This document shows positions 1 through 64,000 of a stretch of 64,000 nucleotides of DNA, piece after piece; positions within the stretch are counted from its first letter, which is position 1, and every line of letters begins with the position of its first letter. Origin of the DNA: Mustelus asterias (taxonomy: Eukaryota). Location: positions 77,190,001 through 77,254,000 of the forward strand of contig NC_135811.1 in the NCBI RefSeq assembly GCF_964213995.1, read 5' to 3'. The notes below the pieces were generated by a model. It made no database searches, was not told the origin of the DNA, and saw only the letters and a program-made list of their open reading frames with translations. A program made the translations under genes and the position numbers.

Positions 1-125
1 TTCTTTCACCCCACCCACCTCCTCTTGCTGAGTTCAGTTTCTATTTTCAGTTTCTCTGTTGCTGCGGATTCTGAGATTTTTTGTGATATTGCCGTGTCCT
101 TGCATCAGGTCTACACGTCTTTGTT

Positions 126-229
126 TTAAAAAGACATGTAGTCGCTCATTCCATTTGTGTAGGATGGCCGAGTTACACTCAATAAGGGGGTCACAATGAG
201 TTTTGTGTTGAAGATATCCAAAGACTCAG
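126..229 (-). other. Candidate terminal coding exon (speculative)
   Basis: Pyrimidine-rich acceptor ttttattcctgtgcctag| at 230. The phase-1 frame reads ESLDIFNTKLIVTPLLSVTRPSYTNGMSDYMSF* and is phase-compatible with the candidate exon at 10132-10204. No homology recognised. Confidence 0.15.
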
Positions 230-539
230 CTAGGCACAGGAATAAAATGTGAACAAAATAAGTGAAATGCTAAAAGACATTCTGAGCAGCATCCTCTGGC
301 CCCGTTGGTTTTCAGCAACAAACTAGAATGGGGTCGATTTTTATAATCAAATGTAAATCGCTTTTCTTTTGGCTTAATACTAATTTACAATCAGTCTGGA
401 TGCCGTTGCTCGATTATATCTTATAACCTATTTTGCATAATTATTTGCAAGTTGCAAACTCAGAATGGTCAAGATTGATACTTTTGCTGGGATGGTGGTT
501 ACGTTGCTGGACTAGTAATTTTTTAAAATGTTATCGTGC

Positions 540-740
540 ATGCGATGTGGGTGTTGCTGGCTGGGCCAGTGTTCATTGCCCCATCACTGAGGACATTTAA
601 GAGTCAACCAGGTTGCTGTGACACTGGAGTTATATGTAGGCCAGGTAAGGATGGCAGATTTTCTTCCCTAAAGGACATTAGTGAACCCTGGGTCTCTAGA
701 TTACTAGTCCAGTGGAATCCCACTAAGCTACTGCCTCCCC
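540..740 (-). mobile_element. tRNA-headed SINE family C, partial copy
   Basis: Matches the core ccaggtaaggatggcagattt..ccctaaaggacattagtgaacc seen in the full copy at 38290-38643. Confidence 0.7.
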
Positions 741-876
741 TCCAGAGACCCAAGCTGAAATTCCGGTGTCATGGGGGTGGGTTTTGCGGTCCAGAATTGG
801 GATGGCAGAGAAAAAAGGTACTGCTGAATAGGACGGCTGGAAATCACACCTCCGTTTACGCACAGCGTCATTTAGT

Positions 877-1400
877 GTCATAGAGGTTTACAGCATGGAA
901 ACAGGTCCTTCAGCCCAACTTGTCCATGCCATCCTTTTTTAACCACTGAGCTAGTCCCAATTGCCCGCATTTGGCCCATATCCCTCTATACCCGTCTTAC
1001 CCATGTAACTGTCTAAATGCTTTTTAAAAGATAAAATTGATCTCGCATTTGCTACTGCCTCTGGCATCTCGTTCCAGACACTCACCACCATCTGTGTGAA
1101 AAAATTGCCCCTCTGGACCATTTTGTATCTCTCCCCTCTCACCTTAAACCCACGCTCTCTAGTTTTAGACACCCCTACCTTTGGGAAAAGATGTTGACTA
1201 TCTCGCTGATCTATGTCCCTCATTATTTTATAGACCTCTATAAGATCACCCCTGAGCCTCCTACTCTCCAGGGAAAAATGTCCCAGTCTATCCAGCCCCT
1301 CCTTATAACTCAAACCATCAAGTCCTGGTATCATCCTAATAAATCTTTTCTGTGCTCTTTCTAGTTTAATAATATCCTTTCATTAATAGGGTGACCAGTG
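877..1400 (-). mobile_element. CR1-clade LINE (HER1-like) 3' fragment
   Basis: ORF 951-1334 LSY.E.L.RLG.FSLE.RRLRGDLIEVYKIM...FFTQ.VV..WN is the CR1 ORF2 C-terminus, followed by 3' UTR and short tail repeats. Confidence 0.92.
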
Positions 1401-1633
1401 CAACATGGGAAAGAGCGCAGGCAGAAAGCAGACCCATGTCTGTTAATGACTCACTTAACATCAGTGTTACCTCATTGAGAACCTGCCCCAGGTAAAGTTT
1501 GGAGATTTTGATTGAGGTGGCCAGACTTCAGGAGCCCTTAAGAAGCACTGGATGGAGGAGGACACAGTGTGAAATGTTAACTGAAAATGGTCTTAAAAGT
1601 TTAAAGGACTTAGCCCTGTTATAGTTACAGGTC

Positions 1634-1793
1634 ATGATGTGGAGATGCCGGCGTTGGACTGGGGTAAACACAGTAAGAAGTTTAACAACACCAGGTTAAA
1701 GTCCAACAGGTTTATTTGGTAGCAAAATGTGTGGCTTTTGCTACCAAATAAACCTGTTGGACTTTAACCTGGTGTTGTTAAACTTCTTACTGT
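1634..1793. mobile_element. Penelope-like element terminus with inverted duplication (58-bp perfect hairpin)
   Basis: Arms 1670-1727 and 1736-1793 are exact reverse complements. 12-bp TSD tagttacaggtc at 1622-1633 and 1793-1804. Same sequence as 22657-22796. Confidence 0.8.
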
Positions 1794-2078
1794 AGTTACA
1801 GGTCCCATTTAATCATTTGAATGCTTCTTCTAATATTAAACAGGAGCAGAAAACTACTTGTCCCATTTACAAAAGGGGACTTGAGAAAGCTGCAAACTAA
1901 TTTAACATCTGTCTTCAATTGCAAAAACATCATGATACCAAACTTAAGGAAAAATTGGGTCCAGAATAGGCTGATGTCATGGTAAATACGATAGCCATAA
2001 AGCACCAGCAATGCTTCCAGCAAAATAGTGTTAATGTGTTTAGAATTCTCCACAGAACTGGATCTGCATGAAAAATCA

Positions 2079-2756
2079 GGCGGCACAGTGGCACAGTGGT
2101 TAGCACTGTTGCCTCACAGCGTCAGGGGCCCAGGTTCCATTCCAGCCTTGGGTAACTGTCTGTGTGGAGTCTGCACATTCTCCCCATATCTGCGTGGGTT
2201 TCCTCCGGGTGCTCCTGTTTCCTCCCACAGTCATAAGAATGTGCAGTTAGAGGCAGTGGCCATTTTAAATTGACCCTTAGTGTCCAAAGATGTGTAGGCG
2301 AGAGGGATTCGCAGGGTGGATACATGGGGTTATAGGGCCTGAGTAAGGTACTCTATTGGAGAGTCGGTGTAGACTCAATGGGCCAAATGGCCTCCTTCTG
2401 CACTGTAGGGATTTTATTGTGGGCAGCACGGTGGCACAGTGGTTAGTACTGCTGCCTCATAGCGCCAGGGACCCGGGTTAAATTCTGGCCTCGGGTCACT
2501 GTCTGTGTGGAGTTTGCACATTCTCCCCATGCCTACGTGTGTTTCCTCCGGGGGCTCTGGTTTCCTCCCACAGTCCAAAGGTGTGCAGGTTAGGTTGATT
2601 GGCCATGCAAAATTGACCCTGGTGTCAGGGGATTAGATTAGCAGGGTAAATATGTGGGGTTACAGTGATCGGGCCTGGGTGGGATTGTGGTCAGTGCAGA
2701 CTCGATGGGCTGAATGGCCTCCTTCTGCACTGTAGGGTTCTATCATTCTATGATTC
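2079..2756 (+). mobile_element. Two tandem HE1-type V-SINEs (type A, CR1 tail)
   Basis: tRNA-like head with A box tggcacagtggttagc and B-box-like ggttc, V-domain gtgggtttcctccgggtgctc, tail ctgcactgtagggattctatg. Copies start at 2079 and 2421. Confidence 0.9.
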
Positions 2757-3411
2757 AATTATAGGATTCTATTTTAAATTTACACCAATAATCATTGTAA
2801 TATTTTATTAAAAATATATGGACGTAGTGACAATGCTGCCCTAATGTTGTGTTGTTATAAAGGCTGGCTGTAACGGAAGCACAGGACAGCTGAGAATTCG
2901 ACTGATGTATAATTGTGGTTGAGTTCAGTTTCTGCTCAGGATGGAGGTCACACTGGCAGATTGGGGATGTGAGACCGTATTTGAAGGAAAGGAACTTGTC
3001 AAATGGTGAAGAAAGTGGGCCACTCGCTATCAAGACACATTTCGAATATCAAAATAATATTTAAATTGATAGTGAGTGGGTTGTGCAGTGATTTGAGACA
3101 GTCTGGAGGGTCCAATAACGTGATATTTAAACACAAGTTTCAATTCTGCCCAAAGTCTCTCCATGCAGAATTCCCCTGTTCTCACATAGGAGTAGAATGG
3201 AGGCCTGGCCTTTTTACCTGTTCTTCTGAATGGCTCTGCCAGGATAAGTGGCGGACCCATCTTGATGCCAACTAAGGCCCTGGGATCACAAAATTGCACC
3301 GCCTGGCAGCCCAGCGACTAAGGTGGGATCATAATCGTGGCGTTAGTCCTAACCCCCCTCCCTGCACTCCCCCCCACCCCCCCAACCACAATTCCCACCT
3401 CCAATGTGAAA

Positions 3412-3745
3412 ATACAGTGATTAGCACTGCTGCCTCGCAGCACCAGGGAACTGGGTTCAATTCCAGCCTTGGGTGACTGTGTGGAATTTGCACGTTCTCC
3501 CCATATCTGTGTGGGTTTCCTTCAGGTGCTCTGGTGTCCTTCCACAGTGCAAAGATGTGAAGGTTAGGTGGATTGGCCATCCTAAATTGCCCCTTCGTGT
3601 CCCAAGCTATATAGATTAGATGAATTAACCATGTTAAGTGTGTGGAGCTACAGGGATAGGGCAGCGGAGAGAGTTTTAGTAAGATACTCTGTCGCAGACT
3701 CGATGGGCCAAATGGTCTTCTTCTGCACTTTTGGGATTCTATGAC
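3412..3745 (+). mobile_element. HE1-type SINE (type A)
   Basis: Same head, V-domain and tail as 2079-2756. Confidence 0.85.
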
Positions 3746-4649
3746 CTTTTCAAGAGCACTTCAAGATGGACAATATATGCCCACTTTACCAGCAATGCCC
3801 ATGCCCCATGAATGAAGTTAAAAAAAGATCTGTTTGCGTAAGATATGTTTGATAGGATGGGATGATTAAAGTGGAGCAGAGTGTAATAAGCATACAGCAG
3901 TACTTCAGAAAGCTTTTTGAAAGCACTAAAGGACTTGGCAACTCATCAACAACCTTCATCAAGGCTGAATAAGTAGGGAATGAGGATGCATTATGTAGAG
4001 TGTGACAGGACAGGTCAACGTGGATGCAGGATCAAGAGTGCAGACAACAGACATGCAGCCCAGCACTCAAACTCCTCTTTGGTCGTTGCTGATAGCTACC
4101 AGAAAAGTTTGTCGTCAGTGTTATTCCACAGCAACATGCAATGAATAGGTCAACCCACAACGAGATGAAGAAACGTTTCAGTCCTGACTGACCATTACTG
4201 TCCCAGCTTCTGTGCCAGCTTGAAGTCACATGGTTCCAGGAGGTACTCATGCAGCGGATGGCACAGCTCCACATCTCATACAGTTTTTGGGTAAGATAAT
4301 CTGTCGGAGAGTCAGTGCAGACTTGATTAGATGACCAAATAAAGCCACCTGTTGGATCAGCACTCCCATTCACCACCTTAAACATTCACTCTCTGGGGTA
4401 TTGCAAACTCTACAGTGGAAGCATAAAAATTATAGCAATATTAATAAATTAAGTGAATGGGTCTGTAGATGTGCGGGTTAGGTTGGTTGGCCATGCTAAA
4501 TCGCCCCTTAGTACCAGGGAGACTAACAGAGTAAATAGATGGGATTACAGGGCCTGGGTGGGATTGTTGTCGGTGCAGGCTCGATGGGGCGAATGACCTC
4601 TTTCTGCACTGTAGGGATTCTATGATCGATGTTATACTGATGGTGAAGC

Positions 4650-4975
4650 CAAAGACAAATTTCCACTTAGAACGAAGGCTTCAAAGACACCCTGAAATCT
4701 TACCTCAAGACATGTAACATAGACGTCAACACCTGGGAGACCCTTGCTCAGGAGAGACCTACTTGGAGGAACCTCCTGATTGACGGGACTAAATACTTCG
4801 AGGACACCCAATGGTAAGAGGAGGCCTGGAAAAGGAGCCAGAGAAAGGAATCCCAAATGAACTAGAGTCCAAGGACCGAACCCACCTCTCGGAAACACCT
4901 GCCAAGTGTGTGGTCGAAGATACGGTTCTTGGATTGGGCTCATAAACTACACAAGGACCCTTAGAACTTATCACC
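4650..4975 (+). mobile_element. RTE-clade LINE 3' fragment
   Basis: Translates with frameshifts to KDTLKSYLKTCNIDVNTWETLAQERPTWRNLL...TCQVCGRRYGSWIGL, the typical RTE/BovB-like ORF end with a Cys motif. Confidence 0.75.
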
Positions 4976-5002
4976 AGTAACACGGAGTTTCTTGGAATCC
5001 AT

Positions 5003-5250
5003 AGACTAGAATCCTACAGTGCAGAAGGAGGCCATTCGGCCCATCGAGTCTGCACTGACTACAATCCCACCCAGGCCCTAACCAGCACATCTTTGGACTG
5101 TGGGAGGAAACTGGAGCACCCGGAGGAAACCAACGCAAACATGGGGAGAACGTGCAAACTCCACACAGACAGTGACCCAAGCCGGGAATTGAACCTAGGT
5201 ACCTGGCACTGTGAGGCAGCAGTGTGAACCACTGTACCACCGTGCCACCC
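5003..5250 (-). mobile_element. HE1-type SINE, internally deleted
   Basis: Reverse complement of the HE1 head, V-domain and tail. Confidence 0.85.
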
Positions 5251-6149
5251 CCATATTATAGGTGGACAATCATACTCATTAGCGAATGATCACCAAAGAA
5301 GAAGATTCTATTCTATTCTCTGCTATCTCACTTCTGCTGATCTCAGAGCCTGAGAAGGCAGGTTACCAGTGTATTCCCCATATAGGTTTGCGAGGACCTT
5401 CAGAAATAGTTGGGAGTGTCTTGGTAGGTGAAAGCAAATGGCAACATTGGCTCCTGATTAAGCCCTTGAGCCCACTACTCATGAACGAATGTGATTAGAG
5501 CCTTGATTTGATCTGCTGTCCATGGGTTGCTTAACAAGCATGTATTTTCCACTGCTTATTGTGTACGTAACGATCTATTATATCTTCACCAGGTTGGCAC
5601 CTCATTTTTAGGTACAGCTGGTACTGCTTGTGGCAGACTCTCCTATAGCTCTCACTGAACCATCCCCTGGCTTGATGGTAATGTCAGAATGAGGAATATG
5701 CTGAGTCACAAGGTTACACACTGTAATGAAACCCAATTCTGATGTTGGCCCACAGCACCTTATAGATGCCCAATGTGAGCTGCCAGATCTGTTCTAAATC
5801 TATCTCATTGGTTGTGCAACACAACATGATGGAGGTGGGTCTTTGTCTCCACAGAGACTGTGGGATACTTGTTGCCACCAATTCTTTCATGGGCAGAAGC
5901 ATCTGTGGCAGACTGGAGAGGTTGAGGTCAAGAAGATATTTCCATCGCGTTGATGCGTTGGAAATACCTACTTGACCTCATCCTCTCCAATCTGCCCTCC
6001 AGCTGTCAGATACATCCTTCAGAACTCGACCAGCTAGGCCAGTAACACTGCTGTCGAACCAGCCGTAGTGATGGACACTCAAGTTAACAATCTGAGTACA
6101 TTCTGAGGCCTTGCTATCCTTTGTTCTTCTTCCAAATTTAAAGTATAAG

Positions 6150-6610
6150 TTTAAAGTTTATTTATTAGTGTCACAAGTTGGCACTGAGGTTAGGTTGATT
6201 GGCCATGCTAAAAAAAAAAAATTGCCCTTAGTGTCCTGAGATGCATAGGTTAGAGGGATTAGTGGGGAAATCTGTAGGGATATGGGGGTAGGGCCTGGGT
6301 GGGATTGTGGTCGGTGCAGACTCGATGGGCCGAATGGCCTCTTTCTGTACTGTAGGGTTTCTAAGTAGGCTTACATTAACACTCCATTAAATCTCCTGTT
6401 CGGGTACGCTGAGGGAGAATTTAGCATGGCCAGTGCACCTAACCAATACATCTTTCAGACTATGGGAGGAAACTGGAGCACCCGGAGGAAACCCATACAG
6501 ACACGGGAGAACATGCAGACTCTGCACAGACTGTGACCCAAGCCGGGAATTGAACCCGTGTCCCTGGTGTTGTGAGGCAGCAGTGCTAACCACTGCGCCA
6601 TCATGCCACC
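6150..6610 (-). mobile_element. Type B SINE (minus) with a type A SINE 3' half (plus, about 6185-6365) inserted in its tail
   Basis: Tail tttattagtgtcacaagt is interrupted and resumes as aagtaggcttacattaac at about 6364. Confidence 0.8.
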
Positions 6611-6720
6611 CAATGGTGTTCAATGTGGAGTAGTATGGATTCATTGGCTGAAGGAGGACTGTAAATGGTAATCAGCAGGAGGTTTCCTTGCCTGTGTTTG
6701 ACCTGATGCCAACAGGCTTT

Positions 6721-8157
6721 GAGCCAGAGTTTTACCATAAAGTGGGCAGTATGAGTCGGGAAATTTACTGACTCACCGCACCCACCTCCAGAAAATGTGC
6801 CCCATCTGACCCAATTTTTGCGCTAAGTTCAGCGAATGTAGGATGAAGTCAGCCTGCCATCCTGGGACACAGATCAGGGATGACTACAGGGGCTGCCAAG
6901 TGCCAAGGTGGCCGTTTAAAAGTCCCAGCTCTGTTCTCTGGTACTTTGCTCCAGTTCATTCCTGGAATTTGAGCCCTCCAGCCCTCATCCTTCAGACCCC
7001 ATCATCTCTCCACCCACATTCATGTTGACAGGTCAACTTAATGCCAACTCATAAGACACAAAGCCCTCACCTATGCCAACATATAACGAACCACCCACCA
7101 ATCCCCTACACTCTCCATGCCAACTTAGCCATAATCCACCAGGGGCAGACTTCAGGAGCCATGCCAAGAAAAAATAAAACAAAGGCCTAAATGGGACGGC
7201 ACGGTAGCACAGTGGTTAGCACTGCTGCTTCACAGCTCCAGGGACCTGGGTTCGATTCCCGGCTTAGGTCACTGTCTGTGTGGAGTTTGTACATTCTCCT
7301 TGTGTCTGCGTGGGTTTCCTCCGGGTGCTCCGGTTTCCTCCCACATTCCAAAGATGTGCGGGTTAGGTTGATTGGCCATGCTTAAATTGCCCCTTAGTGT
7401 CCTGAGATGTGTAGGTTAGAGGGATTAGTGGGTAAAATATGTAGGGATATGGGGGTAGGGCCTAGGTGGGATTGTGGTCGGTGCAGACTCGGTGGGCCGA
7501 ATGGCCTCATTCTGTACTGTAGGGTTTCTATGATTCTATGATCTATATAGCCTTCACTATATTAAAAGGACACACACATTCAGCAAAGCCCATTCAAAAC
7601 TTTAAGCCCTCAGGTACTTAAATCTCTTATCAAAACAAACATACTTGTGTTCATAACCCCACTGCTAGACGGTTGCTAATCCTTTAATAGCCTCTTTGAG
7701 CTGTCAAATTTAGGAACCCCTGTTATAATAATTGTAGGTTGTGGAAAGCAATCGAGATTAATAATGATATAATGAAAGCCCTTGGGCTAATGTCACCAAA
7801 CAGCTATTATAACTGCTGGAACAGATTTTTTTCAACTCTCGCTGGAATAGGCAGGATGTTGTGTTAATTTTAAAGGGCTGGGGATTTAAATAACTTCTAC
7901 AGACCTTATTTTCCCTTTACGAGCATTTATATCTATTCTAAAAATCCCCTCCCACGCTGTAGGTTAAGTTCCTCAGTACAACGAAAACAGGGTTTGTATG
8001 AACTCAGCACTGAGTTCAAAAGGACTTGGTGGGTTTATGTTTCCCGCCTTTGTGAGTCACGGCACACCCCCTTTCACTTATCTGCAAAAAATGGGATCTG
8101 TCATAATTGGGGTGGGACTTCTGGATCCAAGTCCCATAACGCTCTGAAAATCTGGCC
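6721..8157. mobile_element. Long non-autonomous TIR element (Harbinger-like MITE) containing a SINE
   Basis: Degenerate inverted ends gagccagagtttt / gaaaatctggcc, inserted into the CR1 scaffold. Confidence 0.4.
7193..7542 (+). mobile_element. HE1-type SINE (type A), near full length
   Basis: Complete head, V-domain and ttctatga tail repeats. Confidence 0.92.
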
Positions 8158-8987
8158 TTTTGTGTGGTCTGAAGTCAGGGTTGAGCACTTCCAAGACCTT
8201 TCTCTCCTAACTATCACCATTGTGCCACCACATCTGGAGGGTCTGTTTTGCCGCTAGAACAGGACGTATCAAGGGATGGTGATGGATAATTCTTGGGCAT
8301 TGGCTGTAATGTGTGATTCAGAGATTATGGCTGGAATTTTACCACCTCGCCCGCCCAAATACCGGGGCGAGCAAAGCTCGCAAAACGGCATTCTCCGTTG
8401 GCCTCGGGTGGGATCTTATGAGCCTCGGGCGGCCGGGGGGGGGAGGAGGTGGCATAATTTTGGCATATGATCTGGATCATCTCTCCAAGTTTGGCACAAG
8501 TCTCCAGATATTCCTGAAAAGGGCTTTGCCAGGTCGGAATCTGATGCCTAAATCGATGTTGGACAGTCTGTCCAGTTTTATTCTTATTCTTATTATACCT
8601 TTTAGAAATGATTTGGTACGATTGAATGGGTTACTAGAAGGCAGTTAAAAATCAACCATAATGCTGTTGGTCTGAAGTCACATACGGGTTAACTGGATAA
8701 GGGTGGCTGATTTCATTCACTGATAGGACATTAGTGAACCAGTGCGATTTTTATGACAATTTAATAACTTCATAGTCACCTTTGTACTAAGTACCTTTTT
8801 CTGCGACTAGGTGCCTGCTATAAAATGGCAACGAGGGAAGCTTCATTCAAATATGTTAATATGTTTTTCCAGTTATGAGGTTTCATTCAAAAAGTGGCTA
8901 TATGCTTACAGTTCATATCTGAACAAATTAATCTCACTTTGCCAACCACAGATTATCACTACGTTCACAATTTGTTTGTAACCATTA

Positions 8988-9217
8988 TGTAATCTTACCA
9001 ACCTTGTGTCACCATTACACTTTATTTACAAAGTGCTCAAAGTGGTACTCAGCAGCTCCAGGGTACAGATCAACCCCGAGGCTTTCGAATGCTGGCCTGA
9101 GTGGAGGCAGCTGGATTTAATCCCCTCACTGCTCCTTCCCATTGGGCGAGCCTCGACCCACCTAATCAAGGAGCTCGTACTCGAGTAGGCCCACAGGGCC
9201 CCGCGACCATCATCACA
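8988..9217 (-). mobile_element. Probable solo LTR
   Basis: TG...CA ends, near-matching 5-bp flanks catta/tatta, AATAAA on the minus strand. Confidence 0.5.
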
Positions 9218-9221
9218 TATT

Positions 9222-9436
9222 ACAAAAGAGAAAACGCAGGAAAATCTCAGCAGGTCTGGCAGCATCTGTAAGGAGAGAAAAGAGCTGACCTTTCGAGTCC
9301 AAATGACCCTTTGTCAAAAACAGACTCAAAACGTCAGCTCTTTACTCTCCTTACAGATGCTGCCAGACCTGCTGAGATTTTCCAGTGTTTTCTCTTTTGG
9401 TTTCAGATTCCAGCATCCGCAGTATTTTGGTTTTAT
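9222..9436. mobile_element. Penelope-like terminus with inverted duplication and degenerate hammerhead
   Basis: Imperfect inverted repeat (aaaatctcagcaggtctggcagcatctgtaaggagag / ctctccttacagatgctgccagacctgctgagatttt). Same family as 40768-41252. Confidence 0.75.
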
Positions 9437-9858
9437 AACACATGACAAATCTGTTGTTCAGTGTAAAAGTGAAATTCTATAACTGAGCAAATCTGACAGT
9501 GGTGAATATCTAGAAATAGCTAACACACCACTAATTTAAGTGAAACCTGGCCAAGCACAACAGCAACTTTCCATTCATTTGAAACTGAAGAAAGAGTTGT
9601 TGGAGCTCTGACAAAAAGACATTGCATCAAACAGAAAATCATTGATAGGCTGTGCTCCGTCACCCCTTGCAACATAGATTAAAAAGCTCTGAAAGACTGA
9701 AGGTCTGCATTATGTTGAGACCCCCTCAAAAGGAAGCAAAGGCCACCTGAAGAGCCACCACAGTTAACCGTATGTGACTCTCTAGCTCTCTCTATGTCCA
9801 GGCAAGGCAAGCCAAAGCAAGCTAGAACAATGAGACACACAACAGGACAGCGATCGGT

Positions 9859-9922
9859 TGGGGGCGGTGGGGGGGGGGGGGGGGGGGGGGGGGGGGGTGG
9901 CAGCAACTGGTGGTGGGGGGGA
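9859..9922. repeat. Poly-G tract (G-quadruplex potential)
   Basis: Uninterrupted run of about 29 G plus flanking G-runs. Confidence 0.9.
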
Positions 9923-10131
9923 ATGATGTCCATGGTGGGGGAGTAACAGATCTCCCAGTATACTGTGTACACTGGCGCCCCGAACTGTCTGCAGTTGGCT
10001 TTCCGGCGAGCTGCCCGCCGCTGCTGGCGAGATTCACATTACAACCTCTGTATTGCACAGAGTGGTGTAAATTATTACCACTTACATAACTGGAAGAACC
10101 ATGGCGCGGGTTACACTGAACATGGACTCAC

Positions 10132-10204
10132 TGATGCATGTCAGTGCAATAAGCATCACGAGCAGAAATACTGACCACACCAGGTGCAAAATCGACTGCA
10201 GCAT
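10132..10204 (-). CDS. Candidate signal-peptide first coding exon of an unidentified secreted or membrane protein
   Basis: ATG at 10204 gives MLQSILHLVWSVFLLVMLIALTCI followed by A|gtgagt (consensus donor, phase 1). A second donor AT|gtaagt lies at 10086. Unique, non-repeat context. Confidence 0.4.
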
Positions 10205-12737
10205 TCATCTTCACTGTGCGGTTTTGTGAGCTACTGCTACATTTAAAATTATCTCTTGTTCAAAAAGCCGTGGATAATAATTCAAATTATTTAATTTATG
10301 TTGAATATTGAAGAACTTTTCATGCAAACTTTTATTGACAAGAGATTTCCCCTTCACTGGCTTGTGCTTGTGTTGTGTGAATCCTTGTTGAAAGAGGGTG
10401 GACCCTGAGCTTGCCACCTCTCTTGCCCCATTTTCTCAGGAAACTGTATAATTCTGAGCCTGGCTTAAGGTCCAGGTCACTGAATTCAAAAAAGTAACAT
10501 GAAATCTGGTATCAGTGATACAAACAACTTGCTTTGTTTCTGCCTCTGTAACTGTCAGTTTCAAAAGACCGTCATTTAAGCAACAAAGTGGGTTGGTTAC
10601 TTTGCCACATTGCTGAGTGAGTCCAATTCTACAGTGAGTATCTTTGTCGCAGATGGGAGCAAGTGTAAATCACAGGGCCCGGATGATGAAGGCTGCACTG
10701 AAGTAATTCTTGAAGATGCTTTTTCCCATTGTTCCCTTCCTTCTCAGCCACCTCTCTTAGCTTCTATATCAGTAATGGGTAACCCAGGCTGGTGACTGGG
10801 AGGCATGAGAGCCTGCCCTCCGCCCCCCCCTCCCCCCTCACCCCACCCCTACGCCCACACCCCACCCCTCCCCCCTCCCCCCCCTTCATCTCAGTGGGCC
10901 GCAATGGGGCTTCTTCACTAGCCGAGACGCCATGGACAAGATTAAAAACATTTACTTTACGCCGAATATTTCATAACGCGTTATAGAAAATGCTTAATTG
11001 CTCTATCTTAATAGAACTGTTATCGACACTTTGGATGATAAAAACAAAAGAAATATTTATGCTTTGGACGCAGAGGGAGTGCACAGTCAGTGTTGTGAGC
11101 AATCAGCATGCGCCTCACTTCACTTGCCCTTGCTTTATGTCTGTACCACTTCACACATATCGGTAGGAAAAGGAACCACACGGATGGAAATCGGCAGAAT
11201 GTAGCAACACTACGCATGAGCAAAGGTTGACAAAATGTCTCGTGGGCCACACTCAGAACCCAGATTGGCTGCAGGCTGCCCAACGCTGTTATATATCTTC
11301 TCAATGCAGCGCAATACTCCAGTATGACTTATCCCTCAACATATTTTCCCAGCAAACATCTCTATAGTTGAGCCTAGCTCAGCCCAGAAGCCTCATATAA
11401 TTTAGTGGAAGCTTGATTCACAACATTTAGATGTGACTGAAGAAATGTTCAGAGAACCTAGAATCCCTACAATGCAGAAGGAGGCCATTCAGCCATTCGG
11501 CTCTATCACCAACTTGCCCATTGGTGAGGTGGGCAACACCAATGTTTACCCTTAATTGCCCTTAAGAAGGTGGTGGCGAGCCACCCTCTTGAATCACAGC
11601 AGTCCATTTGGTGTCAGTAGATCCATTGCGCTGTTAGAGAGAAAGTTCCAGTATTTTGACCTAATAGTAAGGGCTGTAGTAAGGTTTGAAACCCAGTTTG
11701 GCTAGTAGGTGAATGCTTAATGTATTTTAGTAACATGCTTTCCTTAATTGGATCAAAAGGTGCGACCACATTGGTAGAATTCATACCGAGACACTGCCAA
11801 TAAGTCCTGTTCTGAATGCAGGTTTGACATTTACTAATGGGGCATATTTATATATGGGTGTGAGTGCCTGCCCCCAAGCCCATCTTATTATAGATCCTTC
11901 CCACTACTTGGTCTACCCACTCGATGGGCTTGTGTAAAGATGGTCATGCCATGGAAGGAATGTTCACATCAGACTATTAATCAGCCTGCAAATCCTTCCA
12001 TTGCAAAACATTCTTCTCCAAGGGAAGGAATGTGAAGTTGCACCATCGATCTCTGTTAAAAAAAAGTGCGCTCCTGTAAAGTAGACTCAGGAATAATCAG
12101 GGTCTTGTCTCCTAGGAGAAGTAACTATTTAGTCCATTACAGGTGCAATCATGTTGGGCGAATTCAGTTTCTCTGCAATATTCTGACAAGGGATCAGCAC
12201 CTCAGGTTGGAGTTGTTGCAGTGCACTGTTTTTCAGATTGTGGCATGAAACCGACCACGCTGCAACTCTCAGGACTCAAAACCATCAAGAATTATGCGGT
12301 CTGTGACAGAGGGTGGTGCAGTGAAATGTGGTTTGCTGAAGGTTGCAGGAGGCCTTGTGTTGCTAAATCTTTGTTATAATAGTACATGCCTGACCCACTT
12401 TTATTGTTCATCTGTGCAGCAGGTCTTCCTCTGCTTGTTCTGGGTAGACATGCACACTTATTCCCACGTGATTAGCAATCGTACGAAGCCATATTTCAGT
12501 ATGCAAATTGACGCGGACAATATTTGTACAAAATAAACTCTCAACAATCTTTCTACATGACAACAGTGACTACATTTCAGAAAGCAATTCACTGATCGCT
12601 TTGGGAAGTCATGCAAAACGCATACGGTGTTGTCCTTTATTCTCTTTCAGTCAGTTTCCATCGTAGAAGAGGAAATCTATTTTAAAATGTGCCATTGCAC
12701 CTGACAATTTTGGCTCTATTGACAGGAAAATGTAAAG

Positions 12738-13450
12738 GTGTCAGCAATGGCTCAGATGTCTCTTAGATGTCACTCAGTCTAACCTTTACATTCAAGGACC
12801 ACTTGAGCACAAACGCACTTTCGTGTAGCAGTGAGGGAGCACTCCGCTATTGCAGGGTGCAGTCTTTCAGACAAGGGCTGGAATTTTCTGGTCATTCACG
12901 CTGGTGGGATCTTCCAATTTCCCTGGCAGCAAGGGGTGCATTCGTTGGGACAATCGTGCAACCAGAAGATCCCACTGCTGGCCAATGGCAGGCCACCTTT
13001 TGTGATGGGCTGGGTGGAAAATCCTGCCCAAGATGTTTAACCAAGGCCCCAACTGCCCACGCAGGTAAATATACCACTATTTCATAGAAGAGCAGAATTT
13101 GAGCACAAAAACCAAGGTTGGTGCTCCAGTGCAGTACTGAGAGAGCTTATAAGTGCCATTAAGGCCCCATCTGCCTGTTAGATGTAAACAATCCCATGGC
13201 ACTATTTCAATGAAGGACACGGGAGTTACCCCTGGTGTCCTGCCCAATATTTATCCCTCAATCATCATTATAAAAAAACAGATTATCTGGCCATTTATCA
13301 CATTGCTGTTTGTGGGATCTTGCTGTGTGCAAATTTGCTGCAGCATTTCCTACATCACAATACTGACTACACTTTTAAAGTATTTAATTGGTTGTCAAAT
13401 GCTTGGAGACATCCAGTGGTTGTGAAAAGCACCATATAAATGTAAGTCTT
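12738..13450 (+). mobile_element. Deu-domain SINE (SacSINE1/AmnSINE-like), interrupted by a short MITE
   Basis: Deu motif atcccatggcactatt...cctggtgtcctgcccaatatttatccctcaa and tail ending atataaatgtaagtctt. Confidence 0.75.
12876..13029. mobile_element. Short TIR MITE (gggcgggattttcc family)
   Basis: TIRs gggctggaattttc / gaaaatcctgccc. Relatives at about 8329-8462, 18243-18372, 23249-23383, 28035-28215, 40156-40291 and 56879-57006. Confidence 0.7.
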
Positions 13451-13654
13451 ACTTTAACACAAGGCCCCAAAATCTTAATGCCTACAGTAGCAGGGGAACC
13501 TGCTCTCTACTGATATTTATCGCTTATCTCAGTGATTTTGCGTTAACACGTGTTGGCAGCGCAGTTGTATAAAATTTGTCCTTGTGAGGTCCACAGTCCC
13601 AAAGCTGGAAGCATTGGCTGGAATAGCAATGAGCCACACGATAGTGGCCATGTC

Positions 13655-13925
13655 AAACCGTTCCATTTCAACTGAGATGAGGAGAAATGTCTTCACTCAG
13701 AGGGTGGTGAACCTATGGAATTCTCTACCATAGAAGGCTGTGGACATCGAGTCACTGAATGTATTTAAGAAGGAAATAGATAGATTTCTAGACTCTAAAG
13801 GTGTCAAGGAATATTGGGAGAATGCTGGAGTAATATGATGAGAGAGAGGATCAGCCATGATCATGTTGAATGGCAGAGCAGGCTCAAAGGGCTGAATGGC
13901 CTACTCCAGCTCCTAGTTTCTATGT
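13655..13925 (+). mobile_element. CR1 LINE 3' end
   Basis: EMRRNVFTQRVVNLWNSLP coding remnant plus 3' UTR. Confidence 0.85.
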
Positions 13926-14344
13926 TGAGTAGGCTTATTACCCCACTCTTGTTTACTGGTCTAAAGGTTTCAGACAGATTTATTCATTCCAATGTGGCCA
14001 TTCACCATCAGAGACTCGTGTTATGGGAGTAAACAGTCCAAAACCAACAACAGAAGCAACGTTGCACTTTGGTTCAGCAGCACTGTTTGCATTTGAACCA
14101 CAAGGATCTTCATTAACTCACTGGATAGTTTATATTGAGGTGCTGTCCAGCATTCTAATACTCACATGCAGCTATGCTTTCTGGTGTATAAATGTAAGGA
14201 TTCAACCCTGGGCAGTCCGGGATATTGGCTATGTATCCATGTGTCCTGGTCAAATCAAATCAAATCAACGATGGGTAAAGATGGGATCAATGCCATTTAA
14301 ATTCTCAAGTGTGGAGGACCATGAAAAATCTGATTTACTCCTTT

Positions 14345-14685
14345 TATTCATTTATGGGACACGGGTGTCGCTGGCTGACCAGCATTTATTGCCCATCCCT
14401 AGTAGCTCTTGAAGGGTAATTGAGAATCAACCAAATTGCTGAGGCTCTCGAGTTAAGCCAGACCAGGTAAGGATGGCAGATTTCCTTCCCTAAAGGACAT
14501 TAATGAACCAGATGGATTTTTCCAACAATCAACAATGGTTTCATGCTCATCAGTAGATTCTTAATTCCAAATATTTTTTATTGAACTCAAGTTCTACCAC
14601 CTGCTGTGGTGGGATTCGAACCCAGGTCCCCAGAGTTTCTGGATTAATAGTCGAGCGATAATACCACTAGGCCATCACCTCCCTT
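14345..14685 (-). mobile_element. SINE family C
   Basis: The minus strand has A box tggcctagtgg and B box ggttcgaatcc; the core is shared with 38290-38643. Confidence 0.85.
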
Positions 14686-15027
14686 CTAGGCAGGTCAGTT
14701 GTCCCCAGATGTCTGATTGACTCTGTCGGTGACCCAAAGGTAACCACAGTGAAACAGGGGAGTTGACTTGGAACGGCCACCTGTTGGAATCATGGAAATC
14801 TAGTGAGCTATAACGGTCTTGTTGTTCTCATACACTGCTCCGTCCGCATCACCACCATCACCAAGTAAAGGATTTGCATTTGCTTAGCAAACAGCCACAT
14901 TAAAGAAACACTGACAAGTTTAATGATTGATAACTCACTCTGAAGTGGTTATCGCACAGGTAAGAGCAACAACCAGATCCCATAAACAGCAATGGGGTAA
15001 ATGAGCAATTAAGAAAGTGGGTTAAAT

Positions 15028-15850
15028 CCATAAGACCATGAGACCATTAGACATGGGAACAGAATAGGCCACTCGGCCCATCAAGTCTACTCTGCCATTC
15101 AAGGAGATCATGACTTATGTCATATGATACTCCTCAACTCTACTTTCCTGCCTTATCCCATCAGCCTTGATTCCCTTACCAATTAACAATCTGTCTATCT
15201 CATCCTTGAACATACTTAATGACTCAGCCTTTACGACCGTCTACGGTAAAGAATTCCACAGATTCACTATCCCCTGAGAGAAGAAATTCCTCCTCATCTC
15301 TGTCTTAAATGCGCGACCCCCTTACTCTGAGATTATGCTCTCTGGTCCTAGATTCTCCCACAAGGGGAAACAACCTCTCAGCATCTACCCTATCAAGGCC
15401 CCTGAGAATGATGACCATGAAACCATTGTCGATTGTCAGAAAAACCCATCTGGTTCACTAATATCCTTTAGGGAAGGAAATCTGCTGTCCTTACCTGGTC
15501 TGGCCTACATGTGACTCCAGAGCCACAGCAATGTGGTTGACTGTCAACTGCCCTCTGAAATGGCCTAGCCAGCCACTCAGGTCAAGGGCAATTAGGGATG
15601 GGCAACAAATGCTAGCCCAGCCAGCAACGCCCACATCCCATGAATGAAATAAGAGAAAACATCCTATATGTCTCAATAATGTCACTTCTCATTCTTCTAA
15701 ATTCCACTCAGTGCAGGCCCAATCTACTCTACCTCTCCTCATAAGAAAATCCTTCCATACCTGGGATCAACCTAGTGAACTTTCAGTGGATTGCCTCCAA
15801 TGTCAGTATATCTTTCCCTCGATATGGGGACCCAAAACTGTTCACAGTCA
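15028..15850 (-). mobile_element. CR1 LINE 3' fragment interrupted by SINE family C (15408-15650, plus)
   Basis: gagaagaaattcctcctcatctc (EMRRNFFS) and other CR1 C-terminal motifs. Confidence 0.8.
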
Positions 15851-16009
15851 CTGTGAGAATAGCTCAATCTTGTTCGACTGATACCATGGGATTTTTAACA
15901 TTCACCTGAACCATAAAACAGGTTGACAGGGACTAAAGGTGGATTATTTGGTCATTATTTCATTGCTGGTTGTGGGATCTTGCTGGACACATTTTGGCTA
16001 TTGGTGTTT

Positions 16010-16965
16010 CATACAAATATACAAGTTAGGAGCAGAATTGGGCCAATCAACCCCTTGAGCCTGCTCTACCATTCGGTAAGACCATGGCTGGCCCGATTGT
16101 AACCACATTCCTGCTTATCCCCAATAATCTTTCACGCCTAGTTAATCAAGAATCTATCTCACTCAGCCTTCAGCGACCCTGCTCGACAGACTTTTGAGGA
16201 GGAGCATTCCAGAGACTCGCCACCCTTTGTGAGAAAAAAATCCTCCTCAAACATGTCTTCAATGAGCCACCCCTTATTTTAAACTGTGATCCCGAGTTCT
16301 GGATTCTCCCACAAGAGGTAAAACATTCTCTCCACATTCACACTGTCAAGATCCCTCAGGGTCTTACATGTTTCAGTCAAGCCGCCTCTTACTCCTCTAA
16401 ACTCCAAAGGATACAAGCCTAACCTCTCCACCCTTTCCTCATAAGATAGCCCACCCATTCCTGGTATTCGTCCAGCAATCCTTCTCTGGACTGCTTCTAT
16501 CGCATTTACATCTTTCCTTAAATAAGGAGACCAATGCCGGACACAGTACTCCATTTTCCTGTAAAGCTGAAGCTCATCTTCCCTGCTGTTGTAATCGATT
16601 CCTGCAGTGATTGTCCCTTTAAGGATCAATCTGCAAAGTAAGTGTCAAATGACCAGGGAACCATTCGGGGAGCATGGTGGGGGAATCACCCTGATAAGCG
16701 CTGGCTTCTGTGCTCAGAGACATCGCAGGAGCTGATTGCAGCCACAAGGTTGTAAGCCTCTGTATGGTTTGAACCTGTGAATAAATGAGCTGCGTTTTCC
16801 TAAATTGGTGAACGAGCATTTTTTATAATTCCCCTCACAATAAACAAATAATTAATTTTCCTAATTATTTGCTGTACCTGCACATGAACCTTTTGTGATT
16901 CATGCACTCTGACGCCCAGATCCCTCTTCATTTCAGAACCCTGCCATCTCTCGCCATTTAGATAC
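16010..16965 (-). mobile_element. CR1 LINE fragment interrupted by a solo LTR
   Basis: ORFs 16279-16629 and 16800-17039 carry EYCV..WSPYLRKD and RDLGV.VHES motifs. Confidence 0.85.
16603..16827 (+). mobile_element. Solo LTR (Gypsy-type)
   Basis: 5-bp TSD attcc (16598-16602 and 16828-16832). Starts tgcagtgattgtccctttaagg, like the LTR at 43000-43238 read on the minus strand. Contains AATAAA. Confidence 0.65.
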
Positions 16966-17134
16966 AATTGTGAAACCACTTTAAAATGACTTACTTGTCT
17001 GTAAAGCACATCGAGACACCCTGAGGACACAGGCCCCATTTAAATTCAAGTTCTTTCTTTCATTTGCTCTTTCTGAAGGAATCTATACTTTTAATTAAGC
17101 AGCAGAGAGAGTTTAAATTTCAGAGGTAAAATCA

Positions 17135-17437
17135 AATTTATGTATTAGTGTCACAAGTAGGCTTACATTAACACCGCAATGAAGGTACAGTGAAAATCCC
17201 CAAGTCGCCACACTCTGGCGCCTGTTCGGGTACACAGAGAGAATTTAGCACGGCCAATCCATCCAACCAGCACATTTTTCAGGCTGTGGGAGGAAACCAG
17301 AGCATCCAGAGGAAACCCACACAGACTCAAGGAGAACGTGCAGACTTCACACAGACAGTGACCCAAGCTGGGAATCGAACCCGGGTCCCTGGCTCTGTGA
17401 GACAGCAGTGCTAACCACTGTGCTACCATGCCACCCC
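17135..17437 (-). mobile_element. Type B SINE (HE1 head, Rex1-like tail)
   Basis: HE1 head and V-domain joined to tail ...gcctacttgtgacactaata. Confidence 0.85.
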
Positions 17438-17844
17438 AACTAGCAATTGTATGAATTCTAAAATGCTGGAATGGCGATTGCTGGAGTATGAACACAGATA
17501 TGTTAATCTGTGAGATTACGAGATTTGACTTGCAAACTATACTGTCAGTTGGCTCCTCAAAAAACAATGATAAATTTTTATGAGTTACGTCACACCTCAA
17601 AAACAAACACGCTTTGTTCGGAAATGAGATAAACGTAGCTTCCTCCCACTCTTCAATTATTTATTTTCACAACCCAGAATCAGGAAACATAACACCTACT
17701 TCTGACCAGAAACTGCCTGACAATCTTCCTCTGTTGCTTCATCATAAAAGCATTGGCAGCTAATGGGAAACAAGCATTCAACTCAATATTTTTACATGAA
17801 GTATTCTAACAAATTATCAACCAAAATATTACTTTTTAAAATTT

Positions 17845-18460
17845 CAGTGGGTGTGGACATCGCTGGCTGGGGCAATATTTATTGCCCATTCCTAATTGCC
17901 CTTGAACTGAACCACTTGCTAGGCCAATTGAGGACATTGTAAGAGTAAACCACATTGCTGTGGGTCTGGAGTCACATGTAGGCTCACTCGCGTAAGAAGG
18001 TAGATTTCCTTTCCCAAAGGACATTAGTGAACATGATGGGTTTCTATGACAACCAGCAACGGTTTCATGATCATCAATAGTTTCTTAATTCCAGACTTCT
18101 ATTGAATTCAAATTTCACCATTTGCCGTGGTGGGATTCAAATCCAGGTCCCCACCGGAGTATTACAAAAACAGAAAATGCTGCAAAATTTCAGTAGATCT
18201 GACAGCATCTGTGGAGAGAGAATAGAGCCAACATTTCATATCAGGCTCCGGAATTTTCCTGTCCCGCCCACCACAGGAATTGTAGCAGGCAGGACACGGA
18301 CCATGCAAAGGTCCGTTGACCTCGGGTGGGATTTTCTGGCCTTGGGGGGAGCGTGGCTGGAAAATCTCACCCAAGATGTTTCAAATCCCTGCAGCTGCAG
18401 TAATTTGTCTTAATCCCCAGAGCATTACTCTGTGTCGCTAGATTACCAGTCCAGAGAACC
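17845..18460 (-). mobile_element. SINE family C interrupted by a Penelope fragment and a MITE
   Basis: SINE C sequence breaks at about 18155 and resumes at about 18415. Confidence 0.7.
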
Positions 18461-18567
18461 ACTTACCATTATTGTACTCAAAACAAATTGACCTGTGGTT
18501 ACCCAATGCACAGGTTACAGATGTTTGCCATTTTTGAGCATTCAGGAGCTAGCACACATCACAGATC

Positions 18568-18966
18568 ATAGAGGTTTACAGCATGGAAACAGGCCCTTCA
18601 GCCCAACTTGTCCATGCCGCCCCTTTTTTTAACCACTAAGCTAGTCCCAATTGCTTGCATTTGGCCCACATCCCTCTATACCAATCTTACCCATTTAACT
18701 GTCTAAAGGCATTTTAAAAGACAAAATTGTACCCGCCTCGACTACTACCTCTGGCAGCTTGTTCCAGACACTCACCACCCTCTGTATGAAAAAACTGCCC
18801 CTCTGAGCCTTTTTGTATCGCTCCCCTTCACCTTAAACCTATGCCCTCTAGTTTTAGACTCCTCTACCTTTGGGAGAAGATATTGACTTATCTATGCCCC
18901 TCATTATTTTATAGACCTCTATAAGATCACCCCTAAGTCTCCTACGCTCCAGAGAAAGAAGTCCCA
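18568..18966 (-). mobile_element. CR1 (HER1-like) 3' fragment
   Basis: Close match to 877-1290. Confidence 0.9.
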
Positions 18967-19424
18967 TAGAGTTCTCTGACATAAAGATGGGAATTTAACC
19001 TTTGATCCACTGAGGAGGTCTAGCAGAGCTCAGGGACCCCAGAAGACTGTGTTCGATTTCATCAACAGGTCCCCTCCTAGGGAGAGCCTCATTGATAGGC
19101 TTGGCTTTCAATCAGGTAGAAACACTGCAGACTCGATGGCCCCTGCCTAAAACTTAACAAAACAGCTGGGACAAAATCCCGGAGAACTGAGGCAAGCCTC
19201 CCTTGGTACCTTTCTTGGTCACTAGGTCTCGGAGTGACTTGAACCAGGAGCTCCTGGCGCAGAGGCAGGGTCACTATCACTGTGCCACAGGACCTCGTCA
19301 CAGCAAATACTACAGTGAAAAACAATTCTCATTCATGAAAGTCCATTCAAAACATTTAAATCCCCTCAAGTGCTTAATCCCTTTACCAAATAGATTGAAA
19401 GGCCTCTTTATCTTCTTAATAATG

Positions 19425-19790
19425 AAAGAAGCCTTACATTTATATAGTGTCTCTCACAACAACTGAATGGCTCAATGTGCTTTATAGCCGCTGCAATACT
19501 TTTCAACTGTAGCTGTTATTGTAATTTGGAAATGCATCTGCCAATTTATACACAGCAGGCTCCCAGAAATGATAATAACCAGATCATCTGCTTTTGTGCT
19601 GTTGATTGAGGAATAAATATTGACCAGATCACTGGGAAAAACTACCCTGTTCCTCTTCCAAATCATGGCATGAGATCTTTTACAACTAGCAGTCAGATAG
19701 GGCCTTGGTTTAACATCACACCTTAAAGGCAGCACTCCCTCAGTTCAGCACTGGAGCATCTGCTTTGGTTTTTGTGCTCAAGTCCTGGGA
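19425..19790 (-). mobile_element. Deu-domain SINE
   Basis: Reverse complement of the 13100-13450 pattern. Confidence 0.65.
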
Positions 19791-19926
19791 CAGGGTTATT
19801 TGTGTTTCTCGCAAGACCTTGACTAGGATGTTCCATCATAACAATGTCACAAGCATCCCTATTCCCACCCCAATGTCTACACATGTACACTTTTCAGGAC
19901 AAACAATGGAGGAGAGTAACTCTCTT

Positions 19927-20227
19927 CATAGAATCCCTACAGTATAGAAGGAGGCCATTTGGCCCATCAAGACTACACTGATTCTCTGACAAAGCATGTT
20001 ACCTAGGTCCCTTCCCCCACCCTGTCCCCGTAGCCCCATGCATTTACCGTAGCTAATCCACCTAACCTACTCATCTTTGGACTGTGGGAGAAAACCAGAG
20101 CACCCGGAAGAAACCCAAGCAGATGCAGGGAGAAAGAGCAAACTCCACACAGTCACCCAAAGCCATAATTGAACCCAGGTCTCTGGCGCTGTTAGGCAGC
20201 TGTGCTAACTGTGCCACCGTGCCACCC
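19927..20227 (-). mobile_element. HE1-type SINE (type A)
   Basis: Head, V-domain and tail present. Confidence 0.85.
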
Positions 20228-20877
20228 TCAAAGGTAATTGTGGAGCTCCAACATTTACGCTGGCACAACTATGCTGTCAACCACACCTCGTATCTCCTGT
20301 TTGGTTTTGTATTTTGCAGTTTTTACTCACATCAAGAGATGTTACAGAGACATTTCCAAAGCTACTTCTGTAGGATTCTTGCACTTGTGTAACAAATAAT
20401 TTCTAAGATTATAATTGATATTCTAATAATTTCCATATTATGTTAGACAGCCTACCTGGAAGAGAGCTATTTCTTCCTTTCTCCATTTAGTAGCTGTCAC
20501 TAATTTAACTGTGCATTCAGGGCATGATAAATTTCACTGCAAGGATGTAAGCCCCAACAATCATGCTAGACCATGACATCAGGATGTAAGAGAGTACAAA
20601 ATGCCTCTCCAAATGTGTCTCATGTCATCAGTTGATGACACCCTGCCTTGGGCAACAGACTGGTATTAATGAAGACTAAAATAGCTTCAATTTGTATGCA
20701 ACAGGGAAATACACAATGGAACCTTCGTAAAGAACAAAAAAGCATCTAAAGATTTCCAAACCACAAAACCTGACGCAACAGAACACAGCATTCCCACTCC
20801 AAATCCATCATATTGGCACACTGCAGGTGGAGAGATCTGTTTTGTTATCAATTTCATATCCACTGCCATCATCCCAA

Positions 20878-21196
20878 GTTTAAGTTTATGTTTATCTATC
20901 AGTGTCACAAGTAGTCTTACATTAACACTGCAATAAAGTTAATGTGAAAATCCCCTAGTCGCCACATTCTGGCGCCTGTTCGGGTACACTGAGGGAGAAT
21001 TTAGCATGGCCAATGCACCTAACCAGCACGTCTTTCGGACTGTGGGAGGAAACCGGAGCACCCGCAGGAAACTCACACGGACACGGGGAAATGTGCAGAC
21101 TCCGCGCAGTGACCCCACTCGGGAATCAAACCCAGGTCCCTAGCGCTGTGAGGCATCAGTGCTAACCGCTGTGCCGCTGAACCACCATGCTGCCCC
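20878..21196 (-). mobile_element. Type B SINE
   Basis: Head plus Rex1-like tail. Confidence 0.88.
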
Positions 21197-22656
21197 AAGG
21201 GTTGGATGGGCAGTTGACTTAACAAGAGCACTGAAAGTTTGTGTGGAGTAAACAAGCTGTTTCAAACTATTAAAATGTTGGATATACACCAAGAAATAGT
21301 TAAAAAAAAACTTCAAGGCTAACCCTCTCTAGCTTCAGATAAAATAGCAGCTGAAGGAAACAAGAATGATTTCACTTCTTTAAAAAAAGGAAGAAATTAA
21401 GATATATTTAATCTTCTGCACATTGGGGCTGGTTCCTTTAAGGTGATGTTGTTGGTGCTGGGAATGTGAAACTTGCACTTCCTTATAATAATACCACATT
21501 ACGTTTATATAGTATCTTAAATGTAAAAAAATCACCAATGGGTAGATGAGAAGCAGCGCAAAATCAGAAGAAGGTTTCAAGGAGGTAACCAAGTGCATGG
21601 TTTTCAAATGAGACATTAAACTGGGAACTTATCTGCTCTCTGGTGGATGTGTAAAATCCCATGTTTGCTATTTGTTAGAAGAGCCAGATCCTGGACAACA
21701 TTTATCTTCAAACCTAGTCTTAAAAATGATGATCTGGCCATTAATGTCTTTGCTCTTTGCGGGATCTCGCTGTGTGCAAATGAGCTGCTATTAGCAGTGA
21801 TTAGACTTTGAAAGAAGCGCATTGGTTGCAAAGTGTCGTCCATGCAACTATTCATTCATGGAGTAAAGGTGTAGGCTTTGTGGGTTTTGAAGGTACAGGA
21901 TGACGCAGCACGCTAGAGAAATTTAGGAAGAGAATCCCAAAGCAGAGGGCCATTATAACAGAGGTGCTGGCATTGAAAGTACAGCCAGGAGATTGGGGAG
22001 TACATGACTCTGACCTAGAAGAGTTGAGTGCACCACCTGAGATATTGAGAAGACTGCAGATGTAAGATGGAAAATGCCCGCAAGCAAATCTGTAAATGGG
22101 AATGAGGGTTTTGACACAAACACATCGAGAATGGGGAGCCAGAGGAGCATTGAGGTGAGCTCAAATTTCCACACAATGCAACACAAGTGACAGAATCATT
22201 TATGGATGAGTTTGACGGCATCAATCTGAGGAGGCCAAGGGGAGGAACTTTGCAAAGACCGAACGAGGAAGTGACAAAGTGTGAAAGAGGGTATTTGAGC
22301 TTAGTTGATGCCAGGGGCAGACAACCTTTTAGTGGTGGAAATAGGCATCTTTGGACACTGAGATCCCCTCAAAGTTTATACACAATGTTAAACTTAGATG
22401 TTAGCATTTAGAATTGCTGCCTAATCTGGAAAATTCCCCAGTTTGAAAGATGCTTCCGATCAGAAGAGTACAGCTGAGAGTTCAGGCACTGTTTCCCGCT
22501 GTCAACTCTATCCTTAAAAATAAATGGTGGCATCCAAAGGGAAATAAAATGGCAACCCATGAAAAGATGAGTAAAAAAGCTGACATTGATCCAGCAAAAT
22601 AAACACAAGAAGATGGTCCAGTTGTGAGACTTGCATCAATGGCCTCTTGTGGGTAT

Positions 22657-22796
22657 CATGATGTGGAGATGCCGGCGTTGGACTGGGGTAAACACAGTAA
22701 GAAGTTTAACAACACCAGGTTAAAGTCCAACAGGTTTATTTGGTAGCAAAAGCCACACAAGCTTTCGGAGCTCCAAGCCCCTTCTTCAGGTGAGTC
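22657..22796 (-). mobile_element. Penelope-like element terminus
   Basis: Matches the 1634-1727 segment and extends into a hammerhead motif. Confidence 0.8.
22754..22793 (-). ncRNA. Minimal type I hammerhead ribozyme (Penelope-associated)
   Basis: Minus strand reads cac CTGAAGA a ggggc ttgga gctcc GAAA gctt gtg: core boxes, 5-bp stem II, palindromic loopless stem III (AAGCTT), stem I cac/gtg. Confidence 0.6.
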
Positions 22797-22802
22797 AGGT
22801 GA

Positions 22803-22955
22803 CGCATCTTTGGAGCGTGGGAGGAAACCAGAGCACCCGGAGGAAACCCACGCAGACATGGGGAGAAAGTGCAAACTCCACACAGACAGTGACCCGAGGC
22901 CAGAATTGAACCCGGGTCCCTGGCGCTGAGAGGCCACTGTGCCACCATGCCACCC
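22803..22955 (-). mobile_element. HE1-type SINE 5' half
   Basis: Head and V-domain. Confidence 0.85.
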
Positions 22956-24468
22956 CATGATCAATTAAGAAAATATTAAAGCTACCAAAACTCACTCGAT
23001 ACCTCAATACGCAAATTTAGTTTTTAACACTAAAATTAGTAAAAGGTGGAACCTATTACCTAAACTCATCAGAAACAAAATGTTGCTACATCCTGCCTGT
23101 ATTCAAACTGCTGTGATGAAATTCCTCTCTGCAAAATACTAAATAGACATTTTCATTGGACTGGAGTTGTGTTTCATTTCATTGTCATTGCCCTATGTTG
23201 GAATGGGTTTAGCACAAGCACCCTTTAAAAAGGATGATGAGAATTTCCGGCCTAAATTTTCCAGTCCTACCTACTGCGGGAATCGTCACAGGCAGGACGG
23301 AAAATCTGACAGATGAGCAAAAGGCCCTCTGACTTCGGGTGGGAATTTCCAGTGCTGTGGAAGGCGGGACCGGAAACTCCCACCAAAAGAGCCAGCCATT
23401 CAGCCCATCAAGCCTGTCCTCCTATTCAGTGAGGTTATGGTTCACCTGGATCTAAACTCCATCCACCTGCCTTGGCTCAGCGATTGAGACTGACCCGAAT
23501 TTACCTTGCATTGTAAAAATATATACGATTGCAAGTGGCCCCACAGGAATTCCTTTAGTGTGATAGCACGTTGATTAATCGCATCTCATTCATGAACAGA
23601 CAAGCTGCACAGACTGAAAAAGAAAATACCACTAGCTCTTAATTGGGCTAAAATATTTGCCCCAGGCTATGAAAGTAACCATCGTTTTACTTTGATACAT
23701 TTCGACCATTGCCCTGTGATATGGGACGAGCTTAGTAATAAAAACTGGGCGGTCTGGACAAGTTGGGCCAAAGGGCCTATTTCCATGCTGTACACCTCTA
23801 TGACTCTATGTTGCACAAAATGCAGTCCAAGATGGTTATCGTTGGAGCTTTGTTTGAATACAGCACAGTTCTGCATTACCTCACCACCTTTAGAACTGAA
23901 TTATTGCAACAGTTCAAATCATAGAAGTAAACAGCAACCAAAGGAGAGCAGCTGATCCAAGTCAGTTCCAGGTATTTACATAGTTGTTTCAATTGCTTCA
24001 TTGCTCCACTTGTTGCTGGTCCATGTTCCAGCCGCACCAACTGACAGCGCATCTCATCAGCTGTGAACGCCCTTGGCTCCTTAGTGTTCTCCTTCCCTTC
24101 CCATCGAGCTCCGTCACTCAGCCTAATCCCAATGAATGATATAACAAATGGAGATCCACTTCCCCTCCGAGTGATTCACTTGATGCGTGCATGACTCAAC
24201 AACAATAACTTGCAGAGAAATATTGTTTTTTAGTGAAACATTCCAAGGCGCTTCGGGTTACCAAATGGAAATGTCACACTGAGCCACACATGGAGATTTC
24301 AGACAGATACCCAGAAGCTCGGCCAAAGAGGTAAGTCATAGAAACTTTCAAAACTTGCAAAGTTCTTCAGGGACTCAACAGGATGAATGCCAAGAGGGTG
24401 TTTCTCCTGGTTGTGCTGGAGGTGGGGCGTTGGGGGGGGTGGGGTTTGGTAGGCAAAACCGGGGACGC

Positions 24469-25822
24469 AGGCAACGATTCTCCAACCACGCCGTGCCATT
24501 AAGTTTAAGTTTACAAGTTTATTTATTCGTGTCACAAGTAGGCTTATATTAACACTAATTAAATTACTGTGAAAATCAAAGAATTGAATCCCTACAGTGC
24601 AGAAGGAGGTAATTTGGCATGTCAAGTCCAATCCCACACAGGCCCTCTTCCTGTAATGCCATATATTTACTCTGCCAATCCCCCTGACACCAGAATCAAT
24701 TTAACATGGCCAATCAACCTAACCTGCATATTTTTTGAAGTGTGGGAGGAAACTGGAGCATCCGGAGGAAACCCATGCAGACACGGGGAGAATGTGCAAA
24801 CTCCACACAGACAGTGACCCGAGGCTGGAATTTAACCCGGGTCCCTGACACTGTGAGGCAGCAGTGCTAACCACTGTGCCACTGTGCCACGCCAGTCCTG
24901 GAGAATAGTGTGTGGGCCTAAAAGTCATTTTGCACCTGGCACCAAATAGTTTCGAGTATCCTGGCCCCATCCTAATGGTACGAACCGGTTCATGCCCAGA
25001 AAGGACGTGAGGCCGATTGGCATATCTGAAGTAGTATTTAAATATGTAGAGCCCATTTGAATCCCAGCACACAGAATTTGCCAGCCTTCAGGCGTGGCGC
25101 GATAACAGCAAGAATCACTACTGGTCTCCACGAGCGAAGACCAGTCAAGATGGTCATACTGGGGGAGCTAGGAGGCCACTGAAGCCGGTGAGTGGTTGGG
25201 GGCATGGCCGGGTGGTGCCCATCACGCAGTGTCCACCTGGCGGGGTCGCCTGGGACACTGTCACTGCCCGGCAATGGCCAGAGGACAGCCCAGCACTGCC
25301 AAGTTGGGCACCACCAGTATGCTAGAGGCAGTGCCCAGGGAGTGGGGCCTAAGTGGAGGTGGGCCCTGAGTGGAGACTATGACAGAGGCGGGGGGGAGGG
25401 GGGGGGGCTATGGGGTGATGTTGGGGGACCCATCAGGAAGGTCCCATTGCCGGCGACCTGTGTCGGAAGGAGGTGGGGGGGGGGGAAATAGGGGGGGGAA
25501 TAGGGGGGAATGGGGGGGGGGGTGACATGCTGTCAATAGAAGGGTGGGGGAGGGCTGATATCCATGGGGTTAGAGAGAGGGTCTCCCAGTGTACCATGAG
25601 ATCAGGCCGCCCTTGCGGAACGGTGCCTGAGCACCCTGAAGCCAGGCTCACCAGCGTGTTTAGGCTGAGCCCACCCTAGTACTGGTACAAAGCTCCCAAA
25701 TCTCCAAAAAAAGTGACTGAGTGTGGGAGGATTGCGGTGCAGCGTGCACCCGAGGGACCGGCGTGGATCACTCCATTATTCTCGCCGTCATGAGACTTGT
25801 CATTTTTGGGGGAATTTTCCCC
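24469..25822. mobile_element. Long GC-rich non-autonomous TIR element with nested SINE (about 24498-24890, minus)
   Basis: Internal similarity to 47368-48486; degenerate ends gattctcc / ggggaattttccc. Confidence 0.5.
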
Positions 25823-25834
25823 ACAATCTCTGAA

Positions 25835-26090
25835 TAAAGGTCATTTAGAACAGAAATGAGGCAGAATATCTCCACTCCGAACTTAGCGAATCTTTGGAAT
25901 TCTCTATCCCAGAGGGCTCAGAATGTTCAAGAAAAAGATCAATAGATTCCTAGCTCGATACCAATGACATTAAGGGCTATGGGGATAGCTTGGGGAAATG
26001 GCAATGTGGTAAGTGATCAGCCATGATCCTACTGAATGATGGAGCAGGCTCGAGGGGCCAAATGGTCTACTCCTGCTCCTATGTTCCTCT
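25835..26090 (+). mobile_element. CR1 LINE 3' end
   Basis: TEMRQN...NLWNSL remnant and 3' UTR ggctcgaggggccaaatggtctactcctgctcctatgttcct. Confidence 0.8.
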
Positions 26091-26889
26091 TTTTTTAGCA
26101 GCAACAGAAAAGGAGACAAGAGAGGTGGAGTGGTTTTGCGAGGGAATTTCAGCATTTGGGCCTAAACGGCTAAAGACATGGCTGTCAACGATGACACAAA
26201 GGAAATGAAGGATGCATAAGGGGCCAGAGATGGAGGTAGGTAGCATTCCGGCAAGGTTGTAGGGGTCAAAGAGATAGGGAGGAGTGAGGGCACTCACTGA
26301 GAGACAAATCATGCCACATCTCAGCTTTGATCTCCTGTCACTGCTGAGGTGGCTGCTCTGGGATAAACAGACGCTGGAACCAGCCTCAGCACTGCTGAGC
26401 TAGCGAGGAGAATAATTAGCCATTTCTGACTGCTATCCAGTGATCCTGCTGGAGGGCACAAACGTGTGAATTTCAAGTGAGGACTAGACTGTGCCCACCT
26501 GTGGTGACTCACATGGTTGAACAGTCTGCCAACACACATAAAGAATCGTTACTTGGGCCAAGTACGATATGGTAACTAACGCCCATGAAACATATCTTAG
26601 CAACACCTCAGGGACATAGGGAAAAGATGAAAGTTAACATCAATGAAGTATTCAATGATTCTAAACATATCCAAAGATGTGCAGGTTAGTTGATTGGCCA
26701 TGCTAAATTGCTCCTTAGTGTCAGGGGGACTAGCAGGGCAAATACGTGGAGTTGCGGGGATAGGGCCTGGGTGGGATTGTTGTCGGTGCAGGCTCGATGG
26801 GCCGAATGACCTCCTTCTGTAGGGATTCTATGACCCTAAGCCTGCCCGAAACACTGACCTCACATTTGCCAAATAAAAACTATTTGCTA

Positions 26890-27090
26890 AATGCTGAAAA
26901 TTGGAAATAAAAGCAGAAAATGCTGCAAAAACCTATAGCAGTGCAGGTAGAATCTGTGAAAAGGAGAATTAAGTTAATGTTTCAAGTTAGTGATTTATAA
27001 TCAGAACTCTGATCTGAGACATTAACTCTATTTCTCTCTCCTCAAATGCTGCCAGATGTGCTGTGTATCGCCAGCAATTTCAGTTTTTTA
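26890..27090. mobile_element. Degenerate Penelope-like inverted terminus
   Basis: Decayed relative of 9222-9436. Confidence 0.5.
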
Positions 27091-27343
27091 ATACTGATCT
27101 TAGACACATTCACCAATGATTCGATACAAAATCCCCATCACGGTATCTTCAAACCTGGGGGGTTTCTGGTTCATATCCTGAGTATATATAGAAGGGTCCA
27201 AAGGGAACAGAAAACCAGAAATGATACCCAAACAAATTATGTCCAAAAATAATTCAACTGCATTTTCGAGGTTACAACAGCTTGCTCTTTTTAAAGTGAT
27301 GGGATATTTGTCTCAAAGGACTAACATTTTTCCTTTGTTACAG

Positions 27344-27429
27344 GTTTCCCACTCACTGTTATGAATTGATCCAAACCTGATAGAACAGAAGACAAAAGCG
27401 ATTTTGAAATTGGCAGAGAGTTCCAAGCA
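27344..27429 (+). other. Candidate 86-nt non-coding exon
   Basis: Branch point ctaac, tract atttttcctttgttacag|, donor GCA|gtaagt. Stops in all three frames. Confidence 0.3.
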
Positions 27430-27587
27430 GTAAGTGAACTTACCCCAAAGTAAACTTGTCAAACATGTTAAAGGCAGAGGATGGAAATTCTTGTGGATTT
27501 GTGTACAGAAGCAAAAAGCTTTGAAATTGCTACCCTTCTCTCGGGTGTGCAGTTCAGACATATATCCCACCTAATTGGCGACAGTGA

Positions 27588-27866
27588 GTGGCACGGTGGC
27601 ACAGTGGTTAGCACTGTTGCTTCACAGCGCCAGGGACCTGGGTCTGATTCCCAGCTTGGGTCACTTGTCTGTGTGGACTCTGCACGTTCTCCCCATGTCT
27701 GCGTGGGTTTCCTCCGGGTGCTCCGGTTTCCTCCCACATTCTGAAAAATGTGCTGGTTAGGTGCATTGATCCGAACAGGTGTCGGACTGTGGCGACTAGG
27801 GGAATTTCACAGTAACTTTTTTGCATTGTTAATGTAAGCCTTACTTGTTACTAATAAATTACTTTA
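27588..27866 (+). mobile_element. Type B SINE
   Basis: Head plus Rex1-like tail. Confidence 0.85.
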
Positions 27867-28282
27867 TTCAATAAGTGCATTGTGCATATGCAGATAGCTG
27901 CAGAATTACTTGTATTATAAAAATGTACTTAACCATGCCTATGAAGAGAAAATGTATTATCTTTTCTCTTTTATTAATCTTTTCATTAATTTTATTTGCT
28001 ACTGTAGAGCGTGCACTCACTTATTAAAAGTTTTTGGGTGGAATTTTCTAAATCCCCTCACCCCTGCCATAGAGGAGGCATCCCACCATTGGCTGCTGGT
28101 GGGATCTTCTGGTCTCGGTACTCTCAATGGGTTTACCCGTTGCTCGCCGCGGGTACAGGGTCACCATCAGCAGGACTGGAATATCTCACTGGCAAGAATA
28201 GCTGGAAGATTTCAGTCCTTATAACTGGAATGTCTGGGTCTTAGTACATACATTTTTAATGATACCTGTTTTGTAAAACAAT

Positions 28283-28625
28283 CGGGGAGGCAGTGACTTG
28301 GTAGTATTATCACTGGACTAATAATCCGGAGGCCAAGGGAAATGCTCTGGGGACCCGGTTTCGAATCCCACCACAGCATAAATCTGGAATTAAAAGTCTA
28401 ATGATGACCATGAAACCATTGTCGATTGTCGTAAAAACCCATCTGGCTCAGTAACGTTCTTTAGGGAAGGAAATCTGCCGTCCTTACCTGGTCTGGCCTA
28501 CATGCAACTCCAGATCCACAGCAATGTGGCTGACTTTCAAATGCCCTCCGCAATGGAGGGCAGTTGGTTACGCTCAATAAATGCTGCGCCCTGCCAGCGA
28601 CACTTACCTCCTGTGAATGAATAAA
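28283..28625 (+). mobile_element. SINE family C
   Basis: A/B boxes, core and aataaatgctg tail. Confidence 0.85.
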
Positions 28626-29126
28626 AACAAATGCTGGTCTGGCCCGTCACTACTTTCATAAGAAGAAGTTTGGCCCTTTGGATCATTTGAGTTTGATATC
28701 CCTGGGCCACATGAATGACAGAGCTGGGCTCAGGGCCTGTTCCTATGTACGCCATCAGGGAAAAGTAACTTTGAAGCATCTCCATGGATACCAGTCTGAC
28801 TGGGATACTGACTGAATATTACTGAAGCACTTGCAGTTAATGACTGCCATTTAATACAGCTGCTTCGGGGGTTATCAACAGTTATCAGCTGACTTTACTG
28901 ATTAGATTTTCAGTAGCATTCATTATTTCAATAGAAATATTATGAGAAGCAGGAAAAGTGTGTCTTAAATCATTGCTTCTTGCACTGTGATTTTAAAGAG
29001 TACCAAAACATCTTTAATATTTAATTTCCACATAAAATCCCACATTGATTTTCCGTTCTATTTTGATGAGGGTGGTTATAATGCAGTCTAAGAGGATCTA
29101 TAGCATTTTTAACATAAAATTATCAA

Positions 29127-29667
29127 AGAATCCCTACAGTGCAGGAGGAGGCCATTTGGCCCATTGAGTCTGCACCGACCACAATCCCACCCAGGCCCTA
29201 TTTCCATAGCCCCACACATTTACCCTGCTAATCCCCCTGACACGAGAGGCAATTTAGCAAGGCCAATCAACCTAACCCGCACATCTTTGGACTGTGGGAG
29301 CACCTGGAGCACCCGGAGGAAACCCACGCAGACACGAGGGGAAAGTGCAAACTCCACAAAGACAGTGAGCAAGGCCGGAACCGAGCCTGGGTCCCTGGTG
29401 CTGTGAGGCAGCAGTGATAACCACTGTGCCATCCTAATATAGTATTTACCTTCCTAGTCCCCCTGACACTAAGGGGCAATTTAGCATGGCCAATCAACCT
29501 AACCTGCATATCTTTTGGACTGTGGGAGGAAACTGGAGCACCTGGAGGAAACCGACACAGACATGGGGAAAATGTGCAATCTCCATATAGACAGTGACCC
29601 GGAGCCAAAATTGAACCCAGGTCCCTGGCGCTGAGAGGCAACAGTGCCAACCACTGTGCCACCGTGC
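29127..29667 (-). mobile_element. Two tandem HE1-type SINEs
   Basis: Copies at about 29127-29432 and 29444-29667. Confidence 0.88.
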
Positions 29668-30018
29668 AAGAATAATCCATAAACAAATTTGGCAGAGCTA
29701 TGATCCTTTTTAAACCACAGTATCTATCACAATTAGAACACCCTTTTACACCTTGCCGATGGGGATCAGACCAGAGAAGAAATATTACATTCAAAAAGTC
29801 GAATATTTTACAATCACAAACAAGATCGAGAAGGTCAAATATCCAATGATACATAATTTGCTTAAATTGCTGGAACCACAGAAAATATCATCTGCAAAGC
29901 ACAACAAACCAAGGACTGAATAATGATTGTAAAATGTTGGAGATTGGAAATATGTATCTAGAATTTTCCATCAAGATATTACATAGATTGCAGATATTCT
30001 GTGGAAGCATTGAGTGGA

Positions 30019-30360
30019 TCATAGAATCCCTGCAGTCCAGAAGGAGGCCATTCGGCCCATCAAGTCTGCACCAACTCTCCAACAGAGCATTTTACCCAGG
30101 CGCACCCCCGCCCTATCCCCCACAACCCCAGTCATTTACTCCTCTAATTCCCCCTAAGCCGACACATCTTGGGACACAAAGGGGTAAATTAGCATGGCCA
30201 ATCCACCTAACTTACACATTTGGATTGGAAACCGGAGCACCTGGACGAAACCCACACAGACACTGGGAGAAAGTGCAAACAGTCATCCGAGACCAGGAAT
30301 CGAACCCGGGTCTCTGGCACTGTGAGGCAGCAGTGCTAACCACTGTGTCACCTGTGCTAC
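30019..30360 (-). mobile_element. HE1-type SINE
   Basis: Head, V-domain and tail. Confidence 0.85.
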
Positions 30361-31069
30361 ATTGAATAGAACAAAGGGCTTTTGGTCAAGCTACAAGTTG
30401 GTTTAAATGGCCAAATCTAGGAAGTGTTTCAAGATGGCAAGCTCTTTGTGGAAGGTATATTCTCACTTCCGTAACCCTGTTCTGTTAGGTATCTTAGCAA
30501 TCAGGCATTTTAATTTGCAGCAATGATAACTGGATTTCAACAGCATTGCTGCAATACATTTGAATTTAAAGTGTTTGTTTCCAGTGTTCTCTTTTACTCT
30601 TCAGTCAGTGATGATTCATGGGCTTTGATTCCAGTTGCACCAACAACATTCCTGTACCTCACCCAAATGCTAATTATTCATCTGTGAGCCCAAAGAGGTG
30701 ATTGTCAGTAGACTATTGGATCACAGAGGGCATCACAACCAAATCCAATCCTCCTCCATACACAATTCCAGCAGGGAGTGTCTGCTTGGTTTCCTCTCCA
30801 CCCCACTTCCTAGAGCCACCCCGAACTTTACTCCTGCTATCAGTTACTGAGCATAGTCCGGAAATTGAATACTCTTCTATAAGATTTAGTGCTACACTGA
30901 ATGGTGTTTTTATTTACCAAGTGTTGTGACTCACTCCAATCTGGCAATAATTTCTTCCCTTTTTACATAATGGGTTAAAAAAGCATTGCCTCACAAAACA
31001 TAGACTTGAAGAGTTAATATAATATTATGAGGCAGTCACCACTCTAACATTGCTTAAGAGATACTAGCA

Positions 31070-31366
31070 GGGCAGCACGGTGGTTAGCACTGCTTCCTCA
31101 CAGCACCAGGGATCTAGGTTCGATTCGCGGCTTGGGTCGCTGTCTGTGTGGAGCTTGCGCATTCTCCCTGTGTCTGCATGAGTTTCCTCTGGGCGCTGTG
31201 GTTTCCTCCCACAGTCCAAAGATGTGCAGATTATGTGAATTGGCCATGCTAAATTCTCCCTCACTGTACCCGAACATGCCACGGAGTGTGGCAACTAGGG
31301 GATTTTCACAGTAATTTCATTGCAGTGTGAATGTAAGCCTACTTGTGACTAATAAATAAACTTTAA
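31070..31366 (+). mobile_element. Type B SINE
   Basis: Full head and tail. Confidence 0.88.
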
Positions 31367-31554
31367 ATAAACAGGATAAAGACTCTGCACATTTCATACT
31401 AGACAATGCAGCTATTTGGAGAAATTCGCTTTTGAATAGAGACAAAAAGTAAATTTGATCAGACCTTGAGCAGATATCAGGTCATATTAGAATCACCGTC
31501 CTTTCAGATCTCATCACTGTTATATTTAACCTTCCCCTTTCGAGTATATTCAAA

Positions 31555-32100
31555 CTAAAGTTCATTTATTAGTGTCATGAGTAGGCTTACATTAACACTG
31601 ATTTGAATTGATTTATTGTCACATGTATTAATATACAGTGAAAAGTATTGTTTCTTGCATGCTATACAGACAAAGCATACCATTCATAGAGAAGGAATGT
31701 AGTGTTACAGTCACTGTAACTGCAATGAAGTTACTGTGAAAATCCCCTAGTCCCCACATTCTGGTGGGATCAGGCGGGTAAGTGGAACTGATCCACTTCA
31801 GATCAGCCATGATCTTATTGAATGGCGGGGCAGGCTCGAGGGGCTAGATGGCCTACTCCTGCTCCTATTTCTTATGTTCTTATGTTCTTATGGTGCCTGT
31901 TCGGGGACACTGAGGGACAATTTAGCACGGCCAATGCACCTAACCAGCACGTCTTTCAAACTGTGGAAGGAAACCTGAGCACCCAGAGGAAACCCATGCA
32001 GACACGGGGAGAACATGCAGACTTTGCACAGACAGTGACCCAAGCCGGGAATCAAACCCGGTCCCTGGAGCTGTGAGGCAGCAGTGCTAACCACTGTGCC
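31555..32100 (-). mobile_element. Type B SINE carrying two nested insertions
   Basis: Interrupted by a Rex1-type 3' end (31601-31716, minus) and a CR1 3' end (31767-31890, plus). Confidence 0.85.
31767..31890 (+). mobile_element. Young CR1 LINE extreme 3' end and tail
   Basis: Two mismatches versus 62206-62329; TSD tggtg at 31762-31766 and 31891-31895. Confidence 0.92.
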
Positions 32101-32117
32101 AAATTAGCAACTAAACT

Positions 32118-32765
32118 ATAACCCCTAATTCCCTTACCGATCAGGAATCCATCTATCCGTGATTTAAACATATTCAACGAGGTAGCCTCCACCACTTCAG
32201 TGGGCAGAGAATTCCAGAGATTCACCACCCTCTGAGAGAAGAAGTTCCTCCTCAACTCTGTCCTAAACCGACCCCCCTTTATTTTGAGGCTGTGCCCTCT
32301 AGTTCTAGTTTCCTTTCTAAGTGGAAAGAATCTCTCCACCTCTACCCTATCCAGCCCCTTCATTATCTTATAGGTCTCTATAAGATCCCCCCTCAGCCTT
32401 CTAAATTCCAACGAATACAAACCCAATCTGCTCAGTCTCTCCTCATAATCAACACCCCTCATCTCTGGTATCAACCTGGTGAACCTTCTCTGCACTCCCT
32501 CCAAGGCCAATATATCCTTCCGCAAATAAGGGGACCAATACTGCGCACAGTATTCCAGCTGCGGCCTCACCAATGCCCTGTACAGATGCAGCAAGACATC
32601 TCTGCTTTTATATTCTGTCCCCCTTGCGATATAGGCCAACATCCCATTTGCCTTCTTGATCACCTGTTGCACCTGCAGACTGGGTTTTGCGTCTCATGCA
32701 CAACGACCCCCAGGTCCCTCTGCACAGCAGCATGTTGTAATTTATTTCCATTTAGATAATAATCC
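32118..32765 (-). mobile_element. Young CR1 LINE ORF2 C-terminal body lacking its 3' end
   Basis: ORF 32052-32672 is nearly identical to ORF 61658-62230 but stops at GKGIRGY. Confidence 0.95.
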
Positions 32766-33189
32766 ACGATCGTTTTTTTTTAACGCGTGTTGCCTGTATT
32801 TTTACACTTTATGCGAACATGAACTATTCTGCCTATGCAGGATACATCATTCGGTTGAAATACCGTTAAAAAAATGATACCTGGATCAGATGGCACTTCT
32901 GAGTGACACCAAACCGACTGAAGGAATATCATGGGGGTGGAGTGACAATCTCTCAGGCCGGTAGGAAAATGTGTCTACTTGGATGGATGGCGTTCTTAAC
33001 TGCTCCAAAACTCTGAATGGGCTTGCAACCTGTGTGGCTTGCTCTGAGGATAGATGTCACGCCTAACATGATGTTGGTTCTTTAGTCAGCACTTGAACCT
33101 TTAAATTAGATCATGTTGGAAGCGCTTCCACGATCGTTTTTTTTTAACGCGCATTGCCTGTATTTTTACACTTTATGCGAACATGAACT
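32763..33189. repeat. 63-bp direct repeat pair (32763-32825 and 33127-33189)
   Basis: tccacgatcg(t)9aacgcg[tg/ca]ttgcctgtatttttacactttatgcgaacatgaact; the copies differ at 2 nt. Confidence 0.95.
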
Positions 33190-33828
33190 GTCAGTGTGGA
33201 GACGGCAACCTTCAGTACAATCCATGTTCATGACGTGTTAAGGCGTTCACACTGAAGATTTAATTATTGTCGATGCTATTACCGTGAATTGGCAACAAGA
33301 TATTGCAGAGCAATTCATGTATGGATTGGAAACTGAAAATGCACAAAATCGTTGTATTTCTTTTGTTTTAAAAATGCTAAATTGTTTTTTTTGCAATATA
33401 TAAATTATGCAGTAAGCTAAAGTATGGAAATATAATGCTCATTTGTAACCATCTTTAACCTACACTAGCCATTTCTGGGTGACCTGATTAAGCAGCGCTA
33501 TCGGCTTGTTTTGAATTCAACTGGGCTCCTGGAACCTAACTTCCAGCACTGCCCTATTTACTGTAAATTTATATACCAACCCATCACAGGGCAGTGCGGA
33601 AACACTTCCTCAAGCACTTTCAAACCTCTTATATTTGAATCCGCGGTCTAAACAATGAACGTCACCCCGAGATTACAAAAATAATGCATGTATTATTTTC
33701 AAACTTTAAAAAAAATAAGAGAGATTGCTTCTCCAGTAAGTCTTGAATACAAAACAACCTTGGGTAAAAAGGGCTGGCGAATTGTAAATAATTAACCTTC
33801 GATCCAAAGAAATCAAACGTGTTTTTAC

Positions 33829-34250
33829 CTGAAGCTGCTGCTTGGACATGAATCTTCACCTTTCAGAGAGGGCTGCGCTCAAACGCTTCAGTCCACCAAA
33901 CAGGTTCATCTGAACGTGGCTGGAATTCCTGCATATTCTCCTCCCTGGGGAATGTTTCTGGTCGGAGTGCCCTTGAATGTTGATGTAACCTCCCAGCGGG
34001 GTGGGGTGTCCCCTGGCAGGTCTGTGTGGTGTCTTGACTGGGCGATGGTCTTTAATGGCATGCCCCAGCCGACCCACGTATCTGCCTCTCTCTGCCTCTC
34101 CCTCTGTCTCTCGCTTCGCTTTCTCTCTGCGGGTCAGAACTTGTTCTCAGCCGCTCTCTCTCTCTCTCTCTCCCCTTTGCTGTTCGCCTCTGGCTTCCTG
34201 TTGAAATTGAATCTCTCAAACTTCCTCAGTCGCCGAGTTTCAGTCTCATT
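33829..34250 (-). other. Candidate first or 5' UTR exon with promoter-like context
   Basis: Unique, relatively GC/CpG-rich segment with a GA-rich tract, ending at CAG|gtaaaa; possible short start MSKQQLQ. Confidence 0.3.
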
Positions 34251-34414
34251 CTGACAAGGGGGGACTCTATCTGCAATTCTGCAAACTGGAAAATTAATTT
34301 TAAGATTAACAATGAAAAAAAAATCAGTTTCGTTTTTATTGTAAAAGTGTTTCAATAATATAAAACAGTCATGTTTACAATAAGCATAATTAACTGTAAT
34401 TAATTATATGTTTG

Positions 34415-35228
34415 CTGTAGGAAGGATGTTTTTAAACTGGAAAGGGTGCAGAAAAGATTTACAAGGATGTTACCGGGACGGGAAGGTTTGAATTATGAGA
34501 GGCTGGGACATTTTTCTCTGGAACATAGGAGGATGAGAGGTGACCTTATTTAAATTGTATTTATTAGTGTCACAAGTAGGCTTACATTAACTTAGCAATG
34601 AAGTTACTGTGAAAATCCCCTAGTCGCCACACTCCAGCGCCTGTTCAGGTACACTGAGGGAGAATTTAGCATGGCCAATGCACCTGCCCAGCATGCCTTT
34701 CGGAGGAAACCAGAGCACCTAGAGGAAACCCACATAGACACGGGGAGAACGTGCTGACTCCTCACAACAGTACCCTGGGCCAGGAATCGAACCCGGGTCC
34801 CAGGGGCTGTGAGGCAGCAGTGCTAACCACTGTGCCACCGCGTCAACCTCATGGATGTTTGTAAAATCATGATGGGTATAGATAAGGTGAATAGCCAGAG
34901 TCATTTTCCCAGGTATGGGGTGTCCAAAACTAGAGGGCATAGGTTTAAGGTGAGAGGTGAAAAATGTTAAAGGGACCTGAGGGGTAACTTTTTCACACAG
35001 AGGGTGGTGCGTATATGGAATGAACTGCCAGAGGAGTTGGTAGAGGTGGGTATAATGACAACATTTAAAAGACATTTGGACAGGTACATGGATAGGGAAA
35101 GGTTTAGAGGGATATGGGCCAAGCGCAGGCAAATGGGACTAGTTCAGTTTAGGAAACCTGGTCGGCATGGACAAGTTGGGCCGAAGGGCCTGTTTCTGTG
35201 CTGTATATCTCTATCACTATGACTCTAC
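34415..35228 (+). mobile_element. CR1 (HER1-like) 3' fragment with a type B SINE inserted (about 34550-34842, minus)
   Basis: RKDVFKLERVQKRFTRML...RGDL, then SINE, then FFTQRVVRIWNELPEE. Confidence 0.88.
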
Positions 35229-35809
35229 AAGTTAAGCAAATAACAAGCTAGAAGTTAAGTAATAGTCAATATAGTAAATTCCAAGTTAATTAATAGTTAC
35301 TGATATTTGAGCTTTTAAATAAAGGTTAGATGTTGATTGGCATTAATTAAATTGAATTACTAGTTATGAGAGTTGAATTAATAATTGTTTTATGGGGAGG
35401 ATTGTTTCAGGGAATAACGCAGATCCTGCTCCCTCTAACTGGTTCACCACAGGGAAACCAGGATATAGGAGTGGGTACAAATTACAGGCACTCACTGCGA
35501 TGGATGTTGAAGTTATAATTAGCCTTTTCATTAACAACTCTTCCTGTAGACTGGAGATTCAGCTGGATATGACCAGCTGGTTGTGTGCTGTTCACTGGAG
35601 AATGTGAATGTTGACCACACTCCATTTTGCAGCCAGATACTCAAAGCATTGGCCTGGATTTAACTGTTGCCCAATTCAGGTTCAAAGACAACCGAACGGA
35701 GGAGCAGCGGTGGAATGTAGGGCAATCTCTTTATTTAAATCTCCCTGAAAAAGAATGAACCCCCCCCTCCCCCCCTCCCACCGGGCAGTACCCCCCCCCC
35801 ACCGGGCAG

Positions 35810-36428
35810 TATAGTGGCACAATGGTTAGTACTGCTGCCTCAAAGCACCAGGGACCCAGGGGCCCAATTTCAAATCCAGCCTCGGGTCCTCACTCGGGGA
35901 GTTTGCACATTCTTCCTGTGTCTGGGTGGGTTTCCTCCAAGTGCTCCAGTTTCTTCCCACAGTCCAAAGGTTTACAGTATATTTATTAGTGTCACAAGTA
36001 GGCTTACATTAACTCTGCAATGAAGTTACTATGAAAATCCCCTAGTCGCCACACTCCGGCGCCTGTTCGGACACACTGAGGGAGAATTTATCATGGTCAA
36101 TGCATCTAACCGGCAGGTCTATTGGACTGTGGGAGGAAACCGGAGCACCCAGACGAAACCCATGCAGACATGGGGAGAACGTGCAGATTGCATGCAGACA
36201 GTGACTCAAGCCAGGAATCAAACCCGGGTTCCTAGTGCTGTGAGGCAGCAGCGCTAACCACTGTGCCACCGTGATGTGCAGGTTAGGTTGATTGGCCATG
36301 CAAAATTGCCCCTTTGTGTCAAGGCAATGAGCAGGGGATAGGGCCCGCATGAGATTGATGTCGGTGCACACTCGATGGGCCAAATGGCCATCTTCTGCTC
36401 TGTAGGAATTCGATGATTCTATGATTCC
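35810..36428 (+). mobile_element. Type A SINE (plus) with a type B SINE (35975-36272, minus) nested in it
   Basis: Type A breaks after cagtccaaag and resumes gatgtgcaggttagg at about 36273. Confidence 0.85.
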
Positions 36429-37191
36429 ATGTTGATACCCAAAATGGACATGTAATCCCACCCACTGCTCTCATTATCCTGTCAATGAACAGTTGAGACA
36501 AAGCCTGGCGAAGGTAAGCTGGTCCCAGGTTGATGCTACCACTAAGCAAACTAGGCACTCCTGGGAGCGGAGACGAAGACAGCCACTGAGGAAGGCAATG
36601 TGACTGTGAAAGTGAGTTTTAGTAAACACCTTGTCAAACACCAGGGGGGAAATGGGAAGCAATGAAGGGGACAGGACAAAAGAGACAAATGGAAATTCTG
36701 TCGGAGAGAAGAGCAGTACATCTTCAGAGTAGGCATTCCTGGAAGAAACTAAACACTCACCTGGGGCAGCAAGACTTGGAGGGGAAAGGGCTTCAGGTAG
36801 TTGGGGGGGGGGAGGGGGGTTGGCAGGGCAGCAGCAAGATACTGCCAGCTTTCAAAAAAATGGGAACTGAAACCATAATTAGTTGCCAGTAAACAAGAGG
36901 AAAGAAACTCCTATTCCCATTGTCATGAGGCATTGCCACAAGGTGGCATTAAATCCAACACAGTGCTGTCCAATCTGATTCAAACCTCCTTGACCCAAAA
37001 CAGATGCCAGGAGGACTCTGATTGGCTAGGATTTTGGCATTGGTGGGATCTCATTGAGGGACCAGGCACGAGCAGCAAGTGTTGGTCCGAATGTAATGGG
37101 GGCGAACGGGTTTGAATCAATTCATTTCTGACCAGGTCAGTGATTTGGTTCCAAAGATTAAGGCAAACGCTCCCACATTATTTCAATTTAT

Positions 37192-37520
37192 CGGGCAGCA
37201 GGATAGCACTCTGGTTGGCCCTGCTGCCTCACAGCGCCAGGGACCCGGGTTTGATTCCCGGCTTGGGTCACTGTCTATGTGGAGTCTGCACGTTCTCCCC
37301 GTGTCTGCATGGGTTTCTTCCGGGTGGGTTTCCTCCGGGTGCTCCGGTTCTCTCCCACAGTCCGAAAGACATGCTGGTTAGGTGTCTTGGCCATGCTACA
37401 TTCTCCCTCAGTGTACCCGAACAAGTGCCGGACTGTGGTGACGAAGGGATTTTCGCAGTAACTTAATTGCAGTGTTAATGTAAGTCTACTTGTAACACTA
37501 GTAAATAAACTTTAAACTTA
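37192..37520 (+). mobile_element. Type B SINE
   Basis: Head, small internal duplication, tail. Confidence 0.85.
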
Positions 37521-38079
37521 CTATGACTGGAAACTAAACAACAAATTTTCATCTCACAGCTCACTCGTTGCTCTGGTGTGTCTACACAGCACAGCATAGC
37601 AGCGAGTCTGATTTCCCAATGTGGAGGCAGTGAATCGCCACATTAACTTGCTCCCTAAGCCCATCCCCAGATTCCCAAGACTTGTGTCCTCTGAAAACTC
37701 TCTCACGTATTGCAACTGGCTTTTTGTGTGATGTCTCATCCTTTGACATCCCCTAGAATATAAGGCAGGGCGATTCCAGGCTGAATGATCACCCAGGGCG
37801 GCAAATATTCTCACGCTGGCCCTGGCTGGTGCTGTATTTAAGCACCAGAACATTTAGAAAACAGGGATATAACTCTACCAACAGGCTGGGATCATGTTTA
37901 GTATCTCTCAGTTCAGCATCAAAATGAAGTGAAACTTTTAAAAACTAAGGCACAAGGAACAGAAACAACTGGAATAAATTACTTCCATATTTTAACACTT
38001 TGGGTGTCGTTGTCAAGTTTAAATTTTATAAATTACTCGATAAAAATCCAACTATCCAGCTCAGAGTCATACACCTGAC

Positions 38080-38255
38080 AATTTCAAGAAGAAATTAGAT
38101 GTAGCGCTTGGGCTAAAGGGACCAAGGGATATGGGAGGAAGGGGGGTGGAGGGATCAGGATATTGAATTCGATGATCAGCCATGATCAAAATGAATGGCG
38201 GAGCAGCCCCGAGGGGCCAAATGGCCTACACCTGCTTCTAGTTTCTATGTTTCTT
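38080..38255 (+). mobile_element. CR1 LINE 3' end
   Basis: FKKKLD remnant and 3' UTR. Confidence 0.75.
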
Positions 38256-38289
38256 ATAGCTCATTGTTTCTAGGCAATTTTTAAAAATT

Positions 38290-38643
38290 CTTTTCTGGGA
38301 CATGGGCATCGCTGGCTGGCCAGCATTTATTGCCCATTCCTAGTTGCCCTCGGAGGCCAGTTGAGAGTCAACCACATTGCTGTGGCTCTGGAGTCACATG
38401 TAAGCCAGACCAGGTAAGGATGGCAGATTTCCTTCCCTAAAGGACATTGGTGAACCAGATGGGTTTTTCTGACAATCAACAATGGTTTCATGGTCATCAG
38501 TAGATTCTTAATTCCAGATTTTTTTTATTGAAGTCAAATTCCACCATCTGCTGCGGCAGGATTTGAACCCGAGTCCCCAGAACCTCAGCTGAGTTTCTGG
38601 GCTAATAGTCTCACGATAATACCACTAGGCCATCGCCTCCCCC
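38290..38643 (-). mobile_element. SINE family C, near full length
   Basis: Minus strand gggaggcgatggcctagtgg...ggttcaaatcc (A/B boxes); tail gggcaataaatgctggccagccagcgatgccc. Confidence 0.88.
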
Positions 38644-39114
38644 AAGCTAATCTAATGGTGCATTAGATTCCAAGGTGTTTGTGCACGGTGGCAAAATGTT
38701 GAATTGAGTGCTGATGGAACAGTGGAATCATGTCAGCGCTCCAGCCAGCCAGATTGAGCAGCCAGGTAAGGTCACTGGCTGGACCTGAGAAGCAGATTTG
38801 TCACTGGATACTGGAATTAATTCTCTTGGCTCGAGACATTGCTGAAGGACAGTGTCCTAGTGAGCAGGATACCCTTAGTGAGGCTCTGGGTAGTGTTACA
38901 ACGCACCACAAACTGCTGTTTTCACATGTTATATTGTGGCAATTCCCACCTACTTAGTTGCAGGAACCTTTGCTTTGGCTATTGTTAACCTCTGCTTAAT
39001 TTATTTGGGCTTAGGTAAGTGGGACATATCCTTATAGTGAAAGAGTTGAATTCTATATCAAATAGACAGAAACTCTGCCAGAATAAATGGTGCAATAACT
39101 TGGTTTAGAGAATT

Positions 39115-39466
39115 TCATAGATTCATATAATCCCTACAGTGCAAAAGGAGGCCATTTGGCCCATCGAGTCTGCACTGACTGTCAGAGCATCCCACCCAGG
39201 CCCTATTCCCGCAACACCACATAGTTACCCCACTAATCCCCCTAACCTACACATCTTGGGACACTAAGGGGCAATTTAGCATGGCCAATGCACCTAGCCT
39301 GCACATCTTTGCACTGCGGGAGGAAACTGGAGCATCTGGAAGAAACCCATGTAGACACGCGGAGAATGTGCAAACTCCACACAGACGATCACCCAAGGCT
39401 GGAATCGAATCCGGGTTCCAGGTGCTGTGAGGCAGCAGCGCTAACCACTTCGCCACCGTGCCACCC
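39115..39466 (-). mobile_element. HE1-type SINE
   Basis: Full length. Confidence 0.88.
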
Positions 39467-40371
39467 AATTTGAAGCTTGGTAATAGATTTCCTGAAGTGT
39501 TAGAGGTTTGGTGACCAAAAAGAGACAATTGAATGTTAGAACAGTGCTGCCTCAAATGCTTCCTGTTGCTTTCTATCAGCCTTCATTTACAGAAGGCAAG
39601 AGGCACAGCCATAAATATTCACCCTCATTCAGTCATCAAAGTAAGAAATGGAACATGAGAATATAAGAAATAGGAGCAAAAGCAGCCCCTTGAGTTCCTC
39701 TGCTATTCGATAAGATCAATATTGACCTGCTAACTCATCTCCATTTTCCTACAGTACTTTTTTTCTGAAAAAGCAAAAGTATAGGAAGGAGAGAAAGAGA
39801 GATATGAAAAGAAAAGCTAACTACCACAGATGTGGTCCTTAGTGTTAATAGTATGATAATTATGATGTTAATATGCATGGGGGTGAAGGACATTGTTTAA
39901 TTAAGTATTTGAGCGTGTACAAATAGGGGACAGATGGGACACTGGGCGTGTATGAGGAGTGTTGAGACTGATCAAACTCAATAGACTCTGACTAAGAAAA
40001 AGCTGTGTGTCTTGGCTTTGACCTGACCAACTGGATTCTGTTAACACTGGTGGCAGGGAACGTTTGGTCCTAATGTGAAGATTGGAAACTAGGATACTTT
40101 TTCATACAGGAGGTTGTAATTGGAGTTATTCTGGAGAAGAATGGCTGAAACCAAGACTGGAAATTTTCCGTCCTGCCCACTGCGGGAATTGTAGCGAGTG
40201 GACAGAAAATTCAGTGGACCACTTAATGATCCGTTGATCACTGGCGGGAATTTCTGGTCTTGGGGCACCGGTGGGTGGAAAATCCCTCCCCAAGTGTAAA
40301 GGGTCAGGGTTTGATTTTCCAATATTGTTGGGTGAAGATGAACCTTATGCCCAATGGAAGGGTGAAGTAGA

Positions 40372-40700
40372 TCATAGAATCATAGAACCCTACAGTGCAG
40401 AAAGAGGCCATCGGGCCCATCGGGTCTGCACCGACCACAATCCCACCCAGGCCCTACCCCCATATCCCTACACATTTACCCGCTAATCCCTCTAACCTAC
40501 ACATCTCAGGACACTAAGGGGCAATTTTAGCATGGCCAATCAACCTAACCCACACATCTTTGGACTGTGGGAGGAAACCGGAGCACCCAGAGGAAATACA
40601 CGCAGACACGAGGAGAATGTGCCCCTTTTCCTCGTGTCCGGGAATCGAACCCAGGTCCCTGGAGCTGTGAAGTAGCAGTGCTAACCACTACCGTGCCACC
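40372..40700 (-). mobile_element. HE1-type SINE nested in Copia gag
   Basis: Head, V-domain and tail. Confidence 0.88.
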
Positions 40701-40767
40701 CACGGTATAAATGGACTCGGGTGGCATTGGCATGTATGCTTCCCAATAGAGGCAAGATAAAGTGCAA

Positions 40768-41252
40768 GCTGAAAGCAAATTATTGCTTATGCTGGAATCT
40801 GAAACAAAAACAGAAAATGGTGGAAAATCTCAGCAGGTCTGACAGCATCTGTGGGGAGAGAATAGAGCCAACGTTTCGAGTCCAGATGACCCTTCGTCAG
40901 AGCTGAGAACAAAGAGAATCAGCAGAGATTTATACAATGAGGGTGGGATTGAATGGGACAAAGGGAATGTAAATGAGGATACAGAAGGCAGAGAAGGTGC
41001 TAAAAATGTCCATTAAGTGATCAGAATGTGTGAATGGCAGAACAGAGGTGCAGATAGTTAAAGGACTGCCCAAGGAATGTGGCAGTTGCCCTGAAGGGGG
41101 GTAAAGTGGGGGGGAGGGGCAAGAAGGAGAGCTGGAATGGTAAGTGGAAAAATACAAGTGAGAAAAAGGGATGATAAAATGGATGAATGAGATGAAACAA
41201 AATGAAATTTTTTAAAAATGGAAATGGAGTGAAGGTGGAGGGGGGAGATCAG
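40768..41252 (-). mobile_element. Penelope-like element 3' portion nested in Copia gag
   Basis: TSD gtgcaa (40762-40767 and 41253-41258); contains a hammerhead motif. Confidence 0.75.
40866..40904 (-). ncRNA. Minimal type I hammerhead ribozyme
   Basis: Minus strand reads agct CTGACGA a gggtc atctg gactc GAAAC GTT ggct: canonical core, stem II, palindromic AACGTT stem III, stem I agct/ggct. Confidence 0.7.
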
Positions 41253-43836
41253 GTGCAAAGTATTTTCAGAACTAAAGGCTCATCATTTGAACAGTGAGGA
41301 AGGTTTGGATAATCTCGTAAAATTTATAGACAAAATATTTCAGAAAGATGATATGTTAAATGCACATGAGGACTTTGATAAATTTAGAAGATGGACATTT
41401 ATTCCATAAATAGAATTTAACTGGGTGATTTCCAAGTTTGCAGAAATTCTATTTGGAGATCCCTAATTCAATGTTTGCTTTCAAATTGTTCGATTGTTAA
41501 AGTATTGAATATGGATAGACTTCTGGTCTTGACTGGAGATACATTCTCGGAAGGCAATATGTTTTTGGAACAGATGTCTGGAAGATTAAAAAGAATTCTG
41601 GAGAAAATCATTTCCAGCCACTTTCATGACACTAGTGGGACCTTCAGCAGTAGCACAACAGATGGAGGATTCAATGCTGGCAGCATTTCAAGACCATTCA
41701 GATGTACAACACATGCATCAGTATGAAATAAGATCCACAAACAAAAGGATGGAGGATAGAGATCCTTTTGGTAGCTCCACAAATGATGGAAATTGGGTAG
41801 CAATAACAGGAGATTGAACCCCAAGAATGACCACAGAATGTGCAACAGGTGTTTCAGATGTGACTCATAAGGTCATTGTGTGATGATTTATCCAAAATGA
41901 AGTAACATGGTTTTTGAAATGACACCTGACATGGAAGGTTCAGAAGGAGAGATGATGATAGCTGATCTGGCAGAATGAACTTCAGTGATCACCAGAAACT
42001 GTACTCGGTAATGGGTGTTCTAGTTGTCGATTCATTAAATTGTGCTGTGTTAGACAGTGGCTGCACATCCACAGTACATGGGTTAGATTGGTTAAAGTAT
42101 AACCTGGATTTCCTAAATAGTAAAGACTGAATTAAGCTTAAGGAATATGGAAGTTCTCCTGACATCTGCCCTGACATGGGGAGTCCATACAAGCAATTCC
42201 CTTCAAATGGTTGGAGGGGTGGGGTGGTGGTGGGAGGGGATGGTAGTTACAGTCCCTATTAAGTAGTTTAGAGGAGAAATCCAAAAATACCTTTAGTGAT
42301 ATGAAAGGAATGATGATTAGTTCATTTTTTCCTGAGCGTTTAAATGCTCCGCATGCAGGGAGAAGGGCAGTTATCAAGACTGAAGTTTCAGAGAAAATTC
42401 AGGAAGTCTTATTGCACTGCATAAGGCCATCAGAAATAGGTTTTAATCCACAGGACATGATATATTACAAAGGAAATGGGCAGAAAGAGTGGAGAGGCCC
42501 AGGTAAGGTTATAGGCAGTAATAGAAAAGCAGTAATTTTACAAAACAGTGATCAAACTATTAGAGCGTATTCCTTGAGGCTAACTGGCACTGATTATACA
42601 TTTACAGAATCTGAACATGTAGTAGAAAGTGAAGAGGCACCATGTACTTCACAGATACATATGTTGGACAATTACGAGGAACATATAATGGCAGATAAAT
42701 TGCTGACTGAACATTGATCAAGTGATAAGGATAAAGCTGTTCATCACAAAGGACAACTACCCAAAGTTGGCATCAGAGTAACATATACACCAGTGGAGCC
42801 AGTGTGAGTTCTGAAAGTGGACTGGGAAGTGATCACGGCCCTAGAAAAAGATCACGGACTTTCAAAAGGGACTCTGATTGTAGGAGCAGGAGATTGTGTA
42901 GCAGTAGTCCAGAAACAGAGAGAAAGGCAAGTGGCGGTCATAGTCTGACAAGAGCCAGGGCCATAGAAGAGGCTAGGAATGCTACCAGAAGAAGAAACCT
43001 GTAATGATGCACTTTCACAGACTTTAATCGAAACACAAAAGGATTTATCAATAAGAAGAACCGTACAGCAATACAGCAGCCATATGGTTGACCTAGTCCC
43101 CTACATGTCTCCCAAGTAGGAGAGGACTCCATCCCCTAGGGTGATTACCAAGTCTGTGTCCCAGTTGGTTGCCTAAGCCAGGTGACCCTTTACTCTGCTG
43201 TGTTATCCTTAAAAGGACAATCACCACAAATCACCACATCCTTCCCCCTTTAATTCCTTCATACAATCTTCAATAACTAAATCCTACATTTTAGCTAAAT
43301 ATTATATGCATCGGACAATTATAAATTGAGTCTTTGAGGGGTTTTTCTGTTTCTTGTAGAGCAGTGTAATTGTGTAGTCTGAGATGTTTTCAGAAGATCA
43401 ACATTACCAGGAACTGCAATAACAGGTATCTCCTCTCACACAGGCAGACCATCACTACTTGCTTCCATGGAGACATCAGTTTTGTCTATAGCAGGTCAAT
43501 CAGGTTGTTTGGTGCTTACGGGTTCAAAACATTTCTTGATGGCAATGCTGACTGCTGGAGCCCCTCTCAACTCCTCAAGTGATCCACATGTTTGCGAGTG
43601 ATCTGTCCCTCCATGTCCACTTGGTGCAACAGGAGTCCAGTCTTTCATTGCCCTCCACATGGGGTCTTTCATTGCCCTCCTTCTGGGGTTTTCGTTTTCC
43701 CACCTTCCAAACAATAATTCCAGGGATCCAACTTGATCCACTCCTGAGCTTTCACACTATGACACCATGTCATATAATGTACTTAATATTGCTTTTTTTT
43801 AATTGTTCTTCTGTTTCTGGTTCTTATCATGCGATT

Positions 43837-44668
43837 AAGAACAAAGAACAAAGAAAATTACAGCACAGGAACAGGCCCTTCCGCCCTCCAAGCCTGCACC
43901 GCCCATGCTGCCCGACTGAACTAAAACCCCCTACCCTTTCAGGGACCATATCCCTCTATTCCCATCCTATTCATGTATTTGTCAAGACACCCCTTAAAAG
44001 TCACTACTGTATCCGCTTCCACTACCTCCCCCGGCAACGAGTTCCAGGCACCCACTACTCTCTGTGTACAAAATCTGCCTCGTACATCTCCTTTAAACCT
44101 TGCCCCTCGCACCTTAAACCTGTGCCCCCTAGTAATTGGCTCTTCCACCCAGGGAAAAAGCTTCTGACTATCCACTCTGTCCATGCCTCTCATAATCTTG
44201 TAGACTTCTATCAGGTCGCCCCTCAACAAACCAAGTGAGAACAAACCAAGTTTCTCCAACCTCTTCTCATAGCTAATGCCCTCCATACCAGACAACATCT
44301 TGGTAAATCTTTTCTGTACCTTCTCCAAAGCCTCCACATCCTTCTGGTAGTGCGGCGACCAGAATTGAACACTATATTCAAAGTGCGGCCTAACTAAGGT
44401 TCTATAAAGCTGCAACATGACTTGCCAATTTTTAAACTCAATGCCCCAGCCAATGAAGGCAAGCATGCCGTATGCCTTCTTGACTACCTTCTCCACCTGC
44501 ATTGCCACTTTCAGTGACCTGTGCACCTGTACACCCAGATCCCTTTGCCGATCAATATTCTTAAGGGTTCTGCCATTTACTGTATATTTCCTATCAGTAT
44601 TAGACCTTCCAAAATGCATTACCTCACATTTGTCCGGATTAAATTCCATCTGCCATCTCTCCGCCCAA
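43837..44668 (-). mobile_element. Young CR1 LINE 3' fragment nested in the LTR element
   Basis: ORF 43939-44688 WAERWQMEFNPDKCEVMHFG...; tail repeats ttctttg. Confidence 0.95.
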
Positions 44669-45130
44669 GTTTCTTCTCTTTCCAGCATTTCAATTCAGCA
44701 TCTTTTTCATTGACCATTTTATCATATTGCTCCTTGTGCTTTTACATTTGCATGACCACTTCAGCAATCTTGTTCTCACACGTAATTTCAGTTTCTTTCT
44801 CCGAATTGCTGATTCTGCTGTCAATTTCAATGTTTTTACCTCTTCAGTTAATTTCTCATTGCTAATCCTCCTTCTTCAAGCTCTTGTTCTCCCAATCCAA
44901 TTATTCACTGGACTTGCTCTTATTTTCTAGTTGCTTTTTCACAGGGTTCAGCTTACTATCCATCGTCTCATTAAGTTCTCCTTCTTCTTAACTTCATTTT
45001 GTAAATGTTTGCAACTTTTTAAACAGTTTGCTGTCAGTCATTTCATCTTGTTAGTTTTAGTATCTTTTCCAGAGCTTTAATTCTTTTTGCTGATTCCTAT
45101 TTATGTTCAATAGTTCCTAATTTCTTTTGA
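44669..45130 (-). pseudogene. SYCP1: Intronless SYCP1 (synaptonemal complex protein 1) coiled-coil fragment captured in the LTR element
   Basis: Manual translation with frameshifts: CKHLQNEVKKKENLM / TMDSKLNPVKKQLENKSKSSE*LDWENKSLKK / RISNEKLTEEVKTLKLTAESAI / EKETEITCENKIAEVVMQM*KHKEQYDKMVNEKDAELK. Collinear with recalled mammalian SYCP1 EVLKKEKQMKILENKCNNLKKQIENKSKNIEELHQENKALKK...KISEEKLLGEVEKAK...QKEIDLRCQHKIAEMVALMEKHKHQYDKIVEERDSEL. Confidence 0.8.
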
Positions 45131-45339
45131 AGTCATTAATTTCTGCATTTCTTCTGAGGGGAATCCATCATGTTCTTACTGGACATATACATTTCACAAA
45201 TGGAATCTTCATTTCTACTTGTCTTAACTTCAACCAAACTCTTTTGGTTTCACTGTTGGTCAGGTCTGACTCTGATGAAATATTAACTTGTTTCCATTCT
45301 GCAATTCTGTTGTTGCCCTTTCATTGCATTCCTTTTGGG

Positions 45340-45625
45340 GTTGTTCATTACCCTCCACGTGGGGTCTTTCATTGCCCTCCACGTGGGGTCTTTCATTGCG
45401 CTCCATGTGGGGTCTTTCATTACCCTCCACGTGGGGTCTTTCATTGCCCTCCATGTGGGGTCTTTCATTACCCTCCATGTGGGGTCTTTCATTGCCCTGC
45501 ACGTGGGGTCTTTCATTGCCCTCCATGTGGGGTCTTTCATTGCCCTCCATGTGGGGTCTTTCATTGCCCTCCACGTGGGGTCTTTCATTGCCATCCATGT
45601 GGGGTCTTTCATTGCCCCCCTTCTG
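45340..45625. repeat. 24-bp minisatellite (ccctccatgtggggtctttcattg), about 11 units; encodes (RAMKDPTW)n on the minus strand
   Basis: Direct reading; degenerate units extend to about 45960 and recur at about 43640-43700. Confidence 0.95.
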
Positions 45626-47172
45626 GGGTCTTCTTTTTCCACCTTCCATGGTCTTCTATTGCCTCCTCTCTAAGGTTTCCTTTTGCCCTCTTTCTGGGTC
45701 TTTCATTGTTATCCTTCTGGAGTTTTTCATTACTCGCCATGTGGGGTCTTTCATTGCCCTTCTAGGGTCTTTTTGCCCACCATCTGGGGTCTTCTATTTC
45801 CTCCTTCCTGGTAGCTTTGTTGCCTCCTCTTTGAGGTCTTTCATCGTCTCTTCCTTGAAGTCTTTGTTGCTCCCTGTTGGAGGTCTTTGTTCCCTCCTCT
45901 GAAGTCTTCTGCTGCCTCTTCCTTCAGGCCTTCATTGCTTATGGTCTTTTTTGAGAGTTGTCCTCTATCTGGTGTCTTCTCCAATTTTACTCTCCACAGT
46001 CATTTGTTCCTTCTTGTGGTTGTCACTTTAAATGCATTGCCACATTAAATGCATTGCCCTTTAAGACTGTCACTCTCTTTACTTAGCTGTCAGCTTTCTC
46101 TCTGTATTTTTCCTGCACTTTTGGAGTTTTGGCAATCCTCTTTTTTTAACTTTTAAAACTTCTCCTTTTACTAAAGGAAAACCCTTTCAGTGATCTCTGG
46201 AATGTTTTTCTCCATTTGGAGAGTTCGGTTTTTTCCCTGCATTTGTTTTTCTTTGATGTGCCTTTTTTTGTCAACTTCACTTGGACACCCGGTGAGGTTC
46301 ATTTGGGGCCATTGTTATATTATAAAACTTGTTAAGTTCTTTTAAAATCTTCAGAACTTGAAGATCATCAGTGCAACGATTGCTGCTACAGAAACCCCAC
46401 AGGCTCTGCTCCAACATAAGGAGCGTCGCAATTTCAGCTTCTTGATTTTCCCGTGCTTCGGGAGATCTCACTGCAGCTCACTTGGGACATTGCCTTTATT
46501 TAAAGCACTACTTCCTGTATTCTCTTTGATGAAAAATACCTTTGCAGCTACTCGGTTTTTTTTTAACTTAAGTTCTATATTTTTTTAACTTAAAGCCACA
46601 GCTCTGCTTTCACAGGGCTATTTTCTCCTGTTTTTTTCTCTCCATACTTTTCTAAACTTTTGATTGTACTGGCCAATTCAGCTTTGTTCTACGTCTATCT
46701 CTTAGCCTCGCCAATGCGTTGAGCCTGGAACGCCTCACCTCCTCATCTACAATGTAAGTGGAGGAACGTTTCTGCATTTTGTTTACTTTTCTTGTAGATT
46801 CTGACCTGGGCTCCTGCCGTGCTCCATTGCCCACATACCTTAGAACTGTCCAGCGTTTCTGATTCTACATTTCTCAGGGTCTGGCAAGATCTCAGCATCT
46901 CAAATGGGCCCATTTTCCCAAAGAGAGGCATTCGGGTAAGCACCTTTTTTTCAGGCTTCAATTAAAACAGAATACCCACAGGTGTTGGGCCAAAGGCGGT
47001 GTCACGATAATTTTATCCTTGTTGCTAGATGTAATGATGCATTTTCACAGACTTCATTAGAAACACAAAAGGATTTATTAATAAGAATAACTGTACAGCA
47101 ATACAGCAGCCACATGTCTTCACCTAGTCCCCTATATGTCTCCTACCTAGGAGAGGACTTCATCTCACATGC

Positions 47173-48650
47173 ATGGTGGCACAGTGGTTAGCACTGCTGC
47201 CTTACAGCGCCAGGGACCCAGGTTCAACTCTAACCTTGGGTGACTGTCTGTGCGGAGTTTGCACATTTATGCCGTATCTGCGTGGGTTTCCTTTGGGTGC
47301 TCCGATTTCCTCCCATAGTCCACAGATATGCAGGTTAGGTGGATTGGCCATGCTAAATTGCCCCTTTGGGGCCTGATTCTCCCATCCCGACATACACTTT
47401 TTTTGCACGTTGCGTTGGGAGATGCGCGTGTTGGCCATTTTGCAGGATTCATGCACGTCTCCCACAGACAAAGAACAGGCGCAGTCGGGACCGTGCTGGA
47501 AACTGGCGGGATGACCAGCTAAGTGATTTAAATCTGTTTTAAATCTATTTTAAATGTCATTATCGGGCCCGATAGCATCTCCCAACCCCCCCAGGAGTAT
47601 TTCACTCCGGTGGGGTTTAGAGTAGCTCCCCACTTTCGGGGAACTAGTGGGAGACCCCGCTGGAGTGAAGGGGATCAATTGGGGCCCCCTAGGGGGTTGG
47701 GCGGAGGGGGGTGTTGGGCGGAGGGGGGTGGTGCCCCCCCGGACTTGGGCACCCTGACAGTGCCAGCCTGTACCCCTGGCAGTGCCCAAGGGGCAAAGTA
47801 CCCATGCCCAGGGGGCACCTTGGCACTGTCCACCAGGCATCGGGCAGTGCCAGGAGAGCGGGGCCTAGGGGTGGGGCCAGGGAGGCAGTGCCAAAGGGGT
47901 GGGGCCTATTGTGGGCAGGGCCTATGGGGTGAATGGTGGGGGTTGGGGTCCTGCTGCCAGTCTGCAAATAGGATCGGTCGGGGCTGGAGGGAGGCCAGAA
48001 ATCGGGACAAGCTGGATGGGGGGATGTTTGCCAGGGGGAGGCCTGCCTCCCGGGGGGGGAGGGGTCAGTGGAGGGGGGGTCTTCTGGGGGGATTGTCACT
48101 GCTGGAGATTGCCGTGCTCCGGGACGGGCGGGAGAGGGGGGTCGGAGCTGGCCCAGGAATTCTTGTGCGGGCCGCGATTGGCCAGCAATCGGGCTGTGGG
48201 GGTGTCCCGAGGGGCAGCAGTGCGGGTCCCGGGCTGGCCAGCGATCGAGCTGGCCAGAAAACTGCAGTCTGACAGTTCGGGGCCACTGCACATCCGGTGT
48301 GAATAGCCCCGCCCCCCCCCCCTCCCCCCCACTGCCCCCGAGCTTTTAATGATATCTACGATTGTGGCCTCTGCATTGCAGAGTGTGGGAGATTCTAGTC
48401 TGGACTCCCACTGAAAAAACAATCGTGAATTACACCATTATTCCCGCCAATTCAGAACTTGGAATTTTTTTGGAAGAATCGGACGCTTAGTGTCCAAAGG
48501 TGTGCAAGTTAGGTGGATTAGCCATGGTAAATGTGTGGGGTTACAGGGATAGGGTTGGGGTGGGAGTGAGCCTGGGAAAGCTACCCTTTCGGAGAGTCGG
48601 TGCAGACTTGATGGGCCGAATGGCCTCCTTCTGCACTGTTGGGATTTAAT
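47173..48650 (+). mobile_element. HE1-type SINE split by a TIR element
   Basis: SINE 47173-47367 resumes at 48487 (ttagtgtccaaagg). Confidence 0.85.
47368..48486. mobile_element. GC-rich non-autonomous DNA transposon (PIF/Harbinger-like)
   Basis: Degenerate TIRs ggggcctgattctccca / tggaagaatcggacgc; inserted at a TTA site of the SINE (flanks ttt/tta). Confidence 0.65.
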
Positions 48651-49244
48651 GGATTGCATTAAAATCAGTCCAAGGAAGGGGCTGATGCTTTTAGACTGGG
48701 TGGGAAGGGAGAGAACATTGGTGAAAAAGAAGAGTTTCAACAAATACTGAGGTGGACAGAAAAGAAACTGACATTTCATTCTGTGCAGGTTAATACTTCA
48801 GTCTTTTATTTGTAACTTTTCAAATTATCATGATATTACCAGACTGTCATTTCAATGCAAGTTTTATGATGAGTTATAAAATGATTGGTTCTGCAGTTTT
48901 AACACTGTTTTCATTTCTGACCAGAATTAGTTTCCACATTCACCAGGAGCACACTGCAAATGCAGAATTCAGCCTCAGTCAATGAACGGCCCTTATCAAC
49001 AAGCTGCAGCTTGAAGTAGGAACACACTGAACACCACCTTAAACAAACAAGCTCCAGGGCCTCTTGTCTGTGCAGTTGTAGGTTGAACAGTTGTCTAATG
49101 TTATATTGTTATTTATGAATAGCTAGGAACTAATTGTTCTGTGGATGGTATCCAGAGTGCCACATTTACTGCTGTATTGTAGTCAGGTGCCAAACAACCA
49201 TGTTTCAGTTTGTCAGCTGCTTGAAGAGCTGTAAGAAATACACT

Positions 49245-49542
49245 CATAGAATCCCTACAGTGCAGAAGGAGGCCATTTGGCCCATCCCGTTCACACCAAC
49301 TCTCTTACCCAGGCCCTCTCCCCTTGCCCTATCCTCGTAATCCTGTACAATTCACCATGGCCAAACCCCCTACTGAGCACACCTTAGGACTGTGGGAGGA
49401 AATCAGAGCACCTGGTGGAAACCCACACAGATATGGGGAGAATGTGCAAACTCCACACAGACAGTCACCCGAGGCTGGAATTGAACCCGGGTCCCTAGCG
49501 CTGTGAGGCAGCAGTGCTAACCACTGTGCCTCTGTGCTACCC
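49245..49542 (-). mobile_element. HE1-type SINE
   Basis: Full length. Confidence 0.88.
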
Positions 49543-49612
49543 CAAACGCCGAAGCTGCAGCACTTTGAGCTTAAAGTGCAGTTATTTTGGACTTCTGGGA
49601 ACTAAAAGACAT

Positions 49613-51230
49613 AGTTTGGTGACAGCCGATTTCTGCGAGTAACTAGAATTAGATTGAAAAAATTTCATCCTGAATTAGTGCCAGAATGAGAGAGAGAGAG
49701 AGAGAGGGGGAGTGAGTGAATCGTGCAAAAATGAAAAGGCCAGCTCCACAGCGATGAATGTATAGCTACAGCCTGTGATAAATTAAAAGGTTGATAACAT
49801 CGTCGAGGCACTTGAGAAGTTCAAACAAAAGTGCACACTGGAATTCAGTGACTTTCTAAAAGGCACTAGTGAGGAGGAAAGGGTCAGCTATATCCTTGTG
49901 TGGGTAGGAAAGAAATGGTTACATTTGTTCAAATAGCTGGGAGCTGAGTGGCAATGACAATAAAAAGACAGAAAATATTTTTGAAAAAAACCAGCGCACA
50001 TCTCCAGCCAAAGTCAAACCATCAGATGCATCAACGTGAGTTTCCAAGCCTAAGGCAGGAACCAGGTGAGCCTGTTGACAATTTCTTAACGGTCAAAGAA
50101 AGTAAATTCAAGGAAACAGATGCAAGACTGATATAGAATTATAGAATCCTTACAGTGCAGAAGGAGGCCATTTGGCCCATTGAGTCTTCACTGACTCTCT
50201 GATAGATCATCTTATCCAGATCCTATCCCCATAACCCCACATATTTACCCCATTCATCCCCCTAACCTAGTTACCTTGAGACACCTTGGGATACTAAGAG
50301 ACAATTTAGCCTAGCTAATCCACCTAACCTTCACATCTTTAGATTGTGGGAAGAAACCAGAGCACCGGGAGGAAACCCACGCAGATATGGGGAGAATGTG
50401 CAAACGCACACAGTTTCAACTTTAAAGTTTATTTATTTAGTGTCACAAGTAGGCTTACATTATCACTGCAATGGAGTTACTGTGAAAATCCTCTACTCTC
50501 CACACTCCACACACTTACAAGGTCAAAGTTCAGGATAAAACCCTAAAGAAGAACTTAGACCATCTCAGGGCCAGGGAGTCCATGTCCGAGCCACCCGGGC
50601 CACCGGTTATGGAGGTAACTACCGCCAGTGCCAGCCCTCAGCTTGAAGCTGCCTCCACTTTGGCCCCTCTGCATAGCGAAGATGTAGATTCTGAGTTGGA
50701 GGTCAAGGCCCTGGAACATCTGCTAAACGGACTGAGACCCATTGTGGAAGCAGTAACGTACACACCCAGCCCCTCCCTCAACCCCGCAACAGGCAGGTTT
50801 TCACACAGGCTGCATCTGTTCTGACACTGACCTCACACGAGATTAATTTCCAGAAAGGCCCGAAGGCGGGAACCACCCTTGTTTACTTATCCTGTGGCTG
50901 TGTCACAGTGTGGAACACAGGCATGCTGCTGAAACTCTCCAAAATCATCTGCTGTGTGAAAATATGACAAATAGTCAACCCCCATGATCAGCAAGGGTTC
51001 TGTGTGCACCTTAGAGATCAAATCAGCCATCCAAGTATAACCCACACTGGACTCCCACAGGAATCAATCCTTACACTGGCTTTCTTCAACAGATATACCA
51101 ATGACATATATACCCTCCCATAAAGTCACGGATTTTCACAGATGCTGATGAATAAGGTCTGGCTTTTCAGTCTAAAGAACTCCAGGATGTTGAGAAAAGA
51201 TTCACTAAAGACCCACGTTCTCTGGAAGCC
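49613..51230 (+). mobile_element. Decayed Gypsy LTR retrotransposon gag remnant with nested SINEs
   Basis: PBS-like tggtgacagc; DNIVEALEKFKQKCTLEFSDFLKGTSEEERVSYILVWVG...HLQPKSN...LRQEPGEPVDNFLT is Gypsy gag-like. Confidence 0.65.
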
Positions 51231-51720
51231 ACCTTCAGAAACTGCAGACTTTGCCCAAACGTTGCCAAGGTTGCCATTTCAGCTTTCCATGTGAACTCGA
51301 AGGCGAGGGAGGAATTTCTTCCAGTTCTGTGGCCAACCACTCACCCATGACCCAACGCACAAATACCTTGGCACCACTCCTGACTGTACATTGACTTGGC
51401 AGCAACACATCCAGAACACGAGAGCCAAGCTCAAAATGAGGGTGAAGCCCCATGCAGCTACTACCTGGGGTTGCAAACGCCACCATCCGCAACCTGCTAA
51501 CAGAGTGGTGAGGTCCCAAGTTTCAAACTCCCGCAGAAAATCTGGACAACCCTCAACTACTTGAGGACGGGCCAGCGAAGGTGCCCACTTGCTCCACAAG
51601 CGGAACATAGGGAACCGCTCAAATTGTGACTGTGGCCGTGCCAGTCAGACCATCGCCCACAGACTCCTGCCCTGAGAGATCCGTTCCTGGTGGCATCACT
51701 TTGCTCAGAAGGGCATTAAC
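51230..51720 (+). mobile_element. I-group (Ingi/Nimb-like) non-LTR RT remnant
   Basis: FCGQPLTHDPTHKYLGTTPDCTLTWQQHIQNTRAKL...TTWG resembles KYLGVTLDRTL.F..H...WGA. Confidence 0.6.
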
Positions 51721-52559
51721 TGCTTGTTGGGTTACAATTCTACAATTTAAAAAAAATATGTTTATGGGACTTGGGCGCCACCGGCTGGCCTGGCATTTTT
51801 ATTGGCCAGCGAGAGAAGAAATATGGAGTTAGGAGGACTAGGTATGGTAAATGCATGGGGTTGTGGGGATAGGGGCTGGGTTGGTGCAGACTCGGTGGGC
51901 TGAATGGCCTCCTTCTGCACTGTAGTATTCTATGATTCTATAAAATACTGCTCACCACCATTCATGAGTCAGTCGATAGGGTGACAGATGGCATCAATCA
52001 GATTGCAAAGAATCTCATATCTGAGCCTCAGCCCACAGCTAGTTGATGGCTAGATATGGTAGATACCAACCACTGAGATCAACTAACCCAACTTAGAGCA
52101 AGCAACAAAATCTGGCAGCCCCGACTCTGTGCGGCTCAGTATATGGGAAAGCCTTCTGTATTAGTTTCACCCACTTACAAAAATACCACTTAACTTGGAA
52201 GATTTGTATGTTGCATGTCACATGCCTTTTGCACCAGAAGGCAGGTAGACTGCACAATGATTAAAAGTCATTGTGGAAACTTACGAAACCCACACATGTG
52301 ACTTATCGGCTGGTGTTTCATTATTATGAATCACATGCATCTGTCATGAAATTTCACCTCACCAAAGAACTACATTTACTTCAATTGCAATTAAACTAAA
52401 CTAAAACATTGAGTTGAAGTCTGTTTTAGTTGTATTTGGTGAGTACTAAATCCTGTAAACACTTCTCATAGACAAAATTGGAGCTGTATTCACTGCTGTG
52501 GTGACAATTTTTCAGAGTGAAAGGAGACAGTACTGGTGTATGCTTGACAACAACTTGCT

Positions 52560-52790
52560 TTTAGCTAGTAGCCCTCGCATACGCTACACAGCGTGAGATG
52601 TGATTGGCTCTTTACTGATGTAACCTCAGCCAGTGAGCAGCAGCCAATTTGAAGAAGTGCGGTTGAGTGACAATTGTTTAAGTTGTGCCACTAGAGAGAG
52701 ATCTTCACCTGCCAATCAATCCTGACAACCAAAGTGGAGGTATCCTTTTCAGCCAAATGAGGGCGCCAGTTGCCTACTAACAGCAACTGG
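52560..52790. promoter_or_regulatory. Candidate regulatory element (CCAAT cluster)
   Basis: Unique sequence with gattggc, gccaatt, gccaatc and tgatgtaa within about 120 bp. Motif evidence only. Confidence 0.2.
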
Positions 52791-52894
52791 TCGGACCTTA
52801 GAGGGATTGCCAGCACGTTCTGTTAAAAAAAAATGAGCAAATCCTGACTAGATTGTCCTGCATACTTCCAACATTTCACAGTTTTATCAGTGGC

Positions 52895-53431
52895 GCCGCA
52901 TCACCTCTCCCTCATGGAGAAATTTATTCAGAGACACACCTTTGACCACATGGCGATCGAGCAGTGGTCAGCGCGTAATGTCCTCGAGGCCCCTGACGGA
53001 AAAGGAGAAACCTGTTGATCTTCCAGTGTGAAGAATTGTCCCCCACCGAATGTTGCAGACTGGCACATTCCAAAGTCCAGGACTATGTACTGGGGCGGCC
53101 GTCGCAAAGGCATAATGGGAAAAGGCAACTGTGTAAGGCCTTTCAGCCAATGTAGACCGAGGGGCTAGTAACTGGGAAAAGCCCTCGGACTGCGTAACTG
53201 TGTGTATCTCTATAAAAGCACCACACAGTGCAATTTGACGAATGTACACAGTTTGATAAAGAATTTGGCATTGTATTGTAATATATGAAACATTTTGGAC
53301 TGAACACTGTAAATTTTGATGTTAATGAAAATGTAAATATGACCGTTTTTGCTGTTGTAATGATTGGAAATATTTCTGTAATTTTTTTTCAAATTATATA
53401 TGAATAAAGTATATTTTTAAAATTAGAAAAA
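52895..53431 (+). mobile_element. L1-Tx1 LINE 3' end, internally deleted, with 15-bp TSD
   Basis: IEQWSARNVLEA and NLLIFQCEELSPTECCRLAHSKVQDYVL motifs, AATAAA and A-rich tail. TSD agttttatcagtggc (52880-52894) / agtttgatcagtggc (53432-53446). Confidence 0.85.
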
Positions 53432-54384
53432 AGTTTGATCAGTGGCAGACTTACACTTTGTGGGACCCCGCGCTCACCTTCATTTCTGGCCCCCCTCCCC
53501 CAGTTATGTCACGGCCCTCCCCCCATGATGTTACGCTCCTCCCCACAATGACCAGCACAGAGACCTTGGACTCTGTCCTCCCTCAGACTGACAATGCTGC
53601 TGTAACACACAACAACACTACAGTGAGCTGTATATTCCAGACTCAATTTATCAATTGTGCAGCCTCCCTATATACAGCTGAGAAAGAGCTGGAGATCATT
53701 CAGGCATGATACTTTGAACTGGGTAGAGACACCAGCCTTGCAAGATTTCTAAATTGTTTACCCAAAGGATATTAGTGATGTGGAATAATTTACCGTGGGA
53801 ATCTGTTGAAGTCGATAGTAAAATTGGATTCAAGAGGCATTTTTAGACCTCAGAAGGTGCAGGATCCTATGTATGCTTAGCTCTGTTTGCTTCAGTCTAT
53901 GCAAAGGCTTCATTTTAAGATACTTCTGCCTATGCAATTCCATTTAAATGCTAGACTGCAGGGGTTTACTAACTTAGTTTTAACTTGACTACATTTTAAA
54001 ACTCAGAAGGCATGCTGGGTTAACTAGAAATTGACCACATTCCTGAAAAGTATAATGCAAGCAAGACAAGCTTTCCATAAGCAAAACACGTTTTTCATAA
54101 ACAACATCTACCAGGCCTGATTCTCCAAGTTGGAGACAGCAATGAGTGACATATGTTGTAGTTTCAGCTCTGTGTTTTCAGTTCAGCTTTGTTTTTGAGT
54201 TCAGTGTGTTCAAGGTCAGTACAGGAGGCTGGCAGTGAAAAAGCCAGTCTCTCCAACTTTTCTCTTTCTTTTCGCTTCTGTAATGTTAATTTTAAGTTTT
54301 GTTCAATAAAACAAAACCATTGTACCAGTGCTGTCTTCGTCAATTCAAAGGAATGAATTGACCCTACAGAAGAGTTTGACTGTC

Positions 54385-54812
54385 TGGTGCTCCCTTCAAT
54401 GACCGGTGCTCGCACCTCACTTTGATGACCTCCCTTCACAGCTGGCTGCTTGGCAATGGCCTTGCCTGCCCTAGCCTGGGAGTTGAGTCGCCCCATTGCT
54501 CCCGTCAATGACCGGCACCTCTCACCTCACTCAAAACTTTGCCTCGCTGCTGGCTGCCTAGATATGGCCTGCCCAGTCCTCCTCAGCCCTGGGAGCCGAA
54601 TTGCCCCTGCTCCCCTCAATGAACGCACCTCAGTGTTGGCTGCCTGGACATAGACTGCCCAGTCTATCTCAGCCCTGGCTGGGGACTGAGTCGCTCTGCC
54701 GCTCCCCTTGATGACTGGCACCTCGCAGTTCACCTAGGCGATGACTGGCTCGCCTCGCTGCTGCCTCAGGCTGCCTGGCTTTGGCCTGCCCTCCTCAGCC
54801 CTGGGTCGAGAT
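54385..54812. repeat. Degenerate GC-rich tandem repeat, 4 units of about 95-110 bp
   Basis: Recurrent gctccc.tcaatga ... ggctgcct ... cagccctgg; units start at about 54388, 54497, 54608 and 54701. Confidence 0.75.
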
Positions 54813-54939
54813 CGAGAAACCTGCTGCCTTTTTTACAAAAACATAAGAGAAGATCTTTGCCTTGACTGCTGCCTCTCTACCTCCCAATCACCTCAACAAC
54901 TTTGGATCAGTGTTTTCCCGCTCTAAGGGGACTCCACCA

Positions 54940-55210
54940 ATCAGAGCCTGATCTCTGTCTGTGTGGAGTCTCCAGGTTTTCCCCGTGTCTGCATGAGTTT
55001 CCTCCAGGTGCTCCGATTTCCTCCCACAGCCCAAAGGTGTGCGGGTTAGGTGGATTGGCCATGCTAAATTGCCCCTTAGGGTCATGGGGACTAGCTAAGG
55101 TAAATACACGGAGTTATGGGGATAGAGCCTGGGTGGGATTGCGCTCGGTGCAGACTCAATGGGCCGAATGGCCTCCTTCTGTGCCGTAGGGATTCTACGA
55201 TTCTATGATT
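54940..55210 (+). mobile_element. HE1-type SINE (5' truncated)
   Basis: V-domain and tail. Confidence 0.85.
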
Positions 55211-55589
55211 GCCTGATGATAGGCTCATTTGTATTTGTTGAGTCTATCAACAAATGCAGAGCTATCAGGCTAGCTCTAATTGGTGCCCAAGAAATGCCGA
55301 CAGGCACCCACCAACACGGGGTGTTGGTTGGGGCCCTGGGCCTGGGAATGGTGTGTTTCATTGTATGTCCGCCCCTGAGTTTAATATTTTTTTTCTCATT
55401 TAATTCTAATTAAATTAAAACTCATTCACAAACACAGCAAGGTTATTAATCAAAACTGTAAAGATGGACCAATGTGTTCAGAGTGAAATATGTCTTCAAG
55501 AAATTTAATGAAAATTTGAAACTGATTAAAAATCTGCAATGTGAATTGAAACTAAATATTCTGGCCTATTTTTGGATAGGCTTAATCAG

Positions 55590-55950
55590 CTTTCTGTGCC
55601 TGGTGTACTGTTCTCATGTAATGGGAAATATTGAGGCTTTGGGGAGAGTGCAGTGGAGGGAGCCATATTCATTCCAAGTTTAAAACATTTTAGTTACATA
55701 GATAGGCTCAAGGAACTGGGTGCCTATACTTTAGCGCAGTGTAGATTTATGGGCTACTTGATTGAGATTAATAAATTAATCAAGAAACGAGATTCTTTTC
55801 TGCAGACCAGTTATTTCAACATTAGGAAGATTTCGTATCAGGTTTGGAGATTGTGGAAGAGTAGAACTGGGTTGGATGTTAGATGGTTCTTCTTTGCCTA
55901 GAGAATAATGATTACAGTTTGTCAGTGTGTGCAATGAATGCTGATTTGCT
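55590..55950 (+). mobile_element. Old CR1 remnant
   Basis: IEAL.RVQ.R...SY.DRLKELG.YTL...R..G.LIE..K pattern. Confidence 0.65.
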
Positions 55951-56457
55951 TAATTCCTTTGAATTCTGGATCTGTTTCTGGCTTGGGCTGAGGTCACCAT
56001 TTATCAGTGCGCCACCCTGTATATAAATCAAGGCTAATGTGGTCTCCTGAACCAGTTCCGTTTGCCTCAGAGGGTTGAAGAGGAATTTTCCTGTTCAGTC
56101 CTCCTAATTGGCCTGGGATTTTTAAAGTCTCTTCCAGGAAATTATATGGCTCTGGTTGAAGTGGGGAACATCTGTGTTGTGATACATTTATTAGCATAGC
56201 TGTTTAGGCAGACTGAATGGCCAATAACTCTGGTCTGTCATTTTTAAAAATAGCTTTACACATTCGTGTGCAGGTGAAAAGTGAAAAGAAAGATTCGCAT
56301 TTTGGGTCGTGTCTTTTCATTGGAAAATAATTCTGAGAATTAGTGAAATATAATTGTCAGTGATTCCTGTCACAAGTTGATTTAACAGTATGTTGAGTGA
56401 GAAGGATGATGGACAAGTAGGCTTTTACTAGAATAAAGAAATTAAGAGGTAACAGGT

Positions 56458-57085
56458 CATAGAAACATAGAAAATAGGATGAGGAGGAGACCATTCAGCC
56501 CTTCGAGCCTGCATCACCGTTCATTATGATCTTGGCTGATCATCCGACTAAATAGCCTGATCCCGCCTTCACCCCATATCCTTAGATTCCCTTCAGCTCA
56601 AGTGCTATCTCTAACTCCCACAATGTTATGGCCTCAACTACTTTCTGTGGTAGTGAATTCCACAGGCTGACCTCTGGGTGAAGACATTTCTCCTCATCTC
56701 TGTCCTAAAAGGTCTACTCTGTGTCCTCAAACTGTGACCCTTGGCTCCGGACACCCCCACCATCGGGAACACCCTTCTTCTATCTACCCTGTCTAGTCCT
56801 GTTGGAATTTTATAGGTTTCTATCAGATCCCCCCTCATTCTCCTGAACTCCAGCAAATACAATCCTAACCGATTCAGTGGGCGGGATTTTCCAGCCGCGC
56901 TCACCTCGAAAACGGAAAATCCCGCCCAAGCTGAATGGAACTTTCCATGGTCTGTCCCTCGCCTGCTATGGTTCCCTAGGTGGGTGGGAAGGAAAAATTC
57001 TCCCCCAATCTCTCCTTATATGTCAATCCTTCCATCCCAAGAATCAGTCTGGGGAAACTTTCTCCGCATTCCCTCTAGAGCAAGG
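56458..57085 (-). mobile_element. CR1 3' fragment interrupted by a MITE (56879-57006)
   Basis: RLGLYLLEFRRMRGDLIETYKI. Confidence 0.88.
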
Positions 57086-57676
57086 TCATTGAACCCATAA
57101 TGTTGTGCCAATACTTGACTAGTGCAATTCAAGATTAATTCAATCGCTCTGTTCTCTGAAAAGCACTGCATCTTCTCTGCTTTAAATATTTATTCACATT
57201 TCCTTTAAAAATAAAACAACTGTCTCAGCCACAACCATTCCCTTTGGTAATTACAGTGGACACGCAAGTGCATTGAATGCATTCGTAAATTTAGCGACCA
57301 AAATCAGTGGAAAAGGTAACAAACTATTCGTCCATTCTACCGATGTGCTTTCCCATTCATCCAAGAATGAATAAACAAACATTGATTGAGAAATCTGGAC
57401 ATGGCACCCGAGGCTTTGTCAATGTCATCAACGGCAACAATGTGCAGTTGTAGCCAAATCCAGAAAGTCTTTTGAGGATGTTGCTGACATTGTGGTATGA
57501 AATGCAAATATTTAATACCTGGATTTTCAGGAAGCTTTTGACATTGTTTCATACCCACAATGAACAGTCAAAGCCATGGAGCCATGAACTAGAGGCTGAA
57601 ACATGATACTGGGTAGATCAATGGTTTGGTAGAATAACCATCAACTGGAGTGTACCAGGATTGGTCTTTCGAGTCA

Positions 57677-58260
57677 GTCATAGAGGTTTACAGCATAGAA
57701 ATAAGCCCTTCGGCCTAACTTGTCCATACTGCTCAGTTTTTACCACGAGGCTAATCCCAATTGCTTGCATTTGGCCCATATCGCTCTATATCCATCTTAC
57801 CCATGTAACTGTCTAAGTGCTTTTTAAAAGAAAAAATTGTACCCGCCTCTACTGCCTCTGGCAGCTCATTCCAGACACTCACCATCCTCTGAAAGATTTG
57901 CTCCTTTGGACTCTTTTGAATCTTTCCCCCCTCATTTTAAACCTATGCCCTCTAGTTTTAGACTCTCCTACCTTTGGGAAAAGATGTTGATTATCTACCT
58001 TATCTATGCCCCTCATTATTTTATAGACCTCTATAAGATCACCCCTAAGCCTCCTAAACCAAGGAAAAAAGTCCCAGTCTGTCCAGCCCCTCCTTATAAC
58101 TCAAACCATCAAGTCCCGGTAGCATCCTAGTAAATCTTTTCTGCACTCTTTCTAGTTTGATAATACCCTTTCTGTAATAGGGTGACCAGAACTGTGCACA
58201 ATATTCCAAATGTGGCCTTACTAATGTCTTGGACAACTTCAACAAGATGTCCCAACTCAT
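57677..58260 (-). mobile_element. CR1 (HER1-like) 3' fragment
   Basis: LVRPHLEYCAQFWSPYYRK; 3' UTR as in 877-1400. Confidence 0.9.
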
Positions 58261-58400
58261 GACTTGGTTGAGAGTAATGACATTAAAGGAGTAAATCCAA
58301 GTTTGCAGCTGATAATAAAATGAGAGACAGGGCAGAAAAGGGAGCATTGACGTCACCACATTCAGAAGGAGGTAAGAGTTATCAAGCTCAATGATACCAA

Positions 58401-58680
58401 ATGGCACGGTAGCACAGTGGTTAGCACTGCAGCTTCATAGCGCCAGGGACCTGGGTTCAATTCCTGGCTTGGGTCACTGTCTGTATGGAGTCTGCACATT
58501 CTCCCCGTGTCTACGTGGGTTTCCTCCAGGTGCTCCGGTTTCCTCCCACATTCTGAAAGACGTGCTGGTCAGGTGCATTGACCTGAAAAGGCGCCGCACT
58601 ATGGCGACTAGGGGAATTTCACAGTAACTTCATTGCAGTGTTAATGCAAGCCTTACTTGTGACTAATAAATAAACTTTAA
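58401..58680 (+). mobile_element. Type B SINE
   Basis: Head plus Rex1-like tail. Confidence 0.88.
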
Positions 58681-59595
58681 AATGTAATTCCATGCCAAAG
58701 CATACAAAATAATTAGCCTGAGAGTAAGGCAAAGAATGATTAGGAAAGAGAACTAAAACAATTATATAGCATTTCCTCATATAACTGAAATGGCTTGAAG
58801 TTTATCACATAATGAATTGCTTTGAGAAATATGTAGGTGAGCATGCCAGTAACATTCCACAAACAGCAACAATATGAATCACTTAATCTGAGGAATGAGT
58901 CAAAAAGCCTTCCTCATCCAAAAATCTTTTCCAGTGTTTTATTTTCACCTTTCCTTCCAGACAGTGGAATCCCCACCCTTTGTCCTGGATGGTGTCGAGT
59001 TTTTTGAGTATTGTTGGAGCTGCACATATCCTGGCTTGTGTCTTGTAGATAGATGGTGGACAAGAGATTTGAGGAGTCAGGAAGCAAGTTACTCTCTGCA
59101 GAATCCCCAGCTTCTGATCTGCCATTGTAGCCACAGTCTCCATATGGCTGGTCCAGTTTCATTTGTGGTCAATGGGAACCCCCAGGATGGTGGTACATGT
59201 ATGATTGAATTGTTCCCAGACTTTTACTGTGAGCCACGGACAAACCCAGAAAACAAGTACAACATGATTCCTGCTCAATGAGTGGGAGTCAAGGGGTGAA
59301 ATTGAACTATGCCAGCAATGCAAAACATGTTTGTAATGAATAGGCAGCCAACCTATCACCATGCCAAATTTTATTTATCCATTGAGCTGCAAAATATTGC
59401 CAAGATTTTTAAATTTCAAAGGGAGTAAAAGTAACATCAGACTAGGAATTGAGTCTCCAGAGTTTAGACCATATTTAATAATGATCATTACACTACCGGA
59501 TTGCTCTAAAAACCCATCACTAATGTCCTAGAGTGTAAGAAATCTGTCCTTGTTACCTGGTCTGGCCTACATATGACATTTTTTTTCCTTTTTCC

Positions 59596-60260
59596 ATAGA
59601 ATTATAGAATCTCTACAGTGCAGAAGGAGGCCATTCAGCCCATCGATTCCACACCAACTACAATCCCACTCAGGCCCTATCCCCATAATCGTACACATTT
59701 ACCCTGCCAATCCCCTAACACTATTTAATATGGCCAGTCAACCTAATCCGCACATCTTTGGACTGTGGGAAGGGGAAACTGGAGCACCCAGAGGAAACCC
59801 ACGCAGACACGGGAAGAATGTGCAAACTCCACACAGACAGTGACCTGATGCCGGAATTGAACCCAGCAGTGCTAACCACTGTGCCACCATGCCGCCCCTA
59901 CCACTGTGCCACCATGCCACCCCATTCAGCATATGAGCATCTCTGGCAAGATCAGCATTTGTTTTCCATCCCTAATTGCCCTCTAACTAAGTGGCTGGCT
60001 GGACCATTTCAAGGTTATGGAGTCACATGGGTAAGGGTGGTAGATTTCCTCCCCCAGAGGACATTAGTGAATCAAATGGGTTTTTACAACAATCAATGAG
60101 ATTTTCATGTCACCATTACAGAGGCCAGCTTTTGATTCCAGATTTATTAATTCAAATTCCACCAACTGCTGTGGTGGGATTTGAACTCATGTGCCCAGAG
60201 TATAGTCCAGGTATCTGCATTAACAGTGTAGTGACACTACCACTACACTACCAAAACCCC
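59596..60260 (-). mobile_element. HE1-type SINE followed by SINE family C
   Basis: 59596-59925 is type A; 59930-60260 is family C. Confidence 0.8.
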
Positions 60261-60339
60261 TAAGAGCTACAAACCTGCAGCAATATTAGTTGACTTTTCT
60301 GCAGCATGCCACACAGTTGGTTTCAAACTGGTACAGAAA

Positions 60340-60470
60340 AAGCACCATGAACACAGACTGCCACAGTTCAAGAAGACAAATCCTCGTCATCATCTTCTCA
60401 AGGGTATTTAGGAATGGGCAATAAATGTTGCCCTTGCCAGTGATGCTCACATCCCAGGAATTAATAAAAG
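60340..60470 (+). mobile_element. CR1-like LINE 3' end (partner tail of SINE family C)
   Basis: QFKK...HHLLKG remnant followed by aggaatgggcaataaatgttgcccttgccagtgatgctcacatccc. Confidence 0.6.
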
Positions 60471-60529
60471 ATACATTTTAGTATTGCACAATGTGCCATT
60501 CATTTAGAACATTGATATTGTTAGATCAT

Positions 60530-60890
60530 AAAGAAAGAACTTGGATTGACATAGTACCTTTCACAATCTCAGGATATCCCAAAGCATTTTGCAACCAATG
60601 ACTTACATTGGAAGTATAGCCACTGTTGTGATGTGGGAAATGAGGCAGCCAGTATGTGTACAACAAGACACCACAAACACCATTGTGACGCTGTGTAAAT
60701 AATTTGTTTCATTTTTAGTGGTGTCGGGCAAGGACGGCAAGGAAAAGCTTCCATTCCACTTCGATATAGTGGCATGTGGAATTTTTCCACCCACCTTGGT
60801 TTAACTTCTCATCTGAAAGACAACTCGGGGATTGCAGCGCTGTCTCAATCCTGCCATGAAGTGCCAGCCTAGATTTTGTACTCAAGTTTC
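60530..60890 (-). mobile_element. Deu-domain SINE
   Basis: Matches the 19425-19790 pattern. Confidence 0.6.
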
Positions 60891-61636
60891 AAACAGGCAT
60901 ACTCAGCTGTGAACTCATATCCTTCTGTCTCTCTTTAACCCTCAGCGTTTCCCCACAGTAATGTGACTGAAATAGGCAATTAAGTATAAGGGGGTGATCA
61001 TACATGCTTCCAGCACTCCAAGGCTGAGTGTGTTATGTCCTGCAGTACCAAAAGGAACTTCAGAAAAAGAACACGGTGCTATTTTATTGCAACAAGTTGC
61101 ATTTCTTACACAACTTCAACATTGCAAAATGTACCAAAGTGCTTCCTAATTGGGTGGCAAAACTGAGCATGAGTGAGAGTGAAGTTAGCTGACACAGTAT
61201 CGTGGACTTTAAGAGACTTTCAAGATGCGAAACAGATGTAGGTTTAGAAGAGGAATTCCAGATTATGCACAATTAAATGCTGCATCAACAATCCAGGGAC
61301 AGAAGGAGAGAGGGAAGCAGGAAGGAGACTGAGTTGGCAAAGCAAGGCTGTGGGTAGGAACACAGTATCAGAAGAAGGTTCAAAAGTAGTAAAGGGAGTC
61401 TTGGAGGACTCCGAAAGTAAGGATTTTCAAATGAGGAATGGGGTCCTACAGAGGTTAGCAGGTGTTGAGTGGGATTTAATGCACAATGGGATGTAGCAGC
61501 AGAGTGCTCAATGTGCTGTTATTGATGTAAACCTGGCAGGCCAATGGTATAGTTTGGGATAAATTGAATGTGAGATGAAAAAGGTGTCGATGAAGTAGTG
61601 GAACTGGGATAAGGACTAAGACGGTGATGGTTCAGA

Positions 61637-62331
61637 GCCAGTCTGCAGGTACAACAGGTGATCAAGAAGGCAAATGGGATGTTGGCCTATATTGCGAAGG
61701 GGATAGAATATAAAAGCAGGGATGTCTTGATGCTCCTGTACAGGGCATTGGTGAGGCCGCAGCTGGAATACTGTGTGCAGTATTGGTCCCCTTATATGAG
61801 GAAGGATATATTGGCATTGGAGGGAGTGCAGAGAAGGTTCACCAGGTTGATACCGGAGATGAGGGGTTTGGATTATGAGGAGAGGCTGAGGAGATTGGGT
61901 TTGTACTCGTTGGAGTTTAGAAGGATGAGGGGGGATCTTATGGAGACTTATAAGATCATGCGGGGGCTGGATAGGGTGGAGGCGGAGAGATTCTTTCCAC
62001 TTAGAAAGGAAGATAAAACTAGAGGACACAGCCTCAAAATAAAGGGGGGTCGGTTTAAGACAGAGTTGAGGAGGAACTTCTTCTCCCAGAGGGTGGTGAA
62101 TCTCTGGAATTCTCTGCCCACTGAGGTGGTGGAGGCTACCTCGCTGAATATGTTTAAAGCGCGGATGGATGGATTCCTGATCGGTAAGGGAATTAAGGGT
62201 TATGGGGATCAGGCGGGTAAGTGGTACTGATCCACGTCAGATCAGCCATGATCTTATTGAATGGCGGGGCAGGCTCGAGGGGCTAGATGGCCTACTCCTG
62301 CTCCTATTTCTTATGTTCTTATGTTCTTATG
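61637..62331 (+). mobile_element. Young CR1 LINE 3' fragment with intact ORF2 end and tail
   Basis: ORF 61658-62230 is uninterrupted; tail (ttcttatg)n. Confidence 0.95.
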
Positions 62332-62770
62332 AAACAGACAGTAAAGGTGATGGATTGGTTGCAGAGTTTGTGCAACTGTAGTTTGAGTCGAACAATATGG
62401 TTGATGAAACAACTCCTCCGAGGCCAGTGTCCCTTTACCAAATTTAGATTGATTTACAGAGTAAGTAACACACCGACAAGTACTTCTTACAGAGTATAAA
62501 CCCAAAGTGCCAGTAAGCCTGACACTCCACATTATATACACATGCAGGGCTCCCTGATTTGACAAGCCATTACTGCCTTAATCAACAAGCTCATATTCTA
62601 AGAGGTCCAGATCGGGGGCCTCGGTAAAGTTATTACAGTTGAATTGGGCTTAAGCAGACAAGGGATGAGCTGAGGAGCTAGGGTGCAGGGTGTCGAGCAG
62701 AGAGCGAACAGGATGACCTCTGTATCAAGGATTAAAAAACAGAAAATTCTGGATAAGCAGAATCTGGGGT

Positions 62771-63122
62771 TTGATTTGATTTATTATTGTCACATGTATT
62801 GGGATACAATGAAAAGTATTGTTTCTTGCACCCTATACAGACAAAACATACCATTCATAGAGTGCACAGGGAGAAGGAAAAGAGAGGGTGCAGAATGTAA
62901 CGTTACAGTTAAAGCTAGGGTGTAGAGAAAGTTCAGCTTAATATAAGGTTCAAAAGTCTGATGGCAGCAGGGAAGAAGCTGTTCTTGAATCGGTTGGTAC
63001 ATGTTCTCAGACATTTTCTTGATGGAAGAAAGTGGAAGCGAGCATGTCCGGGGTGCGTGAGGTCCTTGATTATGCTGGCTACTTTTCCGAGGCAGTGGAA
63101 AGTGTAGATTGCGGCAGCCATG
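62771..63122 (-). mobile_element. Rex1/Babar-type LINE 3' end
   Basis: IIKDLTHPGHARF..LPS...TNRFKNSFFPAAIRLLN; tail tacatgtgacaataataaatcaaatcaaa. Confidence 0.8.
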
Positions 63123-63712
63123 GCAAAAAGTTTGAATTCTGAAACTTTGAAATGTTATTGATATGAGTTTATTCTGAGCACCTTGAATGAGTGCTTTAAG
63201 TTCAAGCGTCCTGAAAGGCAAGTTGCTGGGCGACGATCTCATGATGTGGTCTGAGGCCTTGTGAGAGGTGCAGGAGTGGAGTGTACAAATCCCAGTGCCA
63301 CCAAGTGAAGGTGGTGCTGCAGAAACAGAGCAGTGGGACTCAGAAGTTTGGCACTGGAGCGGGAGCTGAGGGCAGGCCGCAGATTACATCCAGTCGAGAC
63401 TTTGACAATTTTTGGCAGTTCTGCAAGAGTGGGACCAATTTACTGTGTTCGTTTTCGAAAGGTAATTATGGGTGGGCTGGGGGTTGGCGCCAGGCTGAAT
63501 GTTCAGCTTAGGGTGGCAAATACACATGCCCCATCCCTGGATAGTAGTAGGAATTCAAATGGGGTATTGGTTCATGTACGACAGCTGATTCCATACTTGC
63601 AGATCATGTTATTTAGCAGAAGCACGTAAATAAGATAAACCACAGGACTTGGAACAGGGAAATTAAAGCAAGGCAATAATTGACATAAAGTGTCCAGTAT
63701 GAGTGTGAAACC

Positions 63713-63960
63713 AATTACTGCCTGTGCCACGGGAAGGTGAGGGCAGGAATGGAGTGAGGTGGAGGATGAATGTGTGGCTGAGGGACTGGTGCAGGGGGCA
63801 GGGATTCAGGTTCCTGGACCATTGGGACCTCTTTAGGGGCAGGGGTGATCTGTATACAAAAAACGGGTGGAACTTGAATCACACGGGGACCAATATCCTG
63901 GCCGATAGGTTGGCTAAGGCTACTGGGGAGAATTTAAACTAGATAGGTTGGGGGGAGGGG
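63713..63960 (+). mobile_element. CR1 ORF1 SGNH-esterase domain fragment
   Basis: LLPVPR...MNVWLRDWCRGQGFRFLDHWDLF..RGDLY..NG.NLN..GTNILA. Confidence 0.85.
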
Positions 63961-64000
63961 AGCTAGAAGAGTTGACTAGGATCAAGGAACTAATTGATGG

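Follow-up and report, generated by a model that had tools for sequence, protein, structure and literature searches.

Twin priming of L1, or 5' inversion, was reportedly described by Ostertag and Kazazian in 2001. In canonical cases, both pieces are joined inside one TSD (excerpts of PMC2912911 and PMC2837659). According to an excerpt of PMC4245944, 5' inversions occur almost only with L1 in human cells, none being given there for a LINE with 5-bp TSDs, and TSD length peaks at 3-5 bp for L2/CR1. A single L1 RNA can also be split over two junctions, as was the case for 3 of 13 reciprocal translocations (10.1101/2024.08.27.596794, in excerpt) and for one retrocopy (10.1101/2024.12.14.628481, in excerpt); the former text also counts 22 templated insertions at L1 5' junctions. 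Across the literature searched, in which subscription papers were thinly covered and preprint supplements lay outside, we found neither a rearrangement-free split of one RNA with two TSDs nor a report of twin priming in shark CR1.

The locus considered here lies in a 64-kb window (the whole stretch of shark DNA analysed). An earlier note had interpreted it as one CR1 RNA integrated as two separate pieces by a split form of twin priming, and this interpretation is partly supported. The pieces and their strands, their abutment, both TSDs, a patch at one junction and the sub-lineage linkage are shown by the sequence comparisons. As judged from this sequence, the split arrangement is real, and it is better supported than first described: the body's own TSD (AACTAT), the 63-nt patch and the protein sub-lineage linkage are new. 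We conclude that the locus is not a canonical twin priming product and that, most likely, one CR1 RNA inserted at two neighbouring sites. The features involved are the following.

31552..32103, minus strand: host tRNA-type SINE with two inserts, the CR1 tail piece and a fragment of another repeat (about 31601-31710)
31762..31766, plus strand: left copy of TSD1, TGGTG, its final G common to the target and the CR1 RNA (62205)
31767..31890, plus strand: CR1 3' piece (tail piece), with the last ORF2 codons (DQAGKWN and stop), the 3' UTR and a TTCTTATG-type tail
31767..31794, plus strand: 7-bp stem with a 14-nt loop, its 5' foot being exactly the first base of the tail piece
31891..31895, plus strand: right copy of TSD1, TGGTG, with TG common to the TSD and the tail repeat
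31896..32113, no strand assigned: intervening 218 bp, made of the 5' SINE part and a few flank bases, oriented as the SINE left of the tail piece
32114..32119, plus strand: left copy of TSD2, AACTAT, with AT common to the TSD and the body 3' end
32118..32764, minus strand: tailless CR1 body, from the ORF2 C-terminal region, open bar one frameshift near its 5' end and ending at GGTTAT
32763..32825, plus strand: templated patch of 63 nt at the 5' junction of the body, a direct copy of 33127-33189 and not CR1
32822..32827, plus strand: right copy of TSD2, AACTAT, the longest in-register match at the junctions of body plus patch
33127..33189, plus strand: patch donor, differing from the patch at one dinucleotide only (CA in the donor, TG in the patch)
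61638..62331, plus strand: reference CR1 copy, 5'-truncated, of the sister sub-lineage KARMD/IKGY/KWY and continuous across the break point

The reference copy at 61638-62331 served as a ruler for the RNA coordinates of both pieces. Its ORF2 fragment is open over 196 codons, and no obvious TSD was seen at either of its junctions. On this ruler, the plus-strand tail piece, taken from 31766, aligned to 62205-62331 (98.4% over 127 nt), and the minus-strand body to 61638-62203 (92.9% over 566 nt), its 3' end GGTTAT falling at window position 32118. Both this end and the presence of the missing remainder on the plus strand at 31766-31890, with TSD TGGTG, had been claimed in the earlier note and are confirmed; the TSD copies lie at 31762-66 and 31891-95. 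The same holds for the abutment, put at about 1 nt on the RNA: the only RNA base absent from both pieces is 62204, the gap rising to 4 nt at most if the target-shared bases (G of TSD1, AT of TSD2) are counted as genomic. The pieces lie in opposite orientation; in RNA coordinates, the body 3' end and the tail piece 5' end are adjacent. They are not joined within one TSD, as 218 bp of genomic DNA lie between them and the TSDs differ; the undisturbed interval, previously given as about 230 bp, measures 218 bp between the two TSDs and 229 bp nick to nick. The body 3' end adjoins AACTAT and the tail 3' end adjoins TGGTG, 229 bp apart, which do not make one target site. Since the two short TSDs are different, two target sites appear to have been cut separately.

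The host SINE, which we take to be HE1-like, continues on both sides of the first site. When both flanks of the tail piece were joined into one query, it aligned across the site to 6 other SINEs of the window, at 82-92%, with a 1-nt gap due to one base missing from the query. Each TSD pair stands in cis around its own piece, the SINE is colinear, and no exchange of flanks is seen in the window sequence. A simple inversion, which the earlier note had judged insufficient, was indeed rejected, as the SINE runs in one direction on both sides of the tail piece and the two pieces have separate TSDs. Single-site twin priming followed by a second break was also rejected; it would give pieces of the same orientation, or a middle deleted or circularised, with one TSD split. 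As to the SINE itself, about 11 nt of its usual 5' end are missing, and about 12 nt (32102-32113) stand between it and TSD2. A 6-7 nt match between the 32109-32118 region and the 3' flank near 31552-31559 may be its own TSD. The second insert nested in it (31601-31710) is the end of another repeat, also found near 62770-62900.

At the second site, TSD2 lies directly against the truncated 3' end of the body, and for this reason we consider that the body was inserted tailless rather than trimmed afterwards; a later deletion of its tail was rejected on the same ground. An in-register match of at least 6 nt was obtained at 278 of 62,001 control positions over the whole window (0.45%); counting both candidate right junctions raises this chance rate to about 1%. 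The last 4 bases of the left TSD2 copy can pair with RNA 62202-62205, by three Watson-Crick pairs and one G-T. The body alone therefore has what characterises a tailless internally primed insertion, a TSD against a 3'-truncated end together with target complementarity, and on this sequence evidence it was tailless from the start and has a TSD of its own. At its other end, the CR1 sequence can be followed to about 32764, with DYYLNG as its in-frame reading there. The last part of the span 31762..32825 given earlier, 32763-32825, is a copy of 33127-33189. The patch shares at least 2 nt with CR1 on entry and 4 nt (AACT) with the TSD on exit. The CA/TG difference between donor and patch can be read as two independent decays of one CpG, and because of this the 63-nt duplication is probably old and biological, not an assembly copy.

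Do both pieces come from the same kind of element? The body carries the diagnostic codons KSRID/IRGY where the 62-kb copy has KARMD/IKGY, and ORF2 ends in KWN in the tail piece, compared to KWY in the 62-kb copy. Among 203 fetched proteins, 41 were found by pattern to have this C-terminus, 7 of them belonging to one of the two types. All three database proteins of the body type (KSRID/IRGY) end in KWN, like the tail piece, while for the KARMD/IKGY type this ending was found in none of four database proteins (C, S, W or an early stop instead) nor in the single window copy (Y). The linkage, 3/3 against 0/5, is significant in a sample that is small (8 sequences; Fisher P = 0.018). Outside both sub-lineages, 5 of 34 related proteins likewise have N as their last residue, so that this residue may be ancestral. 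Read off-frame, P0195 has the body-type base before the break and the second variant of the tail piece after it; this JGI/IMG entry is a CR1 copy of the body type that has lost an internal stretch just upstream of the same region and runs off-frame into the 3' UTR. Because database proteins tie the residues of the body to the final residue of the tail piece, both pieces would derive from one sub-lineage, and they are the only two of that sub-lineage in the 64 kb. Assignment to different subfamilies, named earlier as the observation that would count against a common origin, could have come out of this protein comparison by setting the tail piece apart from the body; it did not. The earlier statement that the two parts belong to the same young subfamily is supported; the 'intact relative' at 62190-62220 is of a sister sub-lineage.

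As for the family, the label CR1 for both pieces is our assumption. No protein match of the ORF2 fragment carries that name; the best named matches were cartilaginous-fish proteins (65-74%), followed by RT-like proteins of birds and turtles. An RVT_1 domain is present in longer homologs, one of which (P0125) has an endonuclease domain as well. The body had no Pfam match, both pieces lying downstream of the RT domain. At the protein level, the ORF2 C-terminus of the pieces is related to CR1-type reverse transcriptases. A 3' microsatellite tail (TTCTTATG repeats) and short TSDs (5 and 6 bp) are both present, as in a CR1-clade LINE, for which an octamer tail is a trait; in length, the TSDs come near the 3-5 bp peak of L2/CR1. 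Searches beyond the window returned words of 31373-34418 in 19 of the 22 sequencing runs listed. At least half of these words were contained in three runs from one organism and one study (0.81, 0.79 and 0.50), and a run from a second organism contained 0.42 of them; one matching run was labelled 'shark metagenome', which agrees with the cartilaginous-fish matches in pointing to a shark. The word shares themselves are left out of the evidence. A pattern scan for DNA copies of the family gave none in metagenome contigs and none in viral contigs, and in prokaryote genomes a single hit, 21 nt long and in a bacterial MAG, which we attribute to chance. A protein-based scan gave two distant loci (47-48%).

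We mapped fifteen CR1 elements in the window; only in the split pair do two of them lie on opposite strands within 1 kb of each other. At 15029-16964, an older CR1 region on the minus strand, counted here as one merged element, contains at least two overlapping 3' parts, nested or in tandem. A young repeat end at 1632-1727, presumably Penelope-like, is 100% identical to 22656-22751. Right after it comes the same end again, inverted over 72 nt (97%), and a 10-bp direct repeat, TAGTTACAGG, flanks the entire structure (1632-1799; compare 22656-22759). Also, a 130-nt piece of the element at 22.8-22.9 kb is inverted at 2454-2583.

From this single locus we infer the mechanism of the split insertion, that is, the use of a single RNA, the order and timing of the nicks, and the priming itself. 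We estimate at about 0.75 the probability that one RNA was used twice, all variants (concurrent, serial or through a cut cDNA) taken together. Concurrent internal priming on one CR1 RNA from two neighbouring target sites would, by itself, fall slightly short of even odds. Under concurrent priming, a bottom-strand nick at 31761/62 would prime on the microsatellite tail, with which it shares TG. A top-strand nick 229 bp to the right would expose a 3' end (...CTAT) able to pair with RNA 62202-62205 in a hairpin loop, and to prime a second cDNA of about 645 nt. The first cDNA would stop after about 125 nt, at the footprint of the second primer and at the foot of the 7-bp stem. The 218 bp between the sites would stay paired, and the two cDNAs would not be joined as they are in L1 twin priming; being held apart by this paired middle, they would have been unable to meet. 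Each site would then receive its own second-strand cut, giving TSDs of 5 and 6 bp, and the free end of the body would copy 63 nt of DNA about 300 bp further right before re-annealing via AACT.

Concurrent priming would account for the 1-nt abutment on opposite strands, for TSD2 at the truncated end, for the sub-lineage linkage and for the flush footprint, the primer site at 62202-05 meeting the end of the first cDNA (62205/06) without a gap. Against it, the primer match is just 4 nt long, with one wobble, and the twin-priming model does not predict two TSDs, which mean four strand cuts. Because of these four cuts, two TPRT reactions on one RNA would describe the locus better than strict twin priming. 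Of the geometry proposed earlier, the polarity of the nicks and the rejoining of each cDNA to its own flank fit the locus, and both the second TSD and the sub-lineage linkage strengthen that proposal; the name overreaches, as two TSDs imply two target sites.

The same locus might be reached by serial use of one RNA, a possibility to which we give appreciable but minor weight: the first TPRT would be short, ending at the stem foot after about 125 nt; once the RNA already copied had been degraded or cut, the same RNP would nick a second site 229 bp away and re-prime on the new 3' end of the leftover RNA. The two complete CR1-sized TSDs and the near-zero gap then follow without extra assumptions. 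Serial use does require priming on an RNA stripped of its 3' tail, and stringent LINEs are thought to recognise the RNA 3' tail. It does not predict the opposite orientation and the order of the nicks, which become a coincidence of one in two to one in four. Several insertions from one L1 transcript at different sites have been suggested (PMC10191854, in excerpt), but in the case of human tailless retrocopies the preferred explanation was internal priming, not broken RNA (PMC5322556, in excerpt). Serial second priming yields the same locus as concurrent priming; the predictions of the two differ over many sites, concurrent priming giving opposite-strand pairs only, and serial priming both orientations. 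Much less probable is that one long cDNA, begun at the first site, was cut at the hairpin foot by a flap nuclease, its 645-nt piece being captured at a staggered break 229 bp away. The tail piece does end exactly at the stem foot, and ERCC1-XPF is reported to cleave 3' flaps and to limit L1 (PMC5223499), but for such a capture the free 5' end of the cDNA would have to be ligated to a genomic 3' end, and the 4-nt pairing between genomic end and RNA, with a CR1-sized TSD, fits priming better.

Two readings do without a repeated use of one RNA. The more serious is that of two independent insertions from the same active sub-lineage, one a short 5'-truncated copy and the other an internally primed tailless copy, which we consider unlikely on the sequence data. 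Both pieces are self-contained insertions flanked by TSDs of their own, the host SINE already has another nested insert, CR1-group elements make up 22-34% of elasmobranch genomes (PMC13343379, in excerpt), and TSD-flanked LINE copies without a tail are no rarity in humans, where 5,593 3'- and 5'-truncated L1 were counted under relaxed screening (PMC5322556, in excerpt). A rough chance model, with assumed inputs of 2 sub-lineage copies per 64 kb, 5% of copies tailless with a TSD, 5 of 700 positions and one orientation, gave about 5e-6 pairs per 64 kb, or 0.4 per 5 Gb, at the observed tolerances, and 5e-4 per 64 kb, or about 36 per 5 Gb, with loose ones; 0.4 to 36 such pairs would then arise by chance per 5 Gb, and very many windows were surveyed. 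The break also coincides with the loop of a 7-bp stem and with the foot of a second one; this may be a shared hot spot and, if so, could raise the chance that independent copies end there. Such stem feet number 4 in the 694 nt of the 62-kb copy, and their match with the start of the tail piece was noticed post hoc; the 3' 182 nt of that copy folded no better than shuffled sequences (z = -0.46). None of the 13 other CR1 elements had an alignment end at the break, a count in which old copies give blurred ends. It speaks against independence that the only two pieces of the sub-lineage in 64 kb are separated by 229 bp, adjoin to within 1 nt on the RNA and show the polarity of twin priming. Finally, we give very little credence to a rearrangement of one ordinary CR1 after insertion, or to a misassembly. 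The region is repeat-rich, but the SINE is colinear across the tail piece. The TSDs are different words and not reverse complements of each other, which excludes one target site split by inversion, and the TG versus CA difference between patch and donor fits two old CpG copies, not an assembly duplicate.

If one RNA was indeed used twice, more than one round of cutting and priming per RNA is required of the LINE integration complex, which bears on how second-strand nicking and 5' truncation happen. Internal priming would then take place in a short-TSD clade where 5' inversions are reported to be nearly absent, and some neighbouring fragments now annotated as independent repeats would be single events. 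As a tentative and rather doubtful generalisation, a LINE RNP might use one RNA for two separate target-primed insertions, both completed, at neighbouring sites and without rearrangement; in short-TSD LINEs such as CR1, which would be unable to twin-prime from a 5-nt overhang, this would be a recurrent route and would contribute a real share of the tailless and very short shark copies. The signature (abutting coordinates, two TSDs, orientation) is countable in any shark assembly, and would separate concurrent from serial priming.

Compared to known systems, the body resembles the tailless retrocopies of PMC5322556, being 3'-truncated and TSD-flanked, with 2-4 nt of target complementarity in those cases and an end in a predicted loop. 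They are products of therian L1 with A-rich priming, and the excerpt describes no neighbouring insert of the missing 3' part. The patch is comparable to the templated insertions at L1 5' junctions, which are short local copies (<250 bp) with microhomologies, as far as the excerpted account goes; its template lies about 300 bp from the site, compared to typically within 15 bp in L1. The arrangement of the two pieces recalls the L1 copies 'sawed in half' in tumours and cell models, where the halves of one RNA share a break point and only one has the tail. In the excerpts at hand, these cases accompany translocations, inversions or deletions, with flanks exchanged (10.1101/2024.08.27.596794, 10.1101/2024.12.14.628481). 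The present case is a CR1 from a shark assembly, with sites separated by 229 bp, ordinary TSDs in cis and no visible rearrangement. With L1 twin priming, the locus would share two opposite-strand cDNAs of one RNA, one tail-primed and one internally primed, with abutting RNA coordinates, and perhaps a short primer-RNA complementarity, here of 4 nt including one G-T; in L1 the cDNAs are joined at one site within one TSD, whereas here they would never have been joined, and there are two sites and two TSDs.

Follow-up and report, generated by a model that had tools for sequence, protein, structure and literature searches.

How did a fragment of the meiotic gene SYCP1 come to lie inside an LTR retroelement, and was it retained there for its function? 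This question is raised by an element in a 64,000-nucleotide stretch of Mustelus asterias DNA, hereafter the window.

Identity of the captured sequence

A Pfam scan of nine frames revealed an SCP-1 match to the insert in one frame, with an E-value of 3.2e-10 and a score of 39.2 bits (cut-off 23). The top PDB matches were human SYCP1 (6f63 and 4yto), and shark SYCP1 proteins matched with E-values down to 9e-24. The host SYCP1 gene was located on a contig other than that of the window, and the insert aligned to parts of nine of its exons, collinear and without introns, with identities of 79-92%. The captured fragment and its collinear, intron-free blocks were thus found as the original prediction had described them, and the generic coiled coil that it had named as an alternative was ruled out by the Pfam, PDB and host-exon matches. 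C703, H717 and Y721, which it had reported as retained, were present in the alignment of the insert to 6f63, where the insert has a stop two codons ahead of H717. Their numbering follows that prediction, as does the function given for the alphaC-end. Among 57 Pfam SCP-1 matches, one was in the host gene, and 19 other loci inspected all showed element sequence; element copies are a frequent source of false SYCP1 hits when shark genomes are searched.

Layout of the element in the window

The features were as follows, where e1 to e11 are host SYCP1 exons, A is the first-generation (inner) element and B the outer one.

47170..47373, plus strand: SINE-like repeat (presumed family label; repeat families I1/I2), outside the element and adjoining the truncated 5' LTR
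47030..47164, minus strand: outer 5' LTR (LTR_B), last 134 nt only, 88% identical to 43000-43133
47015..47029, minus strand: decayed primer binding site (PBS) of the outer element
46900..46931, minus strand: first gag codons of the outer helper (MPLFGK...); helper-type loci L256-L258 align to the window only down to 46900
45326..46893, minus strand: decayed, non-coding body of element A; first-generation copies align from 46893 downward
45318-45793: 24-bp minisatellite, assigned to the body of element A
45153..45325, minus strand: segment X, immediately upstream of the captured SYCP1, which comes next in 28 of 30 loci
44667..45152, minus strand: main part of the SYCP1 circle, e1 position 80 to e9 position 65, carrying inherited deletions of 45 nt and about 130 nt
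43837..44666, minus strand: later LINE 3' fragment, which splits the SYCP1 part
43815..43836, minus strand: final piece of the SYCP1 circle, reaching to about position 85 of e1; weak alone and aligned with copies L019 and L014
43761..43798, minus strand: end of the inner LTR (LTR_A), followed by 7 nt from the start of the PBS belonging to that LTR, from alignment to first-generation copy L177
43253..43760, minus strand: integrase C-terminal tail of the outer helper, matching helper L258
43640-43707: minisatellite piece interrupting the integrase tail
43239..43252, minus strand: polypurine tract (PPT), from its sequence and at the same place in other copies
43000..43238, minus strand: outer 3' LTR (TG...CA)

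The PBS, the PPT, the MPLFGK start, the integrase tail and the LINE insertion were all in place, and the Pfam scan of the window element showed no RT, RNase H or IN core, as originally described. We take the LINE fragment (43837..44666) to be CR1-like from its motif; it had no Pfam match. Of the two LTRs that had been described, the 3' LTR (43238-43000) was confirmed, but the 5' LTR comprised its last 134 nt only (47164-47030), and the remainder was absent elsewhere in the window. Because this truncated LTR adjoins the SINE-like repeat, the target site duplication (TSD) of the window copy was unreadable. The junction of the flank with the 3' LTR was also spanned by a contig of organism C. The SYCP1 part had been placed correctly at 44669-45130, but it started at 45152 and its last piece lay past the LINE, at about 43836-43815.

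In particular, the coding region of the outer helper survived in the window copy only as about 10 codons of gag and the integrase tail. The original prediction had assigned these parts to a single element; the MPLFGK remnant held up, but it stopped at about 46900, beyond which a different, older element began, and two nested captures had been missed. Loss of most of LTR_A was common to the window copy, L014 and L019, which ruled out the LINE insertion as its cause. A complete second PBS at 43761-43745 was also rejected, since 7 nt were PBS and the rest was helper integrase. Segment X had neither a Pfam nor a protein match.

Exon order and the back-splice-type junction

In the fuller copies, the captured sequence started within e1, continued through ten more exons and then passed over an exact donor-to-upstream-acceptor joint back into e1, where it stopped about 5 nt past its own start. 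This corresponds to one turn of a 925-nt circle, the summed length of e1-e11, which are spread across 173 kb of the host gene; all 13 host exons that were defined had AG/GT ends. The start was at e1 position 80 in 21 of 30 X-bearing loci, and the ends clustered at positions 83-85. Among 98 partly overlapping loci, each of e1-e11 was matched in 19-94, while the exons outside the circle (2,269 nt) had no match inside any element.

The e11/e1 joint scored above both linear joints in all alignments displayed. Seven of the 15 measurable copies had it exact, and the other eight had 1-29 nt deletions or one insertion; it lies in a GA-rich patch with an ambiguity of 3-4 nt. In the window copy it is gone, within a 230-nt deletion typical of its subfamily. 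The insert had no poly(A) tail or TSD of its own, and both of its ends joined element sequence directly. Capture through RNA, as first proposed, therefore stands, but not capture of a plain mRNA, since the exon order is circularly permuted over a back-splice-type junction.

Judged from these genomic copies, the cargo of this large non-autonomous LTR family very probably represents a complete single turn of SYCP1 e1-e11, in which the last exon is joined to the first exactly at their splice sites; its likely template is a germ-line circular RNA. The host circle itself is a putative RNA, known here from its genomic copies. Because 73 of 91 intron pairs showed comparable matches, the inverted-repeat pair in the introns flanking the circle (about 2.3 kb, 82%, rank 4 of 91) was considered weak and was left out of the case.

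The copy family and the nesting of two LTR elements

At least 108 distinct copies were in hand, on many contigs, which bore out the predicted non-autonomous LTR family; the total is probably several hundred. In these copies, the insert lay between two LTRs with PBS and PPT, and the internal ORFs had been replaced. All copies are old, and the window copy is dead. A single retrocopy that had landed in a dead element was ruled out by the copy family and by the direct junctions of insert and element.

The copies indicate that a first LTR element took up the circle and that this element, together with one of its LTRs, was later absorbed by a second, Gypsy-type LTR element. The latter contributed the outer LTRs as well as the MPLFGK tip and the integrase tail. 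Among loci L002-L030, 28 of 29 contained B parts and an internal LTR_A was present in 23 of 29; none of 20 generation-1 regions contained B parts. The B/A junctions shared 3-5 nt as judged by eye. The PBS of better-kept copies was complementary to the 3' end of tRNA-Ser(GCT), and three of four loci were called tRNA-Ser gct. TSD-like matches of 5 bp were found in 4 of 14 copies versus 8 of 182 mismatched pairs; the TSDs were poor in 6 of the 14, with at most two of five positions matching. The dispersed copies and these flanks indicate that the element moved as one unit.

Helper L258 showed PF17917 (RNase H, E 6e-5), PF17921 (H2C2, E 0.015) and PF00665 (rve, E 1.2e-5) in that order, all three below the gathering scores. 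RT was missing from L258, a deleted copy, and no env was seen in the outer helper. Outer helper B is classed as Gypsy-type from its predicted domain order. Searches with tailA and LTR_A found no autonomous donor A, and an exact-match pattern in which segment X directly adjoined tailA, a weak approach for diverged copies, gave no matches.

A 45-nt deletion was present in 47 of 57 copies, and a 130/131-nt deletion was common to 41 of 46 short-form copies. In generation 2, deletions have removed about 40% of the circle. Recombination or recurrent deletion is needed because L174 and L190 lack the 45-nt deletion yet have the later start (about 99-102) common to copies that carry it.

Coding potential and selection

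Whatever the template, the SYCP1 piece might have been retained for function, either as part of a fusion protein able to bind the synaptonemal complex or as RNA mimicry that makes silencing of an essential meiotic gene costly to the host. The first common deletion (45 nt) is in frame, as is the 5' junction of segment X with SYCP1, and the cargo persisted through two generations. Additionally, generation 1 compared with the host gave a dN/dS of 0.82, a value that includes the constrained host branch. However, dN/dS among copies was 1.04 (short-short), 0.94 (long-long) and 0.98 (long-short), and control frames gave 0.87-1.12; the power of this test is low for the internal branches, which are short, at about 0.02 substitutions per site. 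The second common deletion is 130/131 nt, the net lengths of copies were spread over all three frames, one position was a stop in 14 of 48 copies, and the loss of much of the circle in generation 2 also speaks against a function. The frame from the gag ATG closed after 5-62 codons in all 10 copies examined, and the gag tip was gained only at the second capture. Conservation at C703, H717 and Y721 (0.78, 0.82 and 0.73) was no better than at the median site (0.81).

An open frame under purifying selection was not detected in the active lineage, with the same low power on internal branches, and the copies decayed neutrally. We therefore consider retention for function unlikely. The Gag-tip/repeat/SYCP1 fusion that had been proposed to act on the synaptonemal complex did not survive this analysis, and meiotic targeting or drive is unsupported because dN/dS is 0.94-1.04 and the gag-ATG frame is only 5-62 codons long. 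Nothing indicated that the cargo had been maintained as a protein; it is likely a passenger, and the neutral explanation offered beside the fusion, co-expression in germ cells, fits.

Origin of the e11/e1 joint

A linear RNA could also have supplied the joint, by trans-splicing of two pre-mRNAs or by splicing over an ancestral e1-e11 tandem duplication that has since been lost. Either route yields an exact donor/acceptor joint, and S. canicula model P0006 has an internal repeat of another exon-sized block. Nevertheless, 600 kb of the present host locus contained no second copy of the e1-e11 exons, the outside exons were in no copy, and the proximity of start and end within about 5 nt is left unexplained (roughly 1 in 100 if the two were independent, a rough estimate). 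On balance, a linear template seems quite unlikely. An extra backward jump of reverse transcriptase on ordinary linear SYCP1 mRNA is highly improbable: the end of e11 resembles the end of the exon preceding e1, and multiple switches are described for LTR capture in the main text of PMC5131818, but this likeness predicts a +4 shift, seen in none of 15 copies, of 13,216 backward jumps guided by homology of 3 nt or more, only 17 (0.13%) mimicked a donor/acceptor pair, and the coincidence of start and end would be needed as well.

Proposed history of the family

With a circular template, the following history may be envisaged. Host meiotic cells would have back-spliced e11 to e1, and the resulting 925-nt circle would have been co-packaged with RNA of LTR element A. 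Reverse transcriptase may then have jumped onto the circle near position 85, copied one round and, at RNA presumably already cut by RNase H, jumped back at position 80. The chimera would have spread in trans as generation 1 and gained the 45-nt deletion. A second template switch could have inserted the generation-1 body into family B, together with one LTR and 7 nt of PBS, so that the gag tip lay on one side of it and the integrase tail on the other; the resulting generation 2, with two further deletions, would have spread to likely several hundred sites before decaying.

We lean slightly towards reading the family as a fossil of an LTR reverse transcriptase that travels exactly once around a circular RNA template until the action of RNase H ends the copying, whereby one germ-line circle gave rise to a selfish family of several hundred copies on two successive retrotransposons. 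If so, the copies would record a specific meiotic circRNA from before the divergence of at least two shark species and would supply the missing mechanism for circRNA retrotransposition. Hundreds of SYCP1-like sequences could also feed a small-RNA conflict with an essential meiotic gene. A circRNA would be able to found a repeat family and not merely a few pseudogenes, an LTR chimera can be taken up again in its entirety by a different family, and permuted captures may be usable as fossils of ancient germ-line circRNAs.

Comparison with known systems

We compared the outer helper with Ty3/Gypsy elements, presumably those with a K02A2.6-like gag. Like these, it has a tRNA-Ser PBS, TSD-like flanks of 5 bp and, from matches that all score under the Pfam cut-offs, an apparent Gypsy order of domains in which RNase H precedes H2C2 and rve. 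The window copy differs in that it retains no more than some 10 codons of gag and the integrase tail.

LTR-mediated retroposition by a double template switch has been described in fly, mosquito, zebrafish, chicken and mammals (Tan et al. 2016, PMC5131818). As in the cases set out in its main text, a partial, intron-free host piece replaced the internal ORFs, both LTRs were kept and further non-autonomous rounds followed. In contrast to those cases, the shark template was circularly permuted and the LTR chimera was nested in a second LTR family; the terms 'circular', 'circRNA' and 'Rfwd2' do not occur in that main text. The maize Bs1 and HERV-K/FAM8A1 captures, as cited there, likewise hold host gene pieces within an LTR element, but their cargo is linear mRNA, with no back-splice junction mentioned in that account.

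The nearest precedent is the set of mouse circRFWD2 pseudogenes, with 33 high- and 9 low-confidence copies and MMERVK10C-int alongside (Dong et al. 2016, PMC4897178). Both systems show a non-colinear back-splice exon junction in the genome, no poly(A), multiple copies and LTR sequence. In mouse, the LTR link was a flanking enrichment and the mechanism was termed mysterious (PMC4897178), whereas the shark circle lies inside complete LTR-PBS-PPT elements as one turn plus about 5 nt, in a family of at least 108 copies with a Gypsy-type outer helper that captured it a second time. Relative to this precedent, the new points are the scale of the family, its one-turn anatomy and the nesting of the captures. 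How circRNAs are copied into genomes was left open by PMC4897178, and the anatomy of the shark family points to template switching in an LTR particle, with one turn of the circle as the cargo.

Identity of the captured sequence and the host gene

The window corresponds to G000:C11:77,190,001-77,254,000, and the element under study, a decayed LTR copy, was organized as follows.

47164-43000, minus strand: in order, truncated 5' LTR, PBS, MPLFGK, A-rich body with a 24-bp minisatellite, SYCP1-like stretch, LINE fragment, integrase tail, PPT and 3' LTR

Nine window frames were translated with X at stops and scanned against Pfam; one of the nine exceeded the SCP-1 cut-off (E = 3.2e-10), and the top PDB matches of the SYCP1-like stretch were human SYCP1 fragments. 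Judged by these matches, the identity of the cargo as SYCP1, as originally predicted, is secure. The Pfam search of the 3.68-Gb genome revealed 57 matches, and the single match to the N-terminal part lay on contig C25. The host gene was located by fetching 600 kb of C25 and mapping shark SYCP1 proteins onto it; one copy was present within the 600 kb, extending over approximately 500 kb (G000:C25:45,530,000-46,030,000) with introns of up to 42 kb. The SYCP1 exon of this genome shared 89-96% identity with proteins of sharks, rays and chimaeras. Around the captured part we found 13 consecutive exons in one reading frame, all with AG/GT ends and of single occurrence; the capture took in eleven of them (e1-e11; 925 nt in total), scattered across 173 kb. 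Mapping to the host exons revealed parts of e1-e9 in the window copy at 79-92% identity and no intron sequence within its SYCP1 part, which agreed with the predicted intron-free capture.

The host exon ending in QEQQ (L034:1498-1501; C25:46,023,392) had an apparent GC donor, and the skate SYCP1 model P0001 extended past this exon end into the intron. The Mobula SYCP1 model P0007 contained a gag-like domain (PF23055) at its end, after the coiled coil; this end probably arose when the gene model was spliced into a retroelement and, as far as seen, is unrelated to the SYCP1-carrying family. The element itself lies in a decayed retroelement (window 41200-42999, plus strand) with further coding-like sequence after what we take to be protease-like (DSG) and integrase-tail-like motifs, possibly in a Copia-like order; this retroelement had no match in Pfam.

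A dispersed family formed by two nested captures

The genome-wide first look gave 932 candidates for the SYCP1 stretch, 857 for the tail and 608 for segment X (window 45153-45325, directly upstream of the cargo), totals that do not equal copy numbers; the 39 other scored matches to the SYCP1 stretch were 80-84% identical. The expected multi-copy LTR family was recovered, as the SYCP1 piece was present in 177 of the 225 non-host loci examined, corresponding to 108 distinct sites, and no two of these 108 copies were more than 92% alike. The true family size is inferred to be several hundred copies. A 67-aa predicted protein from a 630-bp ENA contig (P0015) spanned the short-form deletion junction, and the family is thus present in other public data sets.

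The copies fell into two generations. Generation 1 (20 regions) consisted of a 300-bp LTR_A, PBS, body, circle (e1-e11 joined tail to head), short tail, PPT and LTR_A, and none of the 20 regions matched the window's LTR, tip or tail. Generation 2, the window type, began with LTR_B, a PBS complementary to tRNA-Ser(GCT) and approximately ten gag codons; it continued with the body and circle of generation 1 and an internal LTR_A, and closed with an integrase tail, a PPT and LTR_B. Seven nucleotides of the inner LTR's own PBS directly followed this LTR (window 43761-43798; copies L221-L240), which indicated that the inner element was itself captured in permuted order; its source may have been a reverse-transcription intermediate or a tandem array. 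Family B copies of helper type (L256-L258) lacked SYCP1 and resembled the window only as far as 46900 and again from approximately 43760; in L258, remnants of RNase H, H2C2 and rve followed one another in the Gypsy order. An unrelated Gypsy-type insertion (L256:7110-10000 and L259:1-1160, contig G000:C22) had open frames of 763, 204 and 387 aa, and its long frames mark it as much younger than the SYCP1-carrying family. In addition, tRNA-Ser(GCT)-type 3' ends were densely clustered on small contigs (G000:C85, C102, C103, C130 and C141).

Across both generations, 47 of 57 copies shared a 45-nt deletion, which points to a single original capture. Short forms were marked by a 130/131-nt deletion (41/46) and a 230-nt deletion (exact in 19/25), the latter removing the e11|e1 joint. 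Among the 14 copies whose two ends were both present, four were flanked by TSD-like 5-mers matching in at least four of five positions, compared with 8 of 182 mismatched pairs.

LTR pairs were 78-85% identical (alignments of at least 75 nt), and the window pair was 88% identical. The copy tree (54 rows, excluding those with 300 or fewer aligned columns) was star-like; terminal branches averaged 0.13, and the host lay at a distance of 0.05 from the base. The SYCP1 part was present in runs of organisms B and C. An organism C contig spanned the window's flank-LTR junction at approximately 90% identity, and the window insertion is therefore likely older than the split from organism C. Substitution rates in sharks are slow, albeit uncertainly so; assuming such rates, the age might be of the order of 100 million years.

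One turn of a probably circular template

The anatomy, junctions, nesting, dispersal and decay of the family were observed, and the captured template was probably a circular RNA. The fuller copies started inside e1, continued through e11 and re-entered the start of e1. Among 15 copies with both sides anchored, the joint was exact in seven, while the other eight had 1-29 nt deletions in a GA-rich patch or an insertion; six further copies had one anchor only. Segment X led to 30 loci; in 21 of them the capture started at circle position 80, in five at 82-87 and in two later, and the remaining two had no SYCP1. The capture ended at approximately 83-85, so that approximately 5 nt were present at both ends. 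One group of generation-1 copies had a later start (96-106) adjoining the minisatellite. Exons outside the circle had no match inside the elements, the sole weak match being on the reverse strand in a flank.

A linear template that was trans-spliced or duplicated is an unlikely source of this order. A permutation produced by a polymerase jump through the likeness of e11 to the exon preceding e1 is highly improbable, as the predicted +4 shift was present in none of the 15 anchored copies and only 17 of the 13,216 backward jumps available with a homology of 3 nt or more mimicked a donor|acceptor pair.

For the circular template, we derived the steps from general retroviral biochemistry and the template-switch model (PMC5131818). 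A germ-line SYCP1 circle would be co-packaged, and reverse transcription would switch onto it; a single round of copying would be stopped by RNase H cleavage of the template already copied, followed by a switch back off the circle. The chimera would then spread in trans and later be recaptured by family B.

Selection on the cargo

The original prediction also raised one open frame from MPLFGK and a fusion protein that could act in meiosis. These proposals found no support; the frame from the gag ATG closed after 5-62 codons in all ten copies examined, and pairwise dN/dS in the SYCP1 frame was 1.04 for short-short (300 random pairs of 40 copies), 0.94 for long-long (153 pairs of 18) and 0.98 for long-short comparisons (300 random pairs), compared with 0.87-1.12 in two control frames. 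The corresponding values against the host were 0.82 (long) and 0.95 (short). Retention of the three αC-end residues was at background level, and only 16% of copies kept the residue aligned to H719. As 925 is not divisible by three, the SYCP1 frame closed three codons past the joint. A selected function is doubtful, although the 45-nt first deletion was in frame and segment X, which had a protein-like frame in many copies, joined SYCP1 in frame. The short internal branches leave room for selection on the active lineage; on present evidence, the cargo is not a meiotic driver.

Comparison with known captures

Literature on SYCP1 capture, circSYCP1, transposons linked to SYCP1 in sharks, and circRNA retrocopies in LTR elements, with thin coverage of subscription journals, contained no report of an SYCP1-carrying shark family. 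Tan et al. 2016 (PMC5131818) described mRNA capture by LTR elements, and the main text does not mention circles. Dong et al. 2016 (PMC4897178) found 33-42 circRFWD2 pseudogenes close to LTR sequence; the main text left the mechanism open, and the supplements may describe copy structure. Beside these systems, the SYCP1-carrying family is real, well resolved and informative on mechanism.
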